From IMG/VR virus record IMGVR_UViG_2974628344_000001, positions 60,329 through 124,328 of that record: a stretch of 64,000 nt of DNA; one strand, 5' to 3'. The notes beneath the pieces are model-generated. The model saw only the letters and a list, made by a program, of their open reading frames with translations, was not told where the DNA came from and made no database searches. Numbering within the stretch: position 1 is the first letter of the stretch; each line of letters starts with the position of its first letter. The DNA comes from Streptomyces virus Wollford. Its lineage: Duplodnaviria > Heunggongvirae > Uroviricota > Caudoviricetes. This document shows positions 1-64,000 of the stretch, piece after piece. Position numbers and translations under genes: made by a program.

Positions 1-2470
1 CCGAACCGATATCATCACCAATACGAATCTCGTAGCGGACATGATTGGGGACTATCCTTACCACTCTGGTCTTGACCTTCTTCCTAAGCCGAAGAACGAA
101 GATCCGCAGGCTTTGCTCGAAAAGAAGGCTCGTGCCGGTCTAAAGGCTCTTGGTCTTGATGGGGACAAGAAGTACACTGAACGTCTCGAAGAAGAGCTAA
201 GCATTATCAAGCAGAAGGACTTCTCTGTCTACTTCATCATTGTAGGCAACATGATCAAGTGGGCTAAGGATCAGGGCATTCGTGTTGGTCCTGGCCGTGG
301 TTCTGCCGCCGGAAGCCTTGTGTGCTACACGCTGGGAATTACAGAAGTAGATCCGATCAAGTGGGGCCTGCTGTTTTTCCGATTTATTGACATTGGCCGT
401 GATGACTGGCCTGACATTGACGTTGACTTTGCTGACCGTGATCGTGATAAGGTCAAGCAGTATCTTCGTCGTCAGTACAAGCACGTGGCTGAGATTGCTA
501 CGATTAACAAGTTTCAGGGTAAGGCTGCCGTAAAGGCTGCTGCTCGTGTATTCCGAGTCCCGGTGGGAGAGGTCAACTCTGCTACAAAGGATGTAGACGC
601 ACCTGCCGATAAGCCTGACCTGTTCTTTGATCTATTTAGCAAGTCAGACAAGGGAAAGAAGTTCACCGAGAAGTATCCAGAGGTTCTTGAGCTTGCTCAC
701 CATCTCAGTGGACGTATTCAGTCAATGGGTAAGCACCCTGCTGGTATCGTAGTGGCGAAGGAAGAAATTTCTCGTTACGCACCAATCGAAACGGCAAAGG
801 ACCCCAACGACGCAAATGCGCCACGACTTCCTATCGTTGCTTATGACATGAACGAGGCGGCGGACATTGGGTTGATTAAGCTTGATGCCCTAGGTCTAAA
901 GACTCTGACTGTTATCGATGATACCCTTGCGATGATCAAGGATCGTACTGGTAAGGAAATCGATCTACATAAGATCAATCTGGAAGACCGAAGTGTATAC
1001 CAGATGCTTGCAGATGGTTACACCCTCGGTGTATTCCAGGCAGAAGGAAACACCTTCACCAAGTGGATTCTTGAGGCCGGTGCTAGTGAGTTCAACGATC
1101 TAGTCATTGGTACCTCAATCGCCCGTCCTGGTCCTCTAAACACCGTTGGTGTTAACTATAAGGCTAGGAAGAAGGGTAAGGAAAAGGTTGAGTATGACCA
1201 CTTCATCATGAAGAGGCACACGGAGGAAACTCTTGGTCTTATCATTTATCAGGAGCAGGTCATGCTTGCGATGACTGAGCTTGCCGGAATGTCAATGACA
1301 GAGGCAAACAAGGTCCGTAAGATCATCGGTAAGAAGCGAGATGCAAAGGAATTCGAGCAGTACAAGGACAAGTTCATTGAGGGGGCCAGCACGAAGGTTC
1401 ATCGTTCTGTAGCTGAAAAGCTATGGCACGATTTCGAGCAGCACGCAGGTTACTCATTTAACAAGTCTCACGCGGTTGTGTACTCCATGATCACGTACTG
1501 GACTGCTTGGTTGAAGAAGCATTATCCTCTGGAGTTTATGTGCGCTCTGCTCAGGAACGAAAAGGACACAAGTAAGAAGACTTCAAAGCTGACTGACTAT
1601 CTGATTGAGGCTAAGCGCCTGGGGATCAAGATCCTTCTTCCTCACGTAAACGCTTCTAAGGAGGAATTCAGCATTGAAGAAAATGCAATCAGGTTCGGTA
1701 TCACCAACGTAAAGTACATTCGTGGAAACACGGGTAAGAGGCTTCTGGAGCATGCTCCGTACGCCAACTACGCGGCGCTCTACGAAAAGGTCAATGAGAA
1801 GGGCAGTGGACTAACGTCCCGAGTCCTCACAGCCTTGAACGCGATTGGTGGAGCTGCATTCGAGGACAATCCTCGTACTGGACATGAGCGGGACAACTTC
1901 TACGAATATTTGATGATTCCTGCATTCGGGACTCAGAAGGTAATTCCTAGGGTCATGAATCAGTTCAGGACTCTGGACGAATATTCTGGCACCGGAGCCT
2001 TCGCTGTTCTTGCAATGGTCAAGGATGTTCGTAGAGGTGAAGGATGGGCGCGGGTGGAAATGGTTGATGAAACAGGTACGGCTGGTGTGTTCACCGATAA
2101 GGAAACTCCTATCGAAGCAGGCCAGATGTATGCTATCCTGGTATCTGACAACCGAGTCCACAGGTATGCTACGATGGATGAGTTGATCAGCAAGATCGAC
2201 ACACCGTTTGTCGAGTATCTGTATGCTAAGGACTACAGTGATATTCCTTCTGGAATGTACAAGGTTCTTAGCTTCCAACCATACAAGACAAAGGCAGGAA
2301 AGATGATGGCCTACACTGTTCTAGCTGATTCTGAAAAGGGTCTGCTTCCAGTGATGGCTTTCCCAACAACATTCCACAAGGCTTATGGTAAGTGCAAGCC
2401 CGGTGCAGTGATTGATCCTGTATTGAAGCAGACTCAAGAGGGCTCATTCTTTTTCGACAATATCCTATAA
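1..2470 (+). CDS. dnaE: DNA polymerase III alpha subunit (DnaE-like), C-terminal portion; 5' end cut by window start
   Basis: ORF open to window edge; translation contains Pol III alpha core motifs (GPGRGSAAGSLVCYTLGIT...WPDIDVDFAD) and C-terminal OB-like region. Confidence 0.85.
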   Translation, partial: RTDIITNTNLVADMIGDYPYHSGLDLLPKPKNEDPQALLEKKARAGLKALGLDGDKKYTERLEEELSIIKQKDFSVYFIIVGNMIKWAKDQGIRVGPGRGSAAGSLVCYTLGITEVDPIKWGLLFFRFIDIGRDDWPDIDVDFADRDRDKVKQYLRRQYKHVAEIATINKFQGKAAVKAAARVFRVPVGEVNSATKDVDAPADKPDLFFDLFSKSDKGKKFTEKYPEVLELAHHLSGRIQSMGKHPAGIVVAKEEISRYAPIETAKDPNDANAPRLPIVAYDMNEAADIGLIKLDALGLKTLTVIDDTLAMIKDRTGKEIDLHKINLEDRSVYQMLADGYTLGVFQAEGNTFTKWILEAGASEFNDLVIGTSIARPGPLNTVGVNYKARKKGKEKVEYDHFIMKRHTEETLGLIIYQEQVMLAMTELAGMSMTEANKVRKIIGKKRDAKEFEQYKDKFIEGASTKVHRSVAEKLWHDFEQHAGYSFNKSHAVVYSMITYWTAWLKKHYPLEFMCALLRNEKDTSKKTSKLTDYLIEAKRLGIKILLPHVNASKEEFSIEENAIRFGITNVKYIRGNTGKRLLEHAPYANYAALYEKVNEKGSGLTSRVLTALNAIGGAAFEDNPRTGHERDNFYEYLMIPAFGTQKVIPRVMNQFRTLDEYSGTGAFAVLAMVKDVRRGEGWARVEMVDETGTAGVFTDKETPIEAGQMYAILVSDNRVHRYATMDELISKIDTPFVEYLYAKDYSDIPSGMYKVLSFQPYKTKAGKMMAYTVLADSEKGLLPVMAFPTTFHKAYGKCKPGAVIDPVLKQTQEGSFFFDNIL

Positions 2471-2478
2471 GGAGTACA

Positions 2479-2676
2479 ATGGAAGAGGCAGTAAGGGCGG
2501 AGGATCTTCTTCGCCTACTGCTCCTTGTAAAGGGTGATATTGTAATCACCGCTGAGGAGCTTGGACGCGCAGTGAATGATCACACGCGCTATTCAGTGGG
2601 TCTAAGTCATGATCCGCTTAAGAAGGAATTCACATTTCACCTGATTGGAAACGATGAACGACCTGTCAATGACTGA
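2479..2676 (+). CDS. hypothetical protein
   Basis: 65-aa co-oriented ORF tightly packed between polymerase and MazG-like gene. Confidence 0.3.
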   Translation: MEEAVRAEDLLRLLLLVKGDIVITAEELGRAVNDHTRYSVGLSHDPLKKEFTFHLIGNDERPVND

Positions 2677-3004
2677 TTACCAGATGGCTGCCGCTGAGAC
2701 TGGCATCTATCCTGGGCATGGCGAAGCAACTACCGAGGCAATTGGATACACTGTTCTTGGCCTGGTGGGTGAAGCTGGCGAAATCGCCAATGGATTCAAG
2801 AAGTCCATTCGAGACGAGAATGGCGTAGTAACTGCGGAAAAGGCTCAGGCACTTGCAGCCGAGCTTGGAGATGTTCTCTGGTATGTTGCTAATCTAGCCA
2901 ATGAGCTAGGTTACCCACTAGAGCTTATTGCCAAGCAGAATCTACAGAAGCTAAAGTCTCGTCAAGCTCGTGGAGTAATTCAGGGTAGTGGCGACAACCG
3001 CTAA
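2645..3004 (+). CDS. MazG-like nucleoside triphosphate pyrophosphohydrolase
   Basis: 119 aa; paired EAGE...ELGDVLWY motifs typical of all-alpha NTP-PPase (MazG/HisE) fold. Confidence 0.65.
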   Translation: METMNDLSMTDYQMAAAETGIYPGHGEATTEAIGYTVLGLVGEAGEIANGFKKSIRDENGVVTAEKAQALAAELGDVLWYVANLANELGYPLELIAKQNLQKLKSRQARGVIQGSGDNR

Positions 3005-3168
3005 GAGCTGATATACTGGGTTCATGAGCACAGAAGCATATTTCCTCCGGGGAGTCGAAGAAGAACACCTATTGGTATTCCGAGGCGATGACCCGGAGGA
3101 AATTTTGTTTATTATTAAGCGGTTAGCCGCCTGCCGCGATAAGAAAATAAAGGCAATGGCAGAAAAAC

Positions 3169-4200
3169 TTGAAGAGGAATGGAATCAAAGAGAATATGGA
3201 AATCGAAGAGGAGATTCTGGCAAAGCTAAGCCCAAAAATTCTGGCAAGAGCTAAGATGGCCTCAGAGGTTGTTTTGGAAAAGCAGCCTACTCCAAGCACA
3301 GGACTTAATTCTGCATTGCGTGGAGGGCTAGGCTATGGCCGTCAGAGCCTTATTTGGGGAAGCAAGTCAGCAGGAAAGTCAACGTTCTGTCTAGGAACTA
3401 CTGCAATCGCTCAGTCATCCGGAAAGCGTGTGGCGTTCATTGACTCAGAGCAGTCATTCGACCCTTCTTGGGCTGCAAGACTGGGGGTTGATACAAGAAA
3501 GCTGATCTATACAGATGTAAAGACCATCGAAGATATGGTTGGAGCCGGTGTAGAGTTTATGAAGGCTGGTGTTGATCTTATTACAGTGGATTCAATCTCA
3601 GCACTTCTATCATCAGCCTACTTTGAGAAGGACAAGAAGGGCGATGAACTAAAGGATCTATCTGGTACTAAGCAGATTGGATCAGAGGCAAGAGAGCTTG
3701 CGAACGGCGTAAAGATGCTGAATTACGCCAACAAGAACACCGCGCTTGTTCTTATTTCTCAGGTAAGAAACAAGATTACAACTTATGGCGCAATGCATCA
3801 AGCGACCGGTGGTCATGCAGTAGACTTCTTTAGCAGTACTGTCATTAAGCTGTGGTCATCTGCCCGTGAGGCTGATCAAATTCAGGGTGAAATCTTCAAT
3901 GGAGACATGATCTTGAAGGAACCAATCGGACGAGAAGTGACTTGGAGCATTGACAAGAACAAGCTAGGTCCGCCTAACAAGACTGGCAGTTACAATCTCT
4001 TCTATGATGGATCATTCATCGGAATCGATAACCTTGGCGAAGCAATCGATCTAGCTATCGCTCTGGGCATTGTAGAAAAGAAGGGAAACTGGCTTTACTA
4101 CCAGGACATTAAGGAAAATGGTAAGGCTGGATTTACAGCCGTTCTACGTGCAAGCGAGGAGCTTTCTGCCAAGCTAATTGGGGAGGTAGAAAATGCATAA
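3169..4200 (+). CDS. RecA-like recombinase/ATPase (Sak4/RadA-like)
   Basis: Walker A GSKSAGKST, RecA-fold layout; real start may be the Met near 3250. Confidence 0.65.
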   Translation: MKRNGIKENMEIEEEILAKLSPKILARAKMASEVVLEKQPTPSTGLNSALRGGLGYGRQSLIWGSKSAGKSTFCLGTTAIAQSSGKRVAFIDSEQSFDPSWAARLGVDTRKLIYTDVKTIEDMVGAGVEFMKAGVDLITVDSISALLSSAYFEKDKKGDELKDLSGTKQIGSEARELANGVKMLNYANKNTALVLISQVRNKITTYGAMHQATGGHAVDFFSSTVIKLWSSAREADQIQGEIFNGDMILKEPIGREVTWSIDKNKLGPPNKTGSYNLFYDGSFIGIDNLGEAIDLAIALGIVEKKGNWLYYQDIKENGKAGFTAVLRASEELSAKLIGEVENA

Positions 4201-4393
4201 CCCGTTTGACGATGCTCCTGAGCCGAAGCAGAAGGCTGTATCTCCAGGAATCATCATTGAGGGTGATTTCAGATGTATGACATGTGGAGAGTCTGTTGAG
4301 ATAGCTGAGTTTTTGCCAGTCGACAAGATGCTTGGCTGGCTTTGCTCAGAAGGCCATAAGTCAATGATTGAAAACTTCACTCTAGGAATATAA
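4193..4393 (+). CDS. hypothetical zinc-ribbon protein
   Basis: 66 aa, CxxC...C..H pattern, overlaps stop of upstream gene. Confidence 0.35.
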   Translation: MHNPFDDAPEPKQKAVSPGIIIEGDFRCMTCGESVEIAEFLPVDKMLGWLCSEGHKSMIENFTLGI

Positions 4394-4713
4394 TGTCAGA
4401 GCTAAATGAAATCAAAAGAGACGGTGGCAAAGCTCAGAAGAATTCCGGTCGAGGAAAGATTCAAAAGGGTGATGCCAAGCTGGGACCTTTCTGTTACGAC
4501 ATTAAGGAGTATGCTAATTCATTCAGTGTCTCCAAGGAGGTCTGGGGCAAGGTTTGCACAGATGCCTTCCGATCTGGTAGGATGATACCGGCACTGAAAC
4601 TTGTACTGGGATCTGGTGACGCCAAGACTAGAGTCTGGGTTATCGGAGATAATATGTTTCACGAAATGCTAGAAGCTTGGGAGGAGAAATATGGTGAATC
4701 TAACGAGAATTGA
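4393..4713 (+). CDS. hypothetical protein
   Basis: 106-aa ORF, start overlaps upstream stop (ATGA). Confidence 0.35.
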   Translation: MSELNEIKRDGGKAQKNSGRGKIQKGDAKLGPFCYDIKEYANSFSVSKEVWGKVCTDAFRSGRMIPALKLVLGSGDAKTRVWVIGDNMFHEMLEAWEEKYGESNEN

Positions 4714-4903
4714 GTTTATTCGTCGTGATAACGGCGAGTGGATGGCCTATCAGAAGTTCGAGGACGGAGCTGAACAGGGAGGCCCGGTGGGCTATGAAGA
4801 GGCCCGACAAATCCTTTCATCCGCCTTTGGTGAAGATGAATATGGACCATTCACTATGGATCTAGTAAAGGAAAACAATGAAGCTGATAATCAGAGTTCC
4901 TGA
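4691..4903 (+). CDS. hypothetical protein
   Basis: 70-aa ORF in co-oriented tightly packed gene train. Confidence 0.3.
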   Translation: MVNLTRIEFIRRDNGEWMAYQKFEDGAEQGGPVGYEEARQILSSAFGEDEYGPFTMDLVKENNEADNQSS

Positions 4904-5063
4904 GCAGGTCTTTGAATACGAAATTCCAGAGTATGTAGCAGAGCGATATCGAGAGATGATGGCCGCTCCTCATGAAGATTGGGAGGAGACAGACTTCTGG
5001 GATACTTGGTCATCTGATACGTGGCCCGAAACATATTTGGAGGTAGAAGATGACTGCGAATGA
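4878..5063 (+). CDS. hypothetical acidic protein
   Basis: 61-aa ORF, acidic, in gene train. Confidence 0.3.
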   Translation: MKLIIRVPEQVFEYEIPEYVAERYREMMAAPHEDWEETDFWDTWSSDTWPETYLEVEDDCE

Positions 5064-5394
5064 GGAAAATCCCCTCGTTCTCATTTCAAAGATTTCCGAG
5101 TTCCAAGACGTTCATGAATTCATGGAAGACGAAGATCTTGACAGAGCGCTGCATTATGTCATTAAGCTGATGATGAAGCCAGATGTAAAAGATCCTCTAA
5201 AGGCGCAGCAGCTTATTATTCAACTGCAAGCGTATGCTGCCAAGTTTGCCATGATGGCCACGATCTATAGCACAATTAAGAAGGATCGCGGTGGAACAGT
5301 AAACGGAATGAAGAAGAATATCTACTACACAGCAGCCGCAGAATTGGATAAGGTCGTACAGTCCTTGAAGTATTCATTCAAGACTCACCTGTGA
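5050..5394 (+). CDS. hypothetical protein
   Basis: 114-aa ORF, overlaps neighbours by a few nt. Confidence 0.4.
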   Translation: MTANEENPLVLISKISEFQDVHEFMEDEDLDRALHYVIKLMMKPDVKDPLKAQQLIIQLQAYAAKFAMMATIYSTIKKDRGGTVNGMKKNIYYTAAAELDKVVQSLKYSFKTHL

Positions 5395-5421
5395 TATACT
5401 TGTATTCAACAAGAGAAATGG

Positions 5422-6201
5422 ATGAAAATGGCAACGGAACTGATTAAAACTGTACGGCTTGGAAAGAAGCTTTCTTTTGATACAAAGAAGTTCCTTTCTG
5501 TTATTGAGCAGGCTTATGTCAACTCAAGGCCGAAGAGTAGATATTCCAAGAAGGTTTCATTCTCTCCCTCTTCAATTGGCTATGGTGCTGGTACCTGTCC
5601 TAGGTACTGGTACCTAGCTTTTACTGGGGGAGAGTTTGTTGACACCTTTGACGGACTAAGTGTCGCCAATATGGCAAACGGTACAGCAGCACACGACCGA
5701 ATTGAAAAGCTTTTTGCTGATGCTGGCGTACTGGAAGAAGCAGAACGAGAGATTACCCATCAGAATCCCCCAATCAGGGGATTTGTTGATGTTATCGTGA
5801 ATTTTGAGGGAAAGAGAGTTGTTGGCGAGTTCAAGACTACTCGTCAGGAGTCTTACATTCATCGTGAGGCCAATGGAACAGCTATCGATTACCACAAGGT
5901 TCAAGTCCTTGTATACATGAAGGTTCTCGGTCTTGATGAGGGATTTGTTCTTTACGAGAACAAGAACACGCAGGAACTGTTCCTGGTCCCAGTAATCATG
6001 GACGAAGCCAATAAGGAATACACTGACTATATCTTCAATTGGATGAACGAGGTTAGAAACCTATGGGAGGCGGAAACCCTTCCTACTCGTCCATTTACAC
6101 AGAAGAGTAAGGCGTGCAAGTCATGTGCGCTATTTAATGTTTGTTGGAACGAATCTCCAGAAGGCGACATTGATTACGCACCATTGGGGGTGAGAAAGTA
6201 A
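5422..6201 (+). CDS. Cas4-like PD-(D/E)XK exonuclease with C-terminal Cys cluster
   Basis: N-terminal CPRYWY, DVIV...EFK nuclease core, C-terminal CKSCALFNVCW (Fe-S like) as in Cas4/RecB-family phage exonucleases. Confidence 0.6.
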   Translation: MKMATELIKTVRLGKKLSFDTKKFLSVIEQAYVNSRPKSRYSKKVSFSPSSIGYGAGTCPRYWYLAFTGGEFVDTFDGLSVANMANGTAAHDRIEKLFADAGVLEEAEREITHQNPPIRGFVDVIVNFEGKRVVGEFKTTRQESYIHREANGTAIDYHKVQVLVYMKVLGLDEGFVLYENKNTQELFLVPVIMDEANKEYTDYIFNWMNEVRNLWEAETLPTRPFTQKSKACKSCALFNVCWNESPEGDIDYAPLGVRK

Positions 6202-6483
6202 TTGATTTGCGCCTATGGAGAATGCGGCAACATGTTTGAGCCCAAGACTCATAATCAGAAGTTTTGTAGCTCAACATGTTGCCGTAAGGCGACCAACGCA
6301 CGAATTATGGAAAAGTATTACGCCAGACGTGATCGTAAAAGAGGAAAAATACGAACATGCTCTGAGTGCCCCACTGTCCTTTCCCGATACAATAGTTCAA
6401 ATAAGTGTGAAGGTTGTCAGGGAAAAGCCCGGCGGGATGAACGAGCGGAACTATTGGAGTTGATCGGAAATGCCTCTGTCTGA
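6202..6483 (+). CDS. hypothetical Cys-rich (zinc-finger) protein
   Basis: 93 aa with 4 CxxC pairs. Confidence 0.4.
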   Translation: MICAYGECGNMFEPKTHNQKFCSSTCCRKATNARIMEKYYARRDRKRGKIRTCSECPTVLSRYNSSNKCEGCQGKARRDERAELLELIGNASV

Positions 6484-7039
6484 TATACATAAGACAAGAG
6501 CACAGAAGGTCATGGGTATCGACTGCTCCACTAAAACCATCGCGTTTACCATCTTTGATGGAGAAAACTTCCACAAGTGTGGCGAAGTAAGCTTCAATGG
6601 ATCTACCGTATTTGAAAGAGCTTATGACGCACACGCAAAGACTTTGGCACTATATGAAGATTTTGATCCTGACTTTGTTGCTATTGAAGCTGCGATCATG
6701 GTAAGGAGCACATCAGTAGCCATTAAGATGGCATATGTATTTGGAGCTGTAATTGCCGCTCTTTTGAAGGGCGGAGCTAAGGTGATTGAAGTTCCACCTA
6801 TTTCTTGGCAATCATTCATTGGAAACAAGAATCTTACGAAAGCTGAGAAGGACGCGATAAAAGCTGAATTTCCTGGAAAATCTGCTAGTTGGTATCAGAA
6901 TAAGGGAAGACAGATCAGGAAGCAGCGAACCATTGACTTTGCCAAAAGAGAATTTGGCATTGAGCTTGAAAGTGATAACGTAGCTGACTCACTGGGAGTT
7001 GCCTGGTGGGCAGTTCAGAACAAGACTAAAAGGAGCTGA
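6470..7039 (+). CDS. RuvC-like Holliday junction resolvase (putative)
   Basis: N-terminal MGIDCSTKTIAFTIFDG...AIEAA resembles RuvC-fold resolvase catalytic start. Confidence 0.45.
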   Translation: MPLSDIHKTRAQKVMGIDCSTKTIAFTIFDGENFHKCGEVSFNGSTVFERAYDAHAKTLALYEDFDPDFVAIEAAIMVRSTSVAIKMAYVFGAVIAALLKGGAKVIEVPPISWQSFIGNKNLTKAEKDAIKAEFPGKSASWYQNKGRQIRKQRTIDFAKREFGIELESDNVADSLGVAWWAVQNKTKRS

Positions 7040-7040
7040 C

Positions 7041-7505
7041 ATGATAGTAGCGGGAACTGGACATAGAGATCTGAGGGACCGAGACTGGATTGCTAGCCAA
7101 ACGGAGAAGGCCCTCATCGATATGGGGGCCTCTCTTGTTTATGTTGGCATGGCCTCTGGCTTCGATCTGCTATTGGCTAAAATCTCTTGGGGTCTAGGTA
7201 TTCCATTCATTGCTGCAAAGCCCTGGAGGGGCCACAAGCCTCGTATAACTGATGAGTATGACTATGGCCGAGCGCTGCATTACGCTCAAGAGGTTGTTAA
7301 TGTAACTAGCTATGATGACTACCCTGGAGCATGGGTGTATGATGAGCGCAACAGGTTCATGGTTGACAAGTCAGATGCTTGTCTGGCAGTATTAGAGGCC
7401 GGACGTACTGGCGGAACATACAACTGCATGAAGTATGCTTCACGCAAGGGCAAGCCTGGGATAATCATTGATCCACTAATGAAGGAAGTGACAAAGATTG
7501 GCTAA
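7041..7505 (+). CDS. hypothetical Rossmann-like (SLOG/DprA-like) protein
   Basis: MIVAGTGHRDL... GxGxR motif; ORF in track starts 6999, internal Met 7041 more plausible. Confidence 0.3.
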   Translation: MIVAGTGHRDLRDRDWIASQTEKALIDMGASLVYVGMASGFDLLLAKISWGLGIPFIAAKPWRGHKPRITDEYDYGRALHYAQEVVNVTSYDDYPGAWVYDERNRFMVDKSDACLAVLEAGRTGGTYNCMKYASRKGKPGIIIDPLMKEVTKIG

Positions 7506-7648
7506 TCTTTATGAAAGCAAGACGTGGCTACAGGAGAAGTACAGAACGATGACTGCTAAGCAAATTGCTGATCTATGCGGCAAGTCAGAAATGACTATCA
7601 CTCGATGGCTTGCCAGGCATGGTATTCCAATCAGAAGGAGTCGTTGAT

Positions 7649-8269
7649 ATGATCAAGATCGGGATGACTGGTGCTCATGGTACTGGTAAAACATCAATGG
7701 CTCAGGCTATGACAGAAAGCCCGGCGTTTAAGGATTTCGTCCTTGTGCCTTCTTCTGCTCGTCAAATTAAAGAGTATGGATATCCCATCAATAGGGAAGC
7801 AACAGAACTAAGTCAGTTGCTCGTTCCAATTCTCAGAATGGTAGACGAGCATGAGGCAATGACAAATCCTCAGAACACTCTGTATAAGCATGGAATCATC
7901 TCTGATCGAACACTGATCGACTCTCTTGCCTATACATATTATCAGAATGAAAAAGTATGGGACAACGGCGCTCTCGTTGAGAATGTAACTCGAAGACTGA
8001 CAGAGATGCACATGTCAACATATCACTTCGTTCTTTACTTCCCAGTTTACTGGGATCTGGAAGCAGATGGAGTTAGAGATCCAGACGAAGATTACCGAGT
8101 CAAAATTGATGACTACGTAATCCAGGCGCTAGAACTTCTTGGTGTCCCATACTTCACAGTTCCAGACGTTAATCCTTCTGAAAGGGTTGACTGGTTTGTT
8201 GAAGAGATTCAGCAGATCTATGCAGAGGCGGAACGCAGATATCGAAGGCGCTTTGGCGATCTGCTATAA
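7649..8269 (+). CDS. P-loop NTPase (AAA_28/NadR-kinase-like)
   Basis: MIKIGMTGAHGTGKTS Walker A right at N-terminus. Confidence 0.55.
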   Translation: MIKIGMTGAHGTGKTSMAQAMTESPAFKDFVLVPSSARQIKEYGYPINREATELSQLLVPILRMVDEHEAMTNPQNTLYKHGIISDRTLIDSLAYTYYQNEKVWDNGALVENVTRRLTEMHMSTYHFVLYFPVYWDLEADGVRDPDEDYRVKIDDYVIQALELLGVPYFTVPDVNPSERVDWFVEEIQQIYAEAERRYRRRFGDLL

Positions 8270-8291
8270 TAAATCTTGAAAGTGAGGAAAC

Positions 8292-8618
8292 ATGGGAACC
8301 GTTAGACGCTTTAGGCAAAAGGCTGAAAAGAATCCTGATTCATGGTGGCAGTCAGGTGCTTATGGTGGTACGCCGCACATTGTGCCAGCATTTGAATTTG
8401 AATTTGAGGGAGAGACGATCTACCCGAAGGCTTTGATCAAGTTCAAGAACACCAGAGGAACATTCAAGTTCCGCTGTGTGGCAACCAACATCCATACTGG
8501 AAAGACATGGATCGATTGCATCAATGCTGACACAGGAGAATGGAAGTCATTTTATGTTGAAAAGCTCAAGGGACCTGTGAAGCCTCGTAAGACACGTAGG
8601 AGGAGAAAGGTTGCCTAA
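8292..8618 (+). CDS. hypothetical protein with basic C-terminus
   Basis: 108-aa ORF; KPRKTRRRRK tail. Confidence 0.35.
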   Translation: MGTVRRFRQKAEKNPDSWWQSGAYGGTPHIVPAFEFEFEGETIYPKALIKFKNTRGTFKFRCVATNIHTGKTWIDCINADTGEWKSFYVEKLKGPVKPRKTRRRRKVA

Positions 8619-9135
8619 AGAGCTAGAGCAGATCGACAGAATTGAAAGAATGAATGATGTTGTAACTGCTCATCTAAAGGGCGACAATCCAACTCAGATT
8701 GCTAAGCTTACTGGTCTAAAGCGCGCCGAGGTGCTTCAATACCTTGACGAATGGAAGTCCATAGCTCAGAACAATAAGACAATTCAGGCGCGTGCCCAAG
8801 AAGCCATTACCTCAATGGATGAGCATTACAATATGATCATCCGTGAGCTGTGGGAAACAATGGAGCAAGCAGACCTGAACAATGATCTTAAAACAAAGGC
8901 ATCTGTGCTGAAAAGCCTGGCAGATGTTGAAGGCAAGAGAGTCGATCTCTTGCAGAAGGCAGGTCTTCTAGACAATCAGCAAATTGGTGATGAAGTTGCG
9001 GAAATGGAAAAGAAGCATGAAATCCTCATCAACATCTTGAGAGATGTTACATCTGATTGTCCACACTGCAAGGTTGAAGTAGCAAGAAGGCTTTCCACAG
9101 TCACCGGCCAAACAGAGACGATTGTCGTCAACTAA
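8611..9135 (+). CDS. putative terminase small subunit / HTH DNA-binding protein
   Basis: 174 aa immediately upstream of large terminase; HTH-like segment NPTQIAKLTGLKRAEVLQYL. Confidence 0.35.
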   Translation: MPKELEQIDRIERMNDVVTAHLKGDNPTQIAKLTGLKRAEVLQYLDEWKSIAQNNKTIQARAQEAITSMDEHYNMIIRELWETMEQADLNNDLKTKASVLKSLADVEGKRVDLLQKAGLLDNQQIGDEVAEMEKKHEILINILRDVTSDCPHCKVEVARRLSTVTGQTETIVVN

Positions 9136-9137
9136 TT

Positions 9138-9194
9138 AAATCCTATATCCTTTCATGATATACTGTTCAATATGAAAGGATATAGGATTTTTTA
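9138..9194 (+). terminator. Rho-independent terminator (long perfect inverted repeat + T-run)
   Basis: aaatcctatatcctttcat ... atgaaaggatataggattt tttt. Confidence 0.6.
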
Positions 9195-11015
9195 ATGCCA
9201 GCAGATTTTACTGAGTTTTTCAATGCTCTCTCCGATGAGGATTTCGAAGAGATTCCTGTTGATATTGAGACTTTCGTACAGAGCCAAGACTACTTGGGAA
9301 TGCCTCACCTGTCCGAATATCAATATCAGCTTATTCGTGCCTCCAGTCAAATCTATAAGGAGAGCACGCTTTACAACATTTACGAGGCACAAAAGGCCCG
9401 GCGCAGATGGGAAGAGACATGCAATGAAGTAATTGCATGTCTAGGTAAGGGAAGTGGTAAGGACTTCACATCTACCATTGCCTGTGCCTATATCGTCTAT
9501 CTATTGCTATGTCTTCGTAATCCGGCAAAGTACTTTGGAAAGCCGGTGGGAGACAGCATTGATATCTTGAATATTGCTATTAACGCAGCACAGGCAAACA
9601 ACGTCTTCTTCAAGGGGTTTAAGAGCCGTATCGAAGGCTCACCTTGGTTTGTAGGAAAGTTCACCACTAAGGCGGGTCACATTGCTTTCGATAAAAACGT
9701 CAATGTCTACTCAGGCCACTCAGAGCGTGAAGCCTGGGAGGGCTATAACCTGATCTATTGCGTACTTGACGAGATCTCTGGTTTCGCCATCGACAATACT
9801 TCTGGAAACGAACAGGCTAAGACTGCTGATGCCGTTTATAAGATGTATCGAGCATCTGTCGACTCAAGATTCCCGGCGGAAGGCAAGGTAGTTCTTCTAT
9901 CATTCCCTCGATTCAAGAATGACTTTATCTCTCAGAGATACGATGCAGTAGTTGCTGAAAAGCAGGTGGTTGAAAGAAGTCACACATTCAAGCTTGATCC
10001 AGATCTTCCCGATGAAATTGAAGAAAATAAGTTCAGCATCGCATGGGAAGAGGATCATATTATTTCTTATACCATTCCACGTGTTTATGCTCTAAAGCGT
10101 CCAACATGGGAAGTGAACCCTACAAAGAAGATCACTGACTTCACTAGAGCATTCTTCACTGATCCTGTTGACGCATTGTCTAGATTCGCATGCATGCCGC
10201 CAGACGCAATTGACGCATTCTTCAAGGACAAGGAGAAGGTTGAATCTTCATTCTGCCGACAAAATCCAATTGATGAGGATGGAACGTACTCTCCTGACTT
10301 TGTTCCAAAGGAGGGTGTGCGTTACTATGTCCATGTTGACTTGGCGCAGAAGCACGACCGGTGTGCAGTTGCCCTTGCCCATGTAGAGAAGTTTGTTCAA
10401 AAGAAGATTGGTGGCGAACTAAATGAAGTGCTTCCATTTGTAGTAGTAGATGCTGTACGCTGGTGGACACCTAAGCCTGGTCATGATGTTGACTTTGCCG
10501 ACGTAAGAGAGTATATTACTGGATTGAAGCGCAGAGGTTTCGACCTTCGCCTAGTAACATTTGACCGATGGAACTCTAATGATCAAATGAAGTATTTGCG
10601 CGGTGTAGGAATCAATTCAGAAGTGCTTTCCGTAGCAAAGAAGCATTATGAAGATCTTAGCTGGGTAGTGTATGATCAAAGACTCATCGGTCCTGATGCT
10701 GGTGTTCTTCGCAGAGAGCTGCTACAGTTGAGGATCATGCCCAACGACAAGATCGATCACCCAAGAACTGGATCAAAGGACTTGGCTGACGCTGTCTGCG
10801 GCGCTGTTCACAATGCAATTACACATACTCCTCGCGAAGACAATGCTGTTATTGAAGTGCAGACTTATCAGACTCTTCGACGTGCTGAAATCAAGGCTCG
10901 TGAGGAAGAGCTTGACAGCCAGCGAGAACGTGATAATGTGATTATAGCTCCACGTGAGAGACGAGAGATGCCAGATGACATTCAAGAATATCTCACGAAG
11001 CTAGAAATTATCTAA
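9195..11015 (+). CDS. terL: terminase large subunit
   Basis: Walker A GKGSGKDFT, Walker B VLDEISG, C-terminal RNaseH-like nuclease region; 606 aa. Confidence 0.85.
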   Translation: MPADFTEFFNALSDEDFEEIPVDIETFVQSQDYLGMPHLSEYQYQLIRASSQIYKESTLYNIYEAQKARRRWEETCNEVIACLGKGSGKDFTSTIACAYIVYLLLCLRNPAKYFGKPVGDSIDILNIAINAAQANNVFFKGFKSRIEGSPWFVGKFTTKAGHIAFDKNVNVYSGHSEREAWEGYNLIYCVLDEISGFAIDNTSGNEQAKTADAVYKMYRASVDSRFPAEGKVVLLSFPRFKNDFISQRYDAVVAEKQVVERSHTFKLDPDLPDEIEENKFSIAWEEDHIISYTIPRVYALKRPTWEVNPTKKITDFTRAFFTDPVDALSRFACMPPDAIDAFFKDKEKVESSFCRQNPIDEDGTYSPDFVPKEGVRYYVHVDLAQKHDRCAVALAHVEKFVQKKIGGELNEVLPFVVVDAVRWWTPKPGHDVDFADVREYITGLKRRGFDLRLVTFDRWNSNDQMKYLRGVGINSEVLSVAKKHYEDLSWVVYDQRLIGPDAGVLRRELLQLRIMPNDKIDHPRTGSKDLADAVCGAVHNAITHTPREDNAVIEVQTYQTLRRAEIKAREEELDSQRERDNVIIAPRERREMPDDIQEYLTKLEII

Positions 11016-11028
11016 GGAAAGGCATGCC

Positions 11029-11550
11029 GTGGCAATCTTAAAGCCTAATCGAAAGGAGATTGTTCGGGCCCTTACTGATCGTGATGGACTCATTTGCCAG
11101 TACCCTGGCTGTGTGTTACCCTTCACGAAGGATAATGGTCCGACAATCGACCACTGGTTTCCATTAAGCGCCGGTGGAACTTGGGATTTAGAAAATCTCA
11201 AGCTTATGCACAAGAAGTGTAATGCCGCTAAGGGAGACAAGATCCCTCTTGACGACGGAACCCTTCCTGTGGTAGAAAGAAAGCCGAGAGTAAATCGTGC
11301 TCTCAAGCGTGCTGAGCGTCCAGTAATTTGTGAGTCCTGTCAGTCAGGTCGCCTGCTTGGACCAGATGAAGAATGCGCAAAGTGCGGCAGTGGACCAATG
11401 CCACCAACTTACCCTCAATGGGCTAAGGTAAAGCCAAACGAATGTCCTCACGAGGGCATCTGGTGGTGCTGGTGCTGTATGTCTGGTATCATCGAAAGAG
11501 TACCAGCAAGCAAGTATGTATTTAATGACGGTGAGCCGGGTATCGACTGA
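11029..11550 (+). CDS. HNH endonuclease
   Basis: DHWFPLSAGGTWDLENLKLMHKKCNAAKGD HNH core plus C-terminal Cys cluster; adjacent to terminase. Confidence 0.8.
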   Translation: MAILKPNRKEIVRALTDRDGLICQYPGCVLPFTKDNGPTIDHWFPLSAGGTWDLENLKLMHKKCNAAKGDKIPLDDGTLPVVERKPRVNRALKRAERPVICESCQSGRLLGPDEECAKCGSGPMPPTYPQWAKVKPNECPHEGIWWCWCCMSGIIERVPASKYVFNDGEPGID

Positions 11551-11573
11551 TACCCGGCCCCGGGAAGGATAAA

Positions 11574-12191
11574 ATGTCAACTACAGCAATGTTGCTCATC
11601 GTTGATCGTTCTGGTAGCATGGCTAGCATCCAGATGGAAGCAGAGCAAGCGCTCAATGACTTCCTGTCCAGTCAGAAGGAACTACCTGGACGATGTGGTA
11701 TTCATGTGGTACAGTTCGATGGACAGGTTGAAGATCTGTTTGGACCGCTGCCTCTGGCTGATGCACCTGAGATCAAGATTGTACCTCGCGGAATGACTGC
11801 ACTACTTGACGCAATTGGCAAGTCTGTGACAGAATTCAGACAGACAATGGACCATTTGCCGGTGGATAAGCGACTTGTCGTTATTCTCACCGATGGTCTT
11901 GAGAATGTTTCTCAGGAGTGGGAAGTAAATGCAGTCAATAAGCTGATCAATGAGTCAAGGGAACTTGGTTACGAGTTCATCTTCCTTGCTGCAAATCAGG
12001 ATGCGATTGCAACCGGTGCTCAGATGGGCATTCCAACAGCTTCAAGTCTAACCTTTGCGGCAAGTCCTGCTGGTGTACGTGGTCTTGGTAAGACAATGGA
12101 CGCGTATGTCACCAATTATCGCGCAGGCAAGGCTGCTCAGTTTACTGATCAAGATCGGCAGACAGCGAGCGGCTTGACAGACGAAGACTGA
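11574..12191 (+). CDS. von Willebrand factor A (vWA) domain protein
   Basis: LLIVDRSGSM MIDAS motif, TDGLEN, 205 aa. Confidence 0.7.
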   Translation: MSTTAMLLIVDRSGSMASIQMEAEQALNDFLSSQKELPGRCGIHVVQFDGQVEDLFGPLPLADAPEIKIVPRGMTALLDAIGKSVTEFRQTMDHLPVDKRLVVILTDGLENVSQEWEVNAVNKLINESRELGYEFIFLAANQDAIATGAQMGIPTASSLTFAASPAGVRGLGKTMDAYVTNYRAGKAAQFTDQDRQTASGLTDED

Positions 12192-12297
12192 TCTGTTAAA
12201 GTAGTAAATGTGGGTCGAAGGGCTCGGTCGGTTATCTTACATTGGAATCAGATCGCCATTAAATTGGCACCCGACTCCCAACACTTATCCACATTAT

Positions 12298-12371
12298 GCG
12301 GATGTAGTTTAATGGTAAAACCCCTGCCTTCCAAGCAGACGACGGGAGTTCGATTCTCCTCATCCGCTCCA
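12298..12371 (+). tRNA. tRNA-Gly (UCC), CCA encoded
   Basis: cloverleaf by hand: acceptor gcggatg/catccgc, loop cuUCCaa, T-arm gggagTTCGATTctcct, 3' cca. Confidence 0.8.
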
Positions 12372-12500
12372 TAGACCCGGATTCGCCTCTGTCATCTTTT
12401 GTGATATGCTACCGGCGAGATGTAGTCTAGAATGCATCTCGGTATCTGACCCGGATACGTTAAGAGAGCGCCAGGCTCTACAACTGGCAGGGTAACACAT

Positions 12501-12573
12501 TCCCCATTGGTGTAACTGGCAACACAGCAGACTCTGACTCTGTCGTTCCTAGTTCGAATCTAGGGTGGGGAGC
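12501..12573 (+). tRNA. tRNA-Gln (CUG)
   Basis: acceptor tccccat/gtgggga, anticodon loop cuCUGac, T-arm cctagTTCGAATctagg. Confidence 0.6.
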
Positions 12574-12804
12574 TGGTCCGACTTTACGATATCGGCGGAA
12601 ATAATCGAATCGGAACGCACGCAATAACCTAGGTAAAGGTGCGGAATGAGGAGAGGAAATATGCGGGAAGCGATGGGTAAAACCTCCTCGGACCGACAAT
12701 TTGCGGCCTAGTTGCAGGCCAGAATAGAACAATGGATTTCCCTGGGTTAGGCGCTTACGCCGTTCATTGTTTGAATTCAAAGGGGTCACGCCCAAGCAAC
12801 TTAT

Positions 12805-12876
12805 GCGTCCTTAGTGTAATGGTTTGCACACGAGCTTCCAAACCTCTTAGAGTGGGTTCGATTCCTACAGGACGTG
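12805..12876 (+). tRNA. tRNA-Trp (CCA)-like, weak anticodon stem
   Basis: acceptor gcgtcct/aggacgt, loop uuCCAaa, T-arm gtgggTTCGATTcctac; only 3 bp of anticodon stem pair. Confidence 0.45.
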
Positions 12877-12883
12877 CTTTGAA

Positions 12884-12916
12884 TAAAACCCCGGTGTCTA
12901 ATAGCACCGGGGTTTA
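12884..12916 (+). terminator. Rho-independent terminator
   Basis: aaaaccccggtg tctaata gcaccggggttt. Confidence 0.65.
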
Positions 12917-12930
12917 GCATTAGGAGACAA

Positions 12931-13377
12931 ATGGGATACTACACTAGATATCAATTAGAAATCGTAAGAGACAGTGAAAGAGCCAACGATCTCATTGACG
13001 ATGCTGAGAATGTCACAATTCCTGGAAGCTACGATCTGAATCTATCTAGATTGATCAATGGCAATTACGATACCATGAAGTGGTATGACTGGGAAAAGGA
13101 CATGGCATCTCTATCAAGAGATTGGCCAAACGTCCTCTTTGCTCTAAGTGGAGAGGGCGAAGAGCCTGGTGATCTCTGGAAGGCTTGGGTAAGAAACGGT
13201 AAGGTCATTAAGGTTCAAGGTAGAATCGTCTACGATGTACCCGACCTTGACAAGGTGCTTCCAGTCAACGATACTGTGGAAAAGGAATACAAGGCACAGA
13301 AGAAGGCAGAGCTTCAAGCCACCATTATGGATCTTGAGAACAGGTTGGCGAAGCTAAAGGGACTATCTAAGGATTGA
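12931..13377 (+). CDS. hypothetical protein (C-terminal coiled coil)
   Basis: 148-aa ORF after terminator. Confidence 0.45.
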   Translation: MGYYTRYQLEIVRDSERANDLIDDAENVTIPGSYDLNLSRLINGNYDTMKWYDWEKDMASLSRDWPNVLFALSGEGEEPGDLWKAWVRNGKVIKVQGRIVYDVPDLDKVLPVNDTVEKEYKAQKKAELQATIMDLENRLAKLKGLSKD

Positions 13378-13378
13378 A

Positions 13379-13537
13379 ATGGCACTAGTTGGAACTGGCA
13401 ATACTTGTTGGTTTCAGCGATGTGGCAATGCTCCAATTCACCGAATTAGATATCATAATAAAACTGTGATGGTTTGCAATAAGCACAAGAATCTCGATGG
13501 ATTAGGATGTTTGCCAAGTCGCAGACGACCAAAGTGA
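13379..13537 (+). CDS. small Cys-rich zinc-ribbon protein
   Basis: 52-aa ORF not in track (below 60 aa): MALVGTGNTCWFQRCGNAPIHRIRYHNKTVMVCNKHKN... Confidence 0.3.
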   Translation: MALVGTGNTCWFQRCGNAPIHRIRYHNKTVMVCNKHKNLDGLGCLPSRRRPK

Positions 13538-13609
13538 TTGAGAAATTTGCTTGATATCCGAATATCCTTTACTCTAGTTATGACCTTTTAAGGTCAATCT
13601 TTAACTGGG

Positions 13610-14605
13610 GTGAAGGATATGGTCGATAGACCACCCACAGAACAAATGCCTTCCAGAAAGAGAAGAGAAGGCATTGACCTAGAGGCCATTGTTGCAGCCG
13701 TTAATGCACAAGTTATTGCAGAACGAGATGTTATTTCTATTCCTGGCCCTAAAGGTGAAAAGGGTGATAAAGGTGAAGACGGTCCGCAAGGAGAATCAGG
13801 AAAGTCTGCCTGGAAAGAATGGATTGACGCAGGCAATTCTGGAGATGCCAGAGAGTTTCTGAATGCTCTCACTGGACCAATGGGTCCTCAAGGAATCGAA
13901 GGTCCGCAAGGACCACGCGGTGAACCTGGAAGAGATGGAACATCTGTAAAGGGTGAAACAGGCCCAAAGGGTGAAAGAGGAGATCCAGGACCAGTTGGAA
14001 TGACTGGACCTCAAGGTGTCCAGGGCCCTCCAGGCGAATCAATCATTGGTCCAAAGGGAGATCAGGGGCCGCAAGGAATTCAAGGCGTGCCTGGTCCTGT
14101 AGGCCCAGAAGGATCACAGGGTATTCAAGGACCAATTGGACCTCCGGGACCCAAAGGTGACCAAGGAATTCAGGGCCTAAAGGGCGATAAGGGAGATTCC
14201 GGCATTCAGGGAATTCCTGGCCCACAAGGCTTGAAGGGTGATCAAGGTATAGCTGGCCCAAGTGGATCAAAGGGTGACAAGGGTGACCCTGCTACTGTAT
14301 ACTCAGATGGACAGGCAAGAACGAATGTCAAGATCATCACCGGAAAGGTGTTGACAGATGCCACCGGAAAGTTTACAGTAGATCTATCAGGTGCTGGACT
14401 TACAACGATCTATTCAGCTACGGCGACTGCTGCTGCAACGGATGCGACAGCGGCCGGTGTTGGAATGGTCAGCATTCAGACCTTGACAACTACCTCTCTA
14501 GTAGGTACAGTAGTAAGAGCATCACAACTAAGTGTTCTTGGTATCCTATCTGTAACACTTGTTGGATCTGGAAGAAATGTCTACTACACCGTAATAGGAA
14601 GTTGA
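13610..14605 (+). CDS. collagen-like (Gly-X-Y repeat) structural protein, probable tail fibre
   Basis: about 70 uninterrupted G-X-Y triplets ([19 protein letters not shown]...) followed by a non-collagen Thr/Ala-rich C-terminal domain. Confidence 0.85.
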
Positions 14606-14675
14606 CACGATCTGCTGGGTCTGCTAAGATTAAGTACAACGCAGCAAGCAAACATCACACATTGGTTGCTGCTAT

Positions 14676-14747
14676 CAGGCACGGGGAAGATGGTAATCCG
14701 TTGGCTTTGGAAGCCTAAGACACTCGGTTCGATTCCGAGGTGCCTGA
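14676..14747 (+). tRNA. tRNA-Pro (UGG)
   Basis: acceptor caggcac/gtgcctg, loop uuUGGaa, T-arm ctcggTTCGATTccgag. Confidence 0.65.
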
Positions 14748-14771
14748 CCGAATGCAGTTCCTAGGGGCTGC

Positions 14772-14850
14772 ACGTCCTGCGGGCGCGATGATTGGAATGG
14801 TAAGGTGACGTCCTGCCATCAAGGTTCAACTCCTTGCGCGTCGCGAACTG
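14772..14850 (+). tRNA. tRNA-like element (T-arm caaggTTCAACTccttg); acceptor pairing not resolved by eye
   Basis: canonical T-loop at 14823-14833 inside ORF-free stretch between two tRNAs. Confidence 0.3.
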
Positions 14851-14876
14851 GGTGTGATACGATAACTCACAACAAC

Positions 14877-14947
14877 TGGTACTAGTGTATGGGGAAGCAC
14901 GAGACATTTGGGATGTTTTAGGCGGAGTTCGAGTCTCCGGTACCGGA
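14877..14947 (+). tRNA. tRNA-Pro (UGG) second copy (G37)
   Basis: acceptor ctggtac/gtaccgg, anticodon stem agaca/tgttt, loop uuUGGga, T-arm cggagTTCGAGTctccg. Confidence 0.55.
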
Positions 14948-14949
14948 CA

Positions 14950-15015
14950 ATTTGGGTCGAATGGGATACGGTTATCACTCAATGGATAATAGGTTCGATT
15001 CCTATCGCTGGGTTC
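14950..15015 (+). tRNA. tRNA-like element (T-arm ataggTTCGATTcctat), 5' half not resolved
   Basis: T-loop at 14993-15003; no matching acceptor found by eye. Confidence 0.25.
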
Positions 15016-15110
15016 GCCTGGTAGATACAAGTCATCTGAGATTGTGTGTGGTAGGATGACATTAAGGACTACACACTCTCCGTTCCCGCCTTATACCTAA
15101 AGGAATTACC

Positions 15111-15632
15111 ATGACAGTACTTCTGAGAACGATTCATGGCTCTCATTTGTATGGCCTAGCTCATGCAGATTCCGACAAAGACATTTACGAAGTAATTGCT
15201 ACCAGTCGGACTAAGCGTAAGCGAAACATTAAGCAAACCATTTCTGATGGAGTTGACAAGACAGTAGTCGATATGTCAACATTTATGAGAATGGTTGATG
15301 AATGCGTACCTCAAGCACTTGAAGCGCTATGGACGCCGGTAGCTGAGATCGACAAGATCCACGAATTCCGGACACAATATCGAGTGAATCGCGCCAAGAT
15401 GAAAGATGTGTACGTACGAACTGCCCTTAACTTTGCTAAGGGTGATGGGGTAAAGCAGAAGAAGCACGCAGTGCGATTGCTGCTGAATCTTGGTCACACT
15501 TTGGAGTTTGGAAAGTTCAATCCTCGATTGGATGCAATGGATAAGATCATTATCAATGCATCTGTCGGAGACGCGGGAAAGTATGATGCCGTGTTCGACG
15601 CTCTAATTGATGAGGTCGGCCGGTGGATATGA
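15111..15632 (+). CDS. small Pol-beta-superfamily nucleotidyltransferase (putative)
   Basis: N-terminal hGSHLYGLAHADSDKDIY = GS-x9-13-DxD nucleotidyltransferase signature; 173 aa. Confidence 0.45.
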   Translation: MTVLLRTIHGSHLYGLAHADSDKDIYEVIATSRTKRKRNIKQTISDGVDKTVVDMSTFMRMVDECVPQALEALWTPVAEIDKIHEFRTQYRVNRAKMKDVYVRTALNFAKGDGVKQKKHAVRLLLNLGHTLEFGKFNPRLDAMDKIIINASVGDAGKYDAVFDALIDEVGRWI

Positions 15633-15641
15633 TCCCACCAC

Positions 15642-15718
15642 TGGGGCGTATACCCTCTGTCTGATAAACAGTTGAAAGGTTAAGTGGTCACATGTGGGTT
15701 CAACTCCCACCGTCCCAA
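15642..15718 (+). tRNA. tRNA-like (possible Ile GAU), atypical D region
   Basis: acceptor tggggcg/cgtccca, stem-loop ctgt-cuGAUaa-acag, T-arm gtgggTTCAACTcccac; D arm too short, extra 22 nt before T arm. Confidence 0.35.
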
Positions 15719-15755
15719 CTGGTCTCCTTGGTGAGACAATAACGAAAATAGAATC

Positions 15756-17570
15756 ATGGTGGAACTCAACAAGACACATTCAAAAGAACTTGTGAGCCGC
15801 CCCAGCTCAGACCTAGAGCCCAGCTCTAGGTCTTTTAGGCTTTTCAATGCCAAGCATAGGGGCGTATTTAAGCATGTCTCAGGGGGAGCAAGACTGAGCT
15901 TGACAAGTCTTGTTGACTGGTTGACCGTAGCTGACTACAAAATTGAGATTGCTAAGGCTAAGCATGATGGCAACTTCGAGAAGGCACGTAAGCTACGAAA
16001 TGAACAAATGCAGGCGGCACAACCACGCAGGAAGCGTTTTTACATTGCTTCTGCTGGTGTTCTAGCCGGTCTGACGTACCTTGTCAGTAAGATGGGTGGA
16101 GTCGTCCTCGGGGCGGTGCTAGTAGCTATGCTTGTGTACTTTGTCATTACAGCAATGAATAATAAGTCATTTGTGTTTGGTGAAGAAGCAGAAGAGGAAT
16201 CTCTAACAGAACCATTTCCTATTGCTGATGCTCGAAACAGAGATGAAGCAATTGAATGTCTGCGCAGGGCGCTTATTGCAGAAGGTCTGACTCCAAGAAC
16301 TATTCTTGATCCAACTAGATATGATTGGGGATGGGAATTTACGGTCGTCCTTCGCAAGGGAAAGCCTGATGATGTACAGGCAAAGGCAAAGGAAATGGAA
16401 ACTCTGATGAGACTTCCAACTGATGGAATGCTTATTGCAGCAACTCGTTTCCGTGCAGAGATCATCATCAGACTTATGGAAAGAGACCCATTTGAAAATA
16501 TGGTTGCACTTCCAAAGGCTGAGCCTCTTAGCAGAACGATCAATAGCAAGTACAAGATTGCACAGAGAATGGATGGCGTTCCTCTAGAGCTGTCATTGCT
16601 TAGAAATCATGCAGTCATTATCGCCGCGCCCGGTGGTGGTAAGTCCATGTTCATGAGAGCACTAGCAGAAATTACTACTAGCTGCAAAGACTGCGTGACA
16701 TGGGACATTGATGCTGCTGGTAACGGTCTTGAAGTCTTTGGAGATGCTGTTTCCAGGCGAGGCAGGACTGATGAGGAAATTGAAGAAATGCTAGCCGAGG
16801 CTTTGGAGTACACGAAGATTCGTGCAAAGAAGCTGACGAAGCTACGCATGGGAGATAATTGGCGTCCAAGCCCTGAGCATCCAGCTATTGTGATCTTTAT
16901 TGATGAGTTTATCCAGCTCAGCAGAAAGGCGAAGGATCTTGCTATTGAGATCATTCGTAACGGACGAAAGTCTGCAATCACAGTAATTCTGGCCGCGCAG
17001 GAAGCAACGAAGGATGCTCTTGGTGCTGCTATTGCCAATGGAATTTCCATTAAGATCATGTTTGCTTCTCGTCACGCAGATATCACTTTGGTATTTGGTG
17101 AAGGTTCAATCAGTCAAGGATGGCGTCCAGACAAGCTACATCCTGCTTCCGGTGATGATCCAGAAGATGCAGGTAAGTGTTACATTATGGGCGGCGGATC
17201 AAGAGAGCCTTATCTATATAAGGCATATCCAATCGAGCCTGATACTGCTATTGAGATAGGTGATGAAAGAGCCGGTGCAGGAATGCCAGAGCTTGACAAG
17301 GATACCTACCTTGATGTTACAGTGACAGACACAACAGACCGAGTGCTTCTTGAAAACATCATTGATGTGTTTGAGAACTTTGACGAACACGACTGGTTGC
17401 CTGCCAAGATCCTAATCTCTGAACTACGAGGTTACGGACACAACTTGACAGCACGTCAGTTGCATGAGATTCTTGGTGATACCGGTCGAGACAGCCGTAT
17501 CTGGGAAGGTTCCAAGTACAAGGTCGCCGGTTACTTTAGAAAGAACATCGAGAAGCAACTGGAGCAATAA
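15756..17570 (+). CDS. FtsK/SpoIIIE-like DNA translocase ATPase with N-terminal membrane segments
   Basis: two hydrophobic helices near N-terminus; Walker A AAPGGGKS, Walker B VIFIDEF; 604 aa. Confidence 0.65.
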   Translation: MVELNKTHSKELVSRPSSDLEPSSRSFRLFNAKHRGVFKHVSGGARLSLTSLVDWLTVADYKIEIAKAKHDGNFEKARKLRNEQMQAAQPRRKRFYIASAGVLAGLTYLVSKMGGVVLGAVLVAMLVYFVITAMNNKSFVFGEEAEEESLTEPFPIADARNRDEAIECLRRALIAEGLTPRTILDPTRYDWGWEFTVVLRKGKPDDVQAKAKEMETLMRLPTDGMLIAATRFRAEIIIRLMERDPFENMVALPKAEPLSRTINSKYKIAQRMDGVPLELSLLRNHAVIIAAPGGGKSMFMRALAEITTSCKDCVTWDIDAAGNGLEVFGDAVSRRGRTDEEIEEMLAEALEYTKIRAKKLTKLRMGDNWRPSPEHPAIVIFIDEFIQLSRKAKDLAIEIIRNGRKSAITVILAAQEATKDALGAAIANGISIKIMFASRHADITLVFGEGSISQGWRPDKLHPASGDDPEDAGKCYIMGGGSREPYLYKAYPIEPDTAIEIGDERAGAGMPELDKDTYLDVTVTDTTDRVLLENIIDVFENFDEHDWLPAKILISELRGYGHNLTARQLHEILGDTGRDSRIWEGSKYKVAGYFRKNIEKQLEQ

Positions 17571-17785
17571 TGGAAATGTTGATGGTTGGCCCGGTGTTCC
17601 TGTGGGGTCTGGTCAGTCTCTTTCTTGTAAAGAAGAAGGGCAGGCAGTGGCCAGACCTTATTTGGGGAATTCTCGGTGGACTTATTGTCGCCAAGCTATT
17701 TCCGCAAACCGTAGACAGCGTATTTAACCTGTTTAGCGGTGCATGGGATGCCATTGTCAGTGTCTTCAACAGTGTTAGTGGTTGA
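17570..17785 (+). CDS. small membrane protein (2 TM)
   Basis: 71 aa, two hydrophobic helices, start overlaps upstream stop (TAATGG). Confidence 0.4.
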   Translation: MEMLMVGPVFLWGLVSLFLVKKKGRQWPDLIWGILGGLIVAKLFPQTVDSVFNLFSGAWDAIVSVFNSVSG

Positions 17786-17833
17786 CAGATTGTCTGACAC
17801 GTTGTAAGCTTTAGCTAAAGGTCTTCGGACCGA

Positions 17834-17907
17834 GCGCCTGTAGCATATTAGGTAGATGCGCCAGTCTTATATACTGGAGAAAGCGGGTTCAAATCCCGCC
17901 GGGCGTA
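17834..17907 (+). tRNA. tRNA-Ile (UAU)
   Basis: acceptor gcgcctg/cgggcgt, D gcat/atgc, anticodon stem ccagt/actgg, loop cuUAUau, T-arm gcgggTTCAAATcccgc. Confidence 0.75.
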
Positions 17908-17934
17908 CTTGTACTGTTAATTGAGAGGATCAGT

Positions 17935-18102
17935 ATGGCTCTTTCTAATTTGTTTCCTGTGGGAACGCGAGTGAAGGTTACTCGTGGATCTTTTAAGAAC
18001 AAGCGGGGACGGGTTGAAAAGCTTGGCCCTGGAAAGATCGTCGTCCTTGACGATGGAACACCATTGTACGGTTTCAGCGATGAAATGGTAAAGGCGGTAT
18101 GA
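17935..18102 (+). CDS. KOW-like small protein (paralogue family)
   Basis: 55 aa not in track; VGTRVKVTRGSFKNKRGRVEKLG = KOW/SH3-like motif. Confidence 0.45.
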   Translation: MALSNLFPVGTRVKVTRGSFKNKRGRVEKLGPGKIVVLDDGTPLYGFSDEMVKAV

Positions 18103-18309
18103 TGGAAAACAAGGAACAACTAGAAGAGGGAACAAAGATTCTCATTGGCCGTGAGAAGGCTAAGGCCGAGGTCTTTTCCCTTGGAACAAATCCAGATCTC
18201 ATCAAGGCTCTTATGCTTGATGGAGCGCATGAGGGATCAGTTATGCATGTTGTACTTAAGCAAGTACAGCTTGACAACTGAACACCGGGCCTGATATAGT
18301 CAGGCTATT

Positions 18310-18394
18310 GGCGGGTAAGCGATTGGTTAGCAGTCGTGTTGGAAGCACGATAAGGGTGTTAAAGCCCGGCAGAGTTCGATTCTCTGGCCCGCCG
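18310..18394 (+). tRNA. tRNA-Ser (GGA), long variable arm
   Basis: acceptor ggcgggt/gcccgcc, loop uuGGAag, extra arm, T-arm cagagTTCGATTctctg. Confidence 0.75.
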
Positions 18395-18405
18395 CTGGAG
18401 GTGCT

Positions 18406-18633
18406 ATGATTATCTGTGGAGACATGGTTAGAGTAAAGCACAACCGTGAGAATGTTGATCCTGCTTATTACGGTAAGCGTGGTCGGGTTCACAAGCGTAC
18501 TCGATTTCTTAAGAGGCTCGGTGCCGGTGAGTACGAAATTATGTTCTTCGAAAAGGATCTAAATCATCCAATTATGGGTGTAATGGGAGGATTCCTTGAA
18601 GAGGATCTAGAAGTTGTTGGCGGTAAGTGCTGA
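18406..18633 (+). CDS. KOW-like small protein (paralogue family)
   Basis: GDMVRVKHNR...YYGKRGRVHKR motif. Confidence 0.45.
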   Translation: MIICGDMVRVKHNRENVDPAYYGKRGRVHKRTRFLKRLGAGEYEIMFFEKDLNHPIMGVMGGFLEEDLEVVGGKC

Positions 18634-18642
18634 CAGCTTTAT

Positions 18643-18730
18643 GGAAGTGTTAACGTTGGCAGCGTGGAAGGCTCTTGAAAAGCCTACGGTATAGTGATAT
18701 ACCGCGTGAGTTCGAATCTCACCACTTCCG
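18643..18730 (+). tRNA. tRNA-Ser (UGA), long variable arm
   Basis: acceptor ggaagtg/cacttcc, loop cuUGAaa, extra arm, T-arm gtgagTTCGAATctcac. Confidence 0.75.
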
Positions 18731-18733
18731 CTT

Positions 18734-18764
18734 AGTCCGGTGCATAATAGCACCGGACTTTTTC
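18734..18764 (+). terminator. Rho-independent terminator
   Basis: agtccggtgc ataata gcaccggact ttttc. Confidence 0.7.
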
Positions 18765-18923
18765 ATAGGAGCACTATGCTAGGAAAAGGAAAGAAGCAAA
18801 AGGACTGCTATCACATCAATGTGAGATCAATTCACGGTGATGAGATTATCCACAGTGGATACAAGCGGGCCTACTGCTACGATTGCGAACGATATCTACA
18901 AACATTGCCACCGAAAGGGCGAA

Positions 18924-19112
18924 ATGGCTAAGTCAAAGAAAGAGCTGGAAGCCCAGCTAAAGACTTTCCAGAAGGACGTTTCAAAGTACGAAGCCCTTAG
19001 AGATAAGGCATTAAAGGATGGAAATAAGAAAAAGGCTGCCGATTATGCAATGGCTGTAGCCGGACTCAAGAATTCCATCAAGGAAATCGGAACACAACTA
19101 AGGAATATGTGA
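18924..19112 (+). CDS. small basic coiled-coil protein
   Basis: MAKSKKELEAQLKTFQKDV...; internal Met of track ORF 18837..19112. Confidence 0.35.
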   Translation: MAKSKKELEAQLKTFQKDVSKYEALRDKALKDGNKKKAADYAMAVAGLKNSIKEIGTQLRNM

Positions 19113-19501
19113 ACGCTGTACTCATTGGCGTTCTGCTGCATTTTGTTGGTGACTATCTAATCCAGACAGATTGGATGGCCCAATTGAAGACAAAGAGGTG
19201 GGCTCCTGCAATTCTTCACGGAATTACTTATGGTGCTCCATTTCTTTTCGTCACGCAGTCATGGCTAGCTCTACTAGTCATCATCGGAACGCATATCGTA
19301 ATTGACCATTATCGCCTGGCTCGTCATGTAGTCTGGGCGAAAAACCAATTCGCTCCGCGCGAATTCAGATATTCTTGGGCCGAAGGCAGCAAGACGGGGT
19401 ACAGAGATGATGCACCTGTCTGGCTCACCACATGGCTCATGATCATCGCTGACAATACAATACATGTTGCTATCAACACTCTAGCCATCCTCTACCTATG
19501 A
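19109..19501 (+). CDS. integral membrane protein (3-4 TM)
   Basis: 130 aa, multiple hydrophobic helices. Confidence 0.45.
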   Translation: MNAVLIGVLLHFVGDYLIQTDWMAQLKTKRWAPAILHGITYGAPFLFVTQSWLALLVIIGTHIVIDHYRLARHVVWAKNQFAPREFRYSWAEGSKTGYRDDAPVWLTTWLMIIADNTIHVAINTLAILYL

Positions 19502-19504
19502 GGG

Positions 19505-19590
19505 TGGCTTTTGTCATGTCACGATCTTGTCACTGTCATGACACTCTGATGACATGTCACGGTTGTCATGACACTTTTGTCACGGCCTCT
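19505..19590 (+). promoter_or_regulatory. array of TGTCATGACA-type palindromes/half-sites (candidate operator or origin element)
   Basis: ttgtcatgtcac / ttgtcactgtcatgacac / tgatgacatgtcac / ttgtcatgacac / tgtcacgg within 80 bp. Confidence 0.5.
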
Positions 19591-19735
19591 GTTGTGTGTT
19601 GTAACAAATTAGAAAATGCGGCAGGCGTCAGGGTGCCACTGTCATTTCTTCAATTCGTCATGGCCGCGCGGCGGCCCGGCGGCGGGGTTACGTCTTTGCG
19701 GTTCTCCATATATCTAAGAGATGCAAGGAGAGGAG

Positions 19736-19764
19736 TTGACAGAACTACAGAGACCTGTTAAGGT
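19736..19764 (+). promoter_or_regulatory. sigma-A-like promoter TTGACA-N17-TAAGGT
   Basis: matches promoter family seen at least 12 times in window; followed by 85-bp AT-rich tract. Confidence 0.45.
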
Positions 19765-19849
19765 AAATTATACTGGGAAAAGATAAAAGAAGAAGATAAG
19801 TGAAATCGATTTGAAAATCGATACAAGATAATATATTAGGATAATATAT

Positions 19850-20128
19850 ATGAAACTGTTTGAGCTGCACAGAGATGTAGATGCATCAGGAGTCAGCGGT
19901 ACTGGCATCGTTGCTCAAGGTGTACAGTTTGACAACGGACAGTGTGCTATGTCATGGTTGTCTCAGTGGACCTCAGTCGCCTTGTATCCAGATATTGAAA
20001 CGCTGGAAGCGATTCATGGACACAACGGCAACACTCGTGTAGTATGGCTAGAAGAAGAACTGGACTTCCACACTCCCCTTGATCCAGATGTTCGGGCAAA
20101 GCTTGTGGAAAAATACTCTAAGGACTGA
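19850..20128 (+). CDS. hypothetical protein
   Basis: 92-aa ORF after AT-rich leader. Confidence 0.4.
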   Translation: MKLFELHRDVDASGVSGTGIVAQGVQFDNGQCAMSWLSQWTSVALYPDIETLEAIHGHNGNTRVVWLEEELDFHTPLDPDVRAKLVEKYSKD

Positions 20129-20294
20129 CATGTTCAATGGTTTTGGTGACTTCCTTGACACGATGAACAAGAGTATGGCACAGTGGGAAGCAGAGCAAGA
20201 GAAGATCCGAGAAGCATTTGCGGCCGGTGTAGAGGTTGAGTTCGAAGATGGTGAAGTACGAGAGTACGGACCGTTTGACAAGCCCTCTCCTTGA
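20129..20294 (+). CDS. hypothetical acidic protein
   Basis: internal Met of track ORF 20079..20294 (MFNGFGDFLDTMNKSMAQWEAEQEK...). Confidence 0.3.
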
Positions 20295-20425
20295 TGCTAA
20301 TGTAGTTTTAGGTGGTCAGCCATAAGGCGGTAACGTTGAATTGGCCCGCTGCCTATGAATGGTCGGCAAGCAGGTAAATGAGGAACACAGGAGCTTGAGC
20401 AACAACCCCTCTACCATTCAATCTT

Positions 20426-20502
20426 GGCCTATGGGACTGCTAGGTTGTGGTCACCGCCCTGTCAAGGCGGATATCAGGCGGGTTCGATTCCCGTATAGGT
20501 CG
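20426..20502 (+). tRNA. tRNA-Asp (GUC)
   Basis: acceptor ggcctat/ataggtc, anticodon stem ccgcc/ggcgg, loop cuGUCaa, T-arm gcgggTTCGATTcccgt. Confidence 0.65.
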
Positions 20503-20522
20503 CTCTTGTAATCAATCTAAGG

Positions 20523-20747
20523 ATGACTATGGCTAAGACATTCGAAGTGAATGGCACTTACAAGGTTGGCAAGGACGTTCGTCCGTTTTCCAATCTGTAT
20601 ATGGCGGATTCTGCTTCTGCTGCTGAGAAGTTTGCTAAGAAGGAGTTCGAGAAGGAATGCCATCACTATGGCGTGCCTCGTGGTACAAAGCTAAATGTCA
20701 CAAATTCTAGGCCGATCTCAGAAGCAGAGATCAAGCGTAGGAAGTAA
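20523..20747 (+). CDS. hypothetical protein
   Basis: 74-aa ORF between tRNAs. Confidence 0.4.
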   Translation: MTMAKTFEVNGTYKVGKDVRPFSNLYMADSASAAEKFAKKEFEKECHHYGVPRGTKLNVTNSRPISEAEIKRRK

Positions 20748-20767
20748 TAAATGCGCTTCGGCGCTAT

Positions 20768-20839
20768 CCCGGCGTGGTGAACTGGTTATCATGCTTGTCT
20801 GTCGAACAAGAGTAGAGGGTTCAATTCCCTTCGTCGGGG
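20768..20839 (+). tRNA. tRNA-Asp (GUC)-like second copy (G37)
   Basis: acceptor cccggcg/cgtcggg, D gtga/tcat, stem cttgt/acaag, loop cuGUCga, T-arm gagggTTCAATTccctt. Confidence 0.5.
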
Positions 20840-21060
20840 CTTTGAGGGTCGAATGATTATCGGTTATCTGTCTATGAAACAGACTGAAACACGGTTCGAA
20901 TCCGTGGATTGCTTTGGCGCTAGGTTTACGGTCGATATCAACAACTTATCCTCATACAACTTAATTCGGGCCGAAGAAGTTCGATTATCTTACACTGCAA
21001 ATATAAGATCGATCTTCACCAACTTGCCCGATCTTTTCATTTCTACGGAAGGATCAAAGG
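20840..21060 (+). ncRNA. candidate structured ncRNA (Y-RNA/YrlA-like?) upstream of Ro60 gene
   Basis: 220 nt with no convincing ORF; contains tRNA-like T-arm cacggTTCGAATccgtg (20888-20905) without full cloverleaf; track ORF 20853..21083 is low-complexity. Confidence 0.3.
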
Positions 21061-21396
21061 TTGGACACCGAAGCACGCATTGAACGCTTCAAGCAGCTAT
21101 GGCAGTCTGGCGATAGCTATTGGGCAGAAGACATTGTTGACGAGATCAATGAGTCTCTTGCTGATGATGAATTCAAGCTAAGGCATGTAGATCAAATTGA
21201 GGAAGATACTTCCCGGTGGATGGATCACATGCTTGACATTGTTGAGATTGACGAAGGTGTCTTTGTTGGAGTACGCTGGGACAGCGGTAAGACAGAGATG
21301 CAAGAGAATATGTACGAAGACGACAATGTCTATCTACTTGAACGTGTAGAACGAGTTGTTACCACTGTTGAGTGGAATGACGTAAAGACTGTCTAA
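21061..21396 (+). CDS. hypothetical acidic protein
   Basis: 111 aa, Asp/Glu-rich, directly upstream of Ro60 gene. Confidence 0.5.
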   Translation: MDTEARIERFKQLWQSGDSYWAEDIVDEINESLADDEFKLRHVDQIEEDTSRWMDHMLDIVEIDEGVFVGVRWDSGKTEMQENMYEDDNVYLLERVERVVTTVEWNDVKTV

Positions 21397-21431
21397 AATC
21401 AAATGCCCTACGAGGGCCGGAAAGGAAAGAA

Positions 21432-23060
21432 ATGTCCAACGCACTAACTAATGCCGCAAAGGCAACCAACAAGACTTCTCAGTCAATGAAGGCCAAGGAT
21501 GGACAGGTCAAGAACAACGCTGGTGGATTCGTCTTCCAGGTTTCTGATCAGTCACGCCTGGAGCGCTTCTTGATTCTAGGAACTGATGGAGGAACGTATT
21601 ACGTCTCTGAGGTTAACCATACTCAGTCAAACGTGAACTTCCTCAATGAGTTCATTGCTCGTGATGAGGCTAATGTGCTGAACACAATCGTTGATGTATC
21701 TGTCAATGGTCGTGCGTACAAGCAGTCTCCAGCCCTATTTGCTCTGGCTTCTGTCATTGTCAACGGCAAGGACAAGCAGGCAGTTAAGGCTGTATTCAAC
21801 AAGGTCGTAAGGACTGCTACTCATCTCTACGAGGTGGTTAACTATCTTAACGAGCTTGGTGGATGGGGTCGTGCAAAGCGTGAGATCGTAGCTGGTTGGT
21901 TCGATAAGGAAGCTGATAAGCTTGCTTATCAGGCAGTCAAGTATCGTTCCCGTACCTTTGGTGGAAACACCTGGACGCTACGAGACGTAATGCGAAAGGC
22001 TCACCCACAGAACGTCGACACGTCTGTTGCTGATTTCGTTCTAGGCAAGGAGCGCGATGCTACTGATAACCTTCGGGTTATTGAGGGCTTCAAGCTTATG
22101 CAGAAGGCGGAGTCTGTAGAGAGTGTTCATGCAGTTCTGCGGGATTACGAGATGCTTTCTTGGGAGACAATTCCAACGCAGTTCCTCACGGATGCTAGTG
22201 TTTGGAAGCGACTCTTCGCAAATGGTCAGCTTCGTGGTCAGGCTGCTGTTCGAAACATTACTCGCCTTGCGCGCATTGGTGCTTTCAAGGACATGCAGTT
22301 TGCTGCAAGCTTCGCCAGTCAGCTAACGAATGAGGAAATGATTCGTCAGTCTCGACTGCACCCAATTAACTTCCTCAACGCTGCTGTTGTTTATGCAGAA
22401 GGTCAGGTGGATCGAAAGAACATCTGGGGCGAACGTGTAAAGAACTGGGAGACTGAGGCCGTTATTGTCGATGCAATCGATGAGGCGTTCCACAAGTCAT
22501 TCAAGACCATTGAGCCAGCCGGTAAGAGGACGATGCTAGCCATCGACTGTTCCGGATCAATGAGTACACAGGCTATGGGTCTCGACCTAAGCTGTGCACA
22601 AGTTGCTGGTGCTATGGCGATGACCATTGCACGTACTGAGCCAGCTCACATCCTTCGTGGCTTTTCAAGCGCGGGATACAACTGGCGTGATAGCGGTATG
22701 GCCGAACTAAAGATTACTGGTCGCAGCTCTCTTGCTCAGGCAATGAGTGCAATGCGTGCGGTAAACTGGGGCGGTACAGACTGTTCACTGCCAATGACGT
22801 GGGCTCTTGAGAATGGTGTAGAAGTTGACACCTTCGTTGTTCTAACGGATAACGAAACATGGGCTGGAAAGATTCACCCATTCCAGGCTCTCAAGAACTA
22901 TCGTAAGAGCACAGGTATTGATGCACGACTTGCTGTTCTAGGAGTCGCTTCAACTCCATTCACTATTGCTGACCCAAGTGATAGTGGAATGATGGACTTC
23001 GTTGGCTTTGATAGCAACGCTCCACGTGTTCTAGCAGATTTTTCCGCCGGTCGAATCTGA
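21432..23060 (+). CDS. rsr: Ro60/Rsr orthologue (TROVE domain + C-terminal vWA)
   Basis: N-terminal NNAGGFVFQVSDQSRLERFLILGTDGGTYY TROVE signature; C-terminal LAIDCSGSM MIDAS (vWA); 542 aa. Confidence 0.85.
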   Translation: MSNALTNAAKATNKTSQSMKAKDGQVKNNAGGFVFQVSDQSRLERFLILGTDGGTYYVSEVNHTQSNVNFLNEFIARDEANVLNTIVDVSVNGRAYKQSPALFALASVIVNGKDKQAVKAVFNKVVRTATHLYEVVNYLNELGGWGRAKREIVAGWFDKEADKLAYQAVKYRSRTFGGNTWTLRDVMRKAHPQNVDTSVADFVLGKERDATDNLRVIEGFKLMQKAESVESVHAVLRDYEMLSWETIPTQFLTDASVWKRLFANGQLRGQAAVRNITRLARIGAFKDMQFAASFASQLTNEEMIRQSRLHPINFLNAAVVYAEGQVDRKNIWGERVKNWETEAVIVDAIDEAFHKSFKTIEPAGKRTMLAIDCSGSMSTQAMGLDLSCAQVAGAMAMTIARTEPAHILRGFSSAGYNWRDSGMAELKITGRSSLAQAMSAMRAVNWGGTDCSLPMTWALENGVEVDTFVVLTDNETWAGKIHPFQALKNYRKSTGIDARLAVLGVASTPFTIADPSDSGMMDFVGFDSNAPRVLADFSAGRI

Positions 23061-23061
23061 G

Positions 23062-23090
23062 CAAAGCCCCTCTTCGGAGGGGTTTTTTGC
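23062..23090 (+). terminator. Rho-independent terminator
   Basis: gcaaagcccctc ttcg gaggggtttttt. Confidence 0.75.
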
Positions 23091-23102
23091 TATACTTGAC
23101 AG

Positions 23103-23243
23103 ATGATTAGTAAAGAAGAACGAAAGCAATTGAAGCTAGCAAGATCAAAGGCAGAGCTAGTAAGAACTGTGACAAGCATCTTTCAGATGATTATTGCATC
23201 TGCCACTCTCATCATTCTGGTGTACGTAAACTTCATGCGTTGA
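23103..23243 (+). CDS. small membrane peptide
   Basis: 46-aa ORF not in track; hydrophobic C-terminal helix IIASATLIILVYV. Confidence 0.25.
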   Translation: MISKEERKQLKLARSKAELVRTVTSIFQMIIASATLIILVYVNFMR

Positions 23244-23268
23244 CAAGCTGAGCGAGATGCGATAGCTT
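23240..23268 (+). promoter_or_regulatory. promoter TTGACA-N17-TAGCTT
   Basis: member of recurrent promoter family. Confidence 0.35.
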
Positions 23269-23414
23269 AGAGACATGAACAGCAACGAGCCAGGTGTAAC
23301 GCTCTCAAGCCTATTGCGAATGATCTTCAAGAGATCTGTTAAAGTTCGCCCGGCGGTGATAGAGTCAACCTGTGGCCATTGTAAGACTAAATACAATATT
23401 AACGTAGGACATAT

Positions 23415-23681
23415 GTGTCCCTACATCAAAGACCTATACTCCAAATTGGGGGAGCGATGACAGAGCACAAGTACGAAACTCGAACCTACCGCTTTGAAGG
23501 AACACATAAGCTCGCAGACGAAGTTGCACATCTTGCAATTACAAATGACTGTCGAGTAAGCACACGTACTGCTTCTGGAATGCTTCGAAAGAAGAAGCAT
23601 CTCTTTGTAGTGTTTGGTGCCGTGGCTCGTCTTGAGCGTTTCGAAACGCAGATGGAAAAGGCGAAGGGACGGATTCAGTGA
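23415..23681 (+). CDS. hypothetical protein
   Basis: 88-aa ORF. Confidence 0.35.
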   Translation: MSLHQRPILQIGGAMTEHKYETRTYRFEGTHKLADEVAHLAITNDCRVSTRTASGMLRKKKHLFVVFGAVARLERFETQMEKAKGRIQ

Positions 23682-24022
23682 CATTCGAGAAGAAGTTCAA
23701 GCAGGCATTCAAGGACACTCGTAAGGCTGGCATTGTTGCTAAGATGCAGGTCTGGGAATGCTGCCGAGGATGCATTGGTAAGGAAAAGCTTGGGATGACC
23801 TCTGACAATGATCCATATGTTTACACGTATGCTGGTCAGGGATCAAGGGTCAAGTTCGATGGTGATTCCGTAATGTACGCTGACAATGGTCATTCTGTTT
23901 CTCACATCTATGTTTACCACGGAAATGGCGGCGGCGAAAAGTTCACAGAGGTTGCCAAGTCCCTCGGTCTTGATGTAGAGTGGGACGGAGACAAGTGGTC
24001 AGCAATCGTAGTGAAGGTGTGA
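23678..24022 (+). CDS. hypothetical protein
   Basis: 114-aa ORF, start overlaps upstream stop. Confidence 0.45.
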   Translation: MTFEKKFKQAFKDTRKAGIVAKMQVWECCRGCIGKEKLGMTSDNDPYVYTYAGQGSRVKFDGDSVMYADNGHSVSHIYVYHGNGGGEKFTEVAKSLGLDVEWDGDKWSAIVVKV

Positions 24023-24023
24023 G

Positions 24024-24341
24024 ATGAAGCTCTGTCCCATCTGTGACAATGAGAAGCCTCTCAATGAATTTGGCAGGCAGGTCACTAATCCTGCTAAGTT
24101 CTACAAGTGGTGTCGCGACTGTCGTCTGACACTGATTCGTAAGAAGAAGAACAATTACGATGAAGGTCGACAGCTTCGGTCAAAGACTGTTCAGCTAAGA
24201 AAGCTGACTGACGCTCAAGTTGCAGAGGTCAAGCTTCTTGCCGAATGGAAGACTCCATATACTGAGATTGCTCAGCAGTACGGTGTATCTGCAACTACAA
24301 TTTCAAGGGTCGTAAACAGAGGTTATGCAAACGTTTACTGA
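24024..24341 (+). CDS. zinc-ribbon + helix-turn-helix DNA-binding protein
   Basis: N-terminal CPICDN...CRDC; C-terminal IAQQYGVSATTISRVVNRG HTH. Confidence 0.45.
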   Translation: MKLCPICDNEKPLNEFGRQVTNPAKFYKWCRDCRLTLIRKKKNNYDEGRQLRSKTVQLRKLTDAQVAEVKLLAEWKTPYTEIAQQYGVSATTISRVVNRGYANVY

Positions 24342-24567
24342 CATGACTGGTCGTCCGCTTAATGTGGGCGATCGTGTCATTTTTGCCAGGCCACAAGGTG
24401 GCAACTCAAAGGGTGGCATGCTAGACTCTGGAACGATAACCAAGATCAGCAAGGACTCTGGGGTGATCTCCATCCGTGTTGACAACGGTCCCAAGTCTAG
24501 GTATGGTAGAAGGACAGTTGCCACTCCGTGGCACGAAAGAAAGTTCTATAAGCTGGAGGACCAATGA
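24325..24567 (+). CDS. KOW-like small protein (paralogue family)
   Basis: VGDRVIFARPQGGNSKGGMLDSGTITKI motif. Confidence 0.4.
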   Translation: MQTFTDMTGRPLNVGDRVIFARPQGGNSKGGMLDSGTITKISKDSGVISIRVDNGPKSRYGRRTVATPWHERKFYKLEDQ

Positions 24568-24675
24568 TAAGGATCTCAGAAGCATACTTTGACGATGCAA
24601 GCGGCCTGGTGCTAGTAAAGACCAAGAGTGGTTCCTATGCAACGTATGTTTCAACAGATACAGTAGAAGAAGAAC

Positions 24676-25152
24676 TTGAGCGTTACAGAATTCGTAGCGA
24701 CATTTCTACGGTTGTTGCCTCCTCTCTTAAGCGTCTCATTGGATTCCTTGGGAGGCAGAGTGTCTAATAGCTGGTTTCATGCCGTAAGCAGCTCTCGTAA
24801 GTGGGGCGGAAAGCCAGAAGACTACCTAGCTATCCATGAATGGATTGATGGATCAAAGGCTCATTTTGGTGATGCTCGTCACCGGGCCTTGCGTCATCAC
24901 ACAGAAGGATGCTGGGAGGCTGAGAGGGTCTTCGGACCGACTCTCACGGTAATGAAGAAAAACGGCATGGGTTCCCATCAGGTTCCTGTTAGAGAAATTG
25001 CAGAGCAGCACGTTTTCGAGGATCTAGGGCGCATCCCTAGCCTTGCTGACTGGCTAGAATGCATGACTCTCAAGACTTGGATGGGTGGCAAGATCAAGAA
25101 GTTTCTAGGACGCGAGGACGTTCTAAACAACGTTGTTAAGGATGCTAAGTGA
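24676..25152 (+). CDS. hypothetical protein
   Basis: 158-aa ORF; true start uncertain (overlaps 24564..24767). Confidence 0.35.
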   Translation: MSVTEFVATFLRLLPPLLSVSLDSLGGRVSNSWFHAVSSSRKWGGKPEDYLAIHEWIDGSKAHFGDARHRALRHHTEGCWEAERVFGPTLTVMKKNGMGSHQVPVREIAEQHVFEDLGRIPSLADWLECMTLKTWMGGKIKKFLGREDVLNNVVKDAK

Positions 25153-25694
25153 GCGAAGTAGAAGAAGTAACGGGACGCCCTATTACGGGTGATCGTCAGT
25201 ATGCCTCAAGCCATATGGTTGAACAGCGCGATCCGCGTGAGTTTGTTGAGGCAATGGATGCAGTACTTGCGCATCCTAATGTAGTTGCTGTAAAGTGGAC
25301 TCAGTACACACCGGGCTTTAATGACGGAGAGCCATGCACCTTTGATGGTCATTCTCCAGAGGTTAAGCTTGTCGGTTTTCCGAATCCAGATGGAAGTGTT
25401 GAGCTGGAGTCTGGCGATTATCTAGATGATTCAGAGGATGGCACATGGCTATCTGAGTATGATCTCTATGATTATCGAAACGAGGCCGGTGAGAGAGATT
25501 ACCGCAATGGTAAGCGAGTCTATGAAGTAGGTGGACTCAACACCAAGGAAGTCTCCGAACTGCTAGGAAACTTCGAGGCTGTTGTAACAAGTGGTGCACA
25601 TGACGTATGGATGAATACCAACTTTGGTGATCCTGCGGAAGTTGTTGCCACGACCGAGGGCTTTGAAGTAGAATACTACGAGTGCGGCTACTGA
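25149..25694 (+). CDS. hypothetical acidic protein
   Basis: 181-aa ORF, overlapping stop/start. Confidence 0.45.
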   Translation: MSEVEEVTGRPITGDRQYASSHMVEQRDPREFVEAMDAVLAHPNVVAVKWTQYTPGFNDGEPCTFDGHSPEVKLVGFPNPDGSVELESGDYLDDSEDGTWLSEYDLYDYRNEAGERDYRNGKRVYEVGGLNTKEVSELLGNFEAVVTSGAHDVWMNTNFGDPAEVVATTEGFEVEYYECGY

Positions 25695-25888
25695 GGAGTT
25701 ACATGCCTGTTGACAAGGTAGATGCTGAGCGCATCCTAGACGTTCTGACCAGTCATGTTGACGGAGACTGGAACGATGGACTAGAGTGTTACGTATCAGC
25801 AAGTCACGATGGTGAAACGCTGAAGGTCACTGTTACTGACGACGATGAGAAGAAGAAGGTTTTCTATCTCACCGTTGAAAGTGACTGA
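25682..25888 (+). CDS. hypothetical protein
   Basis: 68-aa ORF. Confidence 0.35.
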   Translation: MRLLRSYMPVDKVDAERILDVLTSHVDGDWNDGLECYVSASHDGETLKVTVTDDDEKKKVFYLTVESD

Positions 25889-25929
25889 TCGTTAGAATCT
25901 CTATTGTAGTACAATAGACACCGAAGGAG

Positions 25930-26250
25930 GTGTTACTATTGGCTTACATTGAGATTAACAGCTTCCACTTCGATACTGAAACTGGAAACATCATTGTACA
26001 GTTCTCCAGACCAGTCAATGTCTCATATGATGTTGAAGAGATGTCTGGAGAAGCATATGAAGTTCTAGAGGGAGAGCTGTTTCTTGACGCAAACAGTCAG
26101 GTCATTGGAAATTGGTGGCCCGCGTCCCTTGACGGTGAGATTGAACAAGGACAGTCAGGAAGACAGCAAGGTCAGACAAGAGATGTAGTTCCTGAGACTC
26201 CATTGCAGGATGTTCCAACATCTGATGAAGTTCCTCAGCCTGAACTATGA
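25930..26250 (+). CDS. hypothetical protein
   Basis: 106-aa ORF with Gln-rich C-terminus. Confidence 0.4.
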   Translation: MLLLAYIEINSFHFDTETGNIIVQFSRPVNVSYDVEEMSGEAYEVLEGELFLDANSQVIGNWWPASLDGEIEQGQSGRQQGQTRDVVPETPLQDVPTSDEVPQPEL

Positions 26251-26252
26251 GC

Positions 26253-26281
26253 TTGACACAGTAGCCTACTCACTGTAGACT
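26253..26281 (+). promoter_or_regulatory. promoter TTGACA-N17-TAGACT
   Basis: recurrent promoter family; precedes tRNA-Glu. Confidence 0.4.
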
Positions 26282-26325
26282 GGTTACACAGCGCAGGACG
26301 GAGCGCAGCAACTTAATCCGTTCAT

Positions 26326-26396
26326 GCCCCTATAGTCTAAGGGTAGGATACAAGATTCTCAATCTTGTGGTCGGAGTTCAACTCTCCGTAGGGGTA
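26326..26396 (+). tRNA. tRNA-Glu (CUC)
   Basis: acceptor gccccta/taggggt, stem caaga/tcttg, loop uuCUCaa, T-arm cggagTTCAACTctccg. Confidence 0.75.
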
Positions 26397-26397
26397 C

Positions 26398-26649
26398 GTG
26401 CCAGCAAAGATACCAACCCAAATAGAAGCAAGAATAGTAGTGGCCATTTTAGCAGGAGTAATTGGTGCACTACTCTCAAGCTTTCTCATGATGGGATGTA
26501 TCGCTGAGACAAATGAAACAAGCAAAATGAAGTCCTGCGTCTCAAAAGGTTACGAATGGGTAAACGCGCCCGGCGGGCCAGAATGCAGAAAGCCTCACCT
26601 TGACACCATAGTACAACCAAGCTATAGTAGTACCAGTAAGCCAGAGTAA
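26398..26649 (+). CDS. small secreted/membrane protein
   Basis: 83 aa, N-terminal hydrophobic helix then Cys. Confidence 0.4.
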   Translation: MPAKIPTQIEARIVVAILAGVIGALLSSFLMMGCIAETNETSKMKSCVSKGYEWVNAPGGPECRKPHLDTIVQPSYSSTSKPE

Positions 26650-26673
26650 GTCCTCACGAAGTCACATCAGAAG

Positions 26674-26931
26674 TTGACAAGAGGAGGCACGATGGATTAC
26701 GATGAGTACATGAAGCGGTACGAAGGCTTCAAGCAGTGCGAGCGATGTGGGAAGTATGACATGCCGCCTACGAGATGGCCTAACAAGTACAGCTACAGAA
26801 TGGATTACAGCATGGTCTGTGATGGAATTCCTACATGGGGTCCTGATCCATTCGCAGAAGAGATTCATGGCGATCACTCTGATTACTTCATGTGTGATGG
26901 TGAGCGTTATGAATCTGGTCAGGATATCTGA
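26674..26931 (+). CDS. Cys-rich hypothetical protein
   Basis: 85-aa ORF CERCGKYD...C..C. Confidence 0.4.
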   Translation: MTRGGTMDYDEYMKRYEGFKQCERCGKYDMPPTRWPNKYSYRMDYSMVCDGIPTWGPDPFAEEIHGDHSDYFMCDGERYESGQDI

Positions 26932-26947
26932 CAGCCCGTAAGGGCAA

Positions 26948-27019
26948 AGCCCCCATCGTCTAGTGGCTAGGATCTGAGACTTTCAATCTCAAGGGGAGGG
27001 TTCAATTCCCTCTGGGGGT
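26948..27019 (+). tRNA. tRNA-Glu (UUC)
   Basis: acceptor gccccca/tgggggt, stem tgaga/tctca, loop cuUUCaa, T-arm gagggTTCAATTccctc. Confidence 0.8.
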
Positions 27020-27088
27020 ACGTGGGCCGTGACGCAACAAACTCTTTAAGAGAAAATCCTATGGCGTACGCATAGGAACACGGCTTAT

Positions 27089-27161
27089 GCGGGTGTCGTC
27101 TAGCGGCAAAGGCTCCTGCCTTACAAGCAGGTAATCGGAGGTTCGAGTCCTCTCACCCGTA
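27089..27161 (+). tRNA. tRNA-Val (UAC)
   Basis: acceptor gcgggtg/cacccgt, stem cctgc/gcagg, loop cuUACaa, T-arm ggaggTTCGAGTcctct. Confidence 0.8.
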
Positions 27162-27162
27162 C

Positions 27163-27327
27163 GTGAGATATAAAAAGGGAACACGAATTCAATTCGTTGA
27201 AGGTGGCCTAAGAGGTAAAAAGGGCAGGGTTGTTCGATGGGATAGCCCCGGTGTTCATAGAGTTGTTTTAGATGAACTTCCAGATAAGGAATTCATCGCT
27301 CAAACTCACAGATTCATGAAGATTTAG
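27163..27327 (+). CDS. KOW-like small protein (GTG start)
   Basis: 54 aa not in track; GTRIQFVEGGLRGKKGRVVRWD motif. Confidence 0.35.
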   Translation: MRYKKGTRIQFVEGGLRGKKGRVVRWDSPGVHRVVLDELPDKEFIAQTHRFMKI

Positions 27328-27419
27328 TAATAAACGCAATAAACAAAGTTCCTGTTCAAGAGTAAACTTCGTAGGAGCCTGGCAAAAGCCATAAGGTGAC
27401 CGCAAGAGGTTTATTCTTT

Positions 27420-27497
27420 GGGTCTGACAGGTGTGACGTTACTGAAAGCCGACAATGGACCGGTAACGGATAGTGGGTTCGACTCCCACCAGATCCA
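27420..27497 (+). tRNA. tRNA-like element, 78 nt, anticodon arm ambiguous
   Basis: acceptor gggtctg/cagatcc, T-arm gtgggTTCGACTcccac; interior does not fold into a clean D/anticodon pair by eye. Confidence 0.35.
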
Positions 27498-27606
27498 CGC
27501 TGGAGAATTGAAAGTCTTGAAAAGTTGGTCACTCAGTAGAGATTGTTTCACATGCAGGTCTAACCAGCCTCCATGCCGGGCTCAAATCCGGATTCTTCGT
27601 TAACTT

Positions 27607-27681
27607 GCTCCCATAGCCCAACTGGCAGGAGGCACAAGGCTTAGACCCTTGGTAGTGTCGGTTCGAATCCGACTGGGAGTA
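27607..27681 (+). tRNA. tRNA-Leu (UAG), short variable arm
   Basis: acceptor gctccca/tgggagt, stem caagg/ccttg, loop cuUAGac, T-arm gtcggTTCGAATccgac. Confidence 0.6.
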
Positions 27682-27686
27682 CGCAA

Positions 27687-27761
27687 GCCCGCGTAGGCAA
27701 ATTTGGCAAAGCCGTCGGATTTAGGCTCCGGAATTTGCGAGTTCGAGTCTCGCCGTGGGTA
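27687..27761 (+). tRNA. tRNA with UAG anticodon (second copy, G37)
   Basis: acceptor gcccgcg/cgtgggt, stem tcgga/tccgg, loop uuUAGgc, T-arm gcgagTTCGAGTctcgc. Confidence 0.5.
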
Positions 27762-27762
27762 C

Positions 27763-27812
27763 TTTGAGAATACTCGCGATATTCTCAAATGCATATCAGG
27801 TCGCTCCTGATA
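27763..27812 (+). promoter_or_regulatory. two tandem perfect hairpins between tRNAs
   Basis: tttgagaata ctcgcg atattctcaaa then atatcagg tcgctc ctgatat. Confidence 0.4.
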
Positions 27813-27814
27813 TG

Positions 27815-27941
27815 AGGAATGTAGTTTAATGGCAAAACCGCGAAATGCAATGTCGAACGAGAAGTGCTGCTGAGCTAAAGGCGGGTCTTCTACTAGTAGA
27901 TAACAGAGTAGCAGTTGTGGGTTCGAATCCCGCCATTCCGC
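27815..27941 (+). tRNA. tRNA-like with about 55-nt insertion between D arm and T arm (interrupted or pseudo tRNA)
   Basis: 5' part aggaatg-ta-gttt-aatggca-aaac matches tRNA-Gly 12298 D-arm; 3' part gtgggTTCGAATcccgc-cattccg; 75 nt intervening. Confidence 0.3.
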
Positions 27942-28085
27942 TAGCCTGCACTAAATAGTCGGGTATAAGTCGGCAAAGGAGTGTACAATCCTGACCCGCT
28001 TCCCACAAAGTTCCTTGCAAGGTCTATTTAGTTATAGGGTGAGAGCGTCTTGGCAGGTTCCGGCTCATAACAGGAACCTCCACAA

Positions 28086-28157
28086 GGTCCTTTGGCAGAG
28101 ATGGTAATGCACTCGGTTGAAGCCCGAGATATTGCGGTTCGATTCCGCAGGGGACCA
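28086..28157 (+). tRNA. tRNA-Phe (GAA)
   Basis: acceptor ggtcctt/ggggacc, stem ctcgg/ccgag, loop uuGAAgc, T-arm tgcggTTCGATTccgca. Confidence 0.8.
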
Positions 28158-28205
28158 CTAGGGTTGAAGTTTGACAGATTATTTCAACCCATGTATACTT
28201 ACCAT

Positions 28206-28649
28206 ATGAAGACATGTACTGTATGTGGTAAGGAGAAGGACTCAGATTCATTCGCGTTTAGAAATAAAGCGAAGGGAATCCGACGAGCACAATGTAAATC
28301 TTGCATGAGTGATTACGACAAGTCTAAATATCAGACTCCTGAACGAAAGCAAGCAATCAAGGAGAATGATGCAAGAAGACGACAAGAACTGATTGACAGA
28401 GTTTGGGCAATTAAAAACAACGCCTCATGTGCAGACTGTGGCTATTCAAATCCAATAGCTCTAGAGTTTGACCATCTTCCTCAATTTCAGAAGAGTTACA
28501 ATGTCTCTGAGATGGTTGACAGAAGGTTCGCCTGGAGTAAGATTGAAGAAGAGATAGCCAAGTGCGAGATAGTCTGTGCAAACTGTCATAAGATTCGAAC
28601 TCATACAAGAGACCCACGAAGGGTCAGAAATATTACAGTAGCTTGTTGA
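28206..28649 (+). CDS. HNH homing-type endonuclease
   Basis: MKTCTVCG... zinc ribbon N-term, C-terminal DHLPQFQK...CANCH HNH core; paralogue of 36056..36514; track ORF start 28092 overlaps tRNA-Phe and is rejected. Confidence 0.75.
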   Translation: MKTCTVCGKEKDSDSFAFRNKAKGIRRAQCKSCMSDYDKSKYQTPERKQAIKENDARRRQELIDRVWAIKNNASCADCGYSNPIALEFDHLPQFQKSYNVSEMVDRRFAWSKIEEEIAKCEIVCANCHKIRTHTRDPRRVRNITVAC

Positions 28650-28674
28650 CTCAGTTCGATTCTGAGGGGGACCA
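28650..28674 (+). other. orphan tRNA 3' fragment (T-arm + acceptor 3' strand) duplicating end of tRNA-Phe
   Basis: ctcagTTCGATTctgag ggggacc a versus tgcggTTCGATTccgca ggggacc a at 28135-28157; begins 1 nt after HNH stop. Confidence 0.55.
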
Positions 28675-28747
28675 CAATGAGTAGGTAAGGAACGGTTCGA
28701 TTCCGTGTTTCCCGGGTTGGTGTATGGCGCATAGACCTGCTCAGTAT

Positions 28748-28818
28748 TCCGCAGTGGTGAAATGGTATCACATGGCCTTGCCAAGGCTAAAGCGCGAGTT
28801 CGATTCTCGTCTGCGGGA
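28748..28818 (+). tRNA. tRNA-Gly (GCC)
   Basis: acceptor tccgcag/ctgcggg, D gtga/tcac, stem tggcc/ggcta, loop uuGCCaa, T-arm gcgagTTCGATTctcgt. Confidence 0.7.
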
Positions 28819-28821
28819 CTG

Positions 28822-28920
28822 GTGAATGTAAATGGAGGTAGTATGGTTCGATTCCATACGGCCGGTGGCCCGGTATAAAAAGTTAGCTACTGCCCAAGGT
28901 TCGATTCCTTGACATTCACT
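28822..28920 (+). other. aberrant 99-nt tRNA-like element with two T-arm hairpins
   Basis: 8-bp closing stem gtgaatgt/acattcac enclosing tatggTTCGATTccata, ggccggtggcccgg hairpin and caaggTTCGATTccttg. Confidence 0.3.
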
Positions 28921-28924
28921 TAAT

Positions 28925-28997
28925 GCCTCTGTAGAGTAATGGATAACTCAACAGCCTTCTAAGCTGAAAATTGCAGGTTCGAATCCTGTCAGGGGTA
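28925..28997 (+). tRNA. tRNA-Arg (UCU)
   Basis: acceptor gcctctg/caggggt, loop cuUCUaa, T-arm gcaggTTCGAATcctgt. Confidence 0.75.
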
Positions 28998-29017
28998 CTT
29001 TCTACAATGGAGACACC

Positions 29018-29203
29018 ATGCCTGTAACGATGACTGAGCTATTTCTGGCCGGTGTGATTGAGCACCACGGAATAGAACCAAATGGCGAAGCTCTAATTAA
29101 GATCAATTGGGATGTTCTTCGTGAGTATAACTATGATCTCTATGTACATATGCGGGCGGCGGAGATTGACGCCGACCTAGATGGTGATACAATGGAGTCA
29201 TGA
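29018..29203 (+). CDS. hypothetical protein
   Basis: 61-aa ORF. Confidence 0.35.
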   Translation: MPVTMTELFLAGVIEHHGIEPNGEALIKINWDVLREYNYDLYVHMRAAEIDADLDGDTMES

Positions 29204-29353
29204 ATACGTACGAAGTAACTGTATCCCTATTGGTTACAGTGGAAGCACCTGATGAGTCAGACGCAAGAGAAGCCGTTCAAGATGCATTTGACGTTGGCGA
29301 GTTCTGCGGTCTTGATGTAAAGGATGTAGAGGTTGAGATCATTGAATCTTGAT
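29201..29353 (+). CDS. hypothetical acidic small protein
   Basis: 50-aa ORF not in track, start overlaps upstream stop. Confidence 0.3.
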
Positions 29354-29521
29354 TTCAACACTCTGGCAAAGATGACTGACTCAGATGATATTGAGTTCAT
29401 GATGAAATGCACATTCTGTACAGAACCAGCAACTACAGAGTTGACAGTAAAGGTTGGACCTGATATGGTAGTACCAATGCCGAGCTGCGAAAGCTGTAGG
29501 GCAGATGGCTGAAAGGCCAAT

Positions 29522-29593
29522 GGGCGATTAGTGTTAATGGTAGCACGAGTGACTTGCAATCACTTAGAGCGGGTTCGAACCCCGCATTGTCCA
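29522..29593 (+). tRNA. tRNA-Ala (UGC)
   Basis: acceptor gggcgat/attgtcc (G3:U70), stem agtga/tcact, loop cuUGCaa, T-arm gcgggTTCGAACcccgc. Confidence 0.8.
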
Positions 29594-29687
29594 CGCGATG
29601 AGTTAGGCCAGTACAGCTGCAATTTGAACAATTGCGGTGTCTAACGGTAGAAAACCTGGCGAACTTCCTGCGCAGGAGGTGAAGTAA

Positions 29688-29762
29688 ATGCGAGAAGGTA
29701 GTGTACTTTGGACGATTGTTGCGATTCTCGCAATCGTCGCCCTACTAATTTTCATTCTTTAA
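29688..29762 (+). CDS. 24-aa hydrophobic micro-peptide (speculative)
   Basis: MREGSVLWTIVAILAIVALLIFIL between two tRNAs, GGT-rich upstream. Confidence 0.15.
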   Translation: MREGSVLWTIVAILAIVALLIFIL

Positions 29763-29825
29763 GATTTTGGCTGGCCGGTACGAACCCCATCGTATCCTTT
29801 GCCCGAGGGTTAGGGACCAGCGCTT

Positions 29826-29898
29826 GATCCGGTAGCTCAGTCTGGCCGAGCGGAGGGCTCTTAACCCTTGGACGTGAGTTCGAATCTCACTCGGATCA
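29826..29898 (+). tRNA. tRNA-Lys (CUU)
   Basis: acceptor gatccgg/tcggatc, D gctc/gagc, stem gaggg/ccctt, loop cuCUUaa, T-arm gtgagTTCGAATctcac. Confidence 0.8.
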
Positions 29899-29905
29899 CA
29901 TAAAC

Positions 29906-29934
29906 CACCCGGCCCCTTGTGGGCCGGGTTTATT
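29906..29934 (+). terminator. Rho-independent terminator
   Basis: cacccggccc cttgt gggccgggtttatt. Confidence 0.65.
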
Positions 29935-29953
29935 CATATGTTACAATGTCTAT

Positions 29954-30508
29954 ATGACTACACCAAAGAAGTACACACCAAAGCCCGGTGACATTGGGCT
30001 CACCCGGATTGGTGGTCTAACAGGAGTCCTAGTGGGTCTAGGACAATTTATCATTAGAGATGCAAGTCGATACACCCATGTGTTTGTTGTATTGGATGAT
30101 GACACCGTTCTAGAGGCCATGCCAGGCGGAGCGATCATCAGTCCACTTAGCAAGTATGCTGGAACTACCAAGTATGGAAGCCCGGTGGCAGCGTACCTTG
30201 ATATCAAGTTGACAGCAGAGCAGCGAACACGTATCGTAGAAGAAGCTAGACAGCTCGTAGGAACGCCGTACAGCTTCCTTGACTATGTTGCCTTGGCTCT
30301 GGAAAGATTTGGTCTTAGCTGGAAGAGACTTGAGAACTATGTAGCTTCTACTAAGCATATGATCTGTTCTCAGCTAGCTGACGAGGTATACAAGAGAGCT
30401 GGCGTTCATCTGTTTGAAGATGGTAGACTGTCTCAGAAGGTCACTCCTGGTGATCTTACCTACGTTGGAATGGACCAGCGATATGAAGAAGAACTGCCTG
30501 GGCTGTAA
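29954..30508 (+). CDS. hypothetical protein
   Basis: 184-aa ORF. Confidence 0.5.
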   Translation: MTTPKKYTPKPGDIGLTRIGGLTGVLVGLGQFIIRDASRYTHVFVVLDDDTVLEAMPGGAIISPLSKYAGTTKYGSPVAAYLDIKLTAEQRTRIVEEARQLVGTPYSFLDYVALALERFGLSWKRLENYVASTKHMICSQLADEVYKRAGVHLFEDGRLSQKVTPGDLTYVGMDQRYEEELPGL

Positions 30509-30671
30509 GAAGGACAAGCCTGTCAGTGATTTTGGTACGACTGGCAACGCGAGGGCCTTGTGCTCCAAGTGTCGATCTGCTAGAGTAGTTACCAACAAGA
30601 AGTCCGGTGGCAAGGGTTTTGCTGATGCTATTGGAGACTTCTTCGATGGGATCGGTGATCTGTTCTCTTGA
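30414..30671 (+). CDS. zinc-ribbon small protein
   Basis: CLGCKK...CSKCRS; overlaps end of previous ORF in another frame, start uncertain. Confidence 0.3.
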   Translation: MKMVDCLRRSLLVILPTLEWTSDMKKNCLGCKKDKPVSDFGTTGNARALCSKCRSARVVTNKKSGGKGFADAIGDFFDGIGDLFS

Positions 30672-30696
30672 CAAGAACTCAACTACTTGCTAAGCT
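30668..30696 (+). promoter_or_regulatory. promoter TTGACA-N17-TAAGCT
   Basis: recurrent promoter family. Confidence 0.35.
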
Positions 30697-30861
30697 TGAA
30701 CACAAGCTGAAGATGGCAAAGCGAAACATGTCAGCCGCTAATCAGCGAGACGATCGCGTAGCAATACGTGGCTTTGCTGTAGAAGTAAATGATACAAACA
30801 GCTTTATTCAAGAACTCAAGAGACTCAAAAGTCTCGATTAGTAAATGCCCGAAAGGGCTAT

Positions 30862-30938
30862 TCTCACGATACACCTGTGTGGCTTGGTGTAGCAGACTGT
30901 TAATCTGCCGGTCGTAGGTTCGACTCCTACCGTGAGAG
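30862..30938 (+). tRNA. tRNA-Asn (GUU)
   Basis: acceptor tctcacg/cgtgaga, stem gcaga/tctgc, loop cuGUUaa, T-arm gtaggTTCGACTcctac. Confidence 0.65.
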
Positions 30939-31070
30939 CTGGCCGCCAAAGCTAGAGGAGATAGCTACTTCTAGCAAGGATAAACCGGATGATAGATCAT
31001 AGTTTTCTAGATAAGCTGTGGTTGAAGACAAGGTGGAAACCCGGAGGCAAACCGGGGCACGGCCAACCAC

Positions 31071-31099
31071 TTGACACAGTAGCTATCACGCACTAGGAT
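31071..31099 (+). promoter_or_regulatory. promoter TTGACA-N17-TAGGAT
   Basis: 7 nt upstream of small ORF 31107..31274 (leaderless-type spacing). Confidence 0.4.
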
Positions 31100-31106
31100 G
31101 GGAACA

Positions 31107-31274
31107 TGAACGAAATCGAAGCGTGGCTTCTGAACATCGAAGGCGTCCCTACCTGGAAGGGCCTCTACCGAGAAGAGGCTGTAGTGGCGAATAACGAGGT
31201 CTGGGTTTGGTTCAAGATCGATGGAGGTCAATGGGCTCTCCAGCGGCCACAGTGGATCGTTATTCCTGACTGAC
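31107..31274 (+). CDS. hypothetical small protein
   Basis: 55-aa ORF not in track: MNEIEAWLLNIEGVPTWKGLYREEAVVANNEVWVWFKIDGGQWALQRPQWIVIPD. Confidence 0.35.
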
Positions 31275-31472
31275 TTAGCTCATGGCACGTAGATTCTAAG
31301 ATCGAAGGGGTTTTACGTCTTTTCAAATCCCGGCGTCGAAGATGAAGAACAGTTTAGCGGCTGTACTTGTACAAGAGGAAGACGTTGAGTACAATCGTGC
31401 TAGAGTAAAAGAAGCTGACGGACAGCTTAGAGCAAGAGACCTCGCTCAAAGAGGGAGTGCTGCATCCGACTA

Positions 31473-31545
31473 TGGCCTATAGCTTAATTGGCAGAGCGGT
31501 TGGTTGTTACCCAATCTGGTGCAGGTTCGAGTCCTGCTAGGTCAG
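31473..31545 (+). tRNA. tRNA-Asn (GUU)-like second copy; 3' CUCCA follows
   Basis: acceptor tggccta/taggtca, stem gttgg/ccaat, loop uuGUUac, T-arm gcaggTTCGAGTcctgc. Confidence 0.5.
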
Positions 31546-31573
31546 CTCCAACAATGGCTAACAAAGGAAACAA

Positions 31574-32443
31574 ATGGCATATCTGGTATTCGCCATCATC
31601 ATGGTGGTAATTATCCTCGGCGGTGCAGTTGGTTATCTGTTCACTAAGGATAAGCTAGGTGTACTAGTAGCTGTTGGTGGCGTAGCGGTACTAGGTGCTG
31701 TATCATTTATTTGGTCCATCACCAGTGTCGATAGTCGTAGCGTTGGTATCCAGACCTCATTCAATCGATACCAGGGAACACTTGACAGTGGTTTCCAGCT
31801 AACGGCTCCTTGGACAGAGCACGAAGACTTTACTACCCGTATTCAGTACCTTGATCTAGATGGTGAGAAGTGGTCCGATGGAGCACCTGTCACTTTTAAG
31901 GGCGGCGGTCGTGGTGTTGTCTTTGCTACTCCTCGCTGGAAGATTGACGAGGACTCTGCTGGTAAGCTTTGGAACAAGTACAAGACTTTCGACAATGTTC
32001 GGGATCAGCTTGTCCGTTCCTCAGTAAAGGATTCATTCCGAGCTGTGCTTACTGGCTATACTCCTAATGAGGCTCGTGAGAATGTTCGCGAGATCACTAT
32101 GGCAGTAGAAAAGGATCTGGCCAAGACCCTTACTGATGATGGTATCAAGATCGACTCCATCAGCATTAAGGACATTAAGCTTGACGACCGCACACAGTCT
32201 TCACTAGACAAGATTGTTCAGGCCAACAACGATATTGAGCGTGCTCGTGCCGAGCAGGAGCGTGCAAAGATCGATGCTGAGACCCTGAAGATCAAGGAGA
32301 AGGCTGGTAACCTGTCTGATGGTGGTCTTATGGACAAGTGCCTGACCATGATGGACAAGTGGGACGTCAAGAAGAACGGTAACCTGCCTGCTGGCTTTAG
32401 CTGCAATGGTTCTGGTGCTCCGTTCACCGTCACTAACAAGTAA
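31574..32443 (+). CDS. SPFH/band-7 (prohibitin/HflK-like) membrane protein
   Basis: N-terminal TM helix, SPFH core (QTSFNRYQGTLDSGFQLTAPW...), C-terminal coiled coil. Confidence 0.65.
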   Translation: MAYLVFAIIMVVIILGGAVGYLFTKDKLGVLVAVGGVAVLGAVSFIWSITSVDSRSVGIQTSFNRYQGTLDSGFQLTAPWTEHEDFTTRIQYLDLDGEKWSDGAPVTFKGGGRGVVFATPRWKIDEDSAGKLWNKYKTFDNVRDQLVRSSVKDSFRAVLTGYTPNEARENVREITMAVEKDLAKTLTDDGIKIDSISIKDIKLDDRTQSSLDKIVQANNDIERARAEQERAKIDAETLKIKEKAGNLSDGGLMDKCLTMMDKWDVKKNGNLPAGFSCNGSGAPFTVTNK

Positions 32444-32448
32444 TGTCA

Positions 32449-32472
32449 TGCCGCCCTTCGGGGCGGCTTTTG
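32449..32472 (+). terminator. Rho-independent terminator
   Basis: gccgccc ttcg gggcggctttt. Confidence 0.75.
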
Positions 32473-32499
32473 GCAGTTAGAGGCCCGGCGCAGAAGATG

Positions 32500-32528
32500 T
32501 TGACACGACTCCTTGCCTCTAGTAGAGT
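32500..32528 (+). promoter_or_regulatory. promoter TTGACA-N17-TAGAGTAGTA
   Basis: exact copy of the consensus seen at 33498, 35851, 46876. Confidence 0.5.
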
Positions 32529-32596
32529 AGTACATATCAACAAGCAAACAACTAGAAAATGTGTTATCCTTTAATACACAATTAAAGGAGCCGCAC

Positions 32597-32764
32597 ATGA
32601 TTAAGTTTGCTAAGAGTCTCAAGCCTGGTGACGTGACAATGTATGGACGTGTGGTTGCGAATCAGGTACTATGGACTAACAACACTGTTCAGCTAACGAT
32701 TGCAGAACAGAGCGAGAACGTTTACCTTAAGAAGTATAAGATCGTTCGGACTAACAAAGGATAA
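32597..32764 (+). CDS. KOW-like small protein
   Basis: MIKFAKSLKPGDVTMYGRVVANQVLW; internal Met of track ORF 32561. Confidence 0.4.
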   Translation: MIKFAKSLKPGDVTMYGRVVANQVLWTNNTVQLTIAEQSENVYLKKYKIVRTNKG

Positions 32765-32767
32765 GAA

Positions 32768-33154
32768 TTGAGCATCGAAGACGACATTGCCAAGGAGATT
32801 GCAGGCGAAGCTGAGGCTGAGGCTGCTTCTGGTAAGTCATGGAAGCGTATTGCCGCTGAGTCCGCCTGGAAGTTTTCCAGGGAAAAGGGTTATCCTGCCT
32901 TCAAGGCTGGTGTAAAGTTCCTTTACGCTCAGGGTAAGGATCTCAAGAACAAGCCCACAAAGCCCGGCGACAAGAAGGCATCTGCCCTTCGTCCTGGTGA
33001 TGTAACTGTTCTTGGTCAGGTTTCTGAGTCCAAGAAGGACCCTATTGCCAGAGGTCAGTATCAGATCTCATTCATCTCCTCACGAGGAGTTGTTGTTGAG
33101 ACTGTTCCTGGCAACAAGAAGTTTGGCGTTGTAGAGCGTCGACAGGTTAAGTGA
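32768..33154 (+). CDS. hypothetical protein with KOW-like C-terminal half
   Basis: LRPGDVTVLGQVSESKKDPIARGQY resembles neighbours. Confidence 0.45.
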   Translation: MSIEDDIAKEIAGEAEAEAASGKSWKRIAAESAWKFSREKGYPAFKAGVKFLYAQGKDLKNKPTKPGDKKASALRPGDVTVLGQVSESKKDPIARGQYQISFISSRGVVVETVPGNKKFGVVERRQVK

Positions 33155-33174
33155 TCATCGGCCTCCGGGCCTAA

Positions 33175-33246
33175 GTTCCTGTAGTTTAATGGAAAGAACT
33201 GACGCCTCCTAAGCGTCCAATCCCAGTTCGAGTCTGGGCAGGAACA
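33175..33246 (+). tRNA. tRNA-Arg (CCU)
   Basis: acceptor gttcctg/caggaac, stem gacgc/gcgtc, loop cuCCUaa, T-arm cccagTTCGAGTctggg. Confidence 0.8.
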
Positions 33247-33247
33247 C

Positions 33248-33496
33248 ATGGACGATAAAATGTATATAGTGATTCAGTGGGCAGACAATGATGATCCCGA
33301 TGATCCGACTTATTACGAGTATCTAGGGGTTGCTATGTCAGAGGACCGCGCAAATGATTTCATGAAGTCATTCAATCCTGGACCAGGATGGGATAAGACT
33401 GATGAATTTGAGTGGCGATGGAGCGAAAAGAATCAATACGGCTGGACCCGTTGGGCTGAGACAGGCTTGTTTGTAGAAGCTGTCAACGTTCTTTGA
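33248..33496 (+). CDS. hypothetical protein
   Basis: 82-aa ORF. Confidence 0.4.
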   Translation: MDDKMYIVIQWADNDDPDDPTYYEYLGVAMSEDRANDFMKSFNPGPGWDKTDEFEWRWSEKNQYGWTRWAETGLFVEAVNVL

Positions 33497-33497
33497 G

Positions 33498-33526
33498 TTG
33501 ACAGATCGGCCCAGTGGGAGTAGAGT
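33498..33526 (+). promoter_or_regulatory. promoter TTGACA-N17-TAGAGTAGT
   Basis: consensus copy. Confidence 0.5.
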
Positions 33527-33577
33527 AGTTAACAGATCGACAGTGAGCGTCTTAAGTACACACACTGGAGGTTAAAA

Positions 33578-33731
33578 TGAAGGTATGGTTGGTAGTTGCA
33601 GAGTGTGAGTGCAACTGGTATGGCGGCGAAGAAATCAAAAAGGCTTTCGATTCAGAAGAAAAGGCGAAGGACTACATTGCCAAGCACAAGGATGGCAAGT
33701 GGTTTTACACTTCTGAACTGGAGGTCGAATA
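33578..33731 (+). CDS. hypothetical small protein
   Basis: 50-aa ORF MKVWLVVAECECNWYGGEEIKKAFDSEEKAKDYIAKHKDGKWFYTSELEVE. Confidence 0.3.
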
Positions 33732-33746
33732 AGCCGAAAGGCTTCT

Positions 33747-33822
33747 GGGGTTGTAGCTCAATTGGAAGAGCAGTTCAATGGCATTGAACAGGTTGTGGGT
33801 TCGAGTCCCATCTTCTCCACCA
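33747..33822 (+). tRNA. tRNA-Ala (GGC)-like with poorly paired acceptor; CCA encoded
   Basis: D gctc/gagc, stem gttca/tgaac, loop auGGCau, T-arm gtgggTTCGAGTcccat, 3' ...a cca; 5' ggggttg does not pair with 3' cttctcc. Confidence 0.35.
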
Positions 33823-34070
33823 GTTTTTATCAGTTTTCTCCACTAGTTACCTGAAAACTGAACGAGGCAGGTTCTAGCAGACCTTATTGGATGCAAGGTA
33901 TAGCCCGTATACCCCTTGCAAAGAACAGACTACATGTGCTAGCATGGTTCTTATGCGGCGAAGGGTTAGTCACCCTGACCTAGCTTTTATATCGAGGCCC
34001 TAAGCCTCAAGCCTAGCCTAATAGGAACAGCCGCTGATGAAGTTGGCACTCATCGGTGAGGTTGTGTAAG

Positions 34071-34143
34071 CTCCGGTAGCTCAGTTGGTAGAGCAGTTGA
34101 CTCTTAATCATCAGGTCCACGGTTCGAGTCCGTGTCGGAGTAC
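34071..34143 (+). tRNA. tRNA-Lys (CUU)-like (anticodon stem 4/5)
   Basis: acceptor gctccgg/tcggagt, D gctc/gagc, loop cuCUUaa, T-arm cacggTTCGAGTccgtg. Confidence 0.55.
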
Positions 34144-34267
34144 AAAGCGATTATGCATGATCGCTCAATCGTATTGGGGTTCGATTCCCTCTGGTGAAAC
34201 AATACGGTGTAATTGAGCAGGAAAAGGCGGTCCCATTATGCGGGATGCTGTCTAGCCTCTCTCTTAT

Positions 34268-34344
34268 GATTCGGTAGCTCAATCTGGTTGCAGCGGCAGG
34301 CTCTTAACCTGTGTCTTATGTGGGTTCAAATCCCACCCGAATCA
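34268..34344 (+). tRNA. tRNA-Lys (CUU)
   Basis: acceptor gattcgg/ccgaatc, stem gcagg/cctgt, loop cuCUUaa, T-arm gtgggTTCAAATcccac. Confidence 0.65.
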
Positions 34345-34528
34345 CGTTTGGAAGCAGGCAAGCACACACCCCACGACTAGCCCAGAAGCCTGTGTAAGCT
34401 AGTCCGGCATAGAAGCGGCGCAGACAAGGGAAGGGCCGCCAGGTGGGAGTACCGCTACAGTGTGGCGATTGTAGTAGGCACAAGGGATGAGACCACCAGC
34501 CAACATTTATTCAAATCTCTGGGGAGCT

Positions 34529-34699
34529 ATGGCTAACAACAAGGTATGGAAGGTCGGAGACAAGGTAAAGTCTAACGACAACAAGTACAGTGGCAAGGTT
34601 GTTGAGATTATCAACGAGACGCATGTAAATGTAAACGTTGACGGACATGGCAAGATGCAATTTCGTAATAGAGAGCTGAAGCGCCAGTTTGGTGGCTGA
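34529..34699 (+). CDS. KOW-like small protein
   Basis: VGDKVKSNDNKYSGKVVEI motif. Confidence 0.45.
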   Translation: MANNKVWKVGDKVKSNDNKYSGKVVEIINETHVNVNVDGHGKMQFRNRELKRQFGG

Positions 34700-34706
34700 T
34701 GCCCAA

Positions 34707-34779
34707 GATTCCTTAGCTCAGTTGGTAGAGCAGCGGACTTTTAATCCGAAGCGCGTCAGTTCGAGTCTGACAGGAATCA
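34707..34779 (+). tRNA. tRNA-Lys (UUU)
   Basis: acceptor gattcct/aggaatc, D gctc/gagc, loop cuUUUaa, T-arm gtcagTTCGAGTctgac. Confidence 0.8.
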
Positions 34780-34807
34780 CGTAAGAAAGGTGTAAAGCCT
34801 TATTTAT

Positions 34808-34880
34808 CCCTCTGTGGCGCAACGGATAGCGCAGCGGTCTTCGAAGTCGTTGGTTGGGGGTTCGAATCCCTCCAGAGGGG
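34808..34880 (+). tRNA. tRNA-Arg (UCG)
   Basis: acceptor ccctctg/cagaggg, D gcgc/gcgc, loop cuUCGaa, T-arm gggggTTCGAATccctc. Confidence 0.7.
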
Positions 34881-35057
34881 CCTTGACATAGCCAGACTGG
34901 CATGTCAGTATGTAAGAGAGCACACGGACAAGGCTTTGGCGGATGAGAGTAGTTCAAGCGGTGGTAACTTAAATGCCCACTTAATGATGCTCAACAAGCC
35001 GGTGGGATGCGAGTGGTGATGCTCTCTTTTGATATTCAATCCTATTCAAGGAGTAAC

Positions 35058-35849
35058 ATGGGATTCCTTCCCCGTAAGAAGAAGGCTTTTATTCCGGCGA
35101 AGAATCTGTCAGCCAAGAAGACTGTTTCTCTGACTCCGATCGAGTCTGGTAAGCCTGCTGCAAATGTCAGCCTTATCAAGCAAAACGGCGTGAACTTCGA
35201 GAAGAAGGTCAACAGCGCTGTTAGTCTCCAGAAGGACATGGGCGTTGCAAATCGATTCGATGTTATCGGTCTGATCGATGAGTCATACTCAATGGACGAT
35301 CTGTTTGACAACGGAACTGTTCAGGAGATCACCGAGCGTATTCTTGCTTGGACTGCTGGAGTTGATGCTGACGGAATGGCCCCGGTGGGAGGATTTGCCT
35401 CCGGTTTCGAATGGCATGGAGAAATTGACCTAAGCAACGTTATGGGTTGTGCCTCTACCTGGAACACCTGGGGCGGAACTGATCTAACTGCTGGTCTTCG
35501 CGAAGCCTTTGAGGTTGCCAAGGGCGCTGACAACCCTGTTTATCTGTTCATTGTCACCGATGGTGCTCCGAACGACCGACAGGCTGTCATCGACCTTATC
35601 GCTCAGATGAGTGAGTACCCGATCTTCATCAAGATTGTCCTTGTTGGTGATGATCCGCAGGGCAAGAAGTTCGTTGAGTACCTTGACGATCTTGAGAAGC
35701 ACGAGCCTGGTCGTCGTCTCTTCGACAACACTGACGCTCAGCACATCCGTGACGCCTCTCGTGTCAGCGATGACGATTTCAACAAGGCGATGACGGAGGA
35801 AGTTCCTTCTGCGATTGACGCAATGCGTCAGGTTGGTCTGGTCGTCTGA
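35058..35849 (+). CDS. vWA domain protein (TerY/TerF-like)
   Basis: IGLIDESYSMDD MIDAS motif, FIVTDGAPND; internal Met of track ORF 35007. Confidence 0.6.
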   Translation: MGFLPRKKKAFIPAKNLSAKKTVSLTPIESGKPAANVSLIKQNGVNFEKKVNSAVSLQKDMGVANRFDVIGLIDESYSMDDLFDNGTVQEITERILAWTAGVDADGMAPVGGFASGFEWHGEIDLSNVMGCASTWNTWGGTDLTAGLREAFEVAKGADNPVYLFIVTDGAPNDRQAVIDLIAQMSEYPIFIKIVLVGDDPQGKKFVEYLDDLEKHEPGRRLFDNTDAQHIRDASRVSDDDFNKAMTEEVPSAIDAMRQVGLVV

Positions 35850-35850
35850 T

Positions 35851-35879
35851 TTGACAAGCGCTGCTTGATCCTGTAGAGT
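35851..35879 (+). promoter_or_regulatory. promoter TTGACA-N17-TAGAGTAAT
   Basis: consensus copy, precedes tRNA-Met. Confidence 0.5.
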
Positions 35880-35907
35880 AATTACTACAGAAGCCCGAAA
35901 GGGCAAT

Positions 35908-35979
35908 GGCTCGGTAGTGAAACGGCTATCACGCTTCGCTCATAACGAAGTATTTCGGGTTCGAGTCCCGGCTGAGCTA
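35908..35979 (+). tRNA. tRNA-Met/Ile2 (CAU)
   Basis: acceptor ggctcgg/ctgagct, D gtga/tcac, stem cttcg/cgaag, loop cuCAUaa, T-arm tcgggTTCGAGTcccgg. Confidence 0.75.
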
Positions 35980-35981
35980 CA

Positions 35982-36022
35982 AAGCGGATTAGTGAAACGG
36001 TATCACGCGAGGCTCATAATCT
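35982..36022 (+). other. 5' half of a CAU-type tRNA (acceptor + D-arm + partial anticodon arm)
   Basis: gcggatt ag tgaa acggta tcac g cgaggCTCATAAtctgc; no T-arm follows, HNH gene starts 34 nt later. Confidence 0.4.
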
Positions 36023-36055
36023 GCTTCATAATATGAGTCAAGATACAATGGCTTT

Positions 36056-36514
36056 ATGAAGACGTGTATCAAGTGTAAGAATTCACTAGAGCTTAGTGCA
36101 TTCAGCAAGAATGCTGCTAAGAAGGATGGTCTCCAGAACACATGCAAGGAATGTCGTAAGGCATACCAGAAGACATGGTATAAGGAGAATTCAACTGTCC
36201 ACAAACAAAGAGTTTACTCATCCAGAAACCTGATTAAGCAGTGGGTTTACGATTATCTAGCAAGTCATCCCTGCGTTGACTGTGGAGAATCAAGAATTCC
36301 ATGCCTAGACTTTGACCATCGAGACCCATCAGAAAAGTCATTCAATATTGGTGGTCTTGGAGCTTCAATCAATGGGCTTGACAGGGTGAAGGCTGAGGTA
36401 CTAAAATGTGACGTACGATGTTCAAACTGCCACAGAGTAAGAACGGCTGAACAGTTTGGATGGTACGCATTCACGATGCAGGATGGTGGAGGTAGTTCCA
36501 TGTCGGGCTCATAA
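36056..36514 (+). CDS. HNH homing-type endonuclease
   Basis: MKTCIKCK... zinc ribbon, C-terminal DFDHRDP...CSNCH HNH; C-terminal 9 residues (GGGSSMSGS) read into tRNA-like sequence. Confidence 0.75.
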   Translation: MKTCIKCKNSLELSAFSKNAAKKDGLQNTCKECRKAYQKTWYKENSTVHKQRVYSSRNLIKQWVYDYLASHPCVDCGESRIPCLDFDHRDPSEKSFNIGGLGASINGLDRVKAEVLKCDVRCSNCHRVRTAEQFGWYAFTMQDGGGSSMSGS

Positions 36515-36545
36515 CCCGAAGACCCCAGTGCGACTCTGGGTCCTG
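36484..36545 (+). other. D-armless tRNA-like element with CAU loop and non-canonical T-loop TGCGACT
   Basis: tcgggCTCATAAcccga ... cccagTGCGACTctggg tcctgcc; overlaps 3' end of HNH ORF. Confidence 0.3.
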
Positions 36546-36723
36546 CCACTATGAAAAAGCAATGCCGAATAGGTAGGAAAATCACCATTGATGGTGTAAC
36601 ATTTCCTAAGAGGTGTCTACTCGCTGTGCATGGAGAAGACGTAGCTCATTATGATGGCGATGAATGGTTCATCACTTTTGAGAAGATTAATCCAGATTCT
36701 GAAAGTTCAGTAGTCGTTTACGA

Positions 36724-36930
36724 GTGATTCCTGTTCGAATCAGGGTCCGCCCCCACTTACTTGGAGACAACATGGCTTGCTTTGAAGTTGATGAAGAACT
36801 GGTTGCCAAGAGGGCAGCCGAGATGCTACGATATTTCAAGAGTCAGGAAGCAAAGAAGAAGATGCTGGAGATAGCACGAGAGCTTCCAGAGGTCGCCAAG
36901 GTAGACTACATTTCACTTATGTCAAAGTGA
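36724..36930 (+). CDS. hypothetical protein
   Basis: 68-aa ORF. Confidence 0.35.
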   Translation: MIPVRIRVRPHLLGDNMACFEVDEELVAKRAAEMLRYFKSQEAKKKMLEIARELPEVAKVDYISLMSK

Positions 36931-37128
36931 TAGTGAAAGGAAGCATCATAAAGATGCGATACGATTAATCTCCCTCTACTAACAGTAGAGGGAGGTGGAA
37001 AATGCCAGGACCAATGAGTCGTCCAGATGGTGTTCGCGAGAATGCCGAACAGCGCAAGGAGCGCGGACGAAAGATTATTGCCGGTAAGCCTGTTAAGACA
37101 GGCAAGACTGCGAAGAAGTGAGGTGTTC

Positions 37129-37314
37129 ATGGCTGATCGCTTCGTCAAGGATCTTGGCGAGGCCGATAGTGAAGAACATGCTTGGGCAATCTGTGTAGAA
37201 CTTAGGCAGAAAATGTCAAAGGGAGCAGTTGCTGAATTCAAGCGTAAGAATTACATCTTCAAGGCTCACAAGATTAAGAGCAGATGGCACGCCTGTCTGT
37301 TCCAGAAAACATGA
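37129..37314 (+). CDS. hypothetical protein
   Basis: MADRFVKDLGEADSEEHAW...; internal Met of track ORF 37027. Confidence 0.35.
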   Translation: MADRFVKDLGEADSEEHAWAICVELRQKMSKGAVAEFKRKNYIFKAHKIKSRWHACLFQKT

Positions 37315-37334
37315 TAAACGGCCTTCGGGCCTAA

Positions 37335-37417
37335 GCATGAGCGGCGAAGTTGGAGAGACGCGACGGTCTGTAAAACCGTTCCCTCTGGGTGAGTCAGTTC
37401 GAATCTGACCTCATGCA
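37335..37417 (+). tRNA. tRNA-Tyr (GUA), long variable arm
   Basis: acceptor gcatgag/ctcatgc, stem acggt/accgt, loop cuGUAaa, extra arm, T-arm gtcagTTCGAATctgac. Confidence 0.8.
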
Positions 37418-37419
37418 CG

Positions 37420-37607
37420 CAACAGGCAAAGTCATACCTTAACTAGCTAGGGGTCCTGGAGAAAAGTGACTAGCTGAGCGGGAAGCGATTCCCCTTCTGG
37501 GCTGACAACCGCGACTGTCAATCCGTGCGCGGCACACGGAAAAGCTATCGAGCTTACCCATGAGGGCGACGGTCCAAAATGCGTAAACTCGATAGCATGC
37601 CCCATCT
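37420..37607 (+). ncRNA. structured non-coding spacer (unknown RNA) with 9-bp and 5-bp perfect stems
   Basis: no ORF; gctatcgag...ctcgatagc inverted repeat (37543-37595), ccgcg...cgcgg stem, gggaAGCGATTcccc T-arm-like hairpin. Confidence 0.3.
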
Positions 37608-37679
37608 GCATGTAAGCCAGGGATAAGCTAGGCGGGCCTGTAAAGCCCTACCTCGTTGGTTCGAATCCAACTACATGCA
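37608..37679 (+). tRNA. tRNA-Tyr (GUA)-like, short variable arm
   Basis: acceptor gcatgta/tacatgc, stem gggc/gccc, loop cuGUAaa, T-arm gttggTTCGAATccaac. Confidence 0.5.
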
Positions 37680-37681
37680 CT

Positions 37682-37754
37682 GTGACGTAAGCCGAGCGGT
37701 TAAGGCACTTGGTTGTGACCCAAGGTTTGGCGGGTTCGACTCCCGTACGTCACC
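37682..37754 (+). tRNA. tRNA-His (GUG)
   Basis: acceptor gtgacgt/acgtcac, stem cttgg/ccaag, loop uuGUGac, T-arm gcgggTTCGACTcccgt. Confidence 0.8.
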
Positions 37755-37756
37755 CC

Positions 37757-37828
37757 GGGCATGTAGCTCAGTTGGTAGAGCACTGGTGTGAAGTACCAGG
37801 CGCGAGGGTTCGATTCCCTACTTGCCCA
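37757..37828 (+). tRNA. tRNA-Phe (GAA)-like second copy (G37, one acceptor mismatch)
   Basis: acceptor gggcatg/cttgccc, D gctc/gagc, stem ctggt/accag, loop guGAAgu, T-arm gagggTTCGATTcccta. Confidence 0.5.
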
Positions 37829-37829
37829 C

Positions 37830-38159
37830 ATGAAAAGAATGAGAATAGTGGCCGGTGCTGCTATGCTTCTCGTTCTTGTTGGTTGCAATAGCGATAACAA
37901 GGATAATCTTACCAATAGAGATAAGGCGTATGTTCATACGTTGAGAGAAGAGATCACTGGCGTAAAGGAAATGTCCGATGGAAAGCTTATTGCTATAGGA
38001 CATGAAGCCTGTGCATCTTCTGACAACGGAGATGATTTTGGCCAGGTGGTTGACAAGGTCAGTTCATACGATCTGACTCATAGCGACTCTGCATATCTTA
38101 TCGGAGCCGCATTCATGGCTTACTGCCCTGAAAATCTAGAATTTGGATCTGGGAGATAA
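37830..38159 (+). CDS. lipoprotein
   Basis: MKRMRIVAGAAMLLVLVGCNSD lipobox LVGC; track start 37788 overlaps tRNA and is rejected. Confidence 0.55.
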   Translation: MKRMRIVAGAAMLLVLVGCNSDNKDNLTNRDKAYVHTLREEITGVKEMSDGKLIAIGHEACASSDNGDDFGQVVDKVSSYDLTHSDSAYLIGAAFMAYCPENLEFGSGR

Positions 38160-38160
38160 G

Positions 38161-38412
38161 ATGCAGATCGGTTTTGAATACATTGAAGGCGAAGGTCCAT
38201 TTACTGTAGTTGGATTCATTGGTGATAGCTTCAATCCTTTGAAGCAGCCGTTTGAACTTCACTATCATGATGGATTTGCTGAGCTAGTGGTGATCACAGA
38301 TGACTATGTAGCTTATGCAACTGGAGAGTATAATAGAGGCATTGGGGTTCTCAATGCGGGCGAAACCGGTCAACTTATCTTCAATCTTGTCAACGAGCTT
38401 GACAAGGAATGA
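38161..38412 (+). CDS. hypothetical protein
   Basis: MQIGFEYIEGEGPF...; 83 aa. Confidence 0.4.
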   Translation: MQIGFEYIEGEGPFTVVGFIGDSFNPLKQPFELHYHDGFAELVVITDDYVAYATGEYNRGIGVLNAGETGQLIFNLVNELDKE

Positions 38413-38434
38413 TGACTACTGTAATGTAGTTAAT

Positions 38435-38509
38435 GGCGCTGTTGTAGAGAGTTTCTGCCGGTAGTCTGCAAAACTACTTGATTAGAGGGTGCGACTCCCT
38501 CCAGTGCTT
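38435..38509 (+). tRNA. tRNA-Cys (GCA)-like with non-canonical T-loop TGCGACT
   Basis: acceptor ggcgctg/cagtgct, stem gtagt/actac, loop cuGCAaa, T-arm gagggTGCGACTccctc (G at position 55). Confidence 0.4.
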
Positions 38510-38555
38510 CGAAGCCTTTAGGAAACCGTTGGGCTGCTGGACAACGGAACCACTT

Positions 38556-38630
38556 GCCGGATTAGCTCATTTGGTGTAGAGCGGCGCTCTTGTAAAGCGC
38601 AGGCGATCGGTTCGAAACCGATATCCGGCT
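38556..38630 (+). tRNA. tRNA-Thr (UGU)
   Basis: acceptor gccggat/atccggc, D gctc/gagc, stem gcgct/agcgc, loop cuUGUaa, T-arm atcggTTCGAAAccgat. Confidence 0.8.
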
Positions 38631-38722
38631 CAATGGAGGACCAACCTAGGGAGAATGCAACCGAACTAGGCAATGGGAATTCAGGACGGTCTAGTACCTA
38701 GTTGCAGGGGAACGGCCTTTAT

Positions 38723-38794
38723 GCCCCCATAGTGCTAGTGGTAACACGGTATCTTGGTAAGATACTATCGTCAGTTCGATTCTGACTGGGGGAT
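38723..38794 (+). tRNA. tRNA-Thr (GGU) with G1-A72 mismatch
   Basis: acceptor gccccca/tggggga, stem gtatc/gatac, loop uuGGUaa, T-arm gtcagTTCGATTctgac. Confidence 0.7.
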
Positions 38795-38812
38795 CTGGAA
38801 GGGTGTGATTTC

Positions 38813-38905
38813 ATGTACAGGCTAAAGGCTCTAGTAGCAAGACTTAAGCCACATCTGCCAACAATTCTTGCTTGGTGGAAGACCCGTAAGAACAGGACTC
38901 GATAA
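38813..38905 (+). CDS. 30-aa basic micro-ORF (speculative)
   Basis: MYRLKALVARLKPHLPTILAWWKTRKNRTR between tRNAs. Confidence 0.15.
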   Translation: MYRLKALVARLKPHLPTILAWWKTRKNRTR

Positions 38906-38913
38906 GAGTCTAT

Positions 38914-38985
38914 CTCTCCATAGGCTAATGGATAAACCAGAAGACTACGAATCTTCTATTGTCGGTTCGAGTCCGGCTGGAGAGA
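38914..38985 (+). tRNA. tRNA-Arg (ACG)
   Basis: acceptor ctctcca/tggagag, stem gaaga/tcttc, loop cuACGaa, T-arm gtcggTTCGAGTccggc. Confidence 0.75.
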
Positions 38986-38987
38986 CT

Positions 38988-39024
38988 GGCCGGTGCTTAT
39001 TGCACCGGCCTTACTTTATGTTTA
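38988..39024 (+). terminator. Rho-independent terminator
   Basis: ggccggtgc ttatt gcaccggcc ttactttatgttt. Confidence 0.7.
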
Positions 39025-39036
39025 AGGTGATTTAAC

Positions 39037-39180
39037 ATGTGTGAAATCGAACGGTGGGAAGGTGAAGGAGGAAAGTCCACCAAGACACCTTGCATCTTTC
39101 ATGGTAAAGAATACAAACAACACGACTTCTATTATGGTGATCAATGCCGTAGATGCGGAGTCTGGAAGGATGAAGATTGA
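39037..39180 (+). CDS. Cys-rich small protein
   Basis: 47-aa ORF MCEIERWEGEGGKSTKTPCIFHGKEYKQHDFYYGDQCRRCGVWKDED. Confidence 0.3.
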   Translation: MCEIERWEGEGGKSTKTPCIFHGKEYKQHDFYYGDQCRRCGVWKDED

Positions 39181-39734
39181 AGATCTTCTATGATACAGAA
39201 TTTTATGAAACTGGGCCAGAGGAGCCAATTAGGTTCATCAGTCTCGGCGCGGTGCGTGAGGATGGCGAACGACTCTACCTGATCACGAACAACCTCTATA
39301 CGCTCAACAGAGCAAATGAAAATCCGTGGTTGAGGGAGAACGTCATCAGTCATTTGCCAGTAAAGCAGAACGGCGATGGAAGCCTCTCATGGGACACTCA
39401 GCACCCTGACTATTCAAGGGTTCTGCCCAACGAAGCGATTGCTGGATTGTGGAGAGACTTTGTGCTGGACTATGATGCCCACCACGACCTTGACAGGCCA
39501 GAGCTGTGGGCTTACTATGGTGCTTATGACCACGTGGTAGTCAGTCAGCTTTTTGGAAGAATGATTGACTTGCCAGAAGGCATGCCAATGTATACTATGG
39601 ATCTCAAGCAGCGTTGGCACAGAGAAGGAAGGCCACAACTGCCTGATCAAGAAGGCGCTGAGCACAACGCCCTTGACGATGCCATATGGAATAAGGTAGT
39701 ATCAGAGTATCTAGACGCTTATGGCGAAAGGTAA
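39177..39734 (+). CDS. DEDDh-family 3'-5' exonuclease (DnaQ/oligoribonuclease-like)
   Basis: Exo I FYDTEFYETG, Exo III AEHNALDDA (H-x4-D) motifs; 185 aa. Confidence 0.6.
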   Translation: MKIFYDTEFYETGPEEPIRFISLGAVREDGERLYLITNNLYTLNRANENPWLRENVISHLPVKQNGDGSLSWDTQHPDYSRVLPNEAIAGLWRDFVLDYDAHHDLDRPELWAYYGAYDHVVVSQLFGRMIDLPEGMPMYTMDLKQRWHREGRPQLPDQEGAEHNALDDAIWNKVVSEYLDAYGER

Positions 39735-39738
39735 TTAG

Positions 39739-40134
39739 ATGGGTGATCGTACCAATGTTGGCGTAGTTATGCGTAACAGCAATGGACAAGAAATGCTTGG
39801 AATCCTCTGGGTTTATTCACACTGGGGTCTGCCTGGCATCACTACTTCTGTTGCGAAGGCTCTTGACAACGCTAAGGGTCGATGGGATGATGACATGTAT
39901 GGGCAGCGAATCTTCGTTCAGTCCATCATGGAGGCCGGTGGCATGGAAGCTGACTCTGAGCTAGGCGGTGGACTAAGCTTCAATTTCATCGCTGACAATG
40001 AGCATAAGCTTTGGGTCGCTGACTTTTATGACCAAACAATGTATCTGTTCCCTCAGTACAGCGGAGGTCTTGACACACCGGAGCCTCTTGTAGTAACATC
40101 ATTTCAGAACTTCGTCACTAAGTATCTTAAGTGA
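39739..40134 (+). CDS. hypothetical protein
   Basis: 131-aa ORF. Confidence 0.45.
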   Translation: MGDRTNVGVVMRNSNGQEMLGILWVYSHWGLPGITTSVAKALDNAKGRWDDDMYGQRIFVQSIMEAGGMEADSELGGGLSFNFIADNEHKLWVADFYDQTMYLFPQYSGGLDTPEPLVVTSFQNFVTKYLK

Positions 40135-40339
40135 CGTAAGCCCTTCGGGGCTCTAGGGGATGTAATGGTTTCGACTGGCGCGGATAGCTTTAGTTTGCAG
40201 CCTGACATTGAGGAAATGTCATTAAAAAGCCTCAAACAAATAAATGCCAACTCTAACGTTGCATCTGCCTACGCCCTAGCGGCGTGATGGCCGGGCGGCA
40301 ACTGCCTAGGAACAGAAAGTTGCGAATGTTTGGCCCGGT

Positions 40340-40434
40340 GGGGATAAACACACTGTACAACCTGCTTGACACATGGCTGTGTATAGACTACTGTTAGATT
40401 CGTCAGGACGCGGGTTCGACTCCCGCCATCTCCA
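40340..40434 (+). tRNA. tRNA-like element (T-arm gcgggTTCGACTcccgc), about 95 nt if closed by ggggata/catctcc
   Basis: canonical T-arm 40410-40426; 5' boundary and anticodon unresolved. Confidence 0.25.
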
Positions 40435-40447
40435 CTTAAGGATCATC

Positions 40448-40762
40448 ATGAACTTGACAGGTCGCTCCACTATGGTAGACTTCGATCTGAGCGAGCAAGA
40501 CGCTAGAACGATCCAGAAGAGCATGCGAACTGGACTTGTGACTCTCAAGGTTACTAGGGTTCAGATAAGTTATACATATGGCGCGGTGCTAGTTGGTCTT
40601 GATCGTAATCCTGGTCCTCATTACAAGGTAAGGGTATCAGGATATCGAATGAAGGCTGGCATGAAGCAACGTGATACTGTTGTTCAGCACAGCTATCTCA
40701 ATCCTGATCTCCCTGACTGGCTAGAACAAATGGTTGTTGACAATGCTCCCAACTGGTACTAG
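40448..40762 (+). CDS. hypothetical protein
   Basis: internal Met (MNLTGRSTMVDFDL...) of track ORF 40373, whose 5' part overlaps tRNA-like element. Confidence 0.4.
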   Translation: MNLTGRSTMVDFDLSEQDARTIQKSMRTGLVTLKVTRVQISYTYGAVLVGLDRNPGPHYKVRVSGYRMKAGMKQRDTVVQHSYLNPDLPDWLEQMVVDNAPNWY

Positions 40763-40771
40763 GATGTAAAC

Positions 40772-40996
40772 ATGCCGAAATGGATGCGACTTCCGGGAAC
40801 GGATAAGGAGGCCAGTCTTAGTGACAGGGTTGGCTCTGCCTTTGAAAATGGTTATGGCGATGAAGGGCCTCTGGCCAGGGGAATCGTCATCGGAGGATGT
40901 ATTTTTCTCCCTCTATTGATTACTGCTGGCGCCTTTGGTGGCGCTGCGTATGGACTCTGGAGACTTGCCGAATGGCTCTGGACTATGATAGCCTGA
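40772..40996 (+). CDS. small membrane protein
   Basis: 74 aa, Gly/Ala-rich hydrophobic helices. Confidence 0.4.
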   Translation: MPKWMRLPGTDKEASLSDRVGSAFENGYGDEGPLARGIVIGGCIFLPLLITAGAFGGAAYGLWRLAEWLWTMIA

Positions 40997-41047
40997 TGAA
41001 GAAGTGGATGGAAACAATCCGCAGGATCGAACAGCGTAAGGATTGAA

Positions 41048-41452
41048 ATGCGTACCAAAACAGTTACTAAGCTGGTGCGTAATCTCACGCAAAAGGAATA
41101 CAGTCAGTGCAAGTCTCTGAACTTTCGCTATGATGGCTGTATGATGTATGATCTTCCCTGGTCCAAGAAGGCTTTTCCAAATGACGCCAGGGTTGTCATG
41201 ATCAAGGATGCTCAAACAGACTTGCTCATCGCATGGTGTCTTGCGTATCCAAACAACTCAGGTGACAACTTCATCACTCAGTATTACACTAGAGTGAAGT
41301 TCCGTAACATGGGCTATGGAAGCCGTCTAATCTTTCACGTAAGAAAGTTTGCTCCAAGTCCAGTAGTAATGCCGCACGATCCAAATAGTCGTGCATTCTT
41401 CCGTAAGCACGAAGACAAGATCACTGTCCGTGCTTCTCACTCACTTTACTGA
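41048..41452 (+). CDS. GNAT-family acetyltransferase (putative)
   Basis: RNMGYGSRLI resembles GNAT motif A (Q/R-x-x-G-x-G/A). Confidence 0.45.
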   Translation: MRTKTVTKLVRNLTQKEYSQCKSLNFRYDGCMMYDLPWSKKAFPNDARVVMIKDAQTDLLIAWCLAYPNNSGDNFITQYYTRVKFRNMGYGSRLIFHVRKFAPSPVVMPHDPNSRAFFRKHEDKITVRASHSLY

Positions 41453-41462
41453 AAGGCCCAAA

Positions 41463-41678
41463 ATGGCTAAGCGTGTCAAGGCTCTTGAGCTTCGTTCCAC
41501 CGACCGTGACAACTTCTTCAACCTCTACGTTTCTGGTGTTTGGAAGGGTCTCGTTGAGACCAGCAAGGTCGGCCGTAAGACCAACTTCCGCGTTCACGGT
41601 GCAAAGCGTAACTTCGAGGACTTCACCGGCACCAAGAAGGACTTTGAGGCTTTTGCCAAGGATCGCTTCTCCAACTGA
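41463..41678 (+). CDS. hypothetical basic protein
   Basis: MAKRVKALELRSTDRDNFFNLYVSGVWKG... Confidence 0.4.
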   Translation: MAKRVKALELRSTDRDNFFNLYVSGVWKGLVETSKVGRKTNFRVHGAKRNFEDFTGTKKDFEAFAKDRFSN

Positions 41679-41687
41679 GAGGTAACG

Positions 41688-41942
41688 ATGTTTGACAGAC
41701 TTGTAAGGAGTTATGACTACTCTTGCAATGCCTGTCCGGTGATTGTAGATGGCTTCCTGATTAGCGGGGAGCCTTTCTATTTCCGCCTCCGTCATGGTGT
41801 TGCTAGGCTTGTTCTAGAAGACACAAAACGCGCGGCGGTAATGAATGCAATCGATGGTCTAGATGGTACATGTAGCAATGAGCAATTCAAGCAAATGTTC
41901 ATGCGACTCTACCTTGAGATCATCACAAAGGACCCGGCGTAA
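41688..41942 (+). CDS. hypothetical protein
   Basis: 84-aa ORF. Confidence 0.4.
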   Translation: MFDRLVRSYDYSCNACPVIVDGFLISGEPFYFRLRHGVARLVLEDTKRAAVMNAIDGLDGTCSNEQFKQMFMRLYLEIITKDPA

Positions 41943-42017
41943 AAGACAATATCAATTAGACTTCATAATCTTCCTCCTGCTATACTATAACTGCCTAATC
42001 CATCAGAGGCAGGAGGA

Positions 42018-42473
42018 TTGAATATGGACTTTGTGGAACACCTAGGTTACCAATACCTCTCTGATCTTCTGACGGAAATCCGAATGGGCCAGCAGAGATT
42101 GGAGGATAGAATGGCAGACCTAACAACTGAGGTTGCAAACCTCCGCGATGCGGTATCAGGCGTAAGTGCAAGAGTTGATGCCCTTGTTGGCCCTCTTGCG
42201 GATGCCGTTAGAGAGGCACAGGATGCTCTAGCAGCCGAGCGTGAGGCCGCTGAGGCATTGCGTGTAGCTGAGGATCAGGAAGACGTAGAGCAGAATGCTG
42301 CATTGCAGGACGCTCAGACTCGTCTCGATTCAGCGCTTGCTCAGGCATCTGACGCAGCCGATCAGATCAGTGCAGAAACAGCACGTCTGAATGAGGTTGC
42401 AAAGCCAGCAGAGGCAGAACAGCCTAGCGAACCAACACCAGACCAGCCTTCTGGTCCCGGTACAGAACTCTGA
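42018..42473 (+). CDS. Ala/Glu-rich coiled-coil protein
   Basis: 151 aa, long heptad-like AEA repeats. Confidence 0.45.
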   Translation: MNMDFVEHLGYQYLSDLLTEIRMGQQRLEDRMADLTTEVANLRDAVSGVSARVDALVGPLADAVREAQDALAAEREAAEALRVAEDQEDVEQNAALQDAQTRLDSALAQASDAADQISAETARLNEVAKPAEAEQPSEPTPDQPSGPGTEL

Positions 42474-42584
42474 TAAAGAGTCTTGACAGCCAGCTTAATA
42501 AATATTAAGCTGGCTGTCGCATGCCAGGGAAGTTCTTTGGTAAGAACAGTCTCTCTATAGTGTCATTTGACTGTGCACGGTCTC

Positions 42585-42613
42585 TTGACACCTCTTAGTA
42601 GCGCTGCTAAGAT
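42585..42613 (+). promoter_or_regulatory. promoter TTGACA-N17-TAAGAT
   Basis: recurrent family. Confidence 0.35.
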
Positions 42614-42657
42614 GACAGAGTAGAAAGGTTGGAGGTTCGATTCCTCCCCCTGGCCCT
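42595..42657 (+). tRNA. tRNA-like fragment (T-arm ggaggTTCGATTcctcc)
   Basis: T-loop 42631-42647; no complete cloverleaf found. Confidence 0.25.
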
Positions 42658-42689
42658 ACAATCTTGGCCCCAAGAGGCAACTAATGGTC

Positions 42690-42794
42690 ACCGGGATGCA
42701 TACCGCCCATTGGTCCTTATCTGGGTACCACGTTTATGCAACCGACGGGTTGAGCCCATAAATAATGGGGCAGGTTCAAATCCTGCTGGGGTCT
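42690..42794 (+). other. tRNA-like 3' module (T-arm gcaggTTCAAATcctgc + acceptor tggggtc) on an over-long (about 129 nt) element
   Basis: nearest complementary 5' strand ggcccca lies 129 nt upstream. Confidence 0.25.
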
Positions 42795-42835
42795 CTATGA
42801 AAATATATGAGCCTGGTTAAGTAGCTTGACAAGCT

Positions 42836-42864
42836 ACACTACAACAACTAGGATGTGATGTATG
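42836..42864 (+). promoter_or_regulatory. promoter TTGACA-N17-TAGGAT
   Basis: recurrent family; 8 nt before ATG 42862 (leaderless-type). Confidence 0.4.
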
Positions 42865-43146
42865 GCTACTGGCAAGGAGCGAGGCTTTAAGGAATGGAAG
42901 GGTTCCAAGAACTTCCGTCGTAGCGCTCGCAACTACACCGAGTCCGACACCGTTGGCAAGGCTAAGAAGAAGAACACCCGTAAGTGGTGTAAGGGTAAGG
43001 AAGGACGTAAGCACGTTCTTGCTCTGTACAACAAGTACACTTTGATCTACAATCGCAAGTGTGTGAATTGCGGTAAGGAAATGTGGGGTCCTCTCAACCG
43101 CGAGGATTTCGATTTCGTAGAGAAGCGCTGGGAAGACTTCCACTGA
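42862..43146 (+). CDS. basic zinc-ribbon protein
   Basis: 94 aa, Lys/Arg-rich, CVNCGK. Confidence 0.45.
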   Translation: MATGKERGFKEWKGSKNFRRSARNYTESDTVGKAKKKNTRKWCKGKEGRKHVLALYNKYTLIYNRKCVNCGKEMWGPLNREDFDFVEKRWEDFH

Positions 43147-43331
43147 TGCAAATGAAGATGTACGCTATTGCCTGTGACCAAGCAGAAGCTATCAAAAACT
43201 GCTACACAGGCAAGTACACTAACCAACCATTTTGGCCAGATCATAAGACTCTGGTCCCATATCTAGAAAAGGCTAAGGAAGAGAATCCTGGCCTTCCACT
43301 AAAGATCTTTGTCATTAAGGTGAGTGGATAA
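43146..43331 (+). CDS. hypothetical protein
   Basis: MQMKMYAIACDQAEAIKN... Confidence 0.35.
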   Translation: MQMKMYAIACDQAEAIKNCYTGKYTNQPFWPDHKTLVPYLEKAKEENPGLPLKIFVIKVSG

Positions 43332-43333
43332 AA

Positions 43334-43597
43334 TTGGCCGGTAACAAGAACAGCCGTAAGAAGTGGCTTTGTCTGGACTGTGGCGTTGACACAGGAAAGA
43401 TTGGCGAACACTTTTTTCTCGACATGAACGTCTGGTCCTTGACGGGACTTGGACACGAAGGTATGCTCTGTGTAGCAGATGTTGAGAAGCGACTCGGCAG
43501 GCGTCTTGTTCCGGCCGATTTTACGTCTGCCTACATCAACCGCTTGAACAACGGGTTCAAGTCTGCTAGGCTGGTCTCACGAATCAAGGGGAACTAG
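43334..43597 (+). CDS. zinc-ribbon protein
   Basis: LCLDCGVDTGK... Confidence 0.4.
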   Translation: MAGNKNSRKKWLCLDCGVDTGKIGEHFFLDMNVWSLTGLGHEGMLCVADVEKRLGRRLVPADFTSAYINRLNNGFKSARLVSRIKGN

Positions 43598-43813
43598 ATG
43601 ATTACATGGTATTGGCTTGACGCAGCGCCAGAGGCCGTGGCATACTTCAAAAAGAAGAAAGCCGTGAAGGTGAACACCATCAATGGCATTGAAATTTGGA
43701 GAGATGCTTTCGGCTACTCTCGGCTCATAAAAGAGTCTGATGGCAAGATTCAAATCAGCTCTCATGACTTCCTGTCAATCAAGGAAGCAACTAACGCAAT
43801 TAACGATATGTAA
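43598..43813 (+). CDS. hypothetical protein
   Basis: 71-aa ORF. Confidence 0.4.
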   Translation: MITWYWLDAAPEAVAYFKKKKAVKVNTINGIEIWRDAFGYSRLIKESDGKIQISSHDFLSIKEATNAINDM

Positions 43814-43825
43814 ACAGGAGGACCG

Positions 43826-44893
43826 ATGAAGTTCACCAAGATTTTCTCACATGAGCTGCTTGATGAGATGATCTCTGAGGGATACGTCCGGGTGCAAACT
43901 CATCCGGTCCTGCCTCTCAAGATTCTCAATTACAGCGAGAAGACTCAGTTCGCCGGAAAGTGGAACGAGTGCACGCTTAACTGTCGTGGCACGATCGTTG
44001 ACTTTGATGGCAATCTGATCGCTCGTCCTTTCATGAAGTTCTTCAATCTTGGTGATTCTCAGTCAGCACAACTCGACTGGGATGCGCCTGTTGAGGTGAC
44101 AGATAAGAAGGACGGATCTATGGGAGTTCTGTACTCCTATGGTGGTCAGATGGCGATTGCCACGCGTGGTTCATTCATGTCAGATCAGGCAATTCATGCG
44201 ACTCGTGTTCTTAACGAGCGCTACAGCCACATTCAGTTCGTATCAGACTACACATTCATCTTTGAGATCGTTTATCCTGAGAACAGGATTGTTCTGGACT
44301 ACGGTTCAATGGACGATCTGATTCTTCTGGGAGCGGTTCACAAGGAGTATGGCTACGTCTGTGGTCCTGTAGAGGCTCAGGCAATTGTAAATTGGGACGG
44401 GCCGGTGACGGAGGTCTTCAATTACCACTCTTTGCGTGAGGCTGCTGTAGCAGATTACCGTAAGAATGCAGAGGGTTTCGTAGTCCGTTCTGGCAACAAG
44501 ATGGTTAAGATCAAGCAGGCAGATTACGTTGAGTTGCACCGCATGATCTCCATGCTTTCTGAGCGTTCTGTATGGAGTCAGCTTTCCCAGGGAAAGACCA
44601 TTCTGGAGATTTGTGAGGCTCTGCCTGACGAGTTTCACCAGTTCGTCAAGGATGTTGGTGGAGAGTTGCTGCGGCAGTTCCGTGACACTGAGATCCTTGT
44701 GTGGGACCACTTCAATGCGTTGATTGAGAGTCTTCCTAGTGATTTCTCTCGGCGTGACTTCGCAATGAAGGCAAACGGAGTGGATCTTTACCGTTCTCAC
44801 ATGTTCAACCTGCTTGACGGGAAGAGCATCGATGAGCTAGTCTGGAAGCAGTTGAAGCCAGAGGCTAAGAAAGAGGATGGTTACCCGCAGTGA
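43826..44893 (+). CDS. ATP-dependent RNA ligase (Rnl-type nucleotidyltransferase)
   Basis: motif I K-x-D-G (VTDKKDGSM) of covalent nucleotidyltransferases; 355 aa; adjacent to Pnkp. Confidence 0.6.
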   Translation: MKFTKIFSHELLDEMISEGYVRVQTHPVLPLKILNYSEKTQFAGKWNECTLNCRGTIVDFDGNLIARPFMKFFNLGDSQSAQLDWDAPVEVTDKKDGSMGVLYSYGGQMAIATRGSFMSDQAIHATRVLNERYSHIQFVSDYTFIFEIVYPENRIVLDYGSMDDLILLGAVHKEYGYVCGPVEAQAIVNWDGPVTEVFNYHSLREAAVADYRKNAEGFVVRSGNKMVKIKQADYVELHRMISMLSERSVWSQLSQGKTILEICEALPDEFHQFVKDVGGELLRQFRDTEILVWDHFNALIESLPSDFSRRDFAMKANGVDLYRSHMFNLLDGKSIDELVWKQLKPEAKKEDGYPQ

Positions 44894-45180
44894 AAGCAAA
44901 TGAAGCGTGGCGCAAAGATCCTCGTCGTCGTGTGCTGGCAAGGCGTCTCTGTTCAAAGAGGGCTCGGCTGTACAAAATGATGATCGAGGATCTTGAGCGC
45001 GCAGAGCGTGCCCTTCGAATGATTCGAGAAACAGGCGAAGAAATTCCTAATGCCTACAATGGCTATCGGGCAATCAGCCTTTACTCTGACATTCAAGAGG
45101 CAAAGAGGAAGTACGATCACTGGAACAATCCCACAGATGCCCTGATTGGGAATCTTGCTGCATTTGGAGAGGGTGCATGA
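44890..45180 (+). CDS. hypothetical protein
   Basis: 96-aa ORF. Confidence 0.4.
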   Translation: MKANEAWRKDPRRRVLARRLCSKRARLYKMMIEDLERAERALRMIRETGEEIPNAYNGYRAISLYSDIQEAKRKYDHWNNPTDALIGNLAAFGEGA

Positions 45181-45368
45181 ATCCTAGAAAGATGGCTGCT
45201 GATGCAGTCAAGAACAAGAAGTGTGTCAAGCTTAATGCTTATGTCGGATGCGGCAAGTCTATTGATCCTGACACTGAGTTTAATGACCAAACATCAGCAC
45301 AGGAATATATGATCACCGGCCTGTGTCAGTCTTGTCAGGACAGATTCTATGGTGATCTCGATGAGTGA
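45177..45368 (+). CDS. Cys-rich small protein
   Basis: 63 aa. Confidence 0.35.
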   Translation: MNPRKMAADAVKNKKCVKLNAYVGCGKSIDPDTEFNDQTSAQEYMITGLCQSCQDRFYGDLDE

Positions 45369-45540
45369 AGCCATTAGCTTTGCAGGAGGAGTAGTGGTTG
45401 GTCTTCTAGCAGGGCTTGTCATTGGGTGTACAGCTCTTATATATGGATTCATTGATGGGTTGACAAACATCGATGGTCCGCCTAAGATGGGTATCATCCA
45501 AGACTGGAAGAATCGAAGGGCTTACAAGAAGGGTAAGTGA
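45349..45540 (+). CDS. small membrane protein
   Basis: 63 aa, one TM. Confidence 0.35.
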   Translation: MVISMSEAISFAGGVVVGLLAGLVIGCTALIYGFIDGLTNIDGPPKMGIIQDWKNRRAYKKGK

Positions 45541-46427
45541 TGCAGCTTCTCATTCTCCGGGGTATTCCCGGTTGTGGAAAGAGCACTTGGGCCCACGAGT
45601 GGCTTAAGGAAAATCCGAACGGCGTTCGTGTCAATCGAGACGACATTCGTATGCAGCTCTTTGGCCGAGAGGTCGGAGTAGATGAGCAGCTTGTTACTCG
45701 GATTGAGCATTCAATGGTTGATGGCGCGCTAGCGCAAGGTTACTCAGTCATTGTTGATGACACAAACATCCGTCACAAGTACATCAAGGAATTTGTTAAG
45801 ATCGGGCAGCGCTTTGGTGCTAATGTCTCAGTGAAGCAGTTCGATGTTTCTGTTGAAACTGCCATTGAGCGTAACAGCGCTCGTGCTGCGGCCGGTGGTC
45901 GAGATGTTCCTGAGTCTGTTATTCGTAAGATGCATCAGTCAATGAAGTCTAGTGGAGTCTTCACTGATTTCCACACGACTGTTACGGCTGTTCGTCAGTA
46001 TGAGCGTCCTGACAATGCAGAGATGGTCTACCTATTTGACATTGATGGCACGCTTGCTGAGATGAACGATCGTGATCCCTTCTACTGGAAGGGTGTTGGC
46101 AATGATGATCCGCGTCGACAAGTGATTCTTACTGCTCAGGCTCACGCCAAGGCAGGATATAAGATCATCGTCATGAGTGGACGAGATGGCTCATGTCGCA
46201 ATGAAACAATCGCTTGGCTGGACCTATACGACATTCCTTTCTCAGAATTGCACATGCGTGCTGAGGGAGACATGCGTAAGGATTCTATCGTCAAGCAAGA
46301 GCTGTTTGATCAGCACATCCGTGACATTTACGATGTTGTGGCTGTGTACGATGATCGTCAGCAAGTTGTTGACATGTGGCGTGCAATGGGCATAGACTGT
46401 TTCCAGGTAGCACCCGGAAACTTCTGA
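45537..46427 (+). CDS. pnk: bifunctional polynucleotide 5'-kinase / 3'-phosphatase (T4 Pnkp-like)
   Basis: N-terminal P-loop GIPGCGKST + RDD; C-terminal HAD phosphatase motif FDIDGTLA ... GRD. Confidence 0.8.
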   Translation: MMQLLILRGIPGCGKSTWAHEWLKENPNGVRVNRDDIRMQLFGREVGVDEQLVTRIEHSMVDGALAQGYSVIVDDTNIRHKYIKEFVKIGQRFGANVSVKQFDVSVETAIERNSARAAAGGRDVPESVIRKMHQSMKSSGVFTDFHTTVTAVRQYERPDNAEMVYLFDIDGTLAEMNDRDPFYWKGVGNDDPRRQVILTAQAHAKAGYKIIVMSGRDGSCRNETIAWLDLYDIPFSELHMRAEGDMRKDSIVKQELFDQHIRDIYDVVAVYDDRQQVVDMWRAMGIDCFQVAPGNF

Positions 46428-46460
46428 CAAAAGGGAGCTTCGGCTCCCTTTTGTTGTTTG
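46428..46460 (+). terminator. Rho-independent terminator
   Basis: aaagggagc ttcg gctcccttttgttgttt. Confidence 0.75.
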
Positions 46461-46467
46461 GAGACAT

Positions 46468-46656
46468 ATGGAAATCATAGGAATGATCGCAGTCACATTG
46501 TTTTTTGGTTGGCTGGCGCTCATGGGAATTGCAATCAATATGATTCCTGCTGAGATGAATGGATACCAAAGAATTGCTGCTCTGGCATGGACTGCCGGAT
46601 GGGTATATCTTTGGTGGATCGTAGTAGGAACTAATATACAAGTGACGGTGGGATGA
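46468..46656 (+). CDS. small membrane protein (2 TM)
   Basis: 62 aa. Confidence 0.4.
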   Translation: MEIIGMIAVTLFFGWLALMGIAINMIPAEMNGYQRIAALAWTAGWVYLWWIVVGTNIQVTVG

Positions 46657-46889
46657 TGTACGCTAATCCAGAAAAGTTTGAATTTATCACTGTATGGGAG
46701 TCTGGATTCAGAAAGTGGTCTGTTCTTGGCGTTGAAAACAATGGACAAGAGCAGATTATTAAGGGCGGATTCAGCAGCAAGATCCTGGCACAGTACTGGA
46801 TGGATGAATATCTAAACAGATACGTAAAGGAACACATGTTCCCCCACGATCTTGATGAGTTCGAGTTCGAGTACCTTGACGGCGAGTGA
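46653..46889 (+). CDS. hypothetical protein
   Basis: 78-aa ORF. Confidence 0.4.
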   Translation: MMYANPEKFEFITVWESGFRKWSVLGVENNGQEQIIKGGFSSKILAQYWMDEYLNRYVKEHMFPHDLDEFEFEYLDGE

Positions 46890-46904
46890 CGACTACGATA
46901 GAGT
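46876..46904 (+). promoter_or_regulatory. promoter TTGACG-N17-TAGAGTAGT
   Basis: consensus copy overlapping end of upstream ORF. Confidence 0.45.
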
Positions 46905-46933
46905 AGTACCAACAACAAAGACGAAGGGTCGAA

Positions 46934-47326
46934 ATGAACAAGCTGACTAATTTCGCTGTGTCATCCGTTGTCGTTGGTGGTCTTGCCTTCGGTTTGGTAG
47001 GATGCAACAACGATGCTCCTGATGATTTTCAGAAGCGGTGTGACAAGGCAAATGGTAAGGTAATGCGCGAGGACGATTTCGAGGGCGAAACTCTCGGAAT
47101 GGCTCCAGTTGCTTTTGTTGCTGGTAAGGGCGGCGGCGGAAGTCGTGGCGGATCTGGCTCAAAGAGCGGCGGTTCAAAGTCCAGCAAGGGGTCTAAGTCC
47201 AAGGGCCTTGGCATGGGGAGCGGAGAAAACAGCAAGCCGAAGCCGAAGAAGAGTAAGAAGTCCAAGAAGCATGACAATGAGTGGATCTGTGTCAAGAATG
47301 ACGAGATCCTTTTCGAAGAGGACTGA
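46934..47326 (+). CDS. lipoprotein with Gly/Ser/Lys-rich low-complexity region
   Basis: signal + LVGCNND lipobox; GGGGSRGGSGSKSGGSKSSKGSKSKG. Confidence 0.5.
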   Translation: MNKLTNFAVSSVVVGGLAFGLVGCNNDAPDDFQKRCDKANGKVMREDDFEGETLGMAPVAFVAGKGGGGSRGGSGSKSGGSKSSKGSKSKGLGMGSGENSKPKPKKSKKSKKHDNEWICVKNDEILFEED

Positions 47327-47329
47327 TAC

Positions 47330-47728
47330 ATGGGTTTGATGGACTTTTTGACCGGTGTGGGTAATCCAATGAGCGCAACTTCCCGCGCCGGTCGAAAGCT
47401 GGAAAACGAAGCACTTCGATGGGCATGTAATAGGTGCAAGCTTCACACGCCCTATTACGTACGCATGGAGATTGCTGATAGCTATAAGGCTACGTATAGT
47501 GGAACAAATCCTGATGGCTATGTGTACATGGAGTACGTCTTCACAAAGAAGACTCGGATTCACAAGATTCCGATGACTGCTCATGGCGCACGAGCCAATC
47601 AGATTTACTACTACTACAATGGTGAAATCACTTCAAAGCGTCCCAAGAATTACCTGACTAGCAAGCAGCTAAAGCAGCTTGAGGACAGGATTATGCGGGA
47701 ATGCTCTGAGGGGTTCACCTTCGATTGA
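47330..47728 (+). CDS. hypothetical protein
   Basis: 132-aa ORF. Confidence 0.45.
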   Translation: MGLMDFLTGVGNPMSATSRAGRKLENEALRWACNRCKLHTPYYVRMEIADSYKATYSGTNPDGYVYMEYVFTKKTRIHKIPMTAHGARANQIYYYYNGEITSKRPKNYLTSKQLKQLEDRIMRECSEGFTFD

Positions 47729-47747
47729 TTAAAGGCCGAAAGGCCCG

Positions 47748-47820
47748 GCGCTTGTAGGCAAATGGCAAAGCCACTGGACTTAAAATCCGGAGTATGAGAG
47801 TTCGAATCTCTCCAGGCGCA
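47748..47820 (+). tRNA. tRNA-Leu (UAA), short variable arm
   Basis: acceptor gcgcttg/caggcgc, stem ctgga/tccgg, loop cuUAAaa, T-arm gagagTTCGAATctctc. Confidence 0.65.
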
Positions 47821-47821
47821 C

Positions 47822-47986
47822 ATGGCAAGTTACAAAGAGGGCGATAAGGTGGAGTTCATCCGAGGCCCATACGATGGCAAAAGAGGAACAATCAAGTTCG
47901 TCACAGCTCACGGCAAGTTGCTTGTTGACTTGAAGGACGGCAGTGATGTATACTCAAATTCAGAGGATGTGAAGAAGGTTGGCTAA
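47822..47986 (+). CDS. KOW-like small protein
   Basis: EGDKVEFIRGPYDGKRGTIKFV. Confidence 0.45.
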   Translation: MASYKEGDKVEFIRGPYDGKRGTIKFVTAHGKLLVDLKDGSDVYSNSEDVKKVG

Positions 47987-47996
47987 GCTAGGCGAC

Positions 47997-48131
47997 ATGG
48001 TCACTGTGAAGAAGACTGCTATGCTTGCTAAGGTTATTGGCAAGTCTGAGGTCTTTGGCAAGGTGACTTACGAAGTTGAACAGCTTAACGGCAGACGAGT
48101 TACAGTAAAGCAGAACGAGATCAAGGAATGA
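47997..48131 (+). CDS. KOW-like small protein
   Basis: 44 aa. Confidence 0.3.
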   Translation: MVTVKKTAMLAKVIGKSEVFGKVTYEVEQLNGRRVTVKQNEIKE

Positions 48132-48137
48132 TCTCTA

Positions 48138-48219
48138 GCGCCTATGGTGGAATGGCAGACACACTAGACTGAGACTCTAGGCTCGAAAGGGCGTCCGGGT
48201 TCAAGTCCCGGTAGGCGTA
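48138..48219 (+). tRNA. tRNA-Leu (GAG), long variable arm
   Basis: acceptor gcgccta/taggcgt, stem ctaga/tctag, loop cuGAGac, extra arm, T-arm ccgggTTCAAGTcccgg. Confidence 0.8.
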
Positions 48220-48220
48220 C

Positions 48221-48424
48221 ATGGTATATCTAAGAGTTGGCGGTTGGGCAATGGTTGTAGAAGATCATTGGATCGGACCAGTCAACTATAAGAATAAGTA
48301 TGGCCGAGTTGTTATGATGACCAGGAAAAAGATCGTTATTGACTTTCCTGGTCATAAGCAATTTGAAGACATTCCGAGGATAAAGGTGGTTGCCTATCAG
48401 CCGCCTAATAAGGAGATAACATGA
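48221..48424 (+). CDS. KOW-like small protein
   Basis: NKYGRVVMMTRKKIVIDF. Confidence 0.4.
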   Translation: MVYLRVGGWAMVVEDHWIGPVNYKNKYGRVVMMTRKKIVIDFPGHKQFEDIPRIKVVAYQPPNKEIT

Positions 48425-48537
48425 GCTGGTGGGCAATTGTTCTGATCACTCTTGGATCACTTGGTCTCGCCTTGTTCGGACTTTTCATATGGGCAATGAT
48501 TCGTGTGGCAAAGTCTCCTGGTAACTGGTCACTATAA
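48421..48537 (+). CDS. small membrane peptide
   Basis: 38-aa ORF MSWWAIVLITLGSLGLALFGLFIWAMIRVAKSPGNWSL. Confidence 0.3.
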   Translation: MSWWAIVLITLGSLGLALFGLFIWAMIRVAKSPGNWSL

Positions 48538-48548
48538 TAAGGAGAAAT

Positions 48549-48770
48549 GTGGATAAGGAACTAAAGAAGTTCGTTGACTCTCTCAAGGATGTTGGCAGCA
48601 TGACGCTAGACGCTCTTGAGATTGCACTTCTTGCCCGTAAGGCTGATCCTGCTCAGCGTAAGGCTGCCGAAGCATATGTCTCTATGTTTGAGGAGCAGCG
48701 AGGCAAGATCAAGACTCAGGAAGACTGGAAGAGGCTTTACAACGGCGTGAAGAAGCGTCTAACTGTTTGA
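48549..48770 (+). CDS. hypothetical protein
   Basis: 73-aa ORF. Confidence 0.4.
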   Translation: MDKELKKFVDSLKDVGSMTLDALEIALLARKADPAQRKAAEAYVSMFEEQRGKIKTQEDWKRLYNGVKKRLTV

Positions 48771-48796
48771 AAAATAGGAGTGGCAACACTCCACCA

Positions 48797-48867
48797 GCCC
48801 GCTTAGTTCAATGGTAGAACGCCTGCACGACACGCAGGGAACGGGAGTTCAATTCTCTCAGCGGGTA
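48797..48867 (+). tRNA. tRNA-Val (GAC)-like (C33 in loop; anticodon uncertain)
   Basis: acceptor gcccgct/agcgggt, D gttc/gaac, stem cctgc/gcagg, loop acGACac, T-arm gggagTTCAATTctctc. Confidence 0.5.
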
Positions 48868-48890
48868 CTCCATCGACCGAAGGGTTTCAA

Positions 48891-49328
48891 ATGAATCTCA
48901 TTCGCGCCGAGCGCCTTGCGCGCGATCTCATGTGGGAGTACGATCTCTTTACCAGAGGTTGGGACTTTGGTTGGAATCGTATGGTGAAGACATACGGAAC
49001 AACTTACCACGTTCAAAAGATGATCAAGCTGTCAAAGACCTGCACTCCGAATCTAACAGAGGATCAGGTTGACAACGTAATTCGTCATGAAATTGCACAC
49101 GCTTTGGTCGGGCCGGGACATGGTCATAATGCTGTATGGCGTGCTAAGGCAATTGAGATTGGCTGCACAGGAAATACCTGTGAGAATTACAAGCCTGCTA
49201 CTCCAAAGTGGAAGGCTGTTTGTCCTGATGGGCATACTGCGGGAACGCGCTATCGCCGCCCGGCGAAGACGAGAGTCCTTGTTTGCACTGTTCATCGTAA
49301 GCAAGTAGATTGGGTAGCAAATGTCTAA
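48891..49328 (+). CDS. SprT-like zinc metalloprotease domain protein
   Basis: IRHEIAHALVGPGHGHN (HExxH + downstream His), C-terminal Cys cluster. Confidence 0.55.
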   Translation: MNLIRAERLARDLMWEYDLFTRGWDFGWNRMVKTYGTTYHVQKMIKLSKTCTPNLTEDQVDNVIRHEIAHALVGPGHGHNAVWRAKAIEIGCTGNTCENYKPATPKWKAVCPDGHTAGTRYRRPAKTRVLVCTVHRKQVDWVANV

Positions 49329-49521
49329 TGGAGAAGTAAAGGTCGCTATGATTGCTGCATCAGTGTTCATTACATTGTTCGCAGCAGTTGGAGTCAGCGT
49401 CAACTACAATGATTATCTAAAGAATCAGACTGCTCAGAAGTGTATTGCTTCTGGCAAGATCTGGGGCGAGGACGCTTGTGTTGACAACGTAGAAGATCTC
49501 AAGTATATTGATAATGACTGA
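49321..49521 (+). CDS. small membrane protein
   Basis: 66 aa, N-terminal TM. Confidence 0.4.
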   Translation: MSNGEVKVAMIAASVFITLFAAVGVSVNYNDYLKNQTAQKCIASGKIWGEDACVDNVEDLKYIDND

Positions 49522-49543
49522 ACGAGACAACGTTAGGAACTAA

Positions 49544-49789
49544 ATGCATTCTTCACGACACCCTCTGGCTGGTCAGACTGTGACTGTTAAGTCTGGTCCT
49601 TATGCCGGTCAGTCATATAAGATCGAAGACTGGTTTGACCGAGTGGTTGGAAAGTCCTGGAAGGATCTGGCTTTTCGTAATCATGGCGCTGCTACAAAGT
49701 ACGCGCAGAGCGGTCAGCCAAACAACGATGAGGTTGTTTACGGTAAAATCGGCTGGAGTGGAGAGGCTATCAACGTAGTCCATCTCTGA
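49544..49789 (+). CDS. KOW-like small protein
   Basis: AGQTVTVKSGPYAGQSYKIEDW. Confidence 0.4.
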   Translation: MHSSRHPLAGQTVTVKSGPYAGQSYKIEDWFDRVVGKSWKDLAFRNHGAATKYAQSGQPNNDEVVYGKIGWSGEAINVVHL

Positions 49790-49814
49790 TGCCAAGCCAT
49801 CTTATGATGGCCCT

Positions 49815-49891
49815 GTCCCTGTAGCAGAATCAGGCAGATGCGCCGGTCTCAAAAACCGGGTCTTATGTGGGTTCGAGTCCCACCAGGGATA
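49815..49891 (+). tRNA. tRNA-Leu (CAA)
   Basis: acceptor gtccctg/cagggat, stem ccggt/accgg, loop cuCAAaa, T-arm gtgggTTCGAGTcccac. Confidence 0.6.
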
Positions 49892-49906
49892 CTTTGAAGG
49901 AGGAAT

Positions 49907-50134
49907 ATGCTACCTGAGCTGTCAACTCCCCCAAATGGATATACGTGGGAGCTTAAGGAGTCAAATGGTGATCCACTGTTTGGCGACATGAAGGGAATGA
50001 CTTACGAAATTTATCTTCGTAAGGACAACAAGATCGTAGAACGTCGGGGAGTATTTGTCCCTGAGAATCGAATGGATGAACTTCCACAATTCATCAAAGG
50101 AATGGAAGAGAGTCTACGTCTCACTCTTAAGTGA
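49907..50134 (+). CDS. hypothetical protein
   Basis: 75-aa ORF. Confidence 0.4.
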   Translation: MLPELSTPPNGYTWELKESNGDPLFGDMKGMTYEIYLRKDNKIVERRGVFVPENRMDELPQFIKGMEESLRLTLK

Positions 50135-50140
50135 GATTTT

Positions 50141-50229
50141 GGAAGTGTGGCTGAGAGGCTTAAGGCACCAGTTTGCTAAACTGGCGAGTGAATAAAGTAG
50201 CTCCGCAGGTTCAAATCCTGTCACTTCCG
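50141..50229 (+). tRNA. tRNA-Ser (GCU), long variable arm
   Basis: acceptor ggaagtg/cacttcc, stem ccagt/actgg, loop uuGCUaa, extra arm, T-arm gcaggTTCAAATcctgt. Confidence 0.8.
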
Positions 50230-50233
50230 CTTA

Positions 50234-50264
50234 TAGAGGGAAGACTTGTTCTTCCCTCTTTTTG
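50234..50264 (+). terminator. Rho-independent terminator
   Basis: agagggaag acttgtt cttccctctttttg. Confidence 0.75.
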
Positions 50265-50424
50265 TTGCCACGATCTAGTCGATCTGCTAAGATCTTAGTA
50301 GGAGGCAAGATGTTTTACATTAACTGCTCTCACTGTGGTCCGCACTACAGCGATGATGACTACATGGAGAATGGAGTTTGTGGACCGTGCATCCTCGTGG
50401 AAATTACTGAAGAGTTGGGATTGT

Positions 50425-50634
50425 ATGAATCAAAAGACAAGGTGGATTAAGCCTGGTTCTCGCATTATGGACCTGGCTTATATGTATGACAAGAGTGGCA
50501 ATGTCCACACTGGTGAGGCTCTATTGCTAGCGCTACTCCTGCATGCCAAAGGAAAGACAAAGCGCGGTGTCAAGGAGCTTCAAGAAGTAAGCAAGATTAT
50601 GAAGGACCCGAATCTACCAAAGGACAAGAAGTGA
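50425..50634 (+). CDS. hypothetical protein
   Basis: MNQKTRWIKPGSRIMD...; internal Met of track ORF 50335. Confidence 0.35.
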   Translation: MNQKTRWIKPGSRIMDLAYMYDKSGNVHTGEALLLALLLHAKGKTKRGVKELQEVSKIMKDPNLPKDKK

Positions 50635-51014
50635 TTTACAGCGTTCTTCCCGAGAAGGTCACCTATCTTGAGTGGCATTACATTGACATGGAAGAGTTTG
50701 TCAAGAATCTGTATGGTCAGGAATGGGAAGGCGCAGCCGCTCTAGGCTTTCCTGCCCAGGACACCTACCATGACTTTGACGTCACTGGCGGTCAGGTGTA
50801 TGATGGCATCAATGACGAAGGCGAAGAGGTCAATGCTCTTTGGATGGATGAAGGTCACACCTTCGATCAAGCCAAGGCTGTGATTGAAAAGTTCAAGACT
50901 GAGGGCATGCCTCGCGAAGAGTTTGCTGACCCTGGTGCTGAACTGATGCTAAACTGGCTTTGTCATGAGGGTCACATTCCTGCGGGCAAGTACCGCATTA
51001 TCGTTTGGTGGTGA
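50631..51014 (+). CDS. hypothetical acidic protein (paralogue of 51005..51295)
   Basis: shared C-terminal ...GHIPAGKYRIIVWW versus ...EILPSGKYLVEVCW. Confidence 0.45.
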   Translation: MIYSVLPEKVTYLEWHYIDMEEFVKNLYGQEWEGAAALGFPAQDTYHDFDVTGGQVYDGINDEGEEVNALWMDEGHTFDQAKAVIEKFKTEGMPREEFADPGAELMLNWLCHEGHIPAGKYRIIVWW

Positions 51015-51295
51015 CAATGTTTAATCCGAAGCGCGAAGTGTACTACACCATTGATGCATTCGATCTGAACGAACTTGTTGAGAGCGAGTTTGGAACTGCT
51101 TGGGACTTCGTGGCCGCAGAAGAATGCAGCAATGACAGTGCTCATGTGATTCATCCTGATCTTAATGGTCTGGGTGAGGACGGAACTGAGGATGCAGAGG
51201 GAATGCAATATGCTTCTGCAAGGGACGTCATTGGTGAACTTGTGAAGCGAGAGATTCTTCCTTCTGGTAAGTATCTCGTGGAGGTTTGCTGGTAA
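51005..51295 (+). CDS. hypothetical acidic protein (paralogue)
   Basis: see 50631..51014. Confidence 0.45.
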   Translation: MVVTMFNPKREVYYTIDAFDLNELVESEFGTAWDFVAAEECSNDSAHVIHPDLNGLGEDGTEDAEGMQYASARDVIGELVKREILPSGKYLVEVCW

Positions 51296-51528
51296 TGGGT
51301 TGGGGATCAGGAACGCGCTACTTTGACTATCCTCTAGACCTCATGTTAGAGTGTGTCCCAGAAGAAAAGCGCAAGGAAGTCATTGAGAAGCTTTATCAAT
51401 TCATCAGAGATGGTGACTGGGACACAGTAAACGAGTCAGCATACTTCGACTTGCTTGTCGAATATGACATTGATAGCTATGGGGTCTATGCTGATGAATA
51501 TGAGAACGAGACAGAGGAACCTTGGTAA
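51286..51528 (+). CDS. hypothetical acidic protein
   Basis: 80-aa ORF. Confidence 0.4.
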   Translation: MLVMGWGSGTRYFDYPLDLMLECVPEEKRKEVIEKLYQFIRDGDWDTVNESAYFDLLVEYDIDSYGVYADEYENETEEPW

Positions 51529-51913
51529 GTGTAAGTGTGGTCGGAATAAGCTAACCGGCCACCTTCGTACCTACAACGGTTATGACAAGAATCTTTGTCC
51601 ACAGTGCAATGCAGAAAGAATGATTTATGAAATCACGGGTCGTACTCCTGCTAACCATCTTGATAGCAATCGGAGTGCTGGGCAATCTGACTCTGATGCT
51701 TGCACTGAATGAGGCAAAGGACTCATTCGTAAAGGAAATATCAATTGACTTACAGTGAGATGCGCATCGATATGCGCATTCGGCATATAACAACTGGCCT
51801 CAAGGCAACCATTGGAAAGATTGAAGGTGGAAAGTTCACATATGTCGATGAAAAAGGACGGACCCGCACACTCGACCGATACTATGCAGGTGAGTGGGAG
51901 CGGATCATATAAC

Positions 51914-52270
51914 ATGGACACCGGTCTTTCTAAGAAGGACCGGTCATTCCTGTCTCTCGCTATGGAACTGTCTGCTAATTCAAATATGAAGCAGAAGCAT
52001 GGCGCGGTGATTGTTAGGTCTGGTCGGGTTCTGTCTCGTGGATGGAACACTTTGAAGAACGATCCTAACAATATCAGTGATGAGCACATTGAGCGGTTCT
52101 GCTCTGTGCATGCCGAAGCAATGGCCATCGCCCGATGCAAGAAGGCCGCTGGAGCAATTATTTATATCGCTCGTAACAAGGATGGCAAGGCTGTTTTTTC
52201 AAAGCCCTGTGACGCCTGTGAGCGATCCATCCTTCTTGCTGGCATTAAGCGTGTGGTCTACACAGGTTGA
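51914..52270 (+). CDS. deoxycytidylate (dCMP)/cytidine deaminase
   Basis: zinc-binding HAEAMAI ... PCDACERSI motifs; internal Met of track ORF 51812. Confidence 0.75.
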   Translation: MDTGLSKKDRSFLSLAMELSANSNMKQKHGAVIVRSGRVLSRGWNTLKNDPNNISDEHIERFCSVHAEAMAIARCKKAAGAIIYIARNKDGKAVFSKPCDACERSILLAGIKRVVYTG

Positions 52271-52324
52271 CTCTTCGATCATCGCTGTGTTAATGTTGTA
52301 CTAACAACGAACGAAGGGAACATC

Positions 52325-53095
52325 ATGGCTAAGATCATGATCGCTGGTGACTGGCATGGCGACACTGTTCATGCTCGTAAGACTGTCCGACGTGCGGATG
52401 CTATGGGTGTTCGTAAGATCATGCAGGTTGGTGACTTTGGTTACTGGGAGCATGACGAGGATGGTGTCACTTATCTTGACGCTCTGAATGAGGAGTGTCG
52501 GAAGTATGGCATCAAGGTTTACTTTGTTGCCGGTAACCATGAGAATTGGGATCGACTCGACTGGCTTGAGAAGAACAATCCCAAGACTTACAATGGACTG
52601 ACAATTATCCGAAGTCACATTCGTTACACCGGGCGAGTTAACCGGTGGCGATTTGACGACAGATGGTTCCAGGCTGTTGGTGGTGCCGTTTCAATTGACA
52701 AGAATCGGCGTAAGCTTGGTAAGACTTGGTGGGCTCAGGAGGCTGTTCCTGAGCGAGTCGTTAAGAGTCTTGAGATTCATGGCAATCAGTCTGATATTCT
52801 TCTGACTCACGACTGCCCAACTCATGCACCATTCGGTTTCCGGTTGAAGGACGATCCTGATTCAACAGCTCATCGTCAGCTTATGGACAGGGTTGGCCGT
52901 GTGGTCCGTCCTACATTGTGGTTTCACGGTCACTATCACACGTGGATGGAGAATTATCCATTTGCTCATCAGCTTGGAGAGGCCAGCGTTTACGGCCTTG
53001 AGATGAACGGGATGTTCTACAACTACTGTGTTCTTGACACGGACAACCTCTCTGTTCAGACTGCAACTGGAAAGATCAACCATCTGCTTGCTTGA
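52325..53095 (+). CDS. calcineurin-like metallophosphoesterase
   Basis: GDWHGD, GDFGYW, GNHEN, HGHYH motif series. Confidence 0.7.
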   Translation: MAKIMIAGDWHGDTVHARKTVRRADAMGVRKIMQVGDFGYWEHDEDGVTYLDALNEECRKYGIKVYFVAGNHENWDRLDWLEKNNPKTYNGLTIIRSHIRYTGRVNRWRFDDRWFQAVGGAVSIDKNRRKLGKTWWAQEAVPERVVKSLEIHGNQSDILLTHDCPTHAPFGFRLKDDPDSTAHRQLMDRVGRVVRPTLWFHGHYHTWMENYPFAHQLGEASVYGLEMNGMFYNYCVLDTDNLSVQTATGKINHLLA

Positions 53096-53181
53096 TCCGC
53101 CTCATAAACAAGTCTGTGCTATTCTTTTAGAGAATTCTTCAAGAATGCGCAGACTTGGAGAGAAGGAGGTGAAAGTAAGAA

Positions 53182-53547
53182 ATGGCAAATGACAAGGATT
53201 ACCAGTACCGTAGCTCTCAGGACGTTGTTGCTCCCCACCTAGATCCACTAGCAGATGAGGATGCAAAGCGTGCAGAGGAAGCCGGTGTTAAGGACTCAGC
53301 TTTTGTTGACTATGAGCAGGCTCTAGACAACTACCAGTCTCGTCCAGATGTTGAAACTCTTGCAGCACGTCGTGCACGTGAGGGTGGATGGAAGTTTGAA
53401 GATGCGGCTTTCCGTCGCTCCACTGAAAAGGACGAACTAACTGGTGGTGGTGTTGTTACAACTGATGACGCTACTGCAAAGAAGACCGAGCAGCAGAATG
53501 AAGTCAAGGACACCAATTCAGCACCAGCTCGTAAGTCAAGCAAGTAA
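53182..53547 (+). CDS. hypothetical charged protein
   Basis: 121-aa ORF, Asp/Glu/Lys-rich. Confidence 0.4.
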   Translation: MANDKDYQYRSSQDVVAPHLDPLADEDAKRAEEAGVKDSAFVDYEQALDNYQSRPDVETLAARRAREGGWKFEDAAFRRSTEKDELTGGGVVTTDDATAKKTEQQNEVKDTNSAPARKSSK

Positions 53548-53636
53548 TCAGACTTTGTAGTACAATTGAACAGGAGGGATCTTCCTTCCTGTTCTTTTGT
53601 ATCTAACAAACAAATAAGCACTATCTAAGGAAAAAT

Positions 53637-53876
53637 ATGTCTGTTGTTCTGGATTACAATTCAGTCGAAGCATTCGTCACTGAGCAGCGCAAGCTAAAGA
53701 ATGACGTTCGCTGGGATGGCTGGACACTTGTTTTCTTCCGCAAGAGTCGCAATTTCTCAGGTTGGAGTAAGCCTAATGGGGCCTACCGCAACAACAACTG
53801 GGGTTTTGAAACTCGTATCGCGGTGGGCAATGATGGGAAGTGGAGGGTACCTTCTCGCAATGTCCGGAATTCTTGA
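53637..53876 (+). CDS. hypothetical protein
   Basis: 79-aa ORF, 17-nt overlap with WhiB start. Confidence 0.35.
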   Translation: MSVVLDYNSVEAFVTEQRKLKNDVRWDGWTLVFFRKSRNFSGWSKPNGAYRNNNWGFETRIAVGNDGKWRVPSRNVRNS

Positions 53877-54171
53877 GCAGAGGGGCATAAGTCCGGAGGA
53901 AGTACAGTGGGAAGACTTGGCTCTATGTCGTGGTCTTCCCACTTCTTTCTTCTTCGAGACTTATGAAGAGGATAAAATCTCAGCCCGATACGTAGATGAA
54001 ATGTGCCTTCGCTGTCCAGTCATGAAGCAATGTGCAATGGCAGCTAAGGAGAACTCAGGATTCGGAGTTTGGGGCGGTGTTTATTGGAACGCTGCTAGGG
54101 TAGATAAGTATCGTAATGCCCATAAGACTCCGGAAACATGGGAGAGAATCAGAGAAAGGCTGGCGGAGTGA
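53860..54171 (+). CDS. whiB: WhiB-like Fe-S transcription factor
   Basis: CRGLPTSFFF ... CLRCPVMKQC four-Cys cluster and GVWGG turn; internal Met of track ORF 53701. Confidence 0.8.
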   Translation: MSGILEQRGISPEEVQWEDLALCRGLPTSFFFETYEEDKISARYVDEMCLRCPVMKQCAMAAKENSGFGVWGGVYWNAARVDKYRNAHKTPETWERIRERLAE

Positions 54172-54476
54172 GCGCAGAGAATGCATACGCTCTCTTGCAG
54201 ATAGAGAACGCCAGGAAGCTGTTCAGGGAATTTGTTTTTGAGCCTGGCACTGGATTCGTCTGTGACTTTGTTCAATACCCTGCAACGCAGCATGACGTTC
54301 CTAACTTCGCTCTGAGAGCCTACAGCAACACCTTTGACAATCTTTCACAGAAGAACAAGCTGTTGATCACCGAGCAGATCGGCAGCTTGATTCAGAAAAT
54401 CCGTTCTCTTGGTGTCAACTGTATTTTGGAGGTAGAGGATGCACCGGGAAAGCCAAGTGGTTCTGGTCGTCAGTGA
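54138..54476 (+). CDS. hypothetical protein
   Basis: 112-aa ORF. Confidence 0.4.
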   Translation: MGENQRKAGGVSAENAYALLQIENARKLFREFVFEPGTGFVCDFVQYPATQHDVPNFALRAYSNTFDNLSQKNKLLITEQIGSLIQKIRSLGVNCILEVEDAPGKPSGSGRQ

Positions 54477-54611
54477 AGGTGTTTACGGAATAATCACCCA
54501 GGTACATAGCTATATGTGCAAGGTGCAGTACTCTGTGGACGGAATTGAGTTTCACGAGTATTTCGATAATGATGACCTTGAAGTCATCGGAGAAATTGGA
54601 TATGAGGAGGA

Positions 54612-54842
54612 GTGAGCGAACTGGTTTGTCAAATCTGTGACAAGCAGAGGAATTCACTGGTTAATTACAAGTCAAGGCTTAATCCAGATATGGAATTCAT
54701 GGCTTGCTCTCCGTGTGCAAGTGGTGAAATCGAGCCTCGATGGCTTGTAATTCTTATGGCTCGTTCTGGAACTGATGTGAGCCGGTGGGTAGAGAATCGT
54801 CTTTACTATGGAGACGACATTACATCAGACCATTTGAATTAA
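54612..54842 (+). CDS. zinc-ribbon small protein
   Basis: CQICDK...CSPCASGE. Confidence 0.4.
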   Translation: MSELVCQICDKQRNSLVNYKSRLNPDMEFMACSPCASGEIEPRWLVILMARSGTDVSRWVENRLYYGDDITSDHLN

Positions 54843-54848
54843 GCCATC

Positions 54849-54906
54849 AGGCCGGGTATACTAGCCAAGACTAGGGAACTATGGGGTTCGAATCCCTACC
54901 GGCCAC
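54849..54906 (+). other. truncated (about 58 nt) D-armless tRNA-like element
   Basis: acceptor aggccgg/ccggcca, 4-bp hairpin ctag-ccaaga-ctag, T-arm tggggTTCGAATcccta. Confidence 0.3.
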
Positions 54907-55176
54907 AATAAATCCCCTTGACGGGAGGAAAATGTACTTTGATGACGAATATTCAACGGCAGAATGCATAAAGGATCTCACAAAGAGCATTTGGATTACC
55001 ATTAAGCTCGTACTGAGATCAGAGGCAACTCCAGAAGAAATTGCTGGTGCTGCTGAGAGGGCTAAATTTCTACGCCTTTATCTAACTAGATATCACAACA
55101 AGAGAATGGCGACGCTCACTGACACAGAAGTTTGGCTTGCACAAGAGGTGGCCGAGGCCGTTGAAGATTTGATTGA

Positions 55177-55205
55177 TTGACTTTTAACTCATCAGTGATT
55201 ACAAT
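55177..55205 (+). promoter_or_regulatory. promoter TTGACT-N17-TACAAT
   Basis: canonical -35/-10 spacing; ATG 6 nt after -10 implies leaderless transcript. Confidence 0.5.
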
Positions 55206-55211
55206 TTGCAT

Positions 55212-55613
55212 ATGTCCAGAATATCTACAGCGTTTGTGAAGATGTACAAGCATCCCCTCGGTACTATCGAGGTGATGATTGCTGTTGGTCTTTTGGTTTC
55301 AGGATTGTATACGATGAGTTGGTTTTATGAACCTGCATCAACGACTCCCTTGGGTGTAGCTGTTGATTCAACCGCAGTGAGAATGAGTATTGGAGCATTT
55401 TATTCACTCTCCGCTCTGACTGTCATTTTTGGATCTGTTAGATCAAATGACGGCTGGCGTGCAAAAGGTTTGTTTGCTATTTCTCTGAGCTATGGGTTTA
55501 TGACATTGCTCAGATGGCTAACTATTGGAATTACTCCATTGACTTGGGTGTTCAGCCTTACTCTCATGTTCATCGTTGCATTCCTTTACTTTAGGATAAG
55601 GTTGCTGAGATGA
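55212..55613 (+). CDS. integral membrane protein (4 TM)
   Basis: four hydrophobic helices; holin-like size. Confidence 0.4.
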   Translation: MSRISTAFVKMYKHPLGTIEVMIAVGLLVSGLYTMSWFYEPASTTPLGVAVDSTAVRMSIGAFYSLSALTVIFGSVRSNDGWRAKGLFAISLSYGFMTLLRWLTIGITPLTWVFSLTLMFIVAFLYFRIRLLR

Positions 55614-55909
55614 TGCCCGAGATGACTACGGCTTGGATTGCCCTATTGGGAACGGTGCTGGGGGGTGTTGGACTTAAGTTTGTTGAACACTGGCTCAGTC
55701 GTAGCAAGGTACGGGATGACACAGCCGCTCAGCTTAGAAATGAGCTAAGGACTGAAATTCAGGGCCTCAAGCAGGAGCTGAACAATGTTGAAGCCGACCT
55801 AGACAAGTGGCGTGGAAAGTATTACGAATTGATGGACAACTTCATCAAGGTAAAGAGTGAGCTAGAAGCAGCCATGAGGCAGCTACAAAACAATCAACCC
55901 CCTGGCTAA
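55610..55909 (+). CDS. membrane-anchored coiled-coil protein
   Basis: N-terminal TM then coiled coil LRNELRTEIQGLKQELNNVEADLDKWRGKYYEL. Confidence 0.35.
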   Translation: MMPEMTTAWIALLGTVLGGVGLKFVEHWLSRSKVRDDTAAQLRNELRTEIQGLKQELNNVEADLDKWRGKYYELMDNFIKVKSELEAAMRQLQNNQPPG

Positions 55910-55942
55910 TGCTGGGGGTGTTGTGTTATAGTAAGGAGCAAT

Positions 55943-56134
55943 ATGCAAACAGTTGCGGAACGTCCGCTGAATAAGACAGAAGATCGTTGCGATAAGTGCA
56001 GCGCTCAGGCATTTGTAATTGCAGAGAAGGAAGATCTTGTACTTCTGTTCTGCGGGCATCATGGCAAGCAATACAAGCAATCACTTGAGGTAAAGGGATG
56101 GAGTCTACTAGACTTCACAGATGAGATCGGATGA
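55943..56134 (+). CDS. zinc-ribbon small protein
   Basis: CDKCSAQ...CGHH. Confidence 0.35.
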   Translation: MQTVAERPLNKTEDRCDKCSAQAFVIAEKEDLVLLFCGHHGKQYKQSLEVKGWSLLDFTDEIG

Positions 56135-56137
56135 TCA

Positions 56138-56353
56138 ATGGGCTACATAGAAGTATGGGTAGATGAAGAGGAATTCGAAGACGACTTCCTTGACGCTCTA
56201 CAGAGTGGCGAGTATGATGAACATGTAAGACGCCGAGCCGAAATGCTTGGACTAGATGTTTCTATAGCTCAGAAGTTTCACGAGCTGCTGCATCCGCAGG
56301 GCACGTTGACAATCGAGCGGTGCAGAGAGTATCCTTGTAACGAAGCCACCTGA
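56138..56353 (+). CDS. hypothetical acidic protein
   Basis: 71-aa ORF. Confidence 0.35.
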   Translation: MGYIEVWVDEEEFEDDFLDALQSGEYDEHVRRRAEMLGLDVSIAQKFHELLHPQGTLTIERCREYPCNEAT

Positions 56354-56366
56354 TGAAAGGTAAGTA

Positions 56367-56780
56367 ATGGAAATCGGAGATATTGTAATTCTTGCCAACG
56401 ACCCTGATGCCGGAAGTGGCTGGGAGGGTCTTATGTGCGAGGTTACTGAGATTAACGAATCCAGGGGTGGATATACATGGGTACGACCTTTTAGCAATCG
56501 ACCTGATGGATTCAAGAAGGCTCCATTCTTCTGGAAGACAAGGAATATGCAGACAAGAAGGATCGAAGATCCTGGCCCTGCAAAGGGTGCTCTAGCTATG
56601 ATTGTTGTCCCCCAGGAAGAAATTGACAGCAATCCCAATCTTGCAAAGTGGCAGGGATTTGAAGCCACTGTAGAAAGGGTTGATGGTAGCATGGTCAGAA
56701 TTCGTGCCCTGTCTCCTCGCCCTGATGGAAACAAGATACTTTCCTTTTATTGGGAAAAGAAGTGGCTCATCTTCGAATGA
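56367..56780 (+). CDS. tandem-duplicated KOW/SH3-like protein
   Basis: two repeats each ending RP(D/F)...RPDG(F/N)K... FxWxK. Confidence 0.45.
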   Translation: MEIGDIVILANDPDAGSGWEGLMCEVTEINESRGGYTWVRPFSNRPDGFKKAPFFWKTRNMQTRRIEDPGPAKGALAMIVVPQEEIDSNPNLAKWQGFEATVERVDGSMVRIRALSPRPDGNKILSFYWEKKWLIFE

Positions 56781-56800
56781 GTCTCGCCCTTCGGGGCTAT

Positions 56801-56875
56801 TCCCCCGTGGTCTGCTGGCATGGCCCACCTGACTTTGAATCAGGTTGTTCGTAGGTTCGATTCCTGCCGGGGGAG
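56801..56875 (+). tRNA. tRNA-Gln (UUG)
   Basis: acceptor tcccccg/cggggga, stem cctga/tcagg, loop cuUUGaa, T-arm gtaggTTCGATTcctgc. Confidence 0.7.
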
Positions 56876-56896
56876 CTTTTAATTGGAGGAGATAAT

Positions 56897-57142
56897 ATGG
56901 CTGCACAGTTCAGCTTTAATGATCCAAACGGTAAGCCTGTAAACAAGGTCGACTACGTAAAGGTAAAGAACGCACCTCGTAATCTAAGTGAGTGGAATGG
57001 TGTAGTGGCAATGGTCATGAGCGTCCCTCTTACAGATCGTACAGTTCTTCTTTCAATTGAGAAGAACAAGCCAAAGAATTACGACCAGCGAATTGTCTAC
57101 ATTTCAACTCAGTACCTATATCTTGAGAAGAAGAGGACTTGA
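56897..57142 (+). CDS. small protein (KOW/SH3-like family)
   Basis: 81-aa ORF. Confidence 0.4.
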   Translation: MAAQFSFNDPNGKPVNKVDYVKVKNAPRNLSEWNGVVAMVMSVPLTDRTVLLSIEKNKPKNYDQRIVYISTQYLYLEKKRT

Positions 57143-57152
57143 TTTGGAAGAC

Positions 57153-57347
57153 ATGGCAGGCAATAAGATCCAGGGTGATAGCATCGTTGAGTTGTACCAT
57201 GAAGGCCCCTGGAACGGCTTTAGAGCAAAGGTTTTAAAGCACCGGGGCAAGAGCATGGTATGGCTTTCTCCATTAGAGCCTAGGCCAGATGGCAACGGTA
57301 TGAGCAAGTTCGTATGGCCACTAAACAGCTTGACGGTGGTCAGCTAA
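57153..57347 (+). CDS. KOW/SH3-like small protein (single-repeat paralogue of 56367)
   Basis: LSPLEPRPDGNGMSKFVWP matches repeat of 56367..56780. Confidence 0.4.
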   Translation: MAGNKIQGDSIVELYHEGPWNGFRAKVLKHRGKSMVWLSPLEPRPDGNGMSKFVWPLNSLTVVS

Positions 57348-57379
57348 TCAACTACTATGGAGGTAGTTGAAAGGAAGAT

Positions 57380-57607
57380 ATGGAACAGTACAGACTGACA
57401 GTAGACGGAGCAGTTCTAGACTCAGATAAGGCAGCAATTCGAAGTCTTAATATGGGAATGGCACTGCTTCTTTCTATTTTGATGGATGAAATCGAAGAGC
57501 CTGATCACTACACAAAGCAGGCTTTCATGGTGACAACTCAGCTACATGACGCTGTTGCTATGTATCTTGAGAGGCATGGTGAATGGGACCTCTCACCAGA
57601 GAGCTAA
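57380..57607 (+). CDS. hypothetical protein
   Basis: 75-aa ORF. Confidence 0.35.
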   Translation: MEQYRLTVDGAVLDSDKAAIRSLNMGMALLLSILMDEIEEPDHYTKQAFMVTTQLHDAVAMYLERHGEWDLSPES

Positions 57608-57843
57608 AGGCTCTGTTTGATCAAAAGGGTTATCGATGGAGAGTTGATGGCAAACTAAAGAAGCCAACGCTCAAGGATATTGATAACGCATTAGAGAAGA
57701 TCACTGAGAAAATGGCCAATGAACCTGTGGGAACATGGGTATATGTTGGCCGTTTGATCGTTGTCAAGGATGCTGATGGTATGCTTGACGTATATGTACA
57801 TCACGGAACAATTGAAGAGGAAAGTGCGAACGCTAGTCAATAA
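57583..57843 (+). CDS. hypothetical protein
   Basis: 86-aa ORF. Confidence 0.35.
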   Translation: MGPLTRELKALFDQKGYRWRVDGKLKKPTLKDIDNALEKITEKMANEPVGTWVYVGRLIVVKDADGMLDVYVHHGTIEEESANASQ

Positions 57844-57873
57844 GCTTCGCAGATTCATCTACGAAGGAATACA

Positions 57874-58302
57874 ATGAATTCATATCAGTACGAATTTCCC
57901 TACACCGACTTTTTCAATGCAGACAGCTCTGCTATTGATGTGATTTTCTACAATAAGGAGGATCGCAGGCTTGCCGTTCTGTTCAATCATGGAACTGTTT
58001 CTGTTTACTCCGAGGTCGGCGTAGATGAATTCAATAAGCTTCACTCAGCCCTGAGTGTTGGTGTTTATTACAATCGATACATCAAGGGCCGCTACATTTC
58101 CGAGAACTGGGGAGACAGGGTTAAGTTCTACAAGCAGGTAGAAAAGAAGCCTCTTAACGAGCATCCTGCGTATGCTCCAGTTGTTGAAGAAAAGCCCGGC
58201 GATGTAAATGTGACTGTTAACATTTATGTCAATGGTAATCCAGAGGACATTGCAAGGGCTGTCGAACGTCTTGCTCCGTCATTCCGAGCAATGAAGAGGT
58301 GA
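57874..58302 (+). CDS. hypothetical protein
   Basis: 142-aa ORF. Confidence 0.45.
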   Translation: MNSYQYEFPYTDFFNADSSAIDVIFYNKEDRRLAVLFNHGTVSVYSEVGVDEFNKLHSALSVGVYYNRYIKGRYISENWGDRVKFYKQVEKKPLNEHPAYAPVVEEKPGDVNVTVNIYVNGNPEDIARAVERLAPSFRAMKR

Positions 58303-58303
58303 A

Positions 58304-58600
58304 ATGATAAAGGTAAACAATCTGCATGATCTGGTAAGCAACACAGATAAGGCTGTCGTTGTTTTCTCCGCTCCAGATTGGTGTGTACCTTGTCAAAGAC
58401 TGCAACCACATCTTGAGAAGCTGGCTGAGAAGCTTGACTATCCTGTCGTGTATGTAGACATTGACAAGGCAGAGGAAATTAGGGATGAGTACGGCATCAT
58501 GTCTGTACCGCGCATTTTTGAATTCGCCAACGGCGATCCTGTGCGTGAATTGACTGGTCGTACAGTCATCGCTCTTGAGAGGGAACTAGCCGCTGAGTGA
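58304..58600 (+). CDS. trx: thioredoxin
   Basis: active site WCVPCQRL (CxxC), thioredoxin-length (98 aa). Confidence 0.75.
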   Translation: MIKVNNLHDLVSNTDKAVVVFSAPDWCVPCQRLQPHLEKLAEKLDYPVVYVDIDKAEEIRDEYGIMSVPRIFEFANGDPVRELTGRTVIALERELAAE

Positions 58601-58620
58601 TCAGCGGCTTTTCTCATAGG

Positions 58621-58649
58621 TTGACACCTAATCAGCTCAGGCGTAAGGT
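58621..58649 (+). promoter_or_regulatory. promoter TTGACA-N17-TAAGGT
   Basis: recurrent family. Confidence 0.35.
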
Positions 58650-58889
58650 GTATATACACGAACTTACAAGGAGATGATCACAGTGACGTGTGCTCAGTGT
58701 GGTGGCGAATGTGATGAATCAGTATGCTTTGAGACATTTGCTGACAAGGTGAAGAGACTGTTCTTTTGCAGTGTTGCACATCGTACCGCCTGGTTCTTTG
58801 GGTGGATGTAATGAGAATTGTTTTAATAGGAGGGGTCATACTATGGCTCCTTCTTATTCTTTTAATTTGCAGGTGGACTTATGTGACCA

Positions 58890-59390
58890 GTGAAAGGCGA
58901 AGTAATGGGTCCAAGAGTAAATCCAATCATTCAGTTCGTTGGTGAGCATTACTATCTCTCCAACTTCTACACCGCGCCAGTCAAACTTGGCAATCTCACA
59001 TTCAAAACCAATGAGGCTGCATTTCAGGCATCTAAGTATAAGGCTATGATTGGGACACAACAAGAACAGTATGCATTCATTGCAGCAATTCTTGACTGTG
59101 ATACGCCCGGTGAGACTAAGAAGCTTGGCAAGAATGTGAGCATCGACCTTGACAAGTGGGAGCAAATCAAGGTACGTTGTATGAGGGATGTTGTTAAGGC
59201 CAAGTTCGATCAAAACGATGACTTGAGAATCAAGCTCATTGAAACCGGCGCTGCTCTGCTAGTCGAAGGAAACGACTGGGGAGATAAGTTCTGGGGCCGG
59301 TGTGATGGAAAGGGTCTCAACATCCTTGGTTCTATCCTAATGGAACTAAGAGGCTACTATTTCTGGAAGGAATACCAGAGTATATGGTGA
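58890..59390 (+). CDS. NADAR-domain protein (YbiA-like; candidate ADP-ribose-nucleotide glycohydrolase)
   Basis: FVGEHYYLSNFY ... GDKFWG motifs of NADAR/DUF1768 fold. Confidence 0.65.
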   Translation: MKGEVMGPRVNPIIQFVGEHYYLSNFYTAPVKLGNLTFKTNEAAFQASKYKAMIGTQQEQYAFIAAILDCDTPGETKKLGKNVSIDLDKWEQIKVRCMRDVVKAKFDQNDDLRIKLIETGAALLVEGNDWGDKFWGRCDGKGLNILGSILMELRGYYFWKEYQSIW

Positions 59391-59887
59391 ACGTACTAAG
59401 AGACATTCGTAAGATGCGTGATCTTCCTGATGCTGAGGTTTCTGGTAGATTCGCTGGTCTTGTTGATGCCTATGTCAAGGGATTGAACGATCCCAAGAAC
59501 AACAAGGGCAATCCTGGTATGGGCTCTGTGCCCAGTAGAAGGGTCAGCAAGATTAAGAGAAAGAAGGGGCAGCTAACTCCCTCAGAGATTCTTTTTGCAA
59601 TGCATGGAGCGCTCTGGAAGATTGGCTGGACACAAGGTGTGCTACGAGACAACGAAGGTCGGATGTGCCTTCGAGGCGCATTAATCTACATGAATCTTAA
59701 GGGTCATGTGCACCCTGATGACTTGAACATTGTTGCTGAGTATCTGCACAATGAGACCCGGCGCAAGAATGGTGACAGTCGTCAGTACAATTTCATCTAT
59801 TGGAACAACGATCCTAAGCGCACACTAGGAGATGTTCTTAAGCTTCTGGAGGATTGCAAGAACCGTGCCAAGCTCGCAGGAGAATGA
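59384..59887 (+). CDS. hypothetical protein
   Basis: 167-aa ORF. Confidence 0.45.
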   Translation: MVNVLRDIRKMRDLPDAEVSGRFAGLVDAYVKGLNDPKNNKGNPGMGSVPSRRVSKIKRKKGQLTPSEILFAMHGALWKIGWTQGVLRDNEGRMCLRGALIYMNLKGHVHPDDLNIVAEYLHNETRRKNGDSRQYNFIYWNNDPKRTLGDVLKLLEDCKNRAKLAGE

Positions 59888-60266
59888 GGATGCTGCCGCA
59901 GTAGTAGAAAGAATTACTGCGGCACTCAATCAGATTGCCGAATCCTTTGAGAGACTAAGTCTCATTGAAGCTTCTTTTGCAGATATAAGGGAGGTGATGG
60001 AAACGGCAGTGGATATCAGACACAATGAATATCCTATGAGAGACGGCTATGGAACCTATTGGTATGATCCAAGTGGATTCCATGCTGACTCTGAGGGCGA
60101 ATGCTTTATGTGCAAGAATCTGACAAGCAGAATTGATATTGACTATCATGGCTACTTCTGCGACTCACATGATTGCAATGAGGCAGTCAGAAAGGAGTTG
60201 GAGCGCCTTAACGGTGGTCCAGAGGAAACAGATGAAAATCGGAATAGAAGTCAGAACGATCAATAA
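59832..60266 (+). CDS. hypothetical Cys/His-rich protein
   Basis: 144-aa ORF; FMCKN...HGYFCDSHDCN. Confidence 0.4.
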   Translation: MFLSFWRIARTVPSSQENEDAAAVVERITAALNQIAESFERLSLIEASFADIREVMETAVDIRHNEYPMRDGYGTYWYDPSGFHADSEGECFMCKNLTSRIDIDYHGYFCDSHDCNEAVRKELERLNGGPEETDENRNRSQNDQ

Positions 60267-60459
60267 GACTTCTTACTACTCAGATCTTCTAGACATGTCT
60301 GGCAAGACTGAGGAGGAGATTGCCACGATCATCAGCGATATTGAATCAATTCTTGATGGGGTGGCGAGTGACAGCGGTCTTACTATTTTGATGGACGGCA
60401 GAAGGTATGCCTTCCCGCCTAGTGCAATCGAATATGCAACAACATACGAGGCTGATTGA
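60234..60459 (+). CDS. hypothetical protein
   Basis: MKIGIEVRTINKTSYYS...; internal Met of track ORF 60133. Confidence 0.3.
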
Positions 60460-60485
60460 CAAAACCATATGTTCTGATCTAGCAT
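60456..60485 (+). promoter_or_regulatory. promoter TTGACA-N18-TAGCAT
   Basis: recurrent family. Confidence 0.3.
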
Positions 60486-60494
60486 GAGAACATT

Positions 60495-60731
60495 ATGAGA
60501 TATACAATCGTAAAGGAGCCTCTTAAAAGAGGTAGAACGGTGGAAGGCTACAACTGGTGCATCCTTGATACTAAGGTCAACAGAGTAGTCTTTCGCCATT
60601 CTAATGAATTCAAAGCTGAGTTCATCAAAGACACCTTCAATGACGCAAATGTAAGCAGTCGATTCGAGTATGAATTGCCAGGCGATGAAACCATTGAAGA
60701 CCTAGATGATTCAGCATTTCAAGGGGAATGA
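60495..60731 (+). CDS. hypothetical protein
   Basis: 78-aa ORF. Confidence 0.4.
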   Translation: MRYTIVKEPLKRGRTVEGYNWCILDTKVNRVVFRHSNEFKAEFIKDTFNDANVSSRFEYELPGDETIEDLDDSAFQGE

Positions 60732-61010
60732 ATGCTGGAGAAATTGGCCTGGCGATATTTGGCCCGGCGCATGGAAGTCCATCGTAAGTCTGGTAGACAC
60801 CATGAAGCAGACCATATAAGAGCAGCACTAGCAACCCAAATACAGAAGCAGTGTGCGCTTTGCTGCGTATTGGAGAATACAGACTGGCTGGCATGGGCAA
60901 CACGTTTTGATCCAACAGCCAATGAATGCAAGGACAACGAGCTATATGCAAGTATTGTTGCAGATGAATCCCGGTTTGGAGATGTGGTTCGGAGAAGTGG
61001 TCTGGACTGA
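60732..61010 (+). CDS. hypothetical protein
   Basis: 92-aa ORF; last + strand gene before repeat tract. Confidence 0.4.
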   Translation: MLEKLAWRYLARRMEVHRKSGRHHEADHIRAALATQIQKQCALCCVLENTDWLAWATRFDPTANECKDNELYASIVADESRFGDVVRRSGLD

Positions 61011-61079
61011 CGAATGGGATTGGGATGAAGAGGACCGGCTTAGTGCTGGTCCTTTCCCATTTTATTGAACATGTTCAAA

Positions 61080-61150
61080 TTCCATAGATTTTTAGTCAGT
61101 GGCCGATTTTTTAGTCACGACATGATCCAATAGATTTTTAGTCACAAAAC
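61080..61150. repeat. three direct repeats AGATTTTTAGTCA(C)
   Basis: tccatagatttttagtcagtggccgattttttagtcacgacatgatccaatagatttttagtcacaaaacg. Confidence 0.6.
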
Positions 61151-61169
61151 GCCCGGCGGCTAGAGTTCC

Positions 61170-62045
61170 TTGTATCATATAAGACTCATAGACATAACCA
61201 TATAAGACAGACTAAACAGAAAGCCCTACAAGCCCTTGTAATAAAGAAGGCATAGTCAGAGACACCAATCATTTAAAGCATTGTGAGAAGTGAACGTAGG
61301 CATGCTAGTGGCCTTGTTGAGAGCACTATATAAGACGTGTTCATAGTGGATAGAAGAAGGAAGTGTCAACCAATGGTTGTCAACTTATCCACAGCCTGTG
61401 GATAACTTTCTGAGATTCACATTTAATCTTCTATTGATACACTAACTAAAAGATAGTGTGTAATGATTGGGGTAATTGAACGCGTTCAAAAAGCACATTT
61501 CCTTACATTCATAGGTAAGAAGGGGGTTCCAGCCTTAGAATCACAGCCAAAATAGCCAGCCAGCCTAATAAACTATGGATTCAAGGGCATAATGGGCCTC
61601 TAAAAACCAGCAAAAATAGCCCCAAAACCTATGAAATCTGTCAATAATCGGCCCAAATCCTTAGAAAACACGGCATTTCTGCACATTTTTGGATGCATTC
61701 GTAAAGGGCATGCCAGATAGACCTTAGAATCATAGCTATGCATGCCTATTTTGCCTTCGATTCGTAAGTCAGCCCACTATGACAGCCAAAGTATGCAGCC
61801 ATGCTATACAGCCTGAGTATCTGATTGAATATTCAGACAAGACATGTTGGTTGTAGTCTTATATGGGGAATTAAAGCCCGGTGGGTATATATGCTTTGTT
61901 CTATGTCTTATATAGAAGGACACCTAACACCACCGGCCAACAATCTCTCCTTGTCCTATGTCTTATATCGTAAAACAGAAGAAGCCTCCCAAAAGCGGGA
62001 GGCTTTGTTTGCTTTCAGCTTGGATATGTCTTATATAAGACAGCA
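61170..62045. repeat. dispersed short repeats (TCTTATAT/ATATAAGAC at least 7 copies; CCTTAGAATCA 3 copies; CATTCGTAAA 4 copies) in ORF-poor tract
   Basis: tatgtcttatata at 61900, 61960, 62020; atataagac at 61182, 61204, 61327; ccttagaatca at 61532, 61715; cattcgtaaa at 61697, 62097, 62144. Confidence 0.55.
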
Positions 62046-62383
62046 GCAATAAATGATCTTCAATTCTAATTGGTAAATCGCCCGGGTTTTCAGGCTCATT
62101 CGTAAAGACGCTTGATCAAATATCGCTGGGAAATTTTGGACTCATTCGTAAACGGGAAAAATTCGGACATGATGGGTCAAATCAAAATATAGATGTACAG
62201 TGATGATGTTAGTTAGGGTAGGTAATGAACCGGGGCGGTCATCTTCGATGACATTGAAAGGTTCCTGGGCTGCTGCCGACCATCAGCTATTTAACCCCTT
62301 GCCCGACTGGACTGATAGGGGGCCCAGGAACACACCTTACTACCCTACTACAATAGTGTAACAAGGCAGTCGCTCTGTGTCAA

Positions 62384-62587
62384 TCACCACTCAAGTTCGT
62401 TCTGCACACAGTAGTGAGAGACGAAGGGGACTACCCACTGCTCATTGAGCAACGATCCCTTGACGGGAAGGACAAGGACACGGTCCTTGGAGTTGAACTC
62501 CATTCGATCTCCGTCGATGTTCTCGAAGATCAGTTCGGCTCGACGGTCATCCTCAAGCACGATGACAGTAATGCGCTTAGAAGCCAT
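62384..62587 (-). CDS. hypothetical protein (minus strand)
   Basis: 67-aa ORF; first of the minus-strand, higher-GC block. Confidence 0.4.
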   Translation of the reverse strand: MASKRITVIVLEDDRRAELIFENIDGDRMEFNSKDRVLVLPVKGSLLNEQWVVPFVSHYCVQNELEW

Positions 62588-62695
62588 TAGGTTCCTTCCC
62601 TAGTTGCTTGATACTAGTCTAACAGAGTAGAAGGGGAGTGTCTACCACCGGGCCAAAATAACCGGGGCGGCTAGCGGGCTTTCGCCCGCTGCCTG

Positions 62696-62845
62696 TCAGT
62701 CCTCTTCGCCAAGATCCTTCAACTTGGCAGTTGCTACCTCGTAGACACCCTTCCAGGGCTCGTAGTAGTCCTTGGGCTTCCTGTTGCCCATCGCAACCTG
62801 ACACGAAGCACGAATCAGGCGAAGCTGTTCTACGGTGAACTCCAT
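62696..62845 (-). CDS. hypothetical small protein (minus strand)
   Basis: 49-aa ORF not in track: MEFTVEQLRLIRASCQVAMGNRKPKDYYEPWKGVYEVATAKLKDLGEED. Confidence 0.35.
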   Translation of the reverse strand: MEFTVEQLRLIRASCQVAMGNRKPKDYYEPWKGVYEVATAKLKDLGEED

Positions 62846-62954
62846 GTTTCCTCCTTGGCTGGTAATCAGAGTCTATCAGAACGACACGAGGGTGTCTAGC
62901 CTTTTTCTATTTGACCGGGGCGGCCAAAAGGGCCCCCGAAGGGGCCCTAGTGAC

Positions 62955-63956
62955 TCAGGCAGCCAGAGCCAGACTCAGCACTGCCTTACGGATCTTGTTC
63001 TTGTCAGAGTTGGTGACCGGGTCGAAACCACTCGCCGCAGCGAACAGGTTATCCACGTTGCCGTTACGCGGCATACGGTACCAGTCCAGACGCTCCGTCA
63101 TGGCATTCAGCGCACCGGCCATCGTGCCAGCCAGAGACAGAGTGGTCTTGGGACCGTCACCAGTGTCGGTGAAGATGCCCATGAGCAGGTCACGCTTGTT
63201 GTCCCACTTGACCTGAGAGCCCTTGACGTTCTCCTTGGGACGCTCGCCGTACACCATCTTGATCAGCTCATCGAACTGATTCTTGGTGCACTCAGTGCGG
63301 AACAGTTCGTTCATCTCGCGCTCGAACTCATCCGCGTAGGCGAAGGTGATGTTCAGCGCCTCCCGCGCGGCGGCCATGCGTCCCTCGATAGTCTGAGTGT
63401 GGCGCATCTTGAACGTCTGCTTCACACCGTTACGGAGTGCGAAATTCAGCGTGTTCTGACACACGACACGGACCGGAGTGACACTCGCCTGAACCGCGAG
63501 AGAACCGTCGTGGGAGGTGTTGACCAGCAGATACATGTTGGTCACGTCGGAGTCACCAACCAGAACCTCTCGGCCGATACGCAGAGATCCGAAGACCTGC
63601 GTACCTTCCTTGATAGAACCGGCAGTCTCCCACGTTCCACCACCCGCGAGGATACCGTCACCAAAGGCGAACAGCTCCTCATTCTGCACCACCTTGTACC
63701 GCTCCGCCACGATGCCGAGGCTGTCAGCCTCCTGATCGAACGGGTTGGTACGGATCACCTCGAACATGTTCTTGGAGGTGCGTCCCTTGCGCTCCAGCGG
63801 CTCCAGTCGGACGTTCCAGTCGGACAGGTGGGCCAGACGAAGCATCTCGGAGGTGGTGAGTTCACCTTCGAAGACGGTGCCGAGGTTGTGCCACGCAGGC
63901 TCCAGACGAGAAGCGAACGCGACCTGACCACGGGTACCGATTTCAAGACCGTGCAT
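62955..63956 (-). CDS. DUF932-like phage/plasmid-related protein
   Basis: N-terminal MHGLEIGTRGQVAFASRLEPAWHNLGTVF...LSDWNVRLEPL resembles TIGR03299/DUF932 N-terminus; + strand ORF 62835..63968 is its antisense shadow. Confidence 0.5.
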   Translation of the reverse strand: MHGLEIGTRGQVAFASRLEPAWHNLGTVFEGELTTSEMLRLAHLSDWNVRLEPLERKGRTSKNMFEVIRTNPFDQEADSLGIVAERYKVVQNEELFAFGDGILAGGGTWETAGSIKEGTQVFGSLRIGREVLVGDSDVTNMYLLVNTSHDGSLAVQASVTPVRVVCQNTLNFALRNGVKQTFKMRHTQTIEGRMAAAREALNITFAYADEFEREMNELFRTECTKNQFDELIKMVYGERPKENVKGSQVKWDNKRDLLMGIFTDTGDGPKTTLSLAGTMAGALNAMTERLDWYRMPRNGNVDNLFAAASGFDPVTNSDKNKIRKAVLSLALAA

Positions 63957-64000
63957 TTGTACTCCTAGTGTAGGTGTTTCTTCTAGCTTACTTGCACGGA

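Follow-up and report, generated by a model that had tools for sequence, protein, structure and literature searches.

How does an HNH endonuclease gene come to lie between a complete phage tRNA gene and what appears to be the detached 3' end of a tRNA? The arrangement occurs in a 64,000-nucleotide stretch of the genome of Streptomyces phage Wofford (cluster BE), hereafter the window. The tRNA-Phe(GAA) gene is followed by an HNH open reading frame, and the base directly 3' of the HNH stop codon is the first of 26 nt that read as a T-arm (ctcag-ttcgatt-ctgag), an acceptor 3' strand (ggggacc), a discriminator A and then C. The original prediction saw in this the footprint of a free-standing homing endonuclease that had invaded a tRNA array. 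The coordinates given there for the tRNA, the reading frame and the fragment after the stop agree with ARAGORN, Rfam, the list of open reading frames and the sequence. We consider it likely that a 517-bp free-standing HNH homing cassette has entered the tRNA-Phe(GAA) gene at the border of the variable loop and the T-stem, rebuilding the tRNA and stranding its native 3' end. The parts of the locus, as we read them, are as follows.

28086-28158, + strand: tRNA-Phe(GAA) (ARAGORN; Rfam, 55.3 bits over 28086-28157)
28086..28132, + strand: native 5' two-thirds of tRNA-Phe(GAA), tRNA positions 1-48, shared with HNH-less relatives
28133..28649, + strand: entire putative inserted cassette, 517 bp, both junctions set against empty sites
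28133..28158, + strand: replacement T-arm (tgcgg-ttcgatt-ccgca), acceptor 3' strand (ggggacc), discriminator A and the next C, cassette-borne
28161..28190, + strand: ten-pair hairpin (gggttgaagt...atttcaaccc) just 3' of the tRNA, with the -35 hexamer in its loop
28171..28199, + strand: predicted sigma-70-type promoter (TTGACA-17 nt-TATACT; promoter scan, 11/12 consensus positions)
28206..28649, + strand: HNH open reading frame of 147 aa, Wofford gp143 (ATG at 28206, TGA at 28647-28649)
28650..28675, + strand: displaced native 3' end of tRNA-Phe (the relic), a 26/26 match to the intact tRNA-Phe of HNH-less relatives

Empty sites in related phages

The fragment had been described as a diverged copy of the end of the upstream tRNA-Phe (tgcgg-ttcgatt-ccgca-ggggacc-a), and the sequence bears this out: 19 of the 25 positions are identical, and the six differing bases amount to three compensatory changes of T-stem pairs (49-65, 50-64 and 52-62). 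The fragment is not a chance resemblance, because it and the sequence that follows it recur without change in HNH-less relatives, as the 3' end of the intact tRNA-Phe and the spacer downstream of it. A concern raised at the outset was that the fragment might belong to a complete tRNA overlooked in hand folding; ARAGORN and Rfam found no tRNA that includes it, and RNA folding of 28600-28680 returned the T hairpin only (z = 0).

Alignment with phages that lack the HNH gene was the check originally suggested, and it upheld the homing-endonuclease footprint. Six such relatives (BoomerJR, LukeCage, Battuta, StarPlatinum, Spilled and LilMartin) have a single intact tRNA-Phe at the site, reading ...GAGATAT/CTCAGTTCGATTCTGAGGGGGACCAC... 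(the slash marks the junction) and ending in the supposed fragment. Both junctions of the cassette are set against these six empty sites (...GAGATAT/CTCAGTTCGATT...); the left junction is GATAT/TGCGG and the right junction TTGA/CTCAG, compared with GATAT/CTCAG at the empty site, and three T-stem pairs are changed. The empty-site junction GATAT/CTCAG...GGGGACCAC was present in 34 phage records, corresponding to about 29 phages, across Karimacvirus and Samistivirus, the CTCAG allele being carried in the latter genus by LilMartin. The TGCGG allele of the T-arm was found in 7 of 50,697 phage records; these represent 6 phages, precisely those with the HNH orthologue. Among the phage records no TGCGG or hybrid T-arm was seen without the HNH gene, and all 34 HNH-less records had the pure CTCAG..CTGAG arm. 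The contrast of six phages with about 29 is not a set of independent events, since the phages are related. The junctions were identical in all six cassette-bearing phages, in which the cassette measured 517-518 bp, and their identity points to a single origin.

Because the TGCGG allele is confined to the six HNH-bearing phages, we assign the T-arm and acceptor 3' strand of the Wofford tRNA-Phe to the cassette, whose copy spans tRNA positions 49-73 and the base after 73. Positions 1-48 (28086..28132), which cover the acceptor 5' strand, D-arm, anticodon arm and the variable loop ending in ...GAGATAT, have the same sequence in relatives with or without the HNH gene, with a single-base exception in BoomerJR. 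An insertion between positions 48 and 49 that brings its own 3' part would therefore make the upstream tRNA chimeric. The adjacency of HNH gene and tRNA-Phe noted originally thus holds, but the cassette sits inside the tRNA gene rather than next to it. It had also been argued that finding the fragment in HNH-less relatives would unlink it from the insertion. The 26 nt do occur in these relatives, as the working end of their tRNA-Phe and not as an extra fragment, and therefore they are linked to the insertion.

We predict that the interrupted gene is rebuilt as a chimeric and fully canonical tRNA-Phe. The chimera scored 55.3 bits with the Rfam covariance model, compared to 55.2 for the native allele of BoomerJR; its minimum-free-energy fold was not a cloverleaf, which we disregarded in view of a covariance-model score as high as the native one. 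The replacement arm showed 0/26 changes between the Wofford and TomSawyer cassettes, though dS of the reading frame was about 0.94. The second tRNA-Phe of the phage (37757-37829) was considered as the source of the replacement T-arm and rejected, its arm being gaggg/ccct(a). The exact TGCGG replacement arm had no match in IMG/VR or in the metagenome collection, and a search for a relic-free donor with this arm gave, as the nearest, metagenomic TTCGG arms.

The HNH gene and the apparent mobility of the cassette

The product of the cassette gene, annotated as HNH endonuclease gp143 in NC_048722.1, carries a CxxC...CxxC zinc ribbon at the N-terminus, then a long helical hairpin, and at the C-terminus a nuclease core of the form CxxC...DH...N...CxxCH. 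The core contains the HNH motif of the superfamily (D/H-H ... N ... H between two CxxC pairs) and conforms to the beta-beta-alpha-metal fold. Residues C75, D89, H90, C124 and H128 were invariant among 78 homologues, with C78, N126 and C127 at least 90% conserved, and the same catalytic and zinc pattern recurred in seven phage members of the family. PHROG 2255 ('HNH endonuclease') matched with E = 3e-33; Pfam PF01844 gave E = 1.4, which falls below the cut-off, and a precomputed Pfam domain is absent from nearly all homologues. An NCBIfam scan of gp143 returned no hit. A PDB sequence search with gp143 alone returned nothing, and one with a seven-sequence profile only PacI and Hpy99I, at E of about 0.5. 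We take gp143 for an HNH (beta-beta-alpha-Me, His-Me finger) endonuclease that would cleave DNA. In the type A homologues among the metagenomic loci (L021, L022 and L024) the reading frame overlaps a tRNA-Gly, which had prompted the idea that the last codons of the frame (..ACAGTAGCTTGTTGA) are a remnant of a tRNA-Gly 5' end. This idea was dropped, since L024 and Tribute show the C-terminal motif VRNI(T/V)V to be the family's own.

The hairpin at 28161..28190 folded at -13 kcal/mol (z = -2.5), and a matching hairpin lies between tRNA-Phe and HNH in the metagenomic homologues L021, L022, L023 and L024. Both promoter hexamers are unchanged in TomSawyer, the surrounding non-coding stretch having 3/47 changes, and equivalent promoters were found in L021, L022 and Tribute. 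Only 6 nt separate the end of the -10 hexamer from the HNH ATG, so that the HNH mRNA is probably leaderless. The gene itself looks active and under strong purifying selection, with dN/dS of 0.03-0.04 at dS of up to 0.94-1.1. It lies outside any intron or intein, the chimeric tRNA being contiguous and the reading frame having its own promoter; Rfam found no intron family in 27300-29100.

The four metagenomic homologues that were looked up (57-69% identity) show the same association, all five loci lying directly after tRNA-Phe(GAA), with hairpin and promoter as in the cassette. The T-stem of the tRNA-Phe beside these homologues is normally of the T(T/G)CGG type. In L023 a T-arm and acceptor relic follows the HNH stop and resembles the type of the second tRNA-Phe of the phage, which makes it an independent case; the three type A loci have no relic. 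Members of the family also adjoin tRNAs in Myrna, Mx1 and Tribute.

Comparison of cassettes with their flanks gave evidence of movement. At this one locus presence (six phages) and absence (about 29) of the cassette are polymorphic, with flanks that are 99-100% identical. The upstream 300 nt are 100% identical among JimJam, KentuckyRacer, CeilingFan and TomSawyer, which have the cassette, and Spilled, which lacks it, and are 99.3% identical between those phages and Battuta, which lacks it also. Despite these identical upstream flanks, the cassettes of TomSawyer and JimJam are only 86.5% identical, whereas those of Wofford and JimJam are 96.9% identical with upstream flanks at about 73-75%. The cassette occurs in four downstream contexts, each of which is also known without it. 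Taken together, the cassette looks mobile and its spread independent of the flanks. Elmer, TomSawyer and Spilled have a second HNH gene, located before tRNA-Gly, and the varied downstream contexts may stem from separate exchanges, for example the homing of this second HNH.

The relic was unchanged in five of the six cassette-bearing phages and had one change in Elmer. Between Wofford and TomSawyer it showed 0/26 changes, where by our own calculation about 14 would be expected had it drifted with the cassette at the synonymous rate. Such conservation fits a relic that is derived from the recipient at each homing event. The relic is probably non-functional in itself and serves as the right-hand homology arm for homing, although an arm of 26 bp would be short.

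Alternative readings and a proposed mechanism

The original prediction had left room for a different history, in which the HNH gene interrupts a separate second tRNA, whose 3' half survives, and the upstream tRNA-Phe is untouched. Tandem duplicates do exist in the array (two tRNA-Leu(tag) at 27607-27762, and two tRNA-Pro), and between the fragment and the 3' terminus of the upstream tRNA-Phe 6/25 positions do differ. Yet none of the relatives examined has a second tRNA-Phe at the site; the fragment is the end of their single native tRNA-Phe and runs seamlessly into the native spacer; and the upstream tRNA has a T-arm that is confined to HNH carriers. The suggested search of 28590-28650 for a matching 5' half found none by ARAGORN, Rfam or RNA folding, and we regard this history as extremely improbable. 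Very improbable, too, is that the arrangement with the cassette is ancestral, the HNH-less phages having deleted the gene between T-arm repeats and the fragment being an old duplicate. Direct repeats of 19/25 identity flank the HNH gene and could support a deletion, and loss of homing endonuclease genes is common. A crossover in the TTCGATT or GGGGACCAC that both repeats share, however, would yield a hybrid stem with mismatches or a TGCGG arm, whereas each of the 34 HNH-less records has the pure CTCAG..CTGAG arm and TGCGG was never seen where HNH is absent. Moreover, the CTCAG allele is present in two genera, LilMartin of Samistivirus included, and flanks that are identical with or without the cassette, together with divergent cassettes, fit gain better than loss.

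A further possibility, compatible with an origin by insertion, is that the 26-nt element has been retained for some role beyond that of a scar, for example as a T-arm-like hairpin that signals processing or stability of the HNH transcript. The window holds about 13 isolated T-arm-like hairpins outside tRNAs, nearly all on the + strand, and 61 matches to the T-arm motif where 4.5 were expected; the relic has not drifted although dS of the cassette reading frame is about 0.94. Its conservation is explained equally well by origin from the recipient at each homing, the sequence being that of a selected native tRNA. Lacking an acceptor 5' strand, the relic cannot form a tRNA-like substrate, and the type A homologues manage without one, which leaves a function of its own unlikely. 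We also asked whether all the orphan T-arm hairpins are relics of this kind and rejected the notion: most are unlike the 3' end of the preceding tRNA, and only those at 28654 and 36733 are explained.

Returning to insertion of a homing cassette as the preferred reading, we propose the following course of events. The enzyme would cut tRNA-Phe genes that have a CTCAG T-stem at or near the 48/49 border and would spare the TGCGG allele. Repair of the break would have copied the T-arm of a donor and the HNH gene into the cut, and in one aberrant event the copy would have become joined to the right end of the break, producing the duplication. Later spread would be homing into CTCAG alleles, with the 5' part of the tRNA as the left homology arm and the relic plus whatever follows it as the right one. 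The three compensatory pair changes in the T-stem would keep the tRNA folded and at the same time destroy the target, so that carriers would be immune.

A broader proposal is that a tRNA-Phe-specific homing HNH and a T-stem 'immunity allele' make up a self-repairing, integrase-free mini integrative element which, with sister cassettes, is the main engine of tRNA-array evolution. We offer this tentatively and consider it possible at best. If true, the traces expected of repeated invasions are tRNAs made chimeric by an exchange of arms, tRNA halves left stranded and possibly a share of the orphan T-arm hairpins. Candidates for sister cases are a tRNA-Met locus at 35983-36755 and the HNH gene before tRNA-Gly in the three phages named above.

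Relation to known elements and significance

SegB of phage T4, which offers a precedent, is a free-standing GIY-YIG homing endonuclease encoded in the T4 tRNA gene cluster. It recognises a 27-bp site centred on GGTTCRANTCC, the T-loop motif of tRNA genes, with cleavage demonstrated; it causes the tRNA region around it to be inherited preferentially, and it is absent from close relatives (PMC2330249). SegB homologues are statistically linked to tRNA genes (PMC13096335). The Wofford cassette is likewise a free-standing endonuclease gene among phage tRNA genes that is absent from close relatives. The differences are that SegB is GIY-YIG and not HNH, that segB lies between genes whereas the cassette lies inside a tRNA gene and restores the tRNA, and that cleavage is demonstrated for SegB and predicted for gp143. 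The passages of the SegB report that were consulted do not mention any tRNA segment borne by segB or any tRNA end displaced by it (PMC2330249).

Prophages and genomic islands integrate into tRNA genes by means of an integrase, with attL and attR sites and with the 3' end of the tRNA restored (PMC9897764). The likeness to the cassette lies in entry into a tRNA gene, in the substitute 3' segment that is carried, and in the presence of one complete and one partial tRNA at opposite ends. Duplicated tRNA 3' segments with the tRNA restored, typical of such elements, were indeed found at 28133-28158 and 28650-28675. However, the 517-bp element encodes no tyrosine or serine recombinase, its only open reading frame being the 147-aa HNH protein, and for this reason the cassette is not an integrase-type element but resembles one in outcome. 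Its repeats are not an identical att core, differing at 6/25 positions in a compensatory manner; it measures 517 bp as opposed to kilobases and resides in the genome of a lytic phage; and it presumably spreads by double-strand-break repair rather than site-specific recombination. A group I intron with an HNH reading frame in a tRNA was rejected as well, given the insertion at 48/49 and not in the anticodon loop, the complete tRNA upstream and the lack of an intron-family match.

In Aeromonas phage Aeh1, mobE in nrdA is an intronless homing endonuclease insertion that keeps the function of the gene. Insertions of this sort, which split a gene yet preserve its function, have been called 'fractured genes' (PMC2677866). 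Here too an essential gene harbours an intronless endonuclease gene and would retain its function. The product of a fractured gene is a set of protein pieces that reassemble, whereas here the product is RNA and the 3' segment is duplicated and replaced; because an RNA product cannot reassemble, function would be kept by this duplication and replacement. Among protein-coding genes in the tRNA arrays of phages and mycobacteria, HNH genes are described as the most widespread, and they have been implicated in generating the diversity of tRNA repertoires; for the HNH genes in tRNA arrays of actinophages (cluster M mycobacteriophages) and T5-like phages, the two reports give adjacency to tRNAs only (PMC5966550, PMC6409571). 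Our literature searches turned up no report of a cassette that provides a portion of the very tRNA it interrupts.

The general view is that free-standing homing endonucleases settle in intergenic positions, since insertion into a gene is usually lethal when no intron or intein is present. The locus would represent a third route for a structural RNA gene, which is to carry a spare part. It also places an experimental system at hand, consisting of a 147-aa enzyme, isogenic flanks with or without the cassette, a natural allele that would be sensitive (CTCAG, about 29 phages) and a presumed-immune one (TGCGG, 6 phages) that differs only by three compensatory pairs. With the enzyme, both alleles and isogenic flanks available, recognition, immunity and homing are therefore testable in phages of the SEA-PHAGES collection. 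More generally, a phage tRNA gene can combine native arms with arms that come from a cassette. This bears on how tRNA variation in phage arrays is read and how tRNA fragments are annotated, and it may bear on the diversification of phage tRNAs under host defences that target tRNAs.

Empty and occupied tRNA-Phe genes

The stretch at 27000–30000 is 100% identical (megablast) to Streptomyces phage Wofford NC_048722.1 (133 kb; Stanwilliamsviridae, Karimacvirus), whose close relatives are assigned to cluster BE in the literature; window positions are those of the record minus 60328. ARAGORN finds 43 tRNA genes and a tmRNA in the window, and the HNH/tRNA-Phe locus lies mid-array. The original prediction had described an HNH gene bracketed by tRNA-Phe(GAA) and a copied tRNA 3' end, and each element was confirmed.

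Features of the Wofford locus
28086–28158: tRNA-Phe(GAA) (ARAGORN; Rfam 55.3 bits)
28161–28190: ten-pair hairpin after the replacement arm (RNA fold −13 kcal/mol, z = −2.5)
28171–28176: −35 element TTGACA, in the hairpin loop
28194–28199: −10 element TATACT, 17 nt after TTGACA, in the hairpin's 3' flank
28206 (ATG) to 28647–28649 (TGA): HNH ORF, annotated HNH endonuclease gp143
From 28650: copy of the tRNA 3' end (ctcag-ttcgatt-ctgag-ggggacc-a-c)

The copy agrees with the upstream tRNA-Phe end (tgcgg-ttcgatt-ccgca-ggggacc-a) in 19 of 25 bases, and three compensatory pair changes in the T-stem account for the other six. The HNH-less relatives BoomerJR, LukeCage, Battuta, StarPlatinum, Spilled and LilMartin each carry a single intact tRNA-Phe at the site, reading ...GCCCGAGATAT followed by CTCAGTTCGATTCTGAGGGGGACCAC. 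The bases after this tRNA in BoomerJR, LukeCage and StarPlatinum (AATGA.TA.G...AACGGTTCGATTCCGTG...) are the same spacer as that after the Wofford fragment; Wofford therefore equals an empty site plus 517 bp (28133–28649). This cassette is inserted between tRNA-Phe positions 48 and 49 and starts with TGCGGTTCGATTCCGCAGGGGACCAC, substituting positions 49–73 and the next base. Thus, the annotated tRNA-Phe is a chimera of native positions 1–48 and a cassette-borne 3' part, and the fragment after the HNH stop is the native 3' end, displaced. The replacement arm is cargo of the cassette and the tRNA remains intact; at 55.3 bits against the Rfam tRNA model, versus 55.2 for native BoomerJR, the chimera looks as good as the native tRNA. 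The original reading of the locus, as the footprint of a homing endonuclease that invaded a tRNA array, is supported by the empty sites, with the refinement that the insert lies inside tRNA-Phe and the upstream tRNA is itself chimeric.

A 31-nt probe of the empty junction matched 34 records from phages (some 29 different ones after removal of RefSeq/GenBank duplicates), wherever annotated all inside tRNA-Phe genes. The filled left junction was found in seven records, from exactly the six phages with an HNH orthologue (at least 85% protein identity, tblastn): Wofford, Elmer, CeilingFan, KentuckyRacer, TomSawyer and JimJam. Had the repeats recombined to delete the cassette, TGCGG (the cassette-borne T-stem) or hybrid arms should remain. 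No TGCGG arm without HNH was seen among the phage records probed, nor was the arm found in IMG/VR and the metagenome collection; with no such arms present, the polarity is that of an insertion and not of a deletion.

The hexamers match 11 of 12 positions and are the top promoter match of the region in the promoter scan. Because 6 nt separate the end of the −10 hexamer from the HNH ATG, and no Shine-Dalgarno sequence precedes that ATG, we infer a leaderless mRNA; leaderless mRNAs are common in actinobacteria. The same geometry recurs in Tribute (TTGCAA-17-TATAAT-6-ATG) and in metagenomic homologues. In the protein, a CxxC...CxxC ribbon at the N-terminus is followed by a long helical hairpin and a core of the form CxxC...DH...N...CxxCH. 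The protein goes unrecognised by Pfam (PF01844, E = 1.4), and adequate evidence for an HNH nuclease comes from other sources: a match to PHROG 2255 'HNH endonuclease' (E = 3e-33), HNH motif residues that show no variation or at least 90% conservation among 78 homologues, and an AlphaFold2 model with pLDDT 95.8.

Spread of the cassette and its wider lineage

The cassette spreads horizontally and is under purifying selection. All six phages share the same cassette junctions, which points to a single origin. Downstream of the relic (the displaced 3' end) the sequence varies among carriers, and every context is also found cassette-free.

Sequence after the relic in carriers, with cassette-free phages of the same context
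Wofford: spacer A; BoomerJR, LukeCage, StarPlatinum
JimJam: spacer B; Battuta
KentuckyRacer, CeilingFan: spacer C; LilMartin
TomSawyer, Elmer: second, unrelated HNH gene; Spilled

Upstream, a 300-nt flank shows 100% identity across JimJam, KentuckyRacer, CeilingFan and TomSawyer (with cassette) and Spilled (without), and 99.3% identity to that of cassette-free Battuta. Despite these identical flanks, the TomSawyer and JimJam cassettes are only 86.5% identical; those of Wofford and JimJam are 96.9% identical, with upstream flanks at about 73–75%. Selection on the HNH ORF is strongly purifying (dN/dS 0.03–0.04; dS up to 0.94–1.1), evidence that the gene is active. Between Wofford and TomSawyer, changes number 0/26 in the replacement arm, 3/47 in the hairpin and promoter stretch and 60/444 in the ORF. 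The relic has 0/26, where by our own calculation about 14 would be expected at the synonymous rate, so it is not evolving together with the cassette; on the simplest reading, it would be supplied by the recipient at every homing event, having until then served, under selection, as the terminus of a functional tRNA.

A protein search gave 497 homologues, almost none with a recorded Pfam domain. The four closest metagenomic homologues with usable contigs (57–69% identity) yielded five loci, all with tRNA-Phe(GAA) directly upstream of HNH and the same hairpin and promoter between. At L021, L022 and L024/L025 the order is tRNA-Phe, HNH, tRNA-Gly (type A), with the ORF stop within the tRNA-Gly 5' end and no relic. 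The T-arm of L021 and L022 (TTCGG..CCGAA) is one compensatory pair from the Wofford cassette arm. These loci likely show the ancestral condition, in which the present cassette arm was no more than the T-arm of tRNA-Phe in the donor. At L023 the order is tRNA-His, a novel tRNA-Phe, HNH, and the stop codon is overlapped by (g)TGAGTTCGATTCTCAACTTGTCCAC, which is similar to the 3' end of the other tRNA-Phe of this phage group, the one next to tRNA-His (in Wofford 37757–37829, ending ..gagggttcgattccctacttgcccac). L023 is a second, independent case. Two independent insertions at the T-stem's 5' border, in two different tRNA-Phe genes, suggest that the enzyme cuts at this point. Distant family members (44–52% identity; phage homologues 35–47%) adjoin other tRNAs; among those sampled, Cursive and P0010 have no tRNA beside HNH.

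Position of HNH in distant family members
P0008: before tRNA-Phe
P0011, Tribute: before tRNA-Gly
P0017: between tRNA-Gln and tRNA-Thr
Mx1: between tRNA-Gln and tRNA-Lys
Myrna: right after tRNA-Asn

Other insertions and tRNA-like sequences

A second HNH cassette compensating for a broken tRNA, here tRNA-Met #2, lies at 35983–36755. The native gene is intact in Elmer (L015, 484–555) and split in Wofford (5' half 35983–36022, 3' part 36727–36755) by an insert of about 704 bp, which holds HNH gp132 (36056–36514; PHROG 2255 family, like gp143) and the small ORF gp131, and brings a whole replacement tRNA-Met (36477–36549) overlapping the gp132 ORF end. Riptide and Anedea carry the same HNH and the same tRNA-Met 5' half. 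The unrelated HNH gene of Elmer (L002, 2150–2770), TomSawyer (L008) and Spilled (L012) encodes 167 aa (Pfam HNH, E ~1e-3) and takes the place of the entire spacer between tRNA-Phe (or relic) and tRNA-Gly, beginning right after GGGGAC(C/T)AC and stopping in the tRNA-Gly D-loop; this tRNA-Gly is missing from the Elmer annotation. The tRNA-Gly alleles of relatives are mosaics that combine two types of D-arm with three or more variants of the anticodon stem, a pattern such as conversion tracts would leave.

The motif GGTTCRANTCC has 61 matches in the window versus 4.5 expected. Around it, with 4–5 bp stems, some 13 isolated T-arm-like hairpins lie outside called tRNAs (14824, 14993, 15698, 20894, 27477, 28695, 28846, 28899, 34179, 42635, 42774, 43555 and 54886), nearly all on the + strand and several clearly intergenic. 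They do not match the preceding tRNA's 3' end, so simple relics are ruled out. Those at 14993 and 20894 share the context GGGTCGAATG...GGTTATC. In the spacer from relic to tRNA-Gly (28676–28747), one T-arm hairpin is closed by a long covarying stem (Wofford GAGTAGGT/ACCTGCTC; between the tRNA-Phe 3' end and tRNA-Gly, LukeCage GAATAAGCC/GGCTTATTC and BoomerJR GAGTAGGC/GCTTGCTC), suggesting a small structured RNA; it matched no Rfam family.

An unannotated 127-nt tRNA-like gene at 27815–27941, absent from the ARAGORN calls and the GenBank record, scores 34.2 bits against the Rfam tRNA model, for which the gathering score is 29. Its acceptor, D and T arms are good, and 71 nt stand in place of the anticodon arm; candidate explanations are an insert of intron-like kind, disruption of a tRNA, and a tRNA-like RNA. 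By eye, BoomerJR (L003, 1500–1660) has an odd unannotated tRNA-like sequence where Wofford has canonical tRNA-Arg(tct), with the anticodon loop and T-arm of that tRNA and a rearranged 5' region. GenBank lists a second tRNA-Tyr(gta) at 37608–37679 (record 97936–98007), without an ARAGORN call, and gives the tRNA at 38435–38510 as Cys(gct), versus Cys(gca) by ARAGORN.

Proposed mechanism and precedents

The HNH enzyme would cut CTCAG-type (native T-stem) tRNA-Phe genes near the border of positions 48 and 49. A single aberrant repair event, with a type A locus as donor, may have joined the copied DNA (donor arm, promoter and HNH) to the right-hand break end, a joining that would have created the duplication. 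The cassette could then home into any CTCAG allele, with homology provided by the tRNA 5' part and by the relic with whatever follows it. The three compensatory pair changes would preserve tRNA function and remove the target.

Among experimentally studied systems, T4 SegB comes closest: it has a 27-bp recognition site around the tRNA-gene T-loop motif GGTTCRANTCC and drives inheritance of the tRNA region in T4 (PMC2330249), and a link to tRNA genes is widespread among its homologues (PMC13096335). The presence of HNH genes in tRNA arrays of phages and mycobacteria is well known (PMC5966550, PMC6409571), as are tRNA fragments left by integrase-driven elements through which the tRNA regains its 3' end (PMC9897764). 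The Wofford locus unites both outcomes without an integrase. Full-text literature searches turned up no account of a homing endonuclease cassette supplying part of the tRNA that it interrupts; Pope et al. 2014 may hold an earlier mention. We consider the locus moderately interesting, as a neat mechanism that is testable at once with existing phage isolates.

What the first reader, a model, noticed from the sequence alone, without database searches (positions are those of the whole stretch)
28650..28920. Orphan T-arm/acceptor minihelix elements following bona fide tRNAs
Several tRNAs are followed 20-40 nt downstream by an isolated, perfect T-arm hairpin (aacggTTCGATTccgtg 28700-28716; tatggTTCGATTccata 28841-28857; ggggTTCGATTccct about 34180-34196; D-armless 54849-54906). 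They have no room for a D or anticodon arm. One 99-nt element (28822-28920) has an 8-bp closing stem enclosing two T-arm hairpins.

They could be decayed tRNA duplicates. They could also be functional tRNA-like decoys or processing signals (RNase P/Z or TruB/TrmA substrates), or mimics that titrate anticodon nucleases.
Basis: seen in the sequence. Interest (0 to 1): 0.6.

Follow-up and report, generated by a model that had tools for sequence, protein, structure and literature searches.

The report
Orphan T-arms: nuclease scars, tRNA mimics
The stray tRNA "T-arm" hairpins in the tRNA-gene region of Streptomyces phage Wofford are real: a few are leftovers of tRNA genes split by selfish nuclease genes, but most belong to conserved small tRNA-mimicking RNAs, including a family with two or three T-arms that matches no Rfam 15 family and was not found in my literature searches.

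Summary
The window is Streptomyces phage Wofford (cluster BE). Perfect T-arm hairpins outside called tRNAs are real and far above chance: 16-17 on the + strand, 1 on the - strand, about 1 expected.

The flagged interval holds three different things.
1. 28650-28674 is the native T-arm and acceptor end of tRNA-Phe. An HNH endonuclease cassette (28133-28649) displaced it and brought its own substitute T-arm. The pattern holds in 4 of 4 HNH-bearing and 6 of 6 HNH-less relatives. tRNA-Met is split in the same way (36729-36751).
2. 28678-28743 is a 66-nt RNA with a covarying 9-bp closing stem. Its modules follow the order of a circularly permuted tRNA, as in the bacterial Y RNA YrlA, but it lacks the Ro60-binding motif.
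3. 28821-28920 belongs to a "multi-T-arm" RNA family found in phage tRNA arrays and soil metagenomes. Of 23 pairs, 13 show compensatory changes. A model built without Wofford scores it at 52.7 bits. No Rfam family matches it.

The 34176 and 54882 hairpins also lie in conserved structured RNAs.

The phage encodes Ro60, true YrlA/YrlB-type Y RNAs, an RlaP nucleotidyltransferase, an annotated RNA ligase and an annotated polynucleotide kinase.

That these are structured RNAs is well supported. What they do is inferred only.

The parts
28086..28158 (+). tRNA-Phe(gaa), complete, but its T-arm and 3' end (28133-28157, TGCGGTTCGATTCCGCAGGGGACCA) are the substitute copy brought by the HNH cassette
   Evidence: ARAGORN and Rfam. 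The TGCGG/CCGCA T-stem occurs only in HNH-bearing genomes.
28133..28649 (+). HNH endonuclease cassette: substitute T-arm and acceptor end, a promoter-like site at 28171-28199, and the HNH gene gp143 (28206-28649), whose stop codon TGA abuts the displaced T-stem
   Evidence: The insertion is defined against LukeCage, StarPlatinum, Yaboi and Enygma. PHROG 2255 HNH endonuclease, E 3e-33. CxxC...DH...CxxCH motifs. Promoter scan.
28650..28674 (+). Displaced native 3' end of tRNA-Phe: T-arm CTCAG-TTCGATT-CTGAG plus GGGGACCA. A scar, not an RNA gene of its own
   Evidence: Identical to the T-arm and acceptor end of tRNA-Phe in 5 of the 6 HNH-less relatives (Coruscant has GGGGACTA). A displaced copy lies 492-493 nt downstream in 4 of 4 HNH-bearing relatives.
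28678..28743 (+). 66-nt structured RNA with the module order of a circularly permuted tRNA (YrlA-like topology): closing stem 28678-28686/28735-28743; 5-nt linker; T-arm 28691-28707; fused acceptor strands with a palindromic hexamer at 28711-28716; small D-like hairpin 28723-28733
   Evidence: The closing stem is 100% paired with 3 compensatory pairs among 4 distinct sequences, against 30-47% paired in slid controls. The hexamer covaries CCCGGG / CCTAGG / CGCGCG.
28748..28819 (+). tRNA-Gly(gcc), bona fide, a flank of both elements
28821..28920 (+). Multi-T-arm tRNA-like RNA ('family A'), two-T-arm deletion variant: P1 28821-28829/28912-28920; linker AAATGGAGGTA 28830-28840; T-arm 1 28841-28859; small hairpin 28860-28870; hairpin with UAGCU loop 28881-28891; T-arm 3 28895-28911
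   Evidence: A covariance model built without this sequence scores it at 52.7 bits, E 8e-14. Family covariation. Identical in Elmer. Absent in LukeCage, JimJam and TomSawyer.
28925..28998 (+). tRNA-Arg(tct), bona fide. It is 4 nt from tRNA-Gly in relatives that lack the family A element
34146..34252 (+). Structured spacer RNA between two tRNA-Lys(ctt) genes: hairpin 34146-34165; stem 34167-34175/34201-34209 enclosing the T-arm-like hairpin 34176-34190; hairpin 34226-34252
   Evidence: Seven pairs with compensatory changes across Wofford, LukeCage and Samisti12; the T-loop hairpin is identical across genera.
54850..54904 (+). 55-nt D-armless minihelix RNA: 6-bp acceptor-like stem, 4-bp hairpin and T-arm 54882-54898, in a CDS-rich region far from tRNAs
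   Evidence: 97% identical in LukeCage. T-arm and stems identical in Samisti12.
35984..36022 (+). 5' half of a tRNA-Met gene that is intact in LukeCage and Samisti12, split here by the second HNH cassette
   Evidence: Alignment with L005 25058-25128 and L007 25484-25555.
36729..36751 (+). Displaced T-arm and acceptor 3' fragment of that split tRNA-Met. The insert carries HNH gp171 (36056-36514), a replacement tRNA-Met (36477-36549) and gp173
   Evidence: gp171 is a PHROG 2255 paralogue of gp143.
20844..20953 (+). YrlA-type Y RNA: GUCGAAUG motif, UUAUC, V hairpin, T-arm 20890-20906 and a bulged terminal stem, about 480 nt upstream of Ro60 on the same strand
   Evidence: Defining features taken from PMC4201824.
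20965..21031 (+). Second Y RNA (YrlB-like) with a canonical Ro60-binding bulged stem (GGGCCGAAG ... CACCAACUUGCCC)
   Evidence: Rfam hit to the nematode sbRNA family, which are Y RNA homologues by my own knowledge: 37.1 bits, E 3.6e-5. Fold z-score -3.1.
21432..23060 (+). Ro60 orthologue gp125, the likely protein partner of the Y RNAs
   Evidence: Pfam TROVE E 4e-35 and vWA_Ro60 E 1.5e-59.

Best explanation
The orphan T-arms have two origins.

(A) DNA-level scars. HNH endonuclease cassettes of one family (gp143, gp171) sit immediately 5' of the T-arm of a tRNA gene. Each carries a substitute: a T-arm and acceptor end for tRNA-Phe, and a whole new tRNA-Met for the other. The phage keeps a working tRNA, and the native T-arm and acceptor fragment is pushed downstream as an orphan (28650-28674 and 36729-36751). 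Shown: the insertion boundaries and the perfect correlation with cassette presence. Inferred: that these are homing endonucleases that cut in or near T-arm DNA, as T4/T6 SegB does. Also inferred: that the six compensatory T-stem changes in the substitute copy protect it from cleavage.

(B) RNA genes.
- A 66-nt RNA built in the order of a circularly permuted tRNA (28678-28743).
- A 100-nt member of a widespread multi-T-arm family (28821-28920).
- A structured tRNA-Lys spacer RNA (34146-34252).
- A 55-nt D-armless minihelix (54850-54904).

They lack anticodon arms, so they cannot decode.

Most likely mechanism, inferred: they are transcribed with the tRNAs. They are recognised and trimmed by tRNA-processing enzymes through their acceptor/T-arm minihelix or T-loop elbow. 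They then act as stable tRNA mimics, either as partners or adaptors of the phage's Ro60 / Y RNA / RlaP / RNA ligase / kinase RNA-repair set, or as sponges for proteins that bind the tRNA elbow or acceptor end. The same phage encodes true YrlA/YrlB-type Y RNAs with the Ro60-binding motif, so tRNA mimicry is an established strategy of this genome.
For: Not chance, and strand-specific: 56 versus 2 hairpins, about 1.15 expected.

Scars:
- LukeCage, StarPlatinum, Yaboi, Enygma, Coruscant and a metagenome contig carry CTCAG/CTGAG as the T-arm of tRNA-Phe and have no extra copy.
- Wofford, Elmer, JimJam and TomSawyer carry TGCGG/CCGCA in the tRNA, then the HNH gene, then the CTCAG/CTGAG copy 492-493 nt downstream.
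- tRNA-Met is split in the same way by the paralogous gp171.
- SegB recognises GGTTCRANTCC, the T-arm DNA (PMC2330249; PMC13096335).

RNA genes:
- 28678-28743: 9 of 9 closing pairs kept, 3 of them compensatory, among 4 distinct sequences. The hexamer stays self-complementary through changes on both sides.
- Family A: 17 distinct sequences, 97.4% of cells paired, 13 of 23 pairs with changes on both sides, 0 of 500 shuffles reach this, slid controls 44-61%.
- The closing stem P1 is 7-12 bp with at least 12 different sequences.
- A model built without Wofford scores 28822-28920 at 52.7 bits. The next best hit is 29 bits.
- Family A occurs in two phage subfamilies, in 15 metagenome contigs and in one MAG contig. 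Every locus checked with ARAGORN or Rfam is a tRNA array.
- Lys spacer: 7 compensatory pairs.
- 54850-54904 is conserved across genera.

Context:
- Ro60 (TROVE plus vWA_Ro60) and an RlaP nucleotidyltransferase.
- RNA ligase and polynucleotide kinase are annotated.
- The YrlA motif GNCGAAN0-1G plus a T-arm occurs at 20848, 14956 and 27852.
- The Y RNA stem covaries.
Against: - There are no expression or end-mapping data, so excision, stability and any protein partner are inference.
- None of the four flagged elements has the Ro60 motif.
- They lie 7-33 kb from the Ro60 gene, outside the 4-kb rule used to define YrlA.
- The Wofford family A copy is a deletion variant that lacks T-arm 2. Close relatives (LukeCage, JimJam, TomSawyer) lack the element altogether, so it is dispensable for growth.
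- Both spacer sites hold alternative, unrelated elements in other relatives, which could mean rapid neutral turnover.
- The 28678-28743 element rests on only 4 distinct sequences. Its shuffle control is modest: 16 of 500 shuffles reach the observed covariation.
- Its acceptor-like part has no loop and cannot fold as a hairpin.
- Part of the diversity in the family A closing stem could come from recombination with different tRNA scaffolds rather than from stepwise compensation.
- The nuclease activity and target of gp143 and gp171 are untested.
Confidence: 0.7

Rival explanations
1. All orphan T-arms, including the four listed, are neutral debris of tRNA genes. They are fragments left by duplication, deletion and endonuclease-driven recombination in a fast-changing array, and they have no function.
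For: Two orphans are exactly this. The 100-nt element is present or absent among close relatives, and the Wofford copy has lost T-arm 2. Both spacer sites carry alternative unrelated alleles. HNH genes are frequent in such arrays.
Against: Debris should lose pairing. Instead stems stay paired through compensatory changes: 13 of 23 pairs in family A, 3 of 9 in the 28678 stem, 7 in the Lys spacer. Blocks such as AAAUAGGGUAGCUCCCGCC and UGGNNGGU are invariant or nearly so from Streptomyces phages to soil metagenomes. The 34176 and 54882 hairpins are identical across genera.
Confidence: 0.1
2. The elements are real but odd decoding tRNAs. For example, family A could be a tRNA-Ser(CGA) in which the first 'T-arm' is the anticodon arm (loop UUCGAUU, anticodon CGA) and the rest is a giant variable arm.
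For: - The Comrade copy is annotated tRNA-Ser.
- Rfam aligns T-arm 1 to the anticodon arm of tRNA-Sec.
- CGA is constant in the T-arm 1 loops of all 17 sequences in the A6 alignment; the only exception seen is L037, which was left out of it.
- The acceptor and the block before T-arm 3 resemble the phage tRNA-Ser(gct).
- Some metagenome copies begin with GGG and end with a discriminator A plus CCA.
- The phage lacks a Ser(CGA) tRNA.
Against: - The loop is a textbook T-loop with GG/CC closing pairs.
- It has a pyrimidine at position 37, where anticodon loops carry a purine.
- There is no D-arm.
- The closing stem is 8-12 bp in the phage copies.
- ARAGORN and the Rfam tRNA model do not call the element.
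- The tRNA-Sec score is 21 bits against a threshold of 47.
- A GGU/GCC helix encloses 'anticodon' and 'variable' parts in a way no tRNA does.
Confidence: 0.06
3. The flagged elements are additional Y RNAs: direct partners of the phage Ro60 protein that gate it or tether it to a nuclease or repair enzyme, like YrlA and YrlB.
For: The phage has Ro60 and at least three RNAs carrying the Ro60 motif plus a T-arm. The 28678 element has YrlA's module order and a T-stem (ACGG/CCGU) and downstream UGGCGC block like those of the phage YrlA. In M. smegmatis a motif-poor second Y RNA with a T-arm also binds Ro60 (PMC4201824).
Against: No GNCGAAN0-1G motif and no bulged CAACUU stem in any flagged element. 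They are more than 4 kb from the Ro60 gene. Among the metagenome loci carrying family A, a Ro60 gene was seen only on one contig, although the contigs are short.
Confidence: 0.2
4. The T-arm sequences persist for a DNA-level reason. They are landing pads or recombination substrates for the T-arm-targeting endonucleases, which create and spread them. The RNA structure is incidental.
For: SegB recognises GGTTCRANTCC and drives segmental amplification in tRNA arrays. Both Wofford cassettes abut T-arms. The interior of family A is 96% identical between phages of different subfamilies at different genomic sites, while the flanking minihelix differs, which suggests cassette exchange. A multiplication of T-arms inside one element fits repeated break repair.
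Against: A DNA target does not require the two stem strands to stay complementary while both change, nor conserved non-T-arm blocks, nor a strict single-strand orientation. This idea explains origin better than it explains persistence.
Confidence: 0.1

Closest known systems
YrlA / YrlB bacterial Y RNAs bound by Ro60 (Rsr) (Chen et al. 2014, PMC4201824)
   Same: They are non-coding RNAs with a tRNA-like domain and a canonical T-arm, built as a tRNA opened at the anticodon loop: terminal stem, variable region, T-arm, acceptor-like stem, D-arm, terminal stem. They are reported in phages that encode Ro60. Wofford has true examples at 20844-20953 and 20965-21031. The 28678-28743 element has the same module order.
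   Different: The flagged elements lack the GNCGAAN0-1G Ro60 motif and the bulged stem, and lie 7 kb or more from the Ro60 gene. The acceptor-like part of 28678-28743 is collapsed to a loop-less palindrome. Family A has its ends at an acceptor-like stem (not permuted) and carries two or three T-arms.
SegB, the GIY-YIG homing endonuclease in the T4/T6 tRNA gene cluster (PMC2330249; PMC13096335)
   Same: It is a free-standing endonuclease gene inside a phage tRNA array. It shows presence/absence polymorphism among relatives. Its target includes the T-arm DNA motif GGTTCRANTCC. It causes co-conversion and segmental duplication of tRNA sequence.
   Different: The Wofford enzymes are HNH proteins (PHROG 2255), not GIY-YIG. 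Activity and target are untested. Here the cassette carries a sequence-diverged substitute for the tRNA part it displaces, which leaves a precise 25-nt or 23-nt orphan.
Partial tRNA genes left by mobile elements that integrate into tRNA genes (PMC9897764; Williams 2002 as cited there)
   Same: An element carries a copy of the tRNA 3' part and so restores the gene. A T-arm and acceptor fragment is left at the other end of the insert.
   Different: No integrase or att recombination is involved. The insert is a 0.5-0.7 kb endonuclease cassette within a phage genome. The two copies differ by compensatory stem changes.
Phage T4 stable RNA species I and II in the tRNA cluster; tmRNA tRNA-like domain. 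Their tRNA-like ends are from my own knowledge; the genes are only mentioned in PMC2330249.
   Same: They are small stable RNAs of unknown function (T4) or non-decoding function (tmRNA). They are encoded among or near tRNAs. They use an acceptor/T-arm minihelix for processing by tRNA enzymes.
   Different: No sequence or Rfam relationship was found. Family A has extra internal T-arms. There is no mRNA-like part.
Type II tRNA (tRNA-Ser)
   Same: The family A acceptor (GGAGUG/CACUCC in metagenome copies) and the block before the last T-arm (GUAGCUCC) resemble the phage tRNA-Ser(gct). The length is comparable to a tRNA with a long variable arm. It is a probable evolutionary source.
   Different: No D-arm and no anticodon loop with a purine at position 37. 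Additional T-arms. Fails the tRNA models.

Membership tests
Canonical tRNA | Called by tRNA gene finders or reaches the Rfam RF00005 threshold | tested here: not met
   ARAGORN calls none of the flagged elements. There is no RF00005 hit at 28650-28747, 28821-28920, 34144-34267 or 54850-54904, even at E up to 10 for the first three.
Canonical tRNA | T-arm: 5-bp stem, 7-nt loop UUCRANN, G53-C61 closing pair | tested here: met
   All flagged hairpins fit, with 4 of 5 stem pairs at 28691 and 34175.
Canonical tRNA | D-arm, and an anticodon arm with a 7-nt loop (U33, purine 37) | tested here: not met
   Seen directly in the sequence and folds. The only candidate loop in family A is UUCGAUU, with U or C at position 37.
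Canonical tRNA | 7-bp acceptor stem abutting the T-arm | tested here: inconclusive
   Family A has a stem abutting the T-arm, but it is 9 bp in Wofford and 7-12 bp across the family, often with one unpaired base. 54850-54904 has 6 bp. 28678-28743 and the Lys spacer have the T-arm next to the 5' strand instead.
tRNA-Sec | Rfam RF01852 threshold and a UCA anticodon | tested here: not met
   21.0 bits against a threshold of 47; no UCA loop.
YrlA-type Y RNA | GNCGAAN0-1G motif near the 5' end (Ro60 contact) | tested here: not met
   Absent from all four flagged elements. Present at 20848, 14956 and 27852.
YrlA-type Y RNA | Conserved T stem-loop within a terminal stem formed by the 5' and 3' ends, in the order stem-V-T-AS-D-stem | tested here: met
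   Met for 28678-28743. Partly met for 34167-34209, which has a T hairpin only. Not met for family A or 54850-54904, whose ends lie at the acceptor-like stem.
YrlA-type Y RNA | Encoded within about 4 kb of the Ro60 gene on the same strand | tested here: not met
   Same strand, but 5.6 kb or more downstream of the Ro60 stop (28678), 11 kb (34146) and 32 kb (54850). The Ro60 gene is at 21432-23060.
YrlA-type Y RNA | Bound by Ro60 in vivo | not testable with these tools
   Needs immunoprecipitation or in vitro binding.
Homing-endonuclease cassette with target duplication | Endonuclease gene present or absent at an otherwise collinear site among close relatives, with precise boundaries | tested here: met
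Homing-endonuclease cassette with target duplication | Protein belongs to a known homing endonuclease family | tested here: met
   PHROG 2255 and 3106 HNH endonuclease, E 3e-33 and 4e-38. HNH motifs are visible in the sequence. No Pfam hit at E up to 0.01.
Homing-endonuclease cassette with target duplication | Cleaves the cassette-less allele and is inherited preferentially | not testable with these tools
   Needs an enzyme assay and mixed infections.
Multi-T-arm RNA 'family A' (defined here) | Significant score against a covariance model built from other members | tested here: met
   52.7 bits, E 8e-14 for 28822-28920, with model R1 built from 14 sequences that exclude Wofford. The next hit is 29 bits.
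Multi-T-arm RNA 'family A' (defined here) | Three T-arms plus the conserved blocks UGGNNGGU and AAAUAGGGUAGCUCCCGCC | tested here: inconclusive
   Wofford keeps T-arms 1 and 3, the GGU/GCC pairing and the UAGCU-loop hairpin (with a compensated stem, AGU/ACU instead of GGG/CCC). It lacks T-arm 2, a deletion of 31 model positions.

The most novel reading that the evidence does not exclude
The multi-T-arm RNAs (28821-28920 and their relatives in phage tRNA arrays and soil metagenomes) are an undescribed class of phage non-coding RNA. Each displays two or three tRNA elbows on one acceptor-like stem. They would act as multivalent tRNA decoys or scaffolds, soaking up or recruiting proteins that recognise the T-arm, elbow or acceptor end. 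Candidate targets are host tRNA-targeting immunity effectors, tRNA-modifying or processing enzymes, and the phage's own Ro60/RlaP repair machinery. The smaller permuted and minihelix elements would be reduced versions of the same strategy.
Probability: 0.25. Interest if true: 0.8.

Novelty: new variant of a known kind. Interest (0 to 1): 0.62.

Why it matters
Phage tRNA arrays are currently read as lists of tRNAs. GenBank annotates none of these elements in Wofford. The family A relative in Comrade is called tRNA-Ser, and odd tRNA-like elements at the Phe-Gly spacer site in Enygma and Coruscant are called 'tRNA-OTHER'.

This analysis shows that the gaps in such arrays hold two kinds of information.
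1. A legible record of endonuclease cassettes that split tRNA genes while replacing the part they displace. This extends the SegB T-arm-targeting picture to HNH enzymes in actinophages.
2. A set of conserved tRNA-mimicking RNAs next to a Ro60 / Y RNA / RNA-repair gene set.

If the multi-T-arm family is a functional decoy or scaffold, it would add an RNA-based layer to the conflict over tRNAs between phages and host defences. It would also give an easily tested system, because Wofford and LukeCage differ naturally by presence of the element. In practice it warns annotators that 'tRNA-OTHER' and odd tRNA-Ser calls in these phages are neither tRNAs nor junk.

Tried and rejected
- Rfam at permissive thresholds on the window and on six family A loci gave no family beyond tRNA, tmRNA and weak T-arm-driven hits.
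- The tRNA-Sec reading of the 100-nt element was rejected: 21 bits and no UCA.
- Ro60 motifs (GNCGAA, CAACUU) were searched in the flagged elements and are absent.
- More variants of the 28678 element were sought in IMG/VR. Only the four already known turned up.
- The tRNA-Gly 3' end pattern in IMG/VR gave 5 loci.
- The genome-collection scan for the family A block gave 7 hits. Six look like chance occurrences of an 18-mer and one (L030) is a real member.
- tblastn of Ro60, RlaP, RNA ligase and kinase against the metagenome loci found Ro60 on one contig only, so co-occurrence could not be tested.
- MAFFT could not align the family A closing stem, because the linker length varies. That stem was therefore tabulated by script rather than with the count of structure pairs.
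- My first structure string for the 28678 element mis-registered the T-stem by one column. Only the closing-stem result from that call is used.
- Single-sequence folding z-scores were mostly unimpressive (-0.4 to -2.4) and were not relied on.
- Literature searches found genome announcements only and no description of these elements.
- A hammerhead-like reading of CUGAUGG in some family A copies was considered and dropped because it is not conserved.
Full report
IDENTITY AND CONTEXT

The window is 100% identical to Streptomyces phage Wofford (MH576968, cluster BE, Karimacvirus). Window position equals record position minus 60328. ARAGORN finds 43 tRNAs and a tmRNA, all on the + strand, between 12.3 and 56.9 kb.

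The same region encodes:
- a Ro60 orthologue, gp125, with Pfam TROVE E 4e-35 and vWA_Ro60 E 1.5e-59;
- an RlaP-family nucleotidyltransferase, gp107, E 9e-7;
- an annotated RNA ligase and an annotated polynucleotide kinase;
- several HNH endonuclease genes.

About 120 related genomes are in the phage collection.

A scan for a 5-bp stem with a TTCRANN loop gives 56 perfect hairpins on the + strand and 2 on the - strand. Markov simulations of the window give 1.15 per strand, with a maximum of 4. Forty lie inside called tRNAs or the tmRNA.

The rest are orphans at 5895, 14820, 14989, 15694, 20890, 27473, 27917, 28650, 28691 (4 of 5 stem pairs), 28842, 28895, 34175 (4 of 5), 36729, 37655, 42631, 42770 and 54882. 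Of these, 37655 is an annotated tRNA-Tyr and 5895 is inside a CDS.

The phenomenon is therefore real and strand-specific. The 99-nt element with a closing stem and two T-arms is confirmed at 28821-28920.

ORPHAN 28650-28674 IS A SCAR

In relatives without the HNH gene (LukeCage, StarPlatinum, Yaboi, Enygma, Coruscant and a metagenome contig), tRNA-Phe ends with CTCAG-TTCGATT-CTGAG-GGGGACCA. The spacer follows directly.

In Wofford, Elmer, JimJam and TomSawyer, the tRNA-Phe body is followed by a different T-arm, TGCGG-TTCGATT-CCGCA, with the same acceptor end. Next come a 47-nt leader with a strong promoter-like site (TTGACA-17-TATACT, 28171-28199) and the HNH gene gp143. Immediately after its stop codon comes the CTCAG...GGGGACCA sequence.

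The correlation is 4 of 4 against 6 of 6. The two 25-nt copies differ at six positions, all in the T-stem, forming three compensatory pairs.

gp143 and gp171 both match PHROG 2255 (HNH endonuclease, E 3e-33 and 4e-38).

gp171 marks a second case. LukeCage and Samisti12 have an intact second tRNA-Met. In Wofford its 5' half (35984-36022) and its T-arm and acceptor part (36729-36751) are separated by gp171, a different complete tRNA-Met (36477-36549) and gp173. The stop codon of gp173 again abuts the displaced T-stem.

The precedent is SegB of T4/T6. It is a homing endonuclease in the tRNA cluster whose recognition site contains GGTTCRANTCC, the T-arm motif, and which drives duplication in the array (PMC2330249; PMC13096335). 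Leftover tRNA 3' fragments from elements that restore the gene they enter are well known (PMC9897764).

That the Wofford enzymes cut T-arm DNA, and that the altered stem confers immunity, is inference.

ELEMENT 28678-28743

The spacer between the displaced fragment and tRNA-Gly is conserved in one clade. Four distinct versions exist: Wofford, LukeCage/StarPlatinum, Yaboi and a metagenome contig.

A 9-bp stem closes the element (28678-28686 with 28735-28743). It is paired in every sequence, and three of its pairs change on both sides. Slid controls are 30-47% paired. The shuffle control is only moderately convincing, with 16 of 500 shuffles reaching the observed value, as expected for four sequences.

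The T-arm lies next to the 5' strand of this stem, which is not tRNA geometry. Read in order, the parts are:
- the closing stem;
- 5 nt;
- the T-arm;
- 7 nt;
- 7 nt;
- U plus one further base;
- a 4-bp hairpin;
- one base;
- the closing stem.

This is the order of a tRNA opened at the anticodon loop and closed at the acceptor end. It is the topology described for the bacterial Y RNA YrlA (PMC4201824).

The hexamer at the junction of the two 7-nt stretches is CCCGGG, CCTAGG or CGCGCG in different phages. It stays self-complementary through changes on both sides. That is expected if the hexamer represents pairs 70-72 with 1-3 of an acceptor stem whose strands are fused without a loop.

Such a stem cannot fold as a hairpin. 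It would need cleavage at the junction or pairing between two molecules. This remains unexplained.

The element lacks the Ro60 motif. Other relatives (Enygma, JimJam, Coruscant and a metagenome contig) carry unrelated 74-nt odd tRNA-like genes at the same site, which are annotated 'tRNA-OTHER' in Enygma and Coruscant.

ELEMENT 28821-28920 AND ITS FAMILY

LukeCage, JimJam and TomSawyer have tRNA-Gly and tRNA-Arg 4 nt apart. Wofford and Elmer have an identical 105-nt spacer between them.

NootNoot and 12 other records have a 140-nt version at the same site with three T-arms. Phages of the other subfamily (Faust, Sham, TunaTartare, Moab, Stigma, Comrade) have it next to tRNA-Arg(cct) and the tmRNA.

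The interior is about 96% identical between NootNoot and Faust, but the closing stem and last T-stem differ completely while staying paired.

A pattern from the conserved block found further copies:
- one IMG/VR contig;
- one 1.4-kb contig binned to Weeksellaceae;
- 15 metagenome contigs.

Every locus that was scanned with ARAGORN or Rfam lies among tRNA genes.

The consensus reads, in order:
- closing stem P1 of 7-12 bp;
- AUGGAAGGUAA;
- T-arm 1;
- a small hairpin with a UGG loop;
- T-arm 2;
- a variable hairpin or an A-rich linker;
- AAAUAGGGUAGCUCCCGCC, which contains a hairpin with a UAGCU loop and a GCC that pairs with the upstream GGU;
- T-arm 3;
- P1.

On 17 distinct sequences, 97.4% of pair cells are standard pairs and 13 of 23 pairs have changes on both sides. 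None of 500 shuffles reaches the observed values, and slid controls give 44-61%. P1 could not be aligned by MAFFT, but a script finds it in every member, with at least 12 different sequences.

A covariance model built from 14 members without Wofford scores window 28822-28920 at 52.7 bits (E 8e-14). The next hit is 29 bits, and the remainder are tandem tRNAs. The Wofford copy lacks T-arm 2.

No Rfam family matches any member, and I found no paper describing it.

The acceptor-like stem in metagenome copies (GGAGUG/CACUCC), and the block before the last T-arm, resemble the phage tRNA-Ser(gct). Descent from a type II tRNA is therefore likely. Some copies carry G3-U70 and an encoded CCA.

Samisti12, Coruscant and Beuffert carry a different 98-nt element with an 8-bp stem and one T-arm at the same or a nearby site. 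Tribute carries a third element without a T-loop.

THE OTHER TWO LISTED HAIRPINS

The 124-nt spacer between two tRNA-Lys(ctt) genes folds into three hairpins. All of them covary between Wofford, LukeCage and Samisti12, with 7 compensatory pairs. The T-loop hairpin (34176-34190) is nested next to the 5' strand of a stem and is identical across genera.

The element at 54850-54904 has a 6-bp acceptor-like stem, a 4-bp hairpin and a T-arm. It lies between protein genes far from any tRNA. It is 97% identical in LukeCage, and the T-arm and stems are identical in Samisti12.

LINK TO Y RNAS

Upstream of the Ro60 gene, 20844-20953 has:
- the GUCGAAUG motif (GNCGAAN0-1G);
- UUAUC;
- a V hairpin;
- the T-arm at 20890;
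- a bulged terminal stem that covaries.

The region 20965-21031 matches the nematode stem-bulge RNA family at 37.1 bits through the canonical Ro60-binding stem. That these RNAs are Y RNA homologues is from my own knowledge.

The motif plus a T-arm recurs at 14954 and inside a 126-nt tRNA-shaped RNA at 27815-27940, and is conserved in relatives. The 14954 copy sits next to the RlaP gene and has an acceptor-like hairpin closed by UUCG.

The phage therefore makes tRNA mimics of a known kind. The flagged elements share the T-arm and, in one case, the topology, but not the Ro60 motif.

HOW IT MOST LIKELY WORKS

Shown:
- the scars and their boundaries;
- the conserved structures;
- the family membership;
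- the genomic context.

Inferred:
- The structured elements are co-transcribed with the tRNAs, since they are all on one strand and mostly within arrays.
- They are recognised by RNase P, RNase Z or exonucleases, the CCA-adding enzyme, and T-loop modifying enzymes, through the minihelix or elbow.
- They persist as tRNA mimics that cannot decode.
- Their role is either with the Ro60/RlaP/ligase/kinase set or as decoys for proteins that bind the elbow or acceptor end.

An anticodon-nuclease decoy role is unlikely because they have no anticodon arm.

I put about 0.85 on 'conserved structured RNAs plus endonuclease scars'. I put about 0.3 on any particular function.

NOVELTY

Endonuclease-associated tRNA fragments and phage Y RNAs are known kinds. 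The HNH cassettes that carry a compensated substitute T-arm, the loop-less permuted mini-tRNA and, above all, the multi-T-arm family appear undescribed. The overall verdict is a new variant of a known kind, namely tRNA-like non-coding RNAs.

Noticed in passing
window 27420-27496: A 77-nt RNA that matches only the tRNA-like domain of the tmRNA model (both ends; 38.4 and 29.8 bits, threshold 47). It has a G3-U70 pair and a 14-nt loop where the mRNA part would be. An 82-nt stretch (27417-27498) containing it is 100% identical in LukeCage. The phage also has a full tmRNA at 40156-40435. It could be a 'tRNA-like-domain-only' tmRNA mimic.
   Followed up: partly
window 27815-27940: A 126-nt tRNA-shaped RNA (acceptor stem, normal D-arm, T-arm; Rfam tRNA 34.2 bits) whose anticodon arm is replaced by a 71-nt extended arm containing the Ro60 motif GUCGAACG (27852). 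It is conserved in LukeCage, Samisti12 and a metagenome contig. It looks like a non-permuted Y RNA and is not annotated.
   Followed up: partly
window 20844-20953 and 20965-21031: Two unannotated Y RNAs (YrlA-like and YrlB-like) between tRNA-Asp and gp124/Ro60 gp125. The second nearly reaches the Rfam threshold of the nematode stem-bulge RNA family (37.1 against 38 bits).
   Followed up: yes
window 14954 to about 15045: A second YrlA-like RNA (GGGTCGAATGGGATACGGTTATC, T-arm 14989-15005, acceptor-like hairpin CTGGG-TTCG-CCTGG) directly upstream of the RlaP nucleotidyltransferase gp107. The surrounding stretch is 97% identical in LukeCage. Samisti12 has a similar one after tRNA-Ile (L007 7894).
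   Followed up: partly
window 14781-14843: An orphan T-arm (14820-14836) between the two tRNA-Pro genes, absent in LukeCage. The stretch ending in it is the second-best hit of the family A model (29 bits) through a GGUAAGG...CCUGCC-T-arm module, so it may be a partial family A relative.
   Followed up: no
window 42523-42654 and 42666-42793: Two adjacent RNAs of about 130 nt, each with a perfect 7-bp acceptor stem abutting a T-arm and a large structured insert (fold z-score -3.2 for the first). They lie in a 389-nt gap between protein genes. The second is partly conserved in LukeCage and both T-arms are present in Samisti12.
   Followed up: no
window 15642-15717: A 76-nt element with a 7-bp acceptor stem and a T-arm, just downstream of the RlaP gene. 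It is not called by ARAGORN or annotated. It is 97% identical in LukeCage and its T-arm is present in Samisti12.
   Followed up: no
L004 (Elmer) 988-1548 and L011 (TomSawyer) 1686-2246: A further HNH cassette lies upstream of tRNA-Gly. Its reading frame runs into a sequence-diverged 5' part of tRNA-Gly and it replaces the 28678-type element. The tRNA-Gly of Elmer is not annotated.
   Followed up: partly
L002 (Enygma) 960-1037; same in L012 (Yaboi): In place of tRNA-Arg(tct) there is a variant with an acceptor stem, a UCU anticodon arm and a T-arm, but no D-arm and a 22-nt variable region that contains D-arm-like sequence. It is not called as a tRNA.
   Followed up: no
L020 (Coruscant) 1060-1133: The 'tRNA-OTHER' between tRNA-Phe and tRNA-Gly has normal acceptor, D and T arms, but its 'anticodon' loop is GUCGAAG, which fits the Ro60 motif GNCGAAN0-1G.
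   Followed up: no
window 28711-28716: A self-complementary hexamer that covaries (CCCGGG / CCTAGG / CGCGCG) with no room for a loop. It implies either cleavage at its centre or pairing between two RNA molecules. Unexplained.
   Followed up: partly
window 13619-14605: gp104 is a 328-aa collagen-repeat protein (Pfam Collagen, E 6e-25) inserted in the tRNA region. The annotated genes at the corresponding place in LukeCage differ.
   Followed up: no
L026 2606-2679 (IMG/VR contig 3300015242_000042): A related metagenomic phage contig carries a tRNA with anticodon CUA (called 'Pyl' by ARAGORN), that is an amber-reading tRNA, in the same array as a family A RNA and a Ro60 gene.
   Followed up: no
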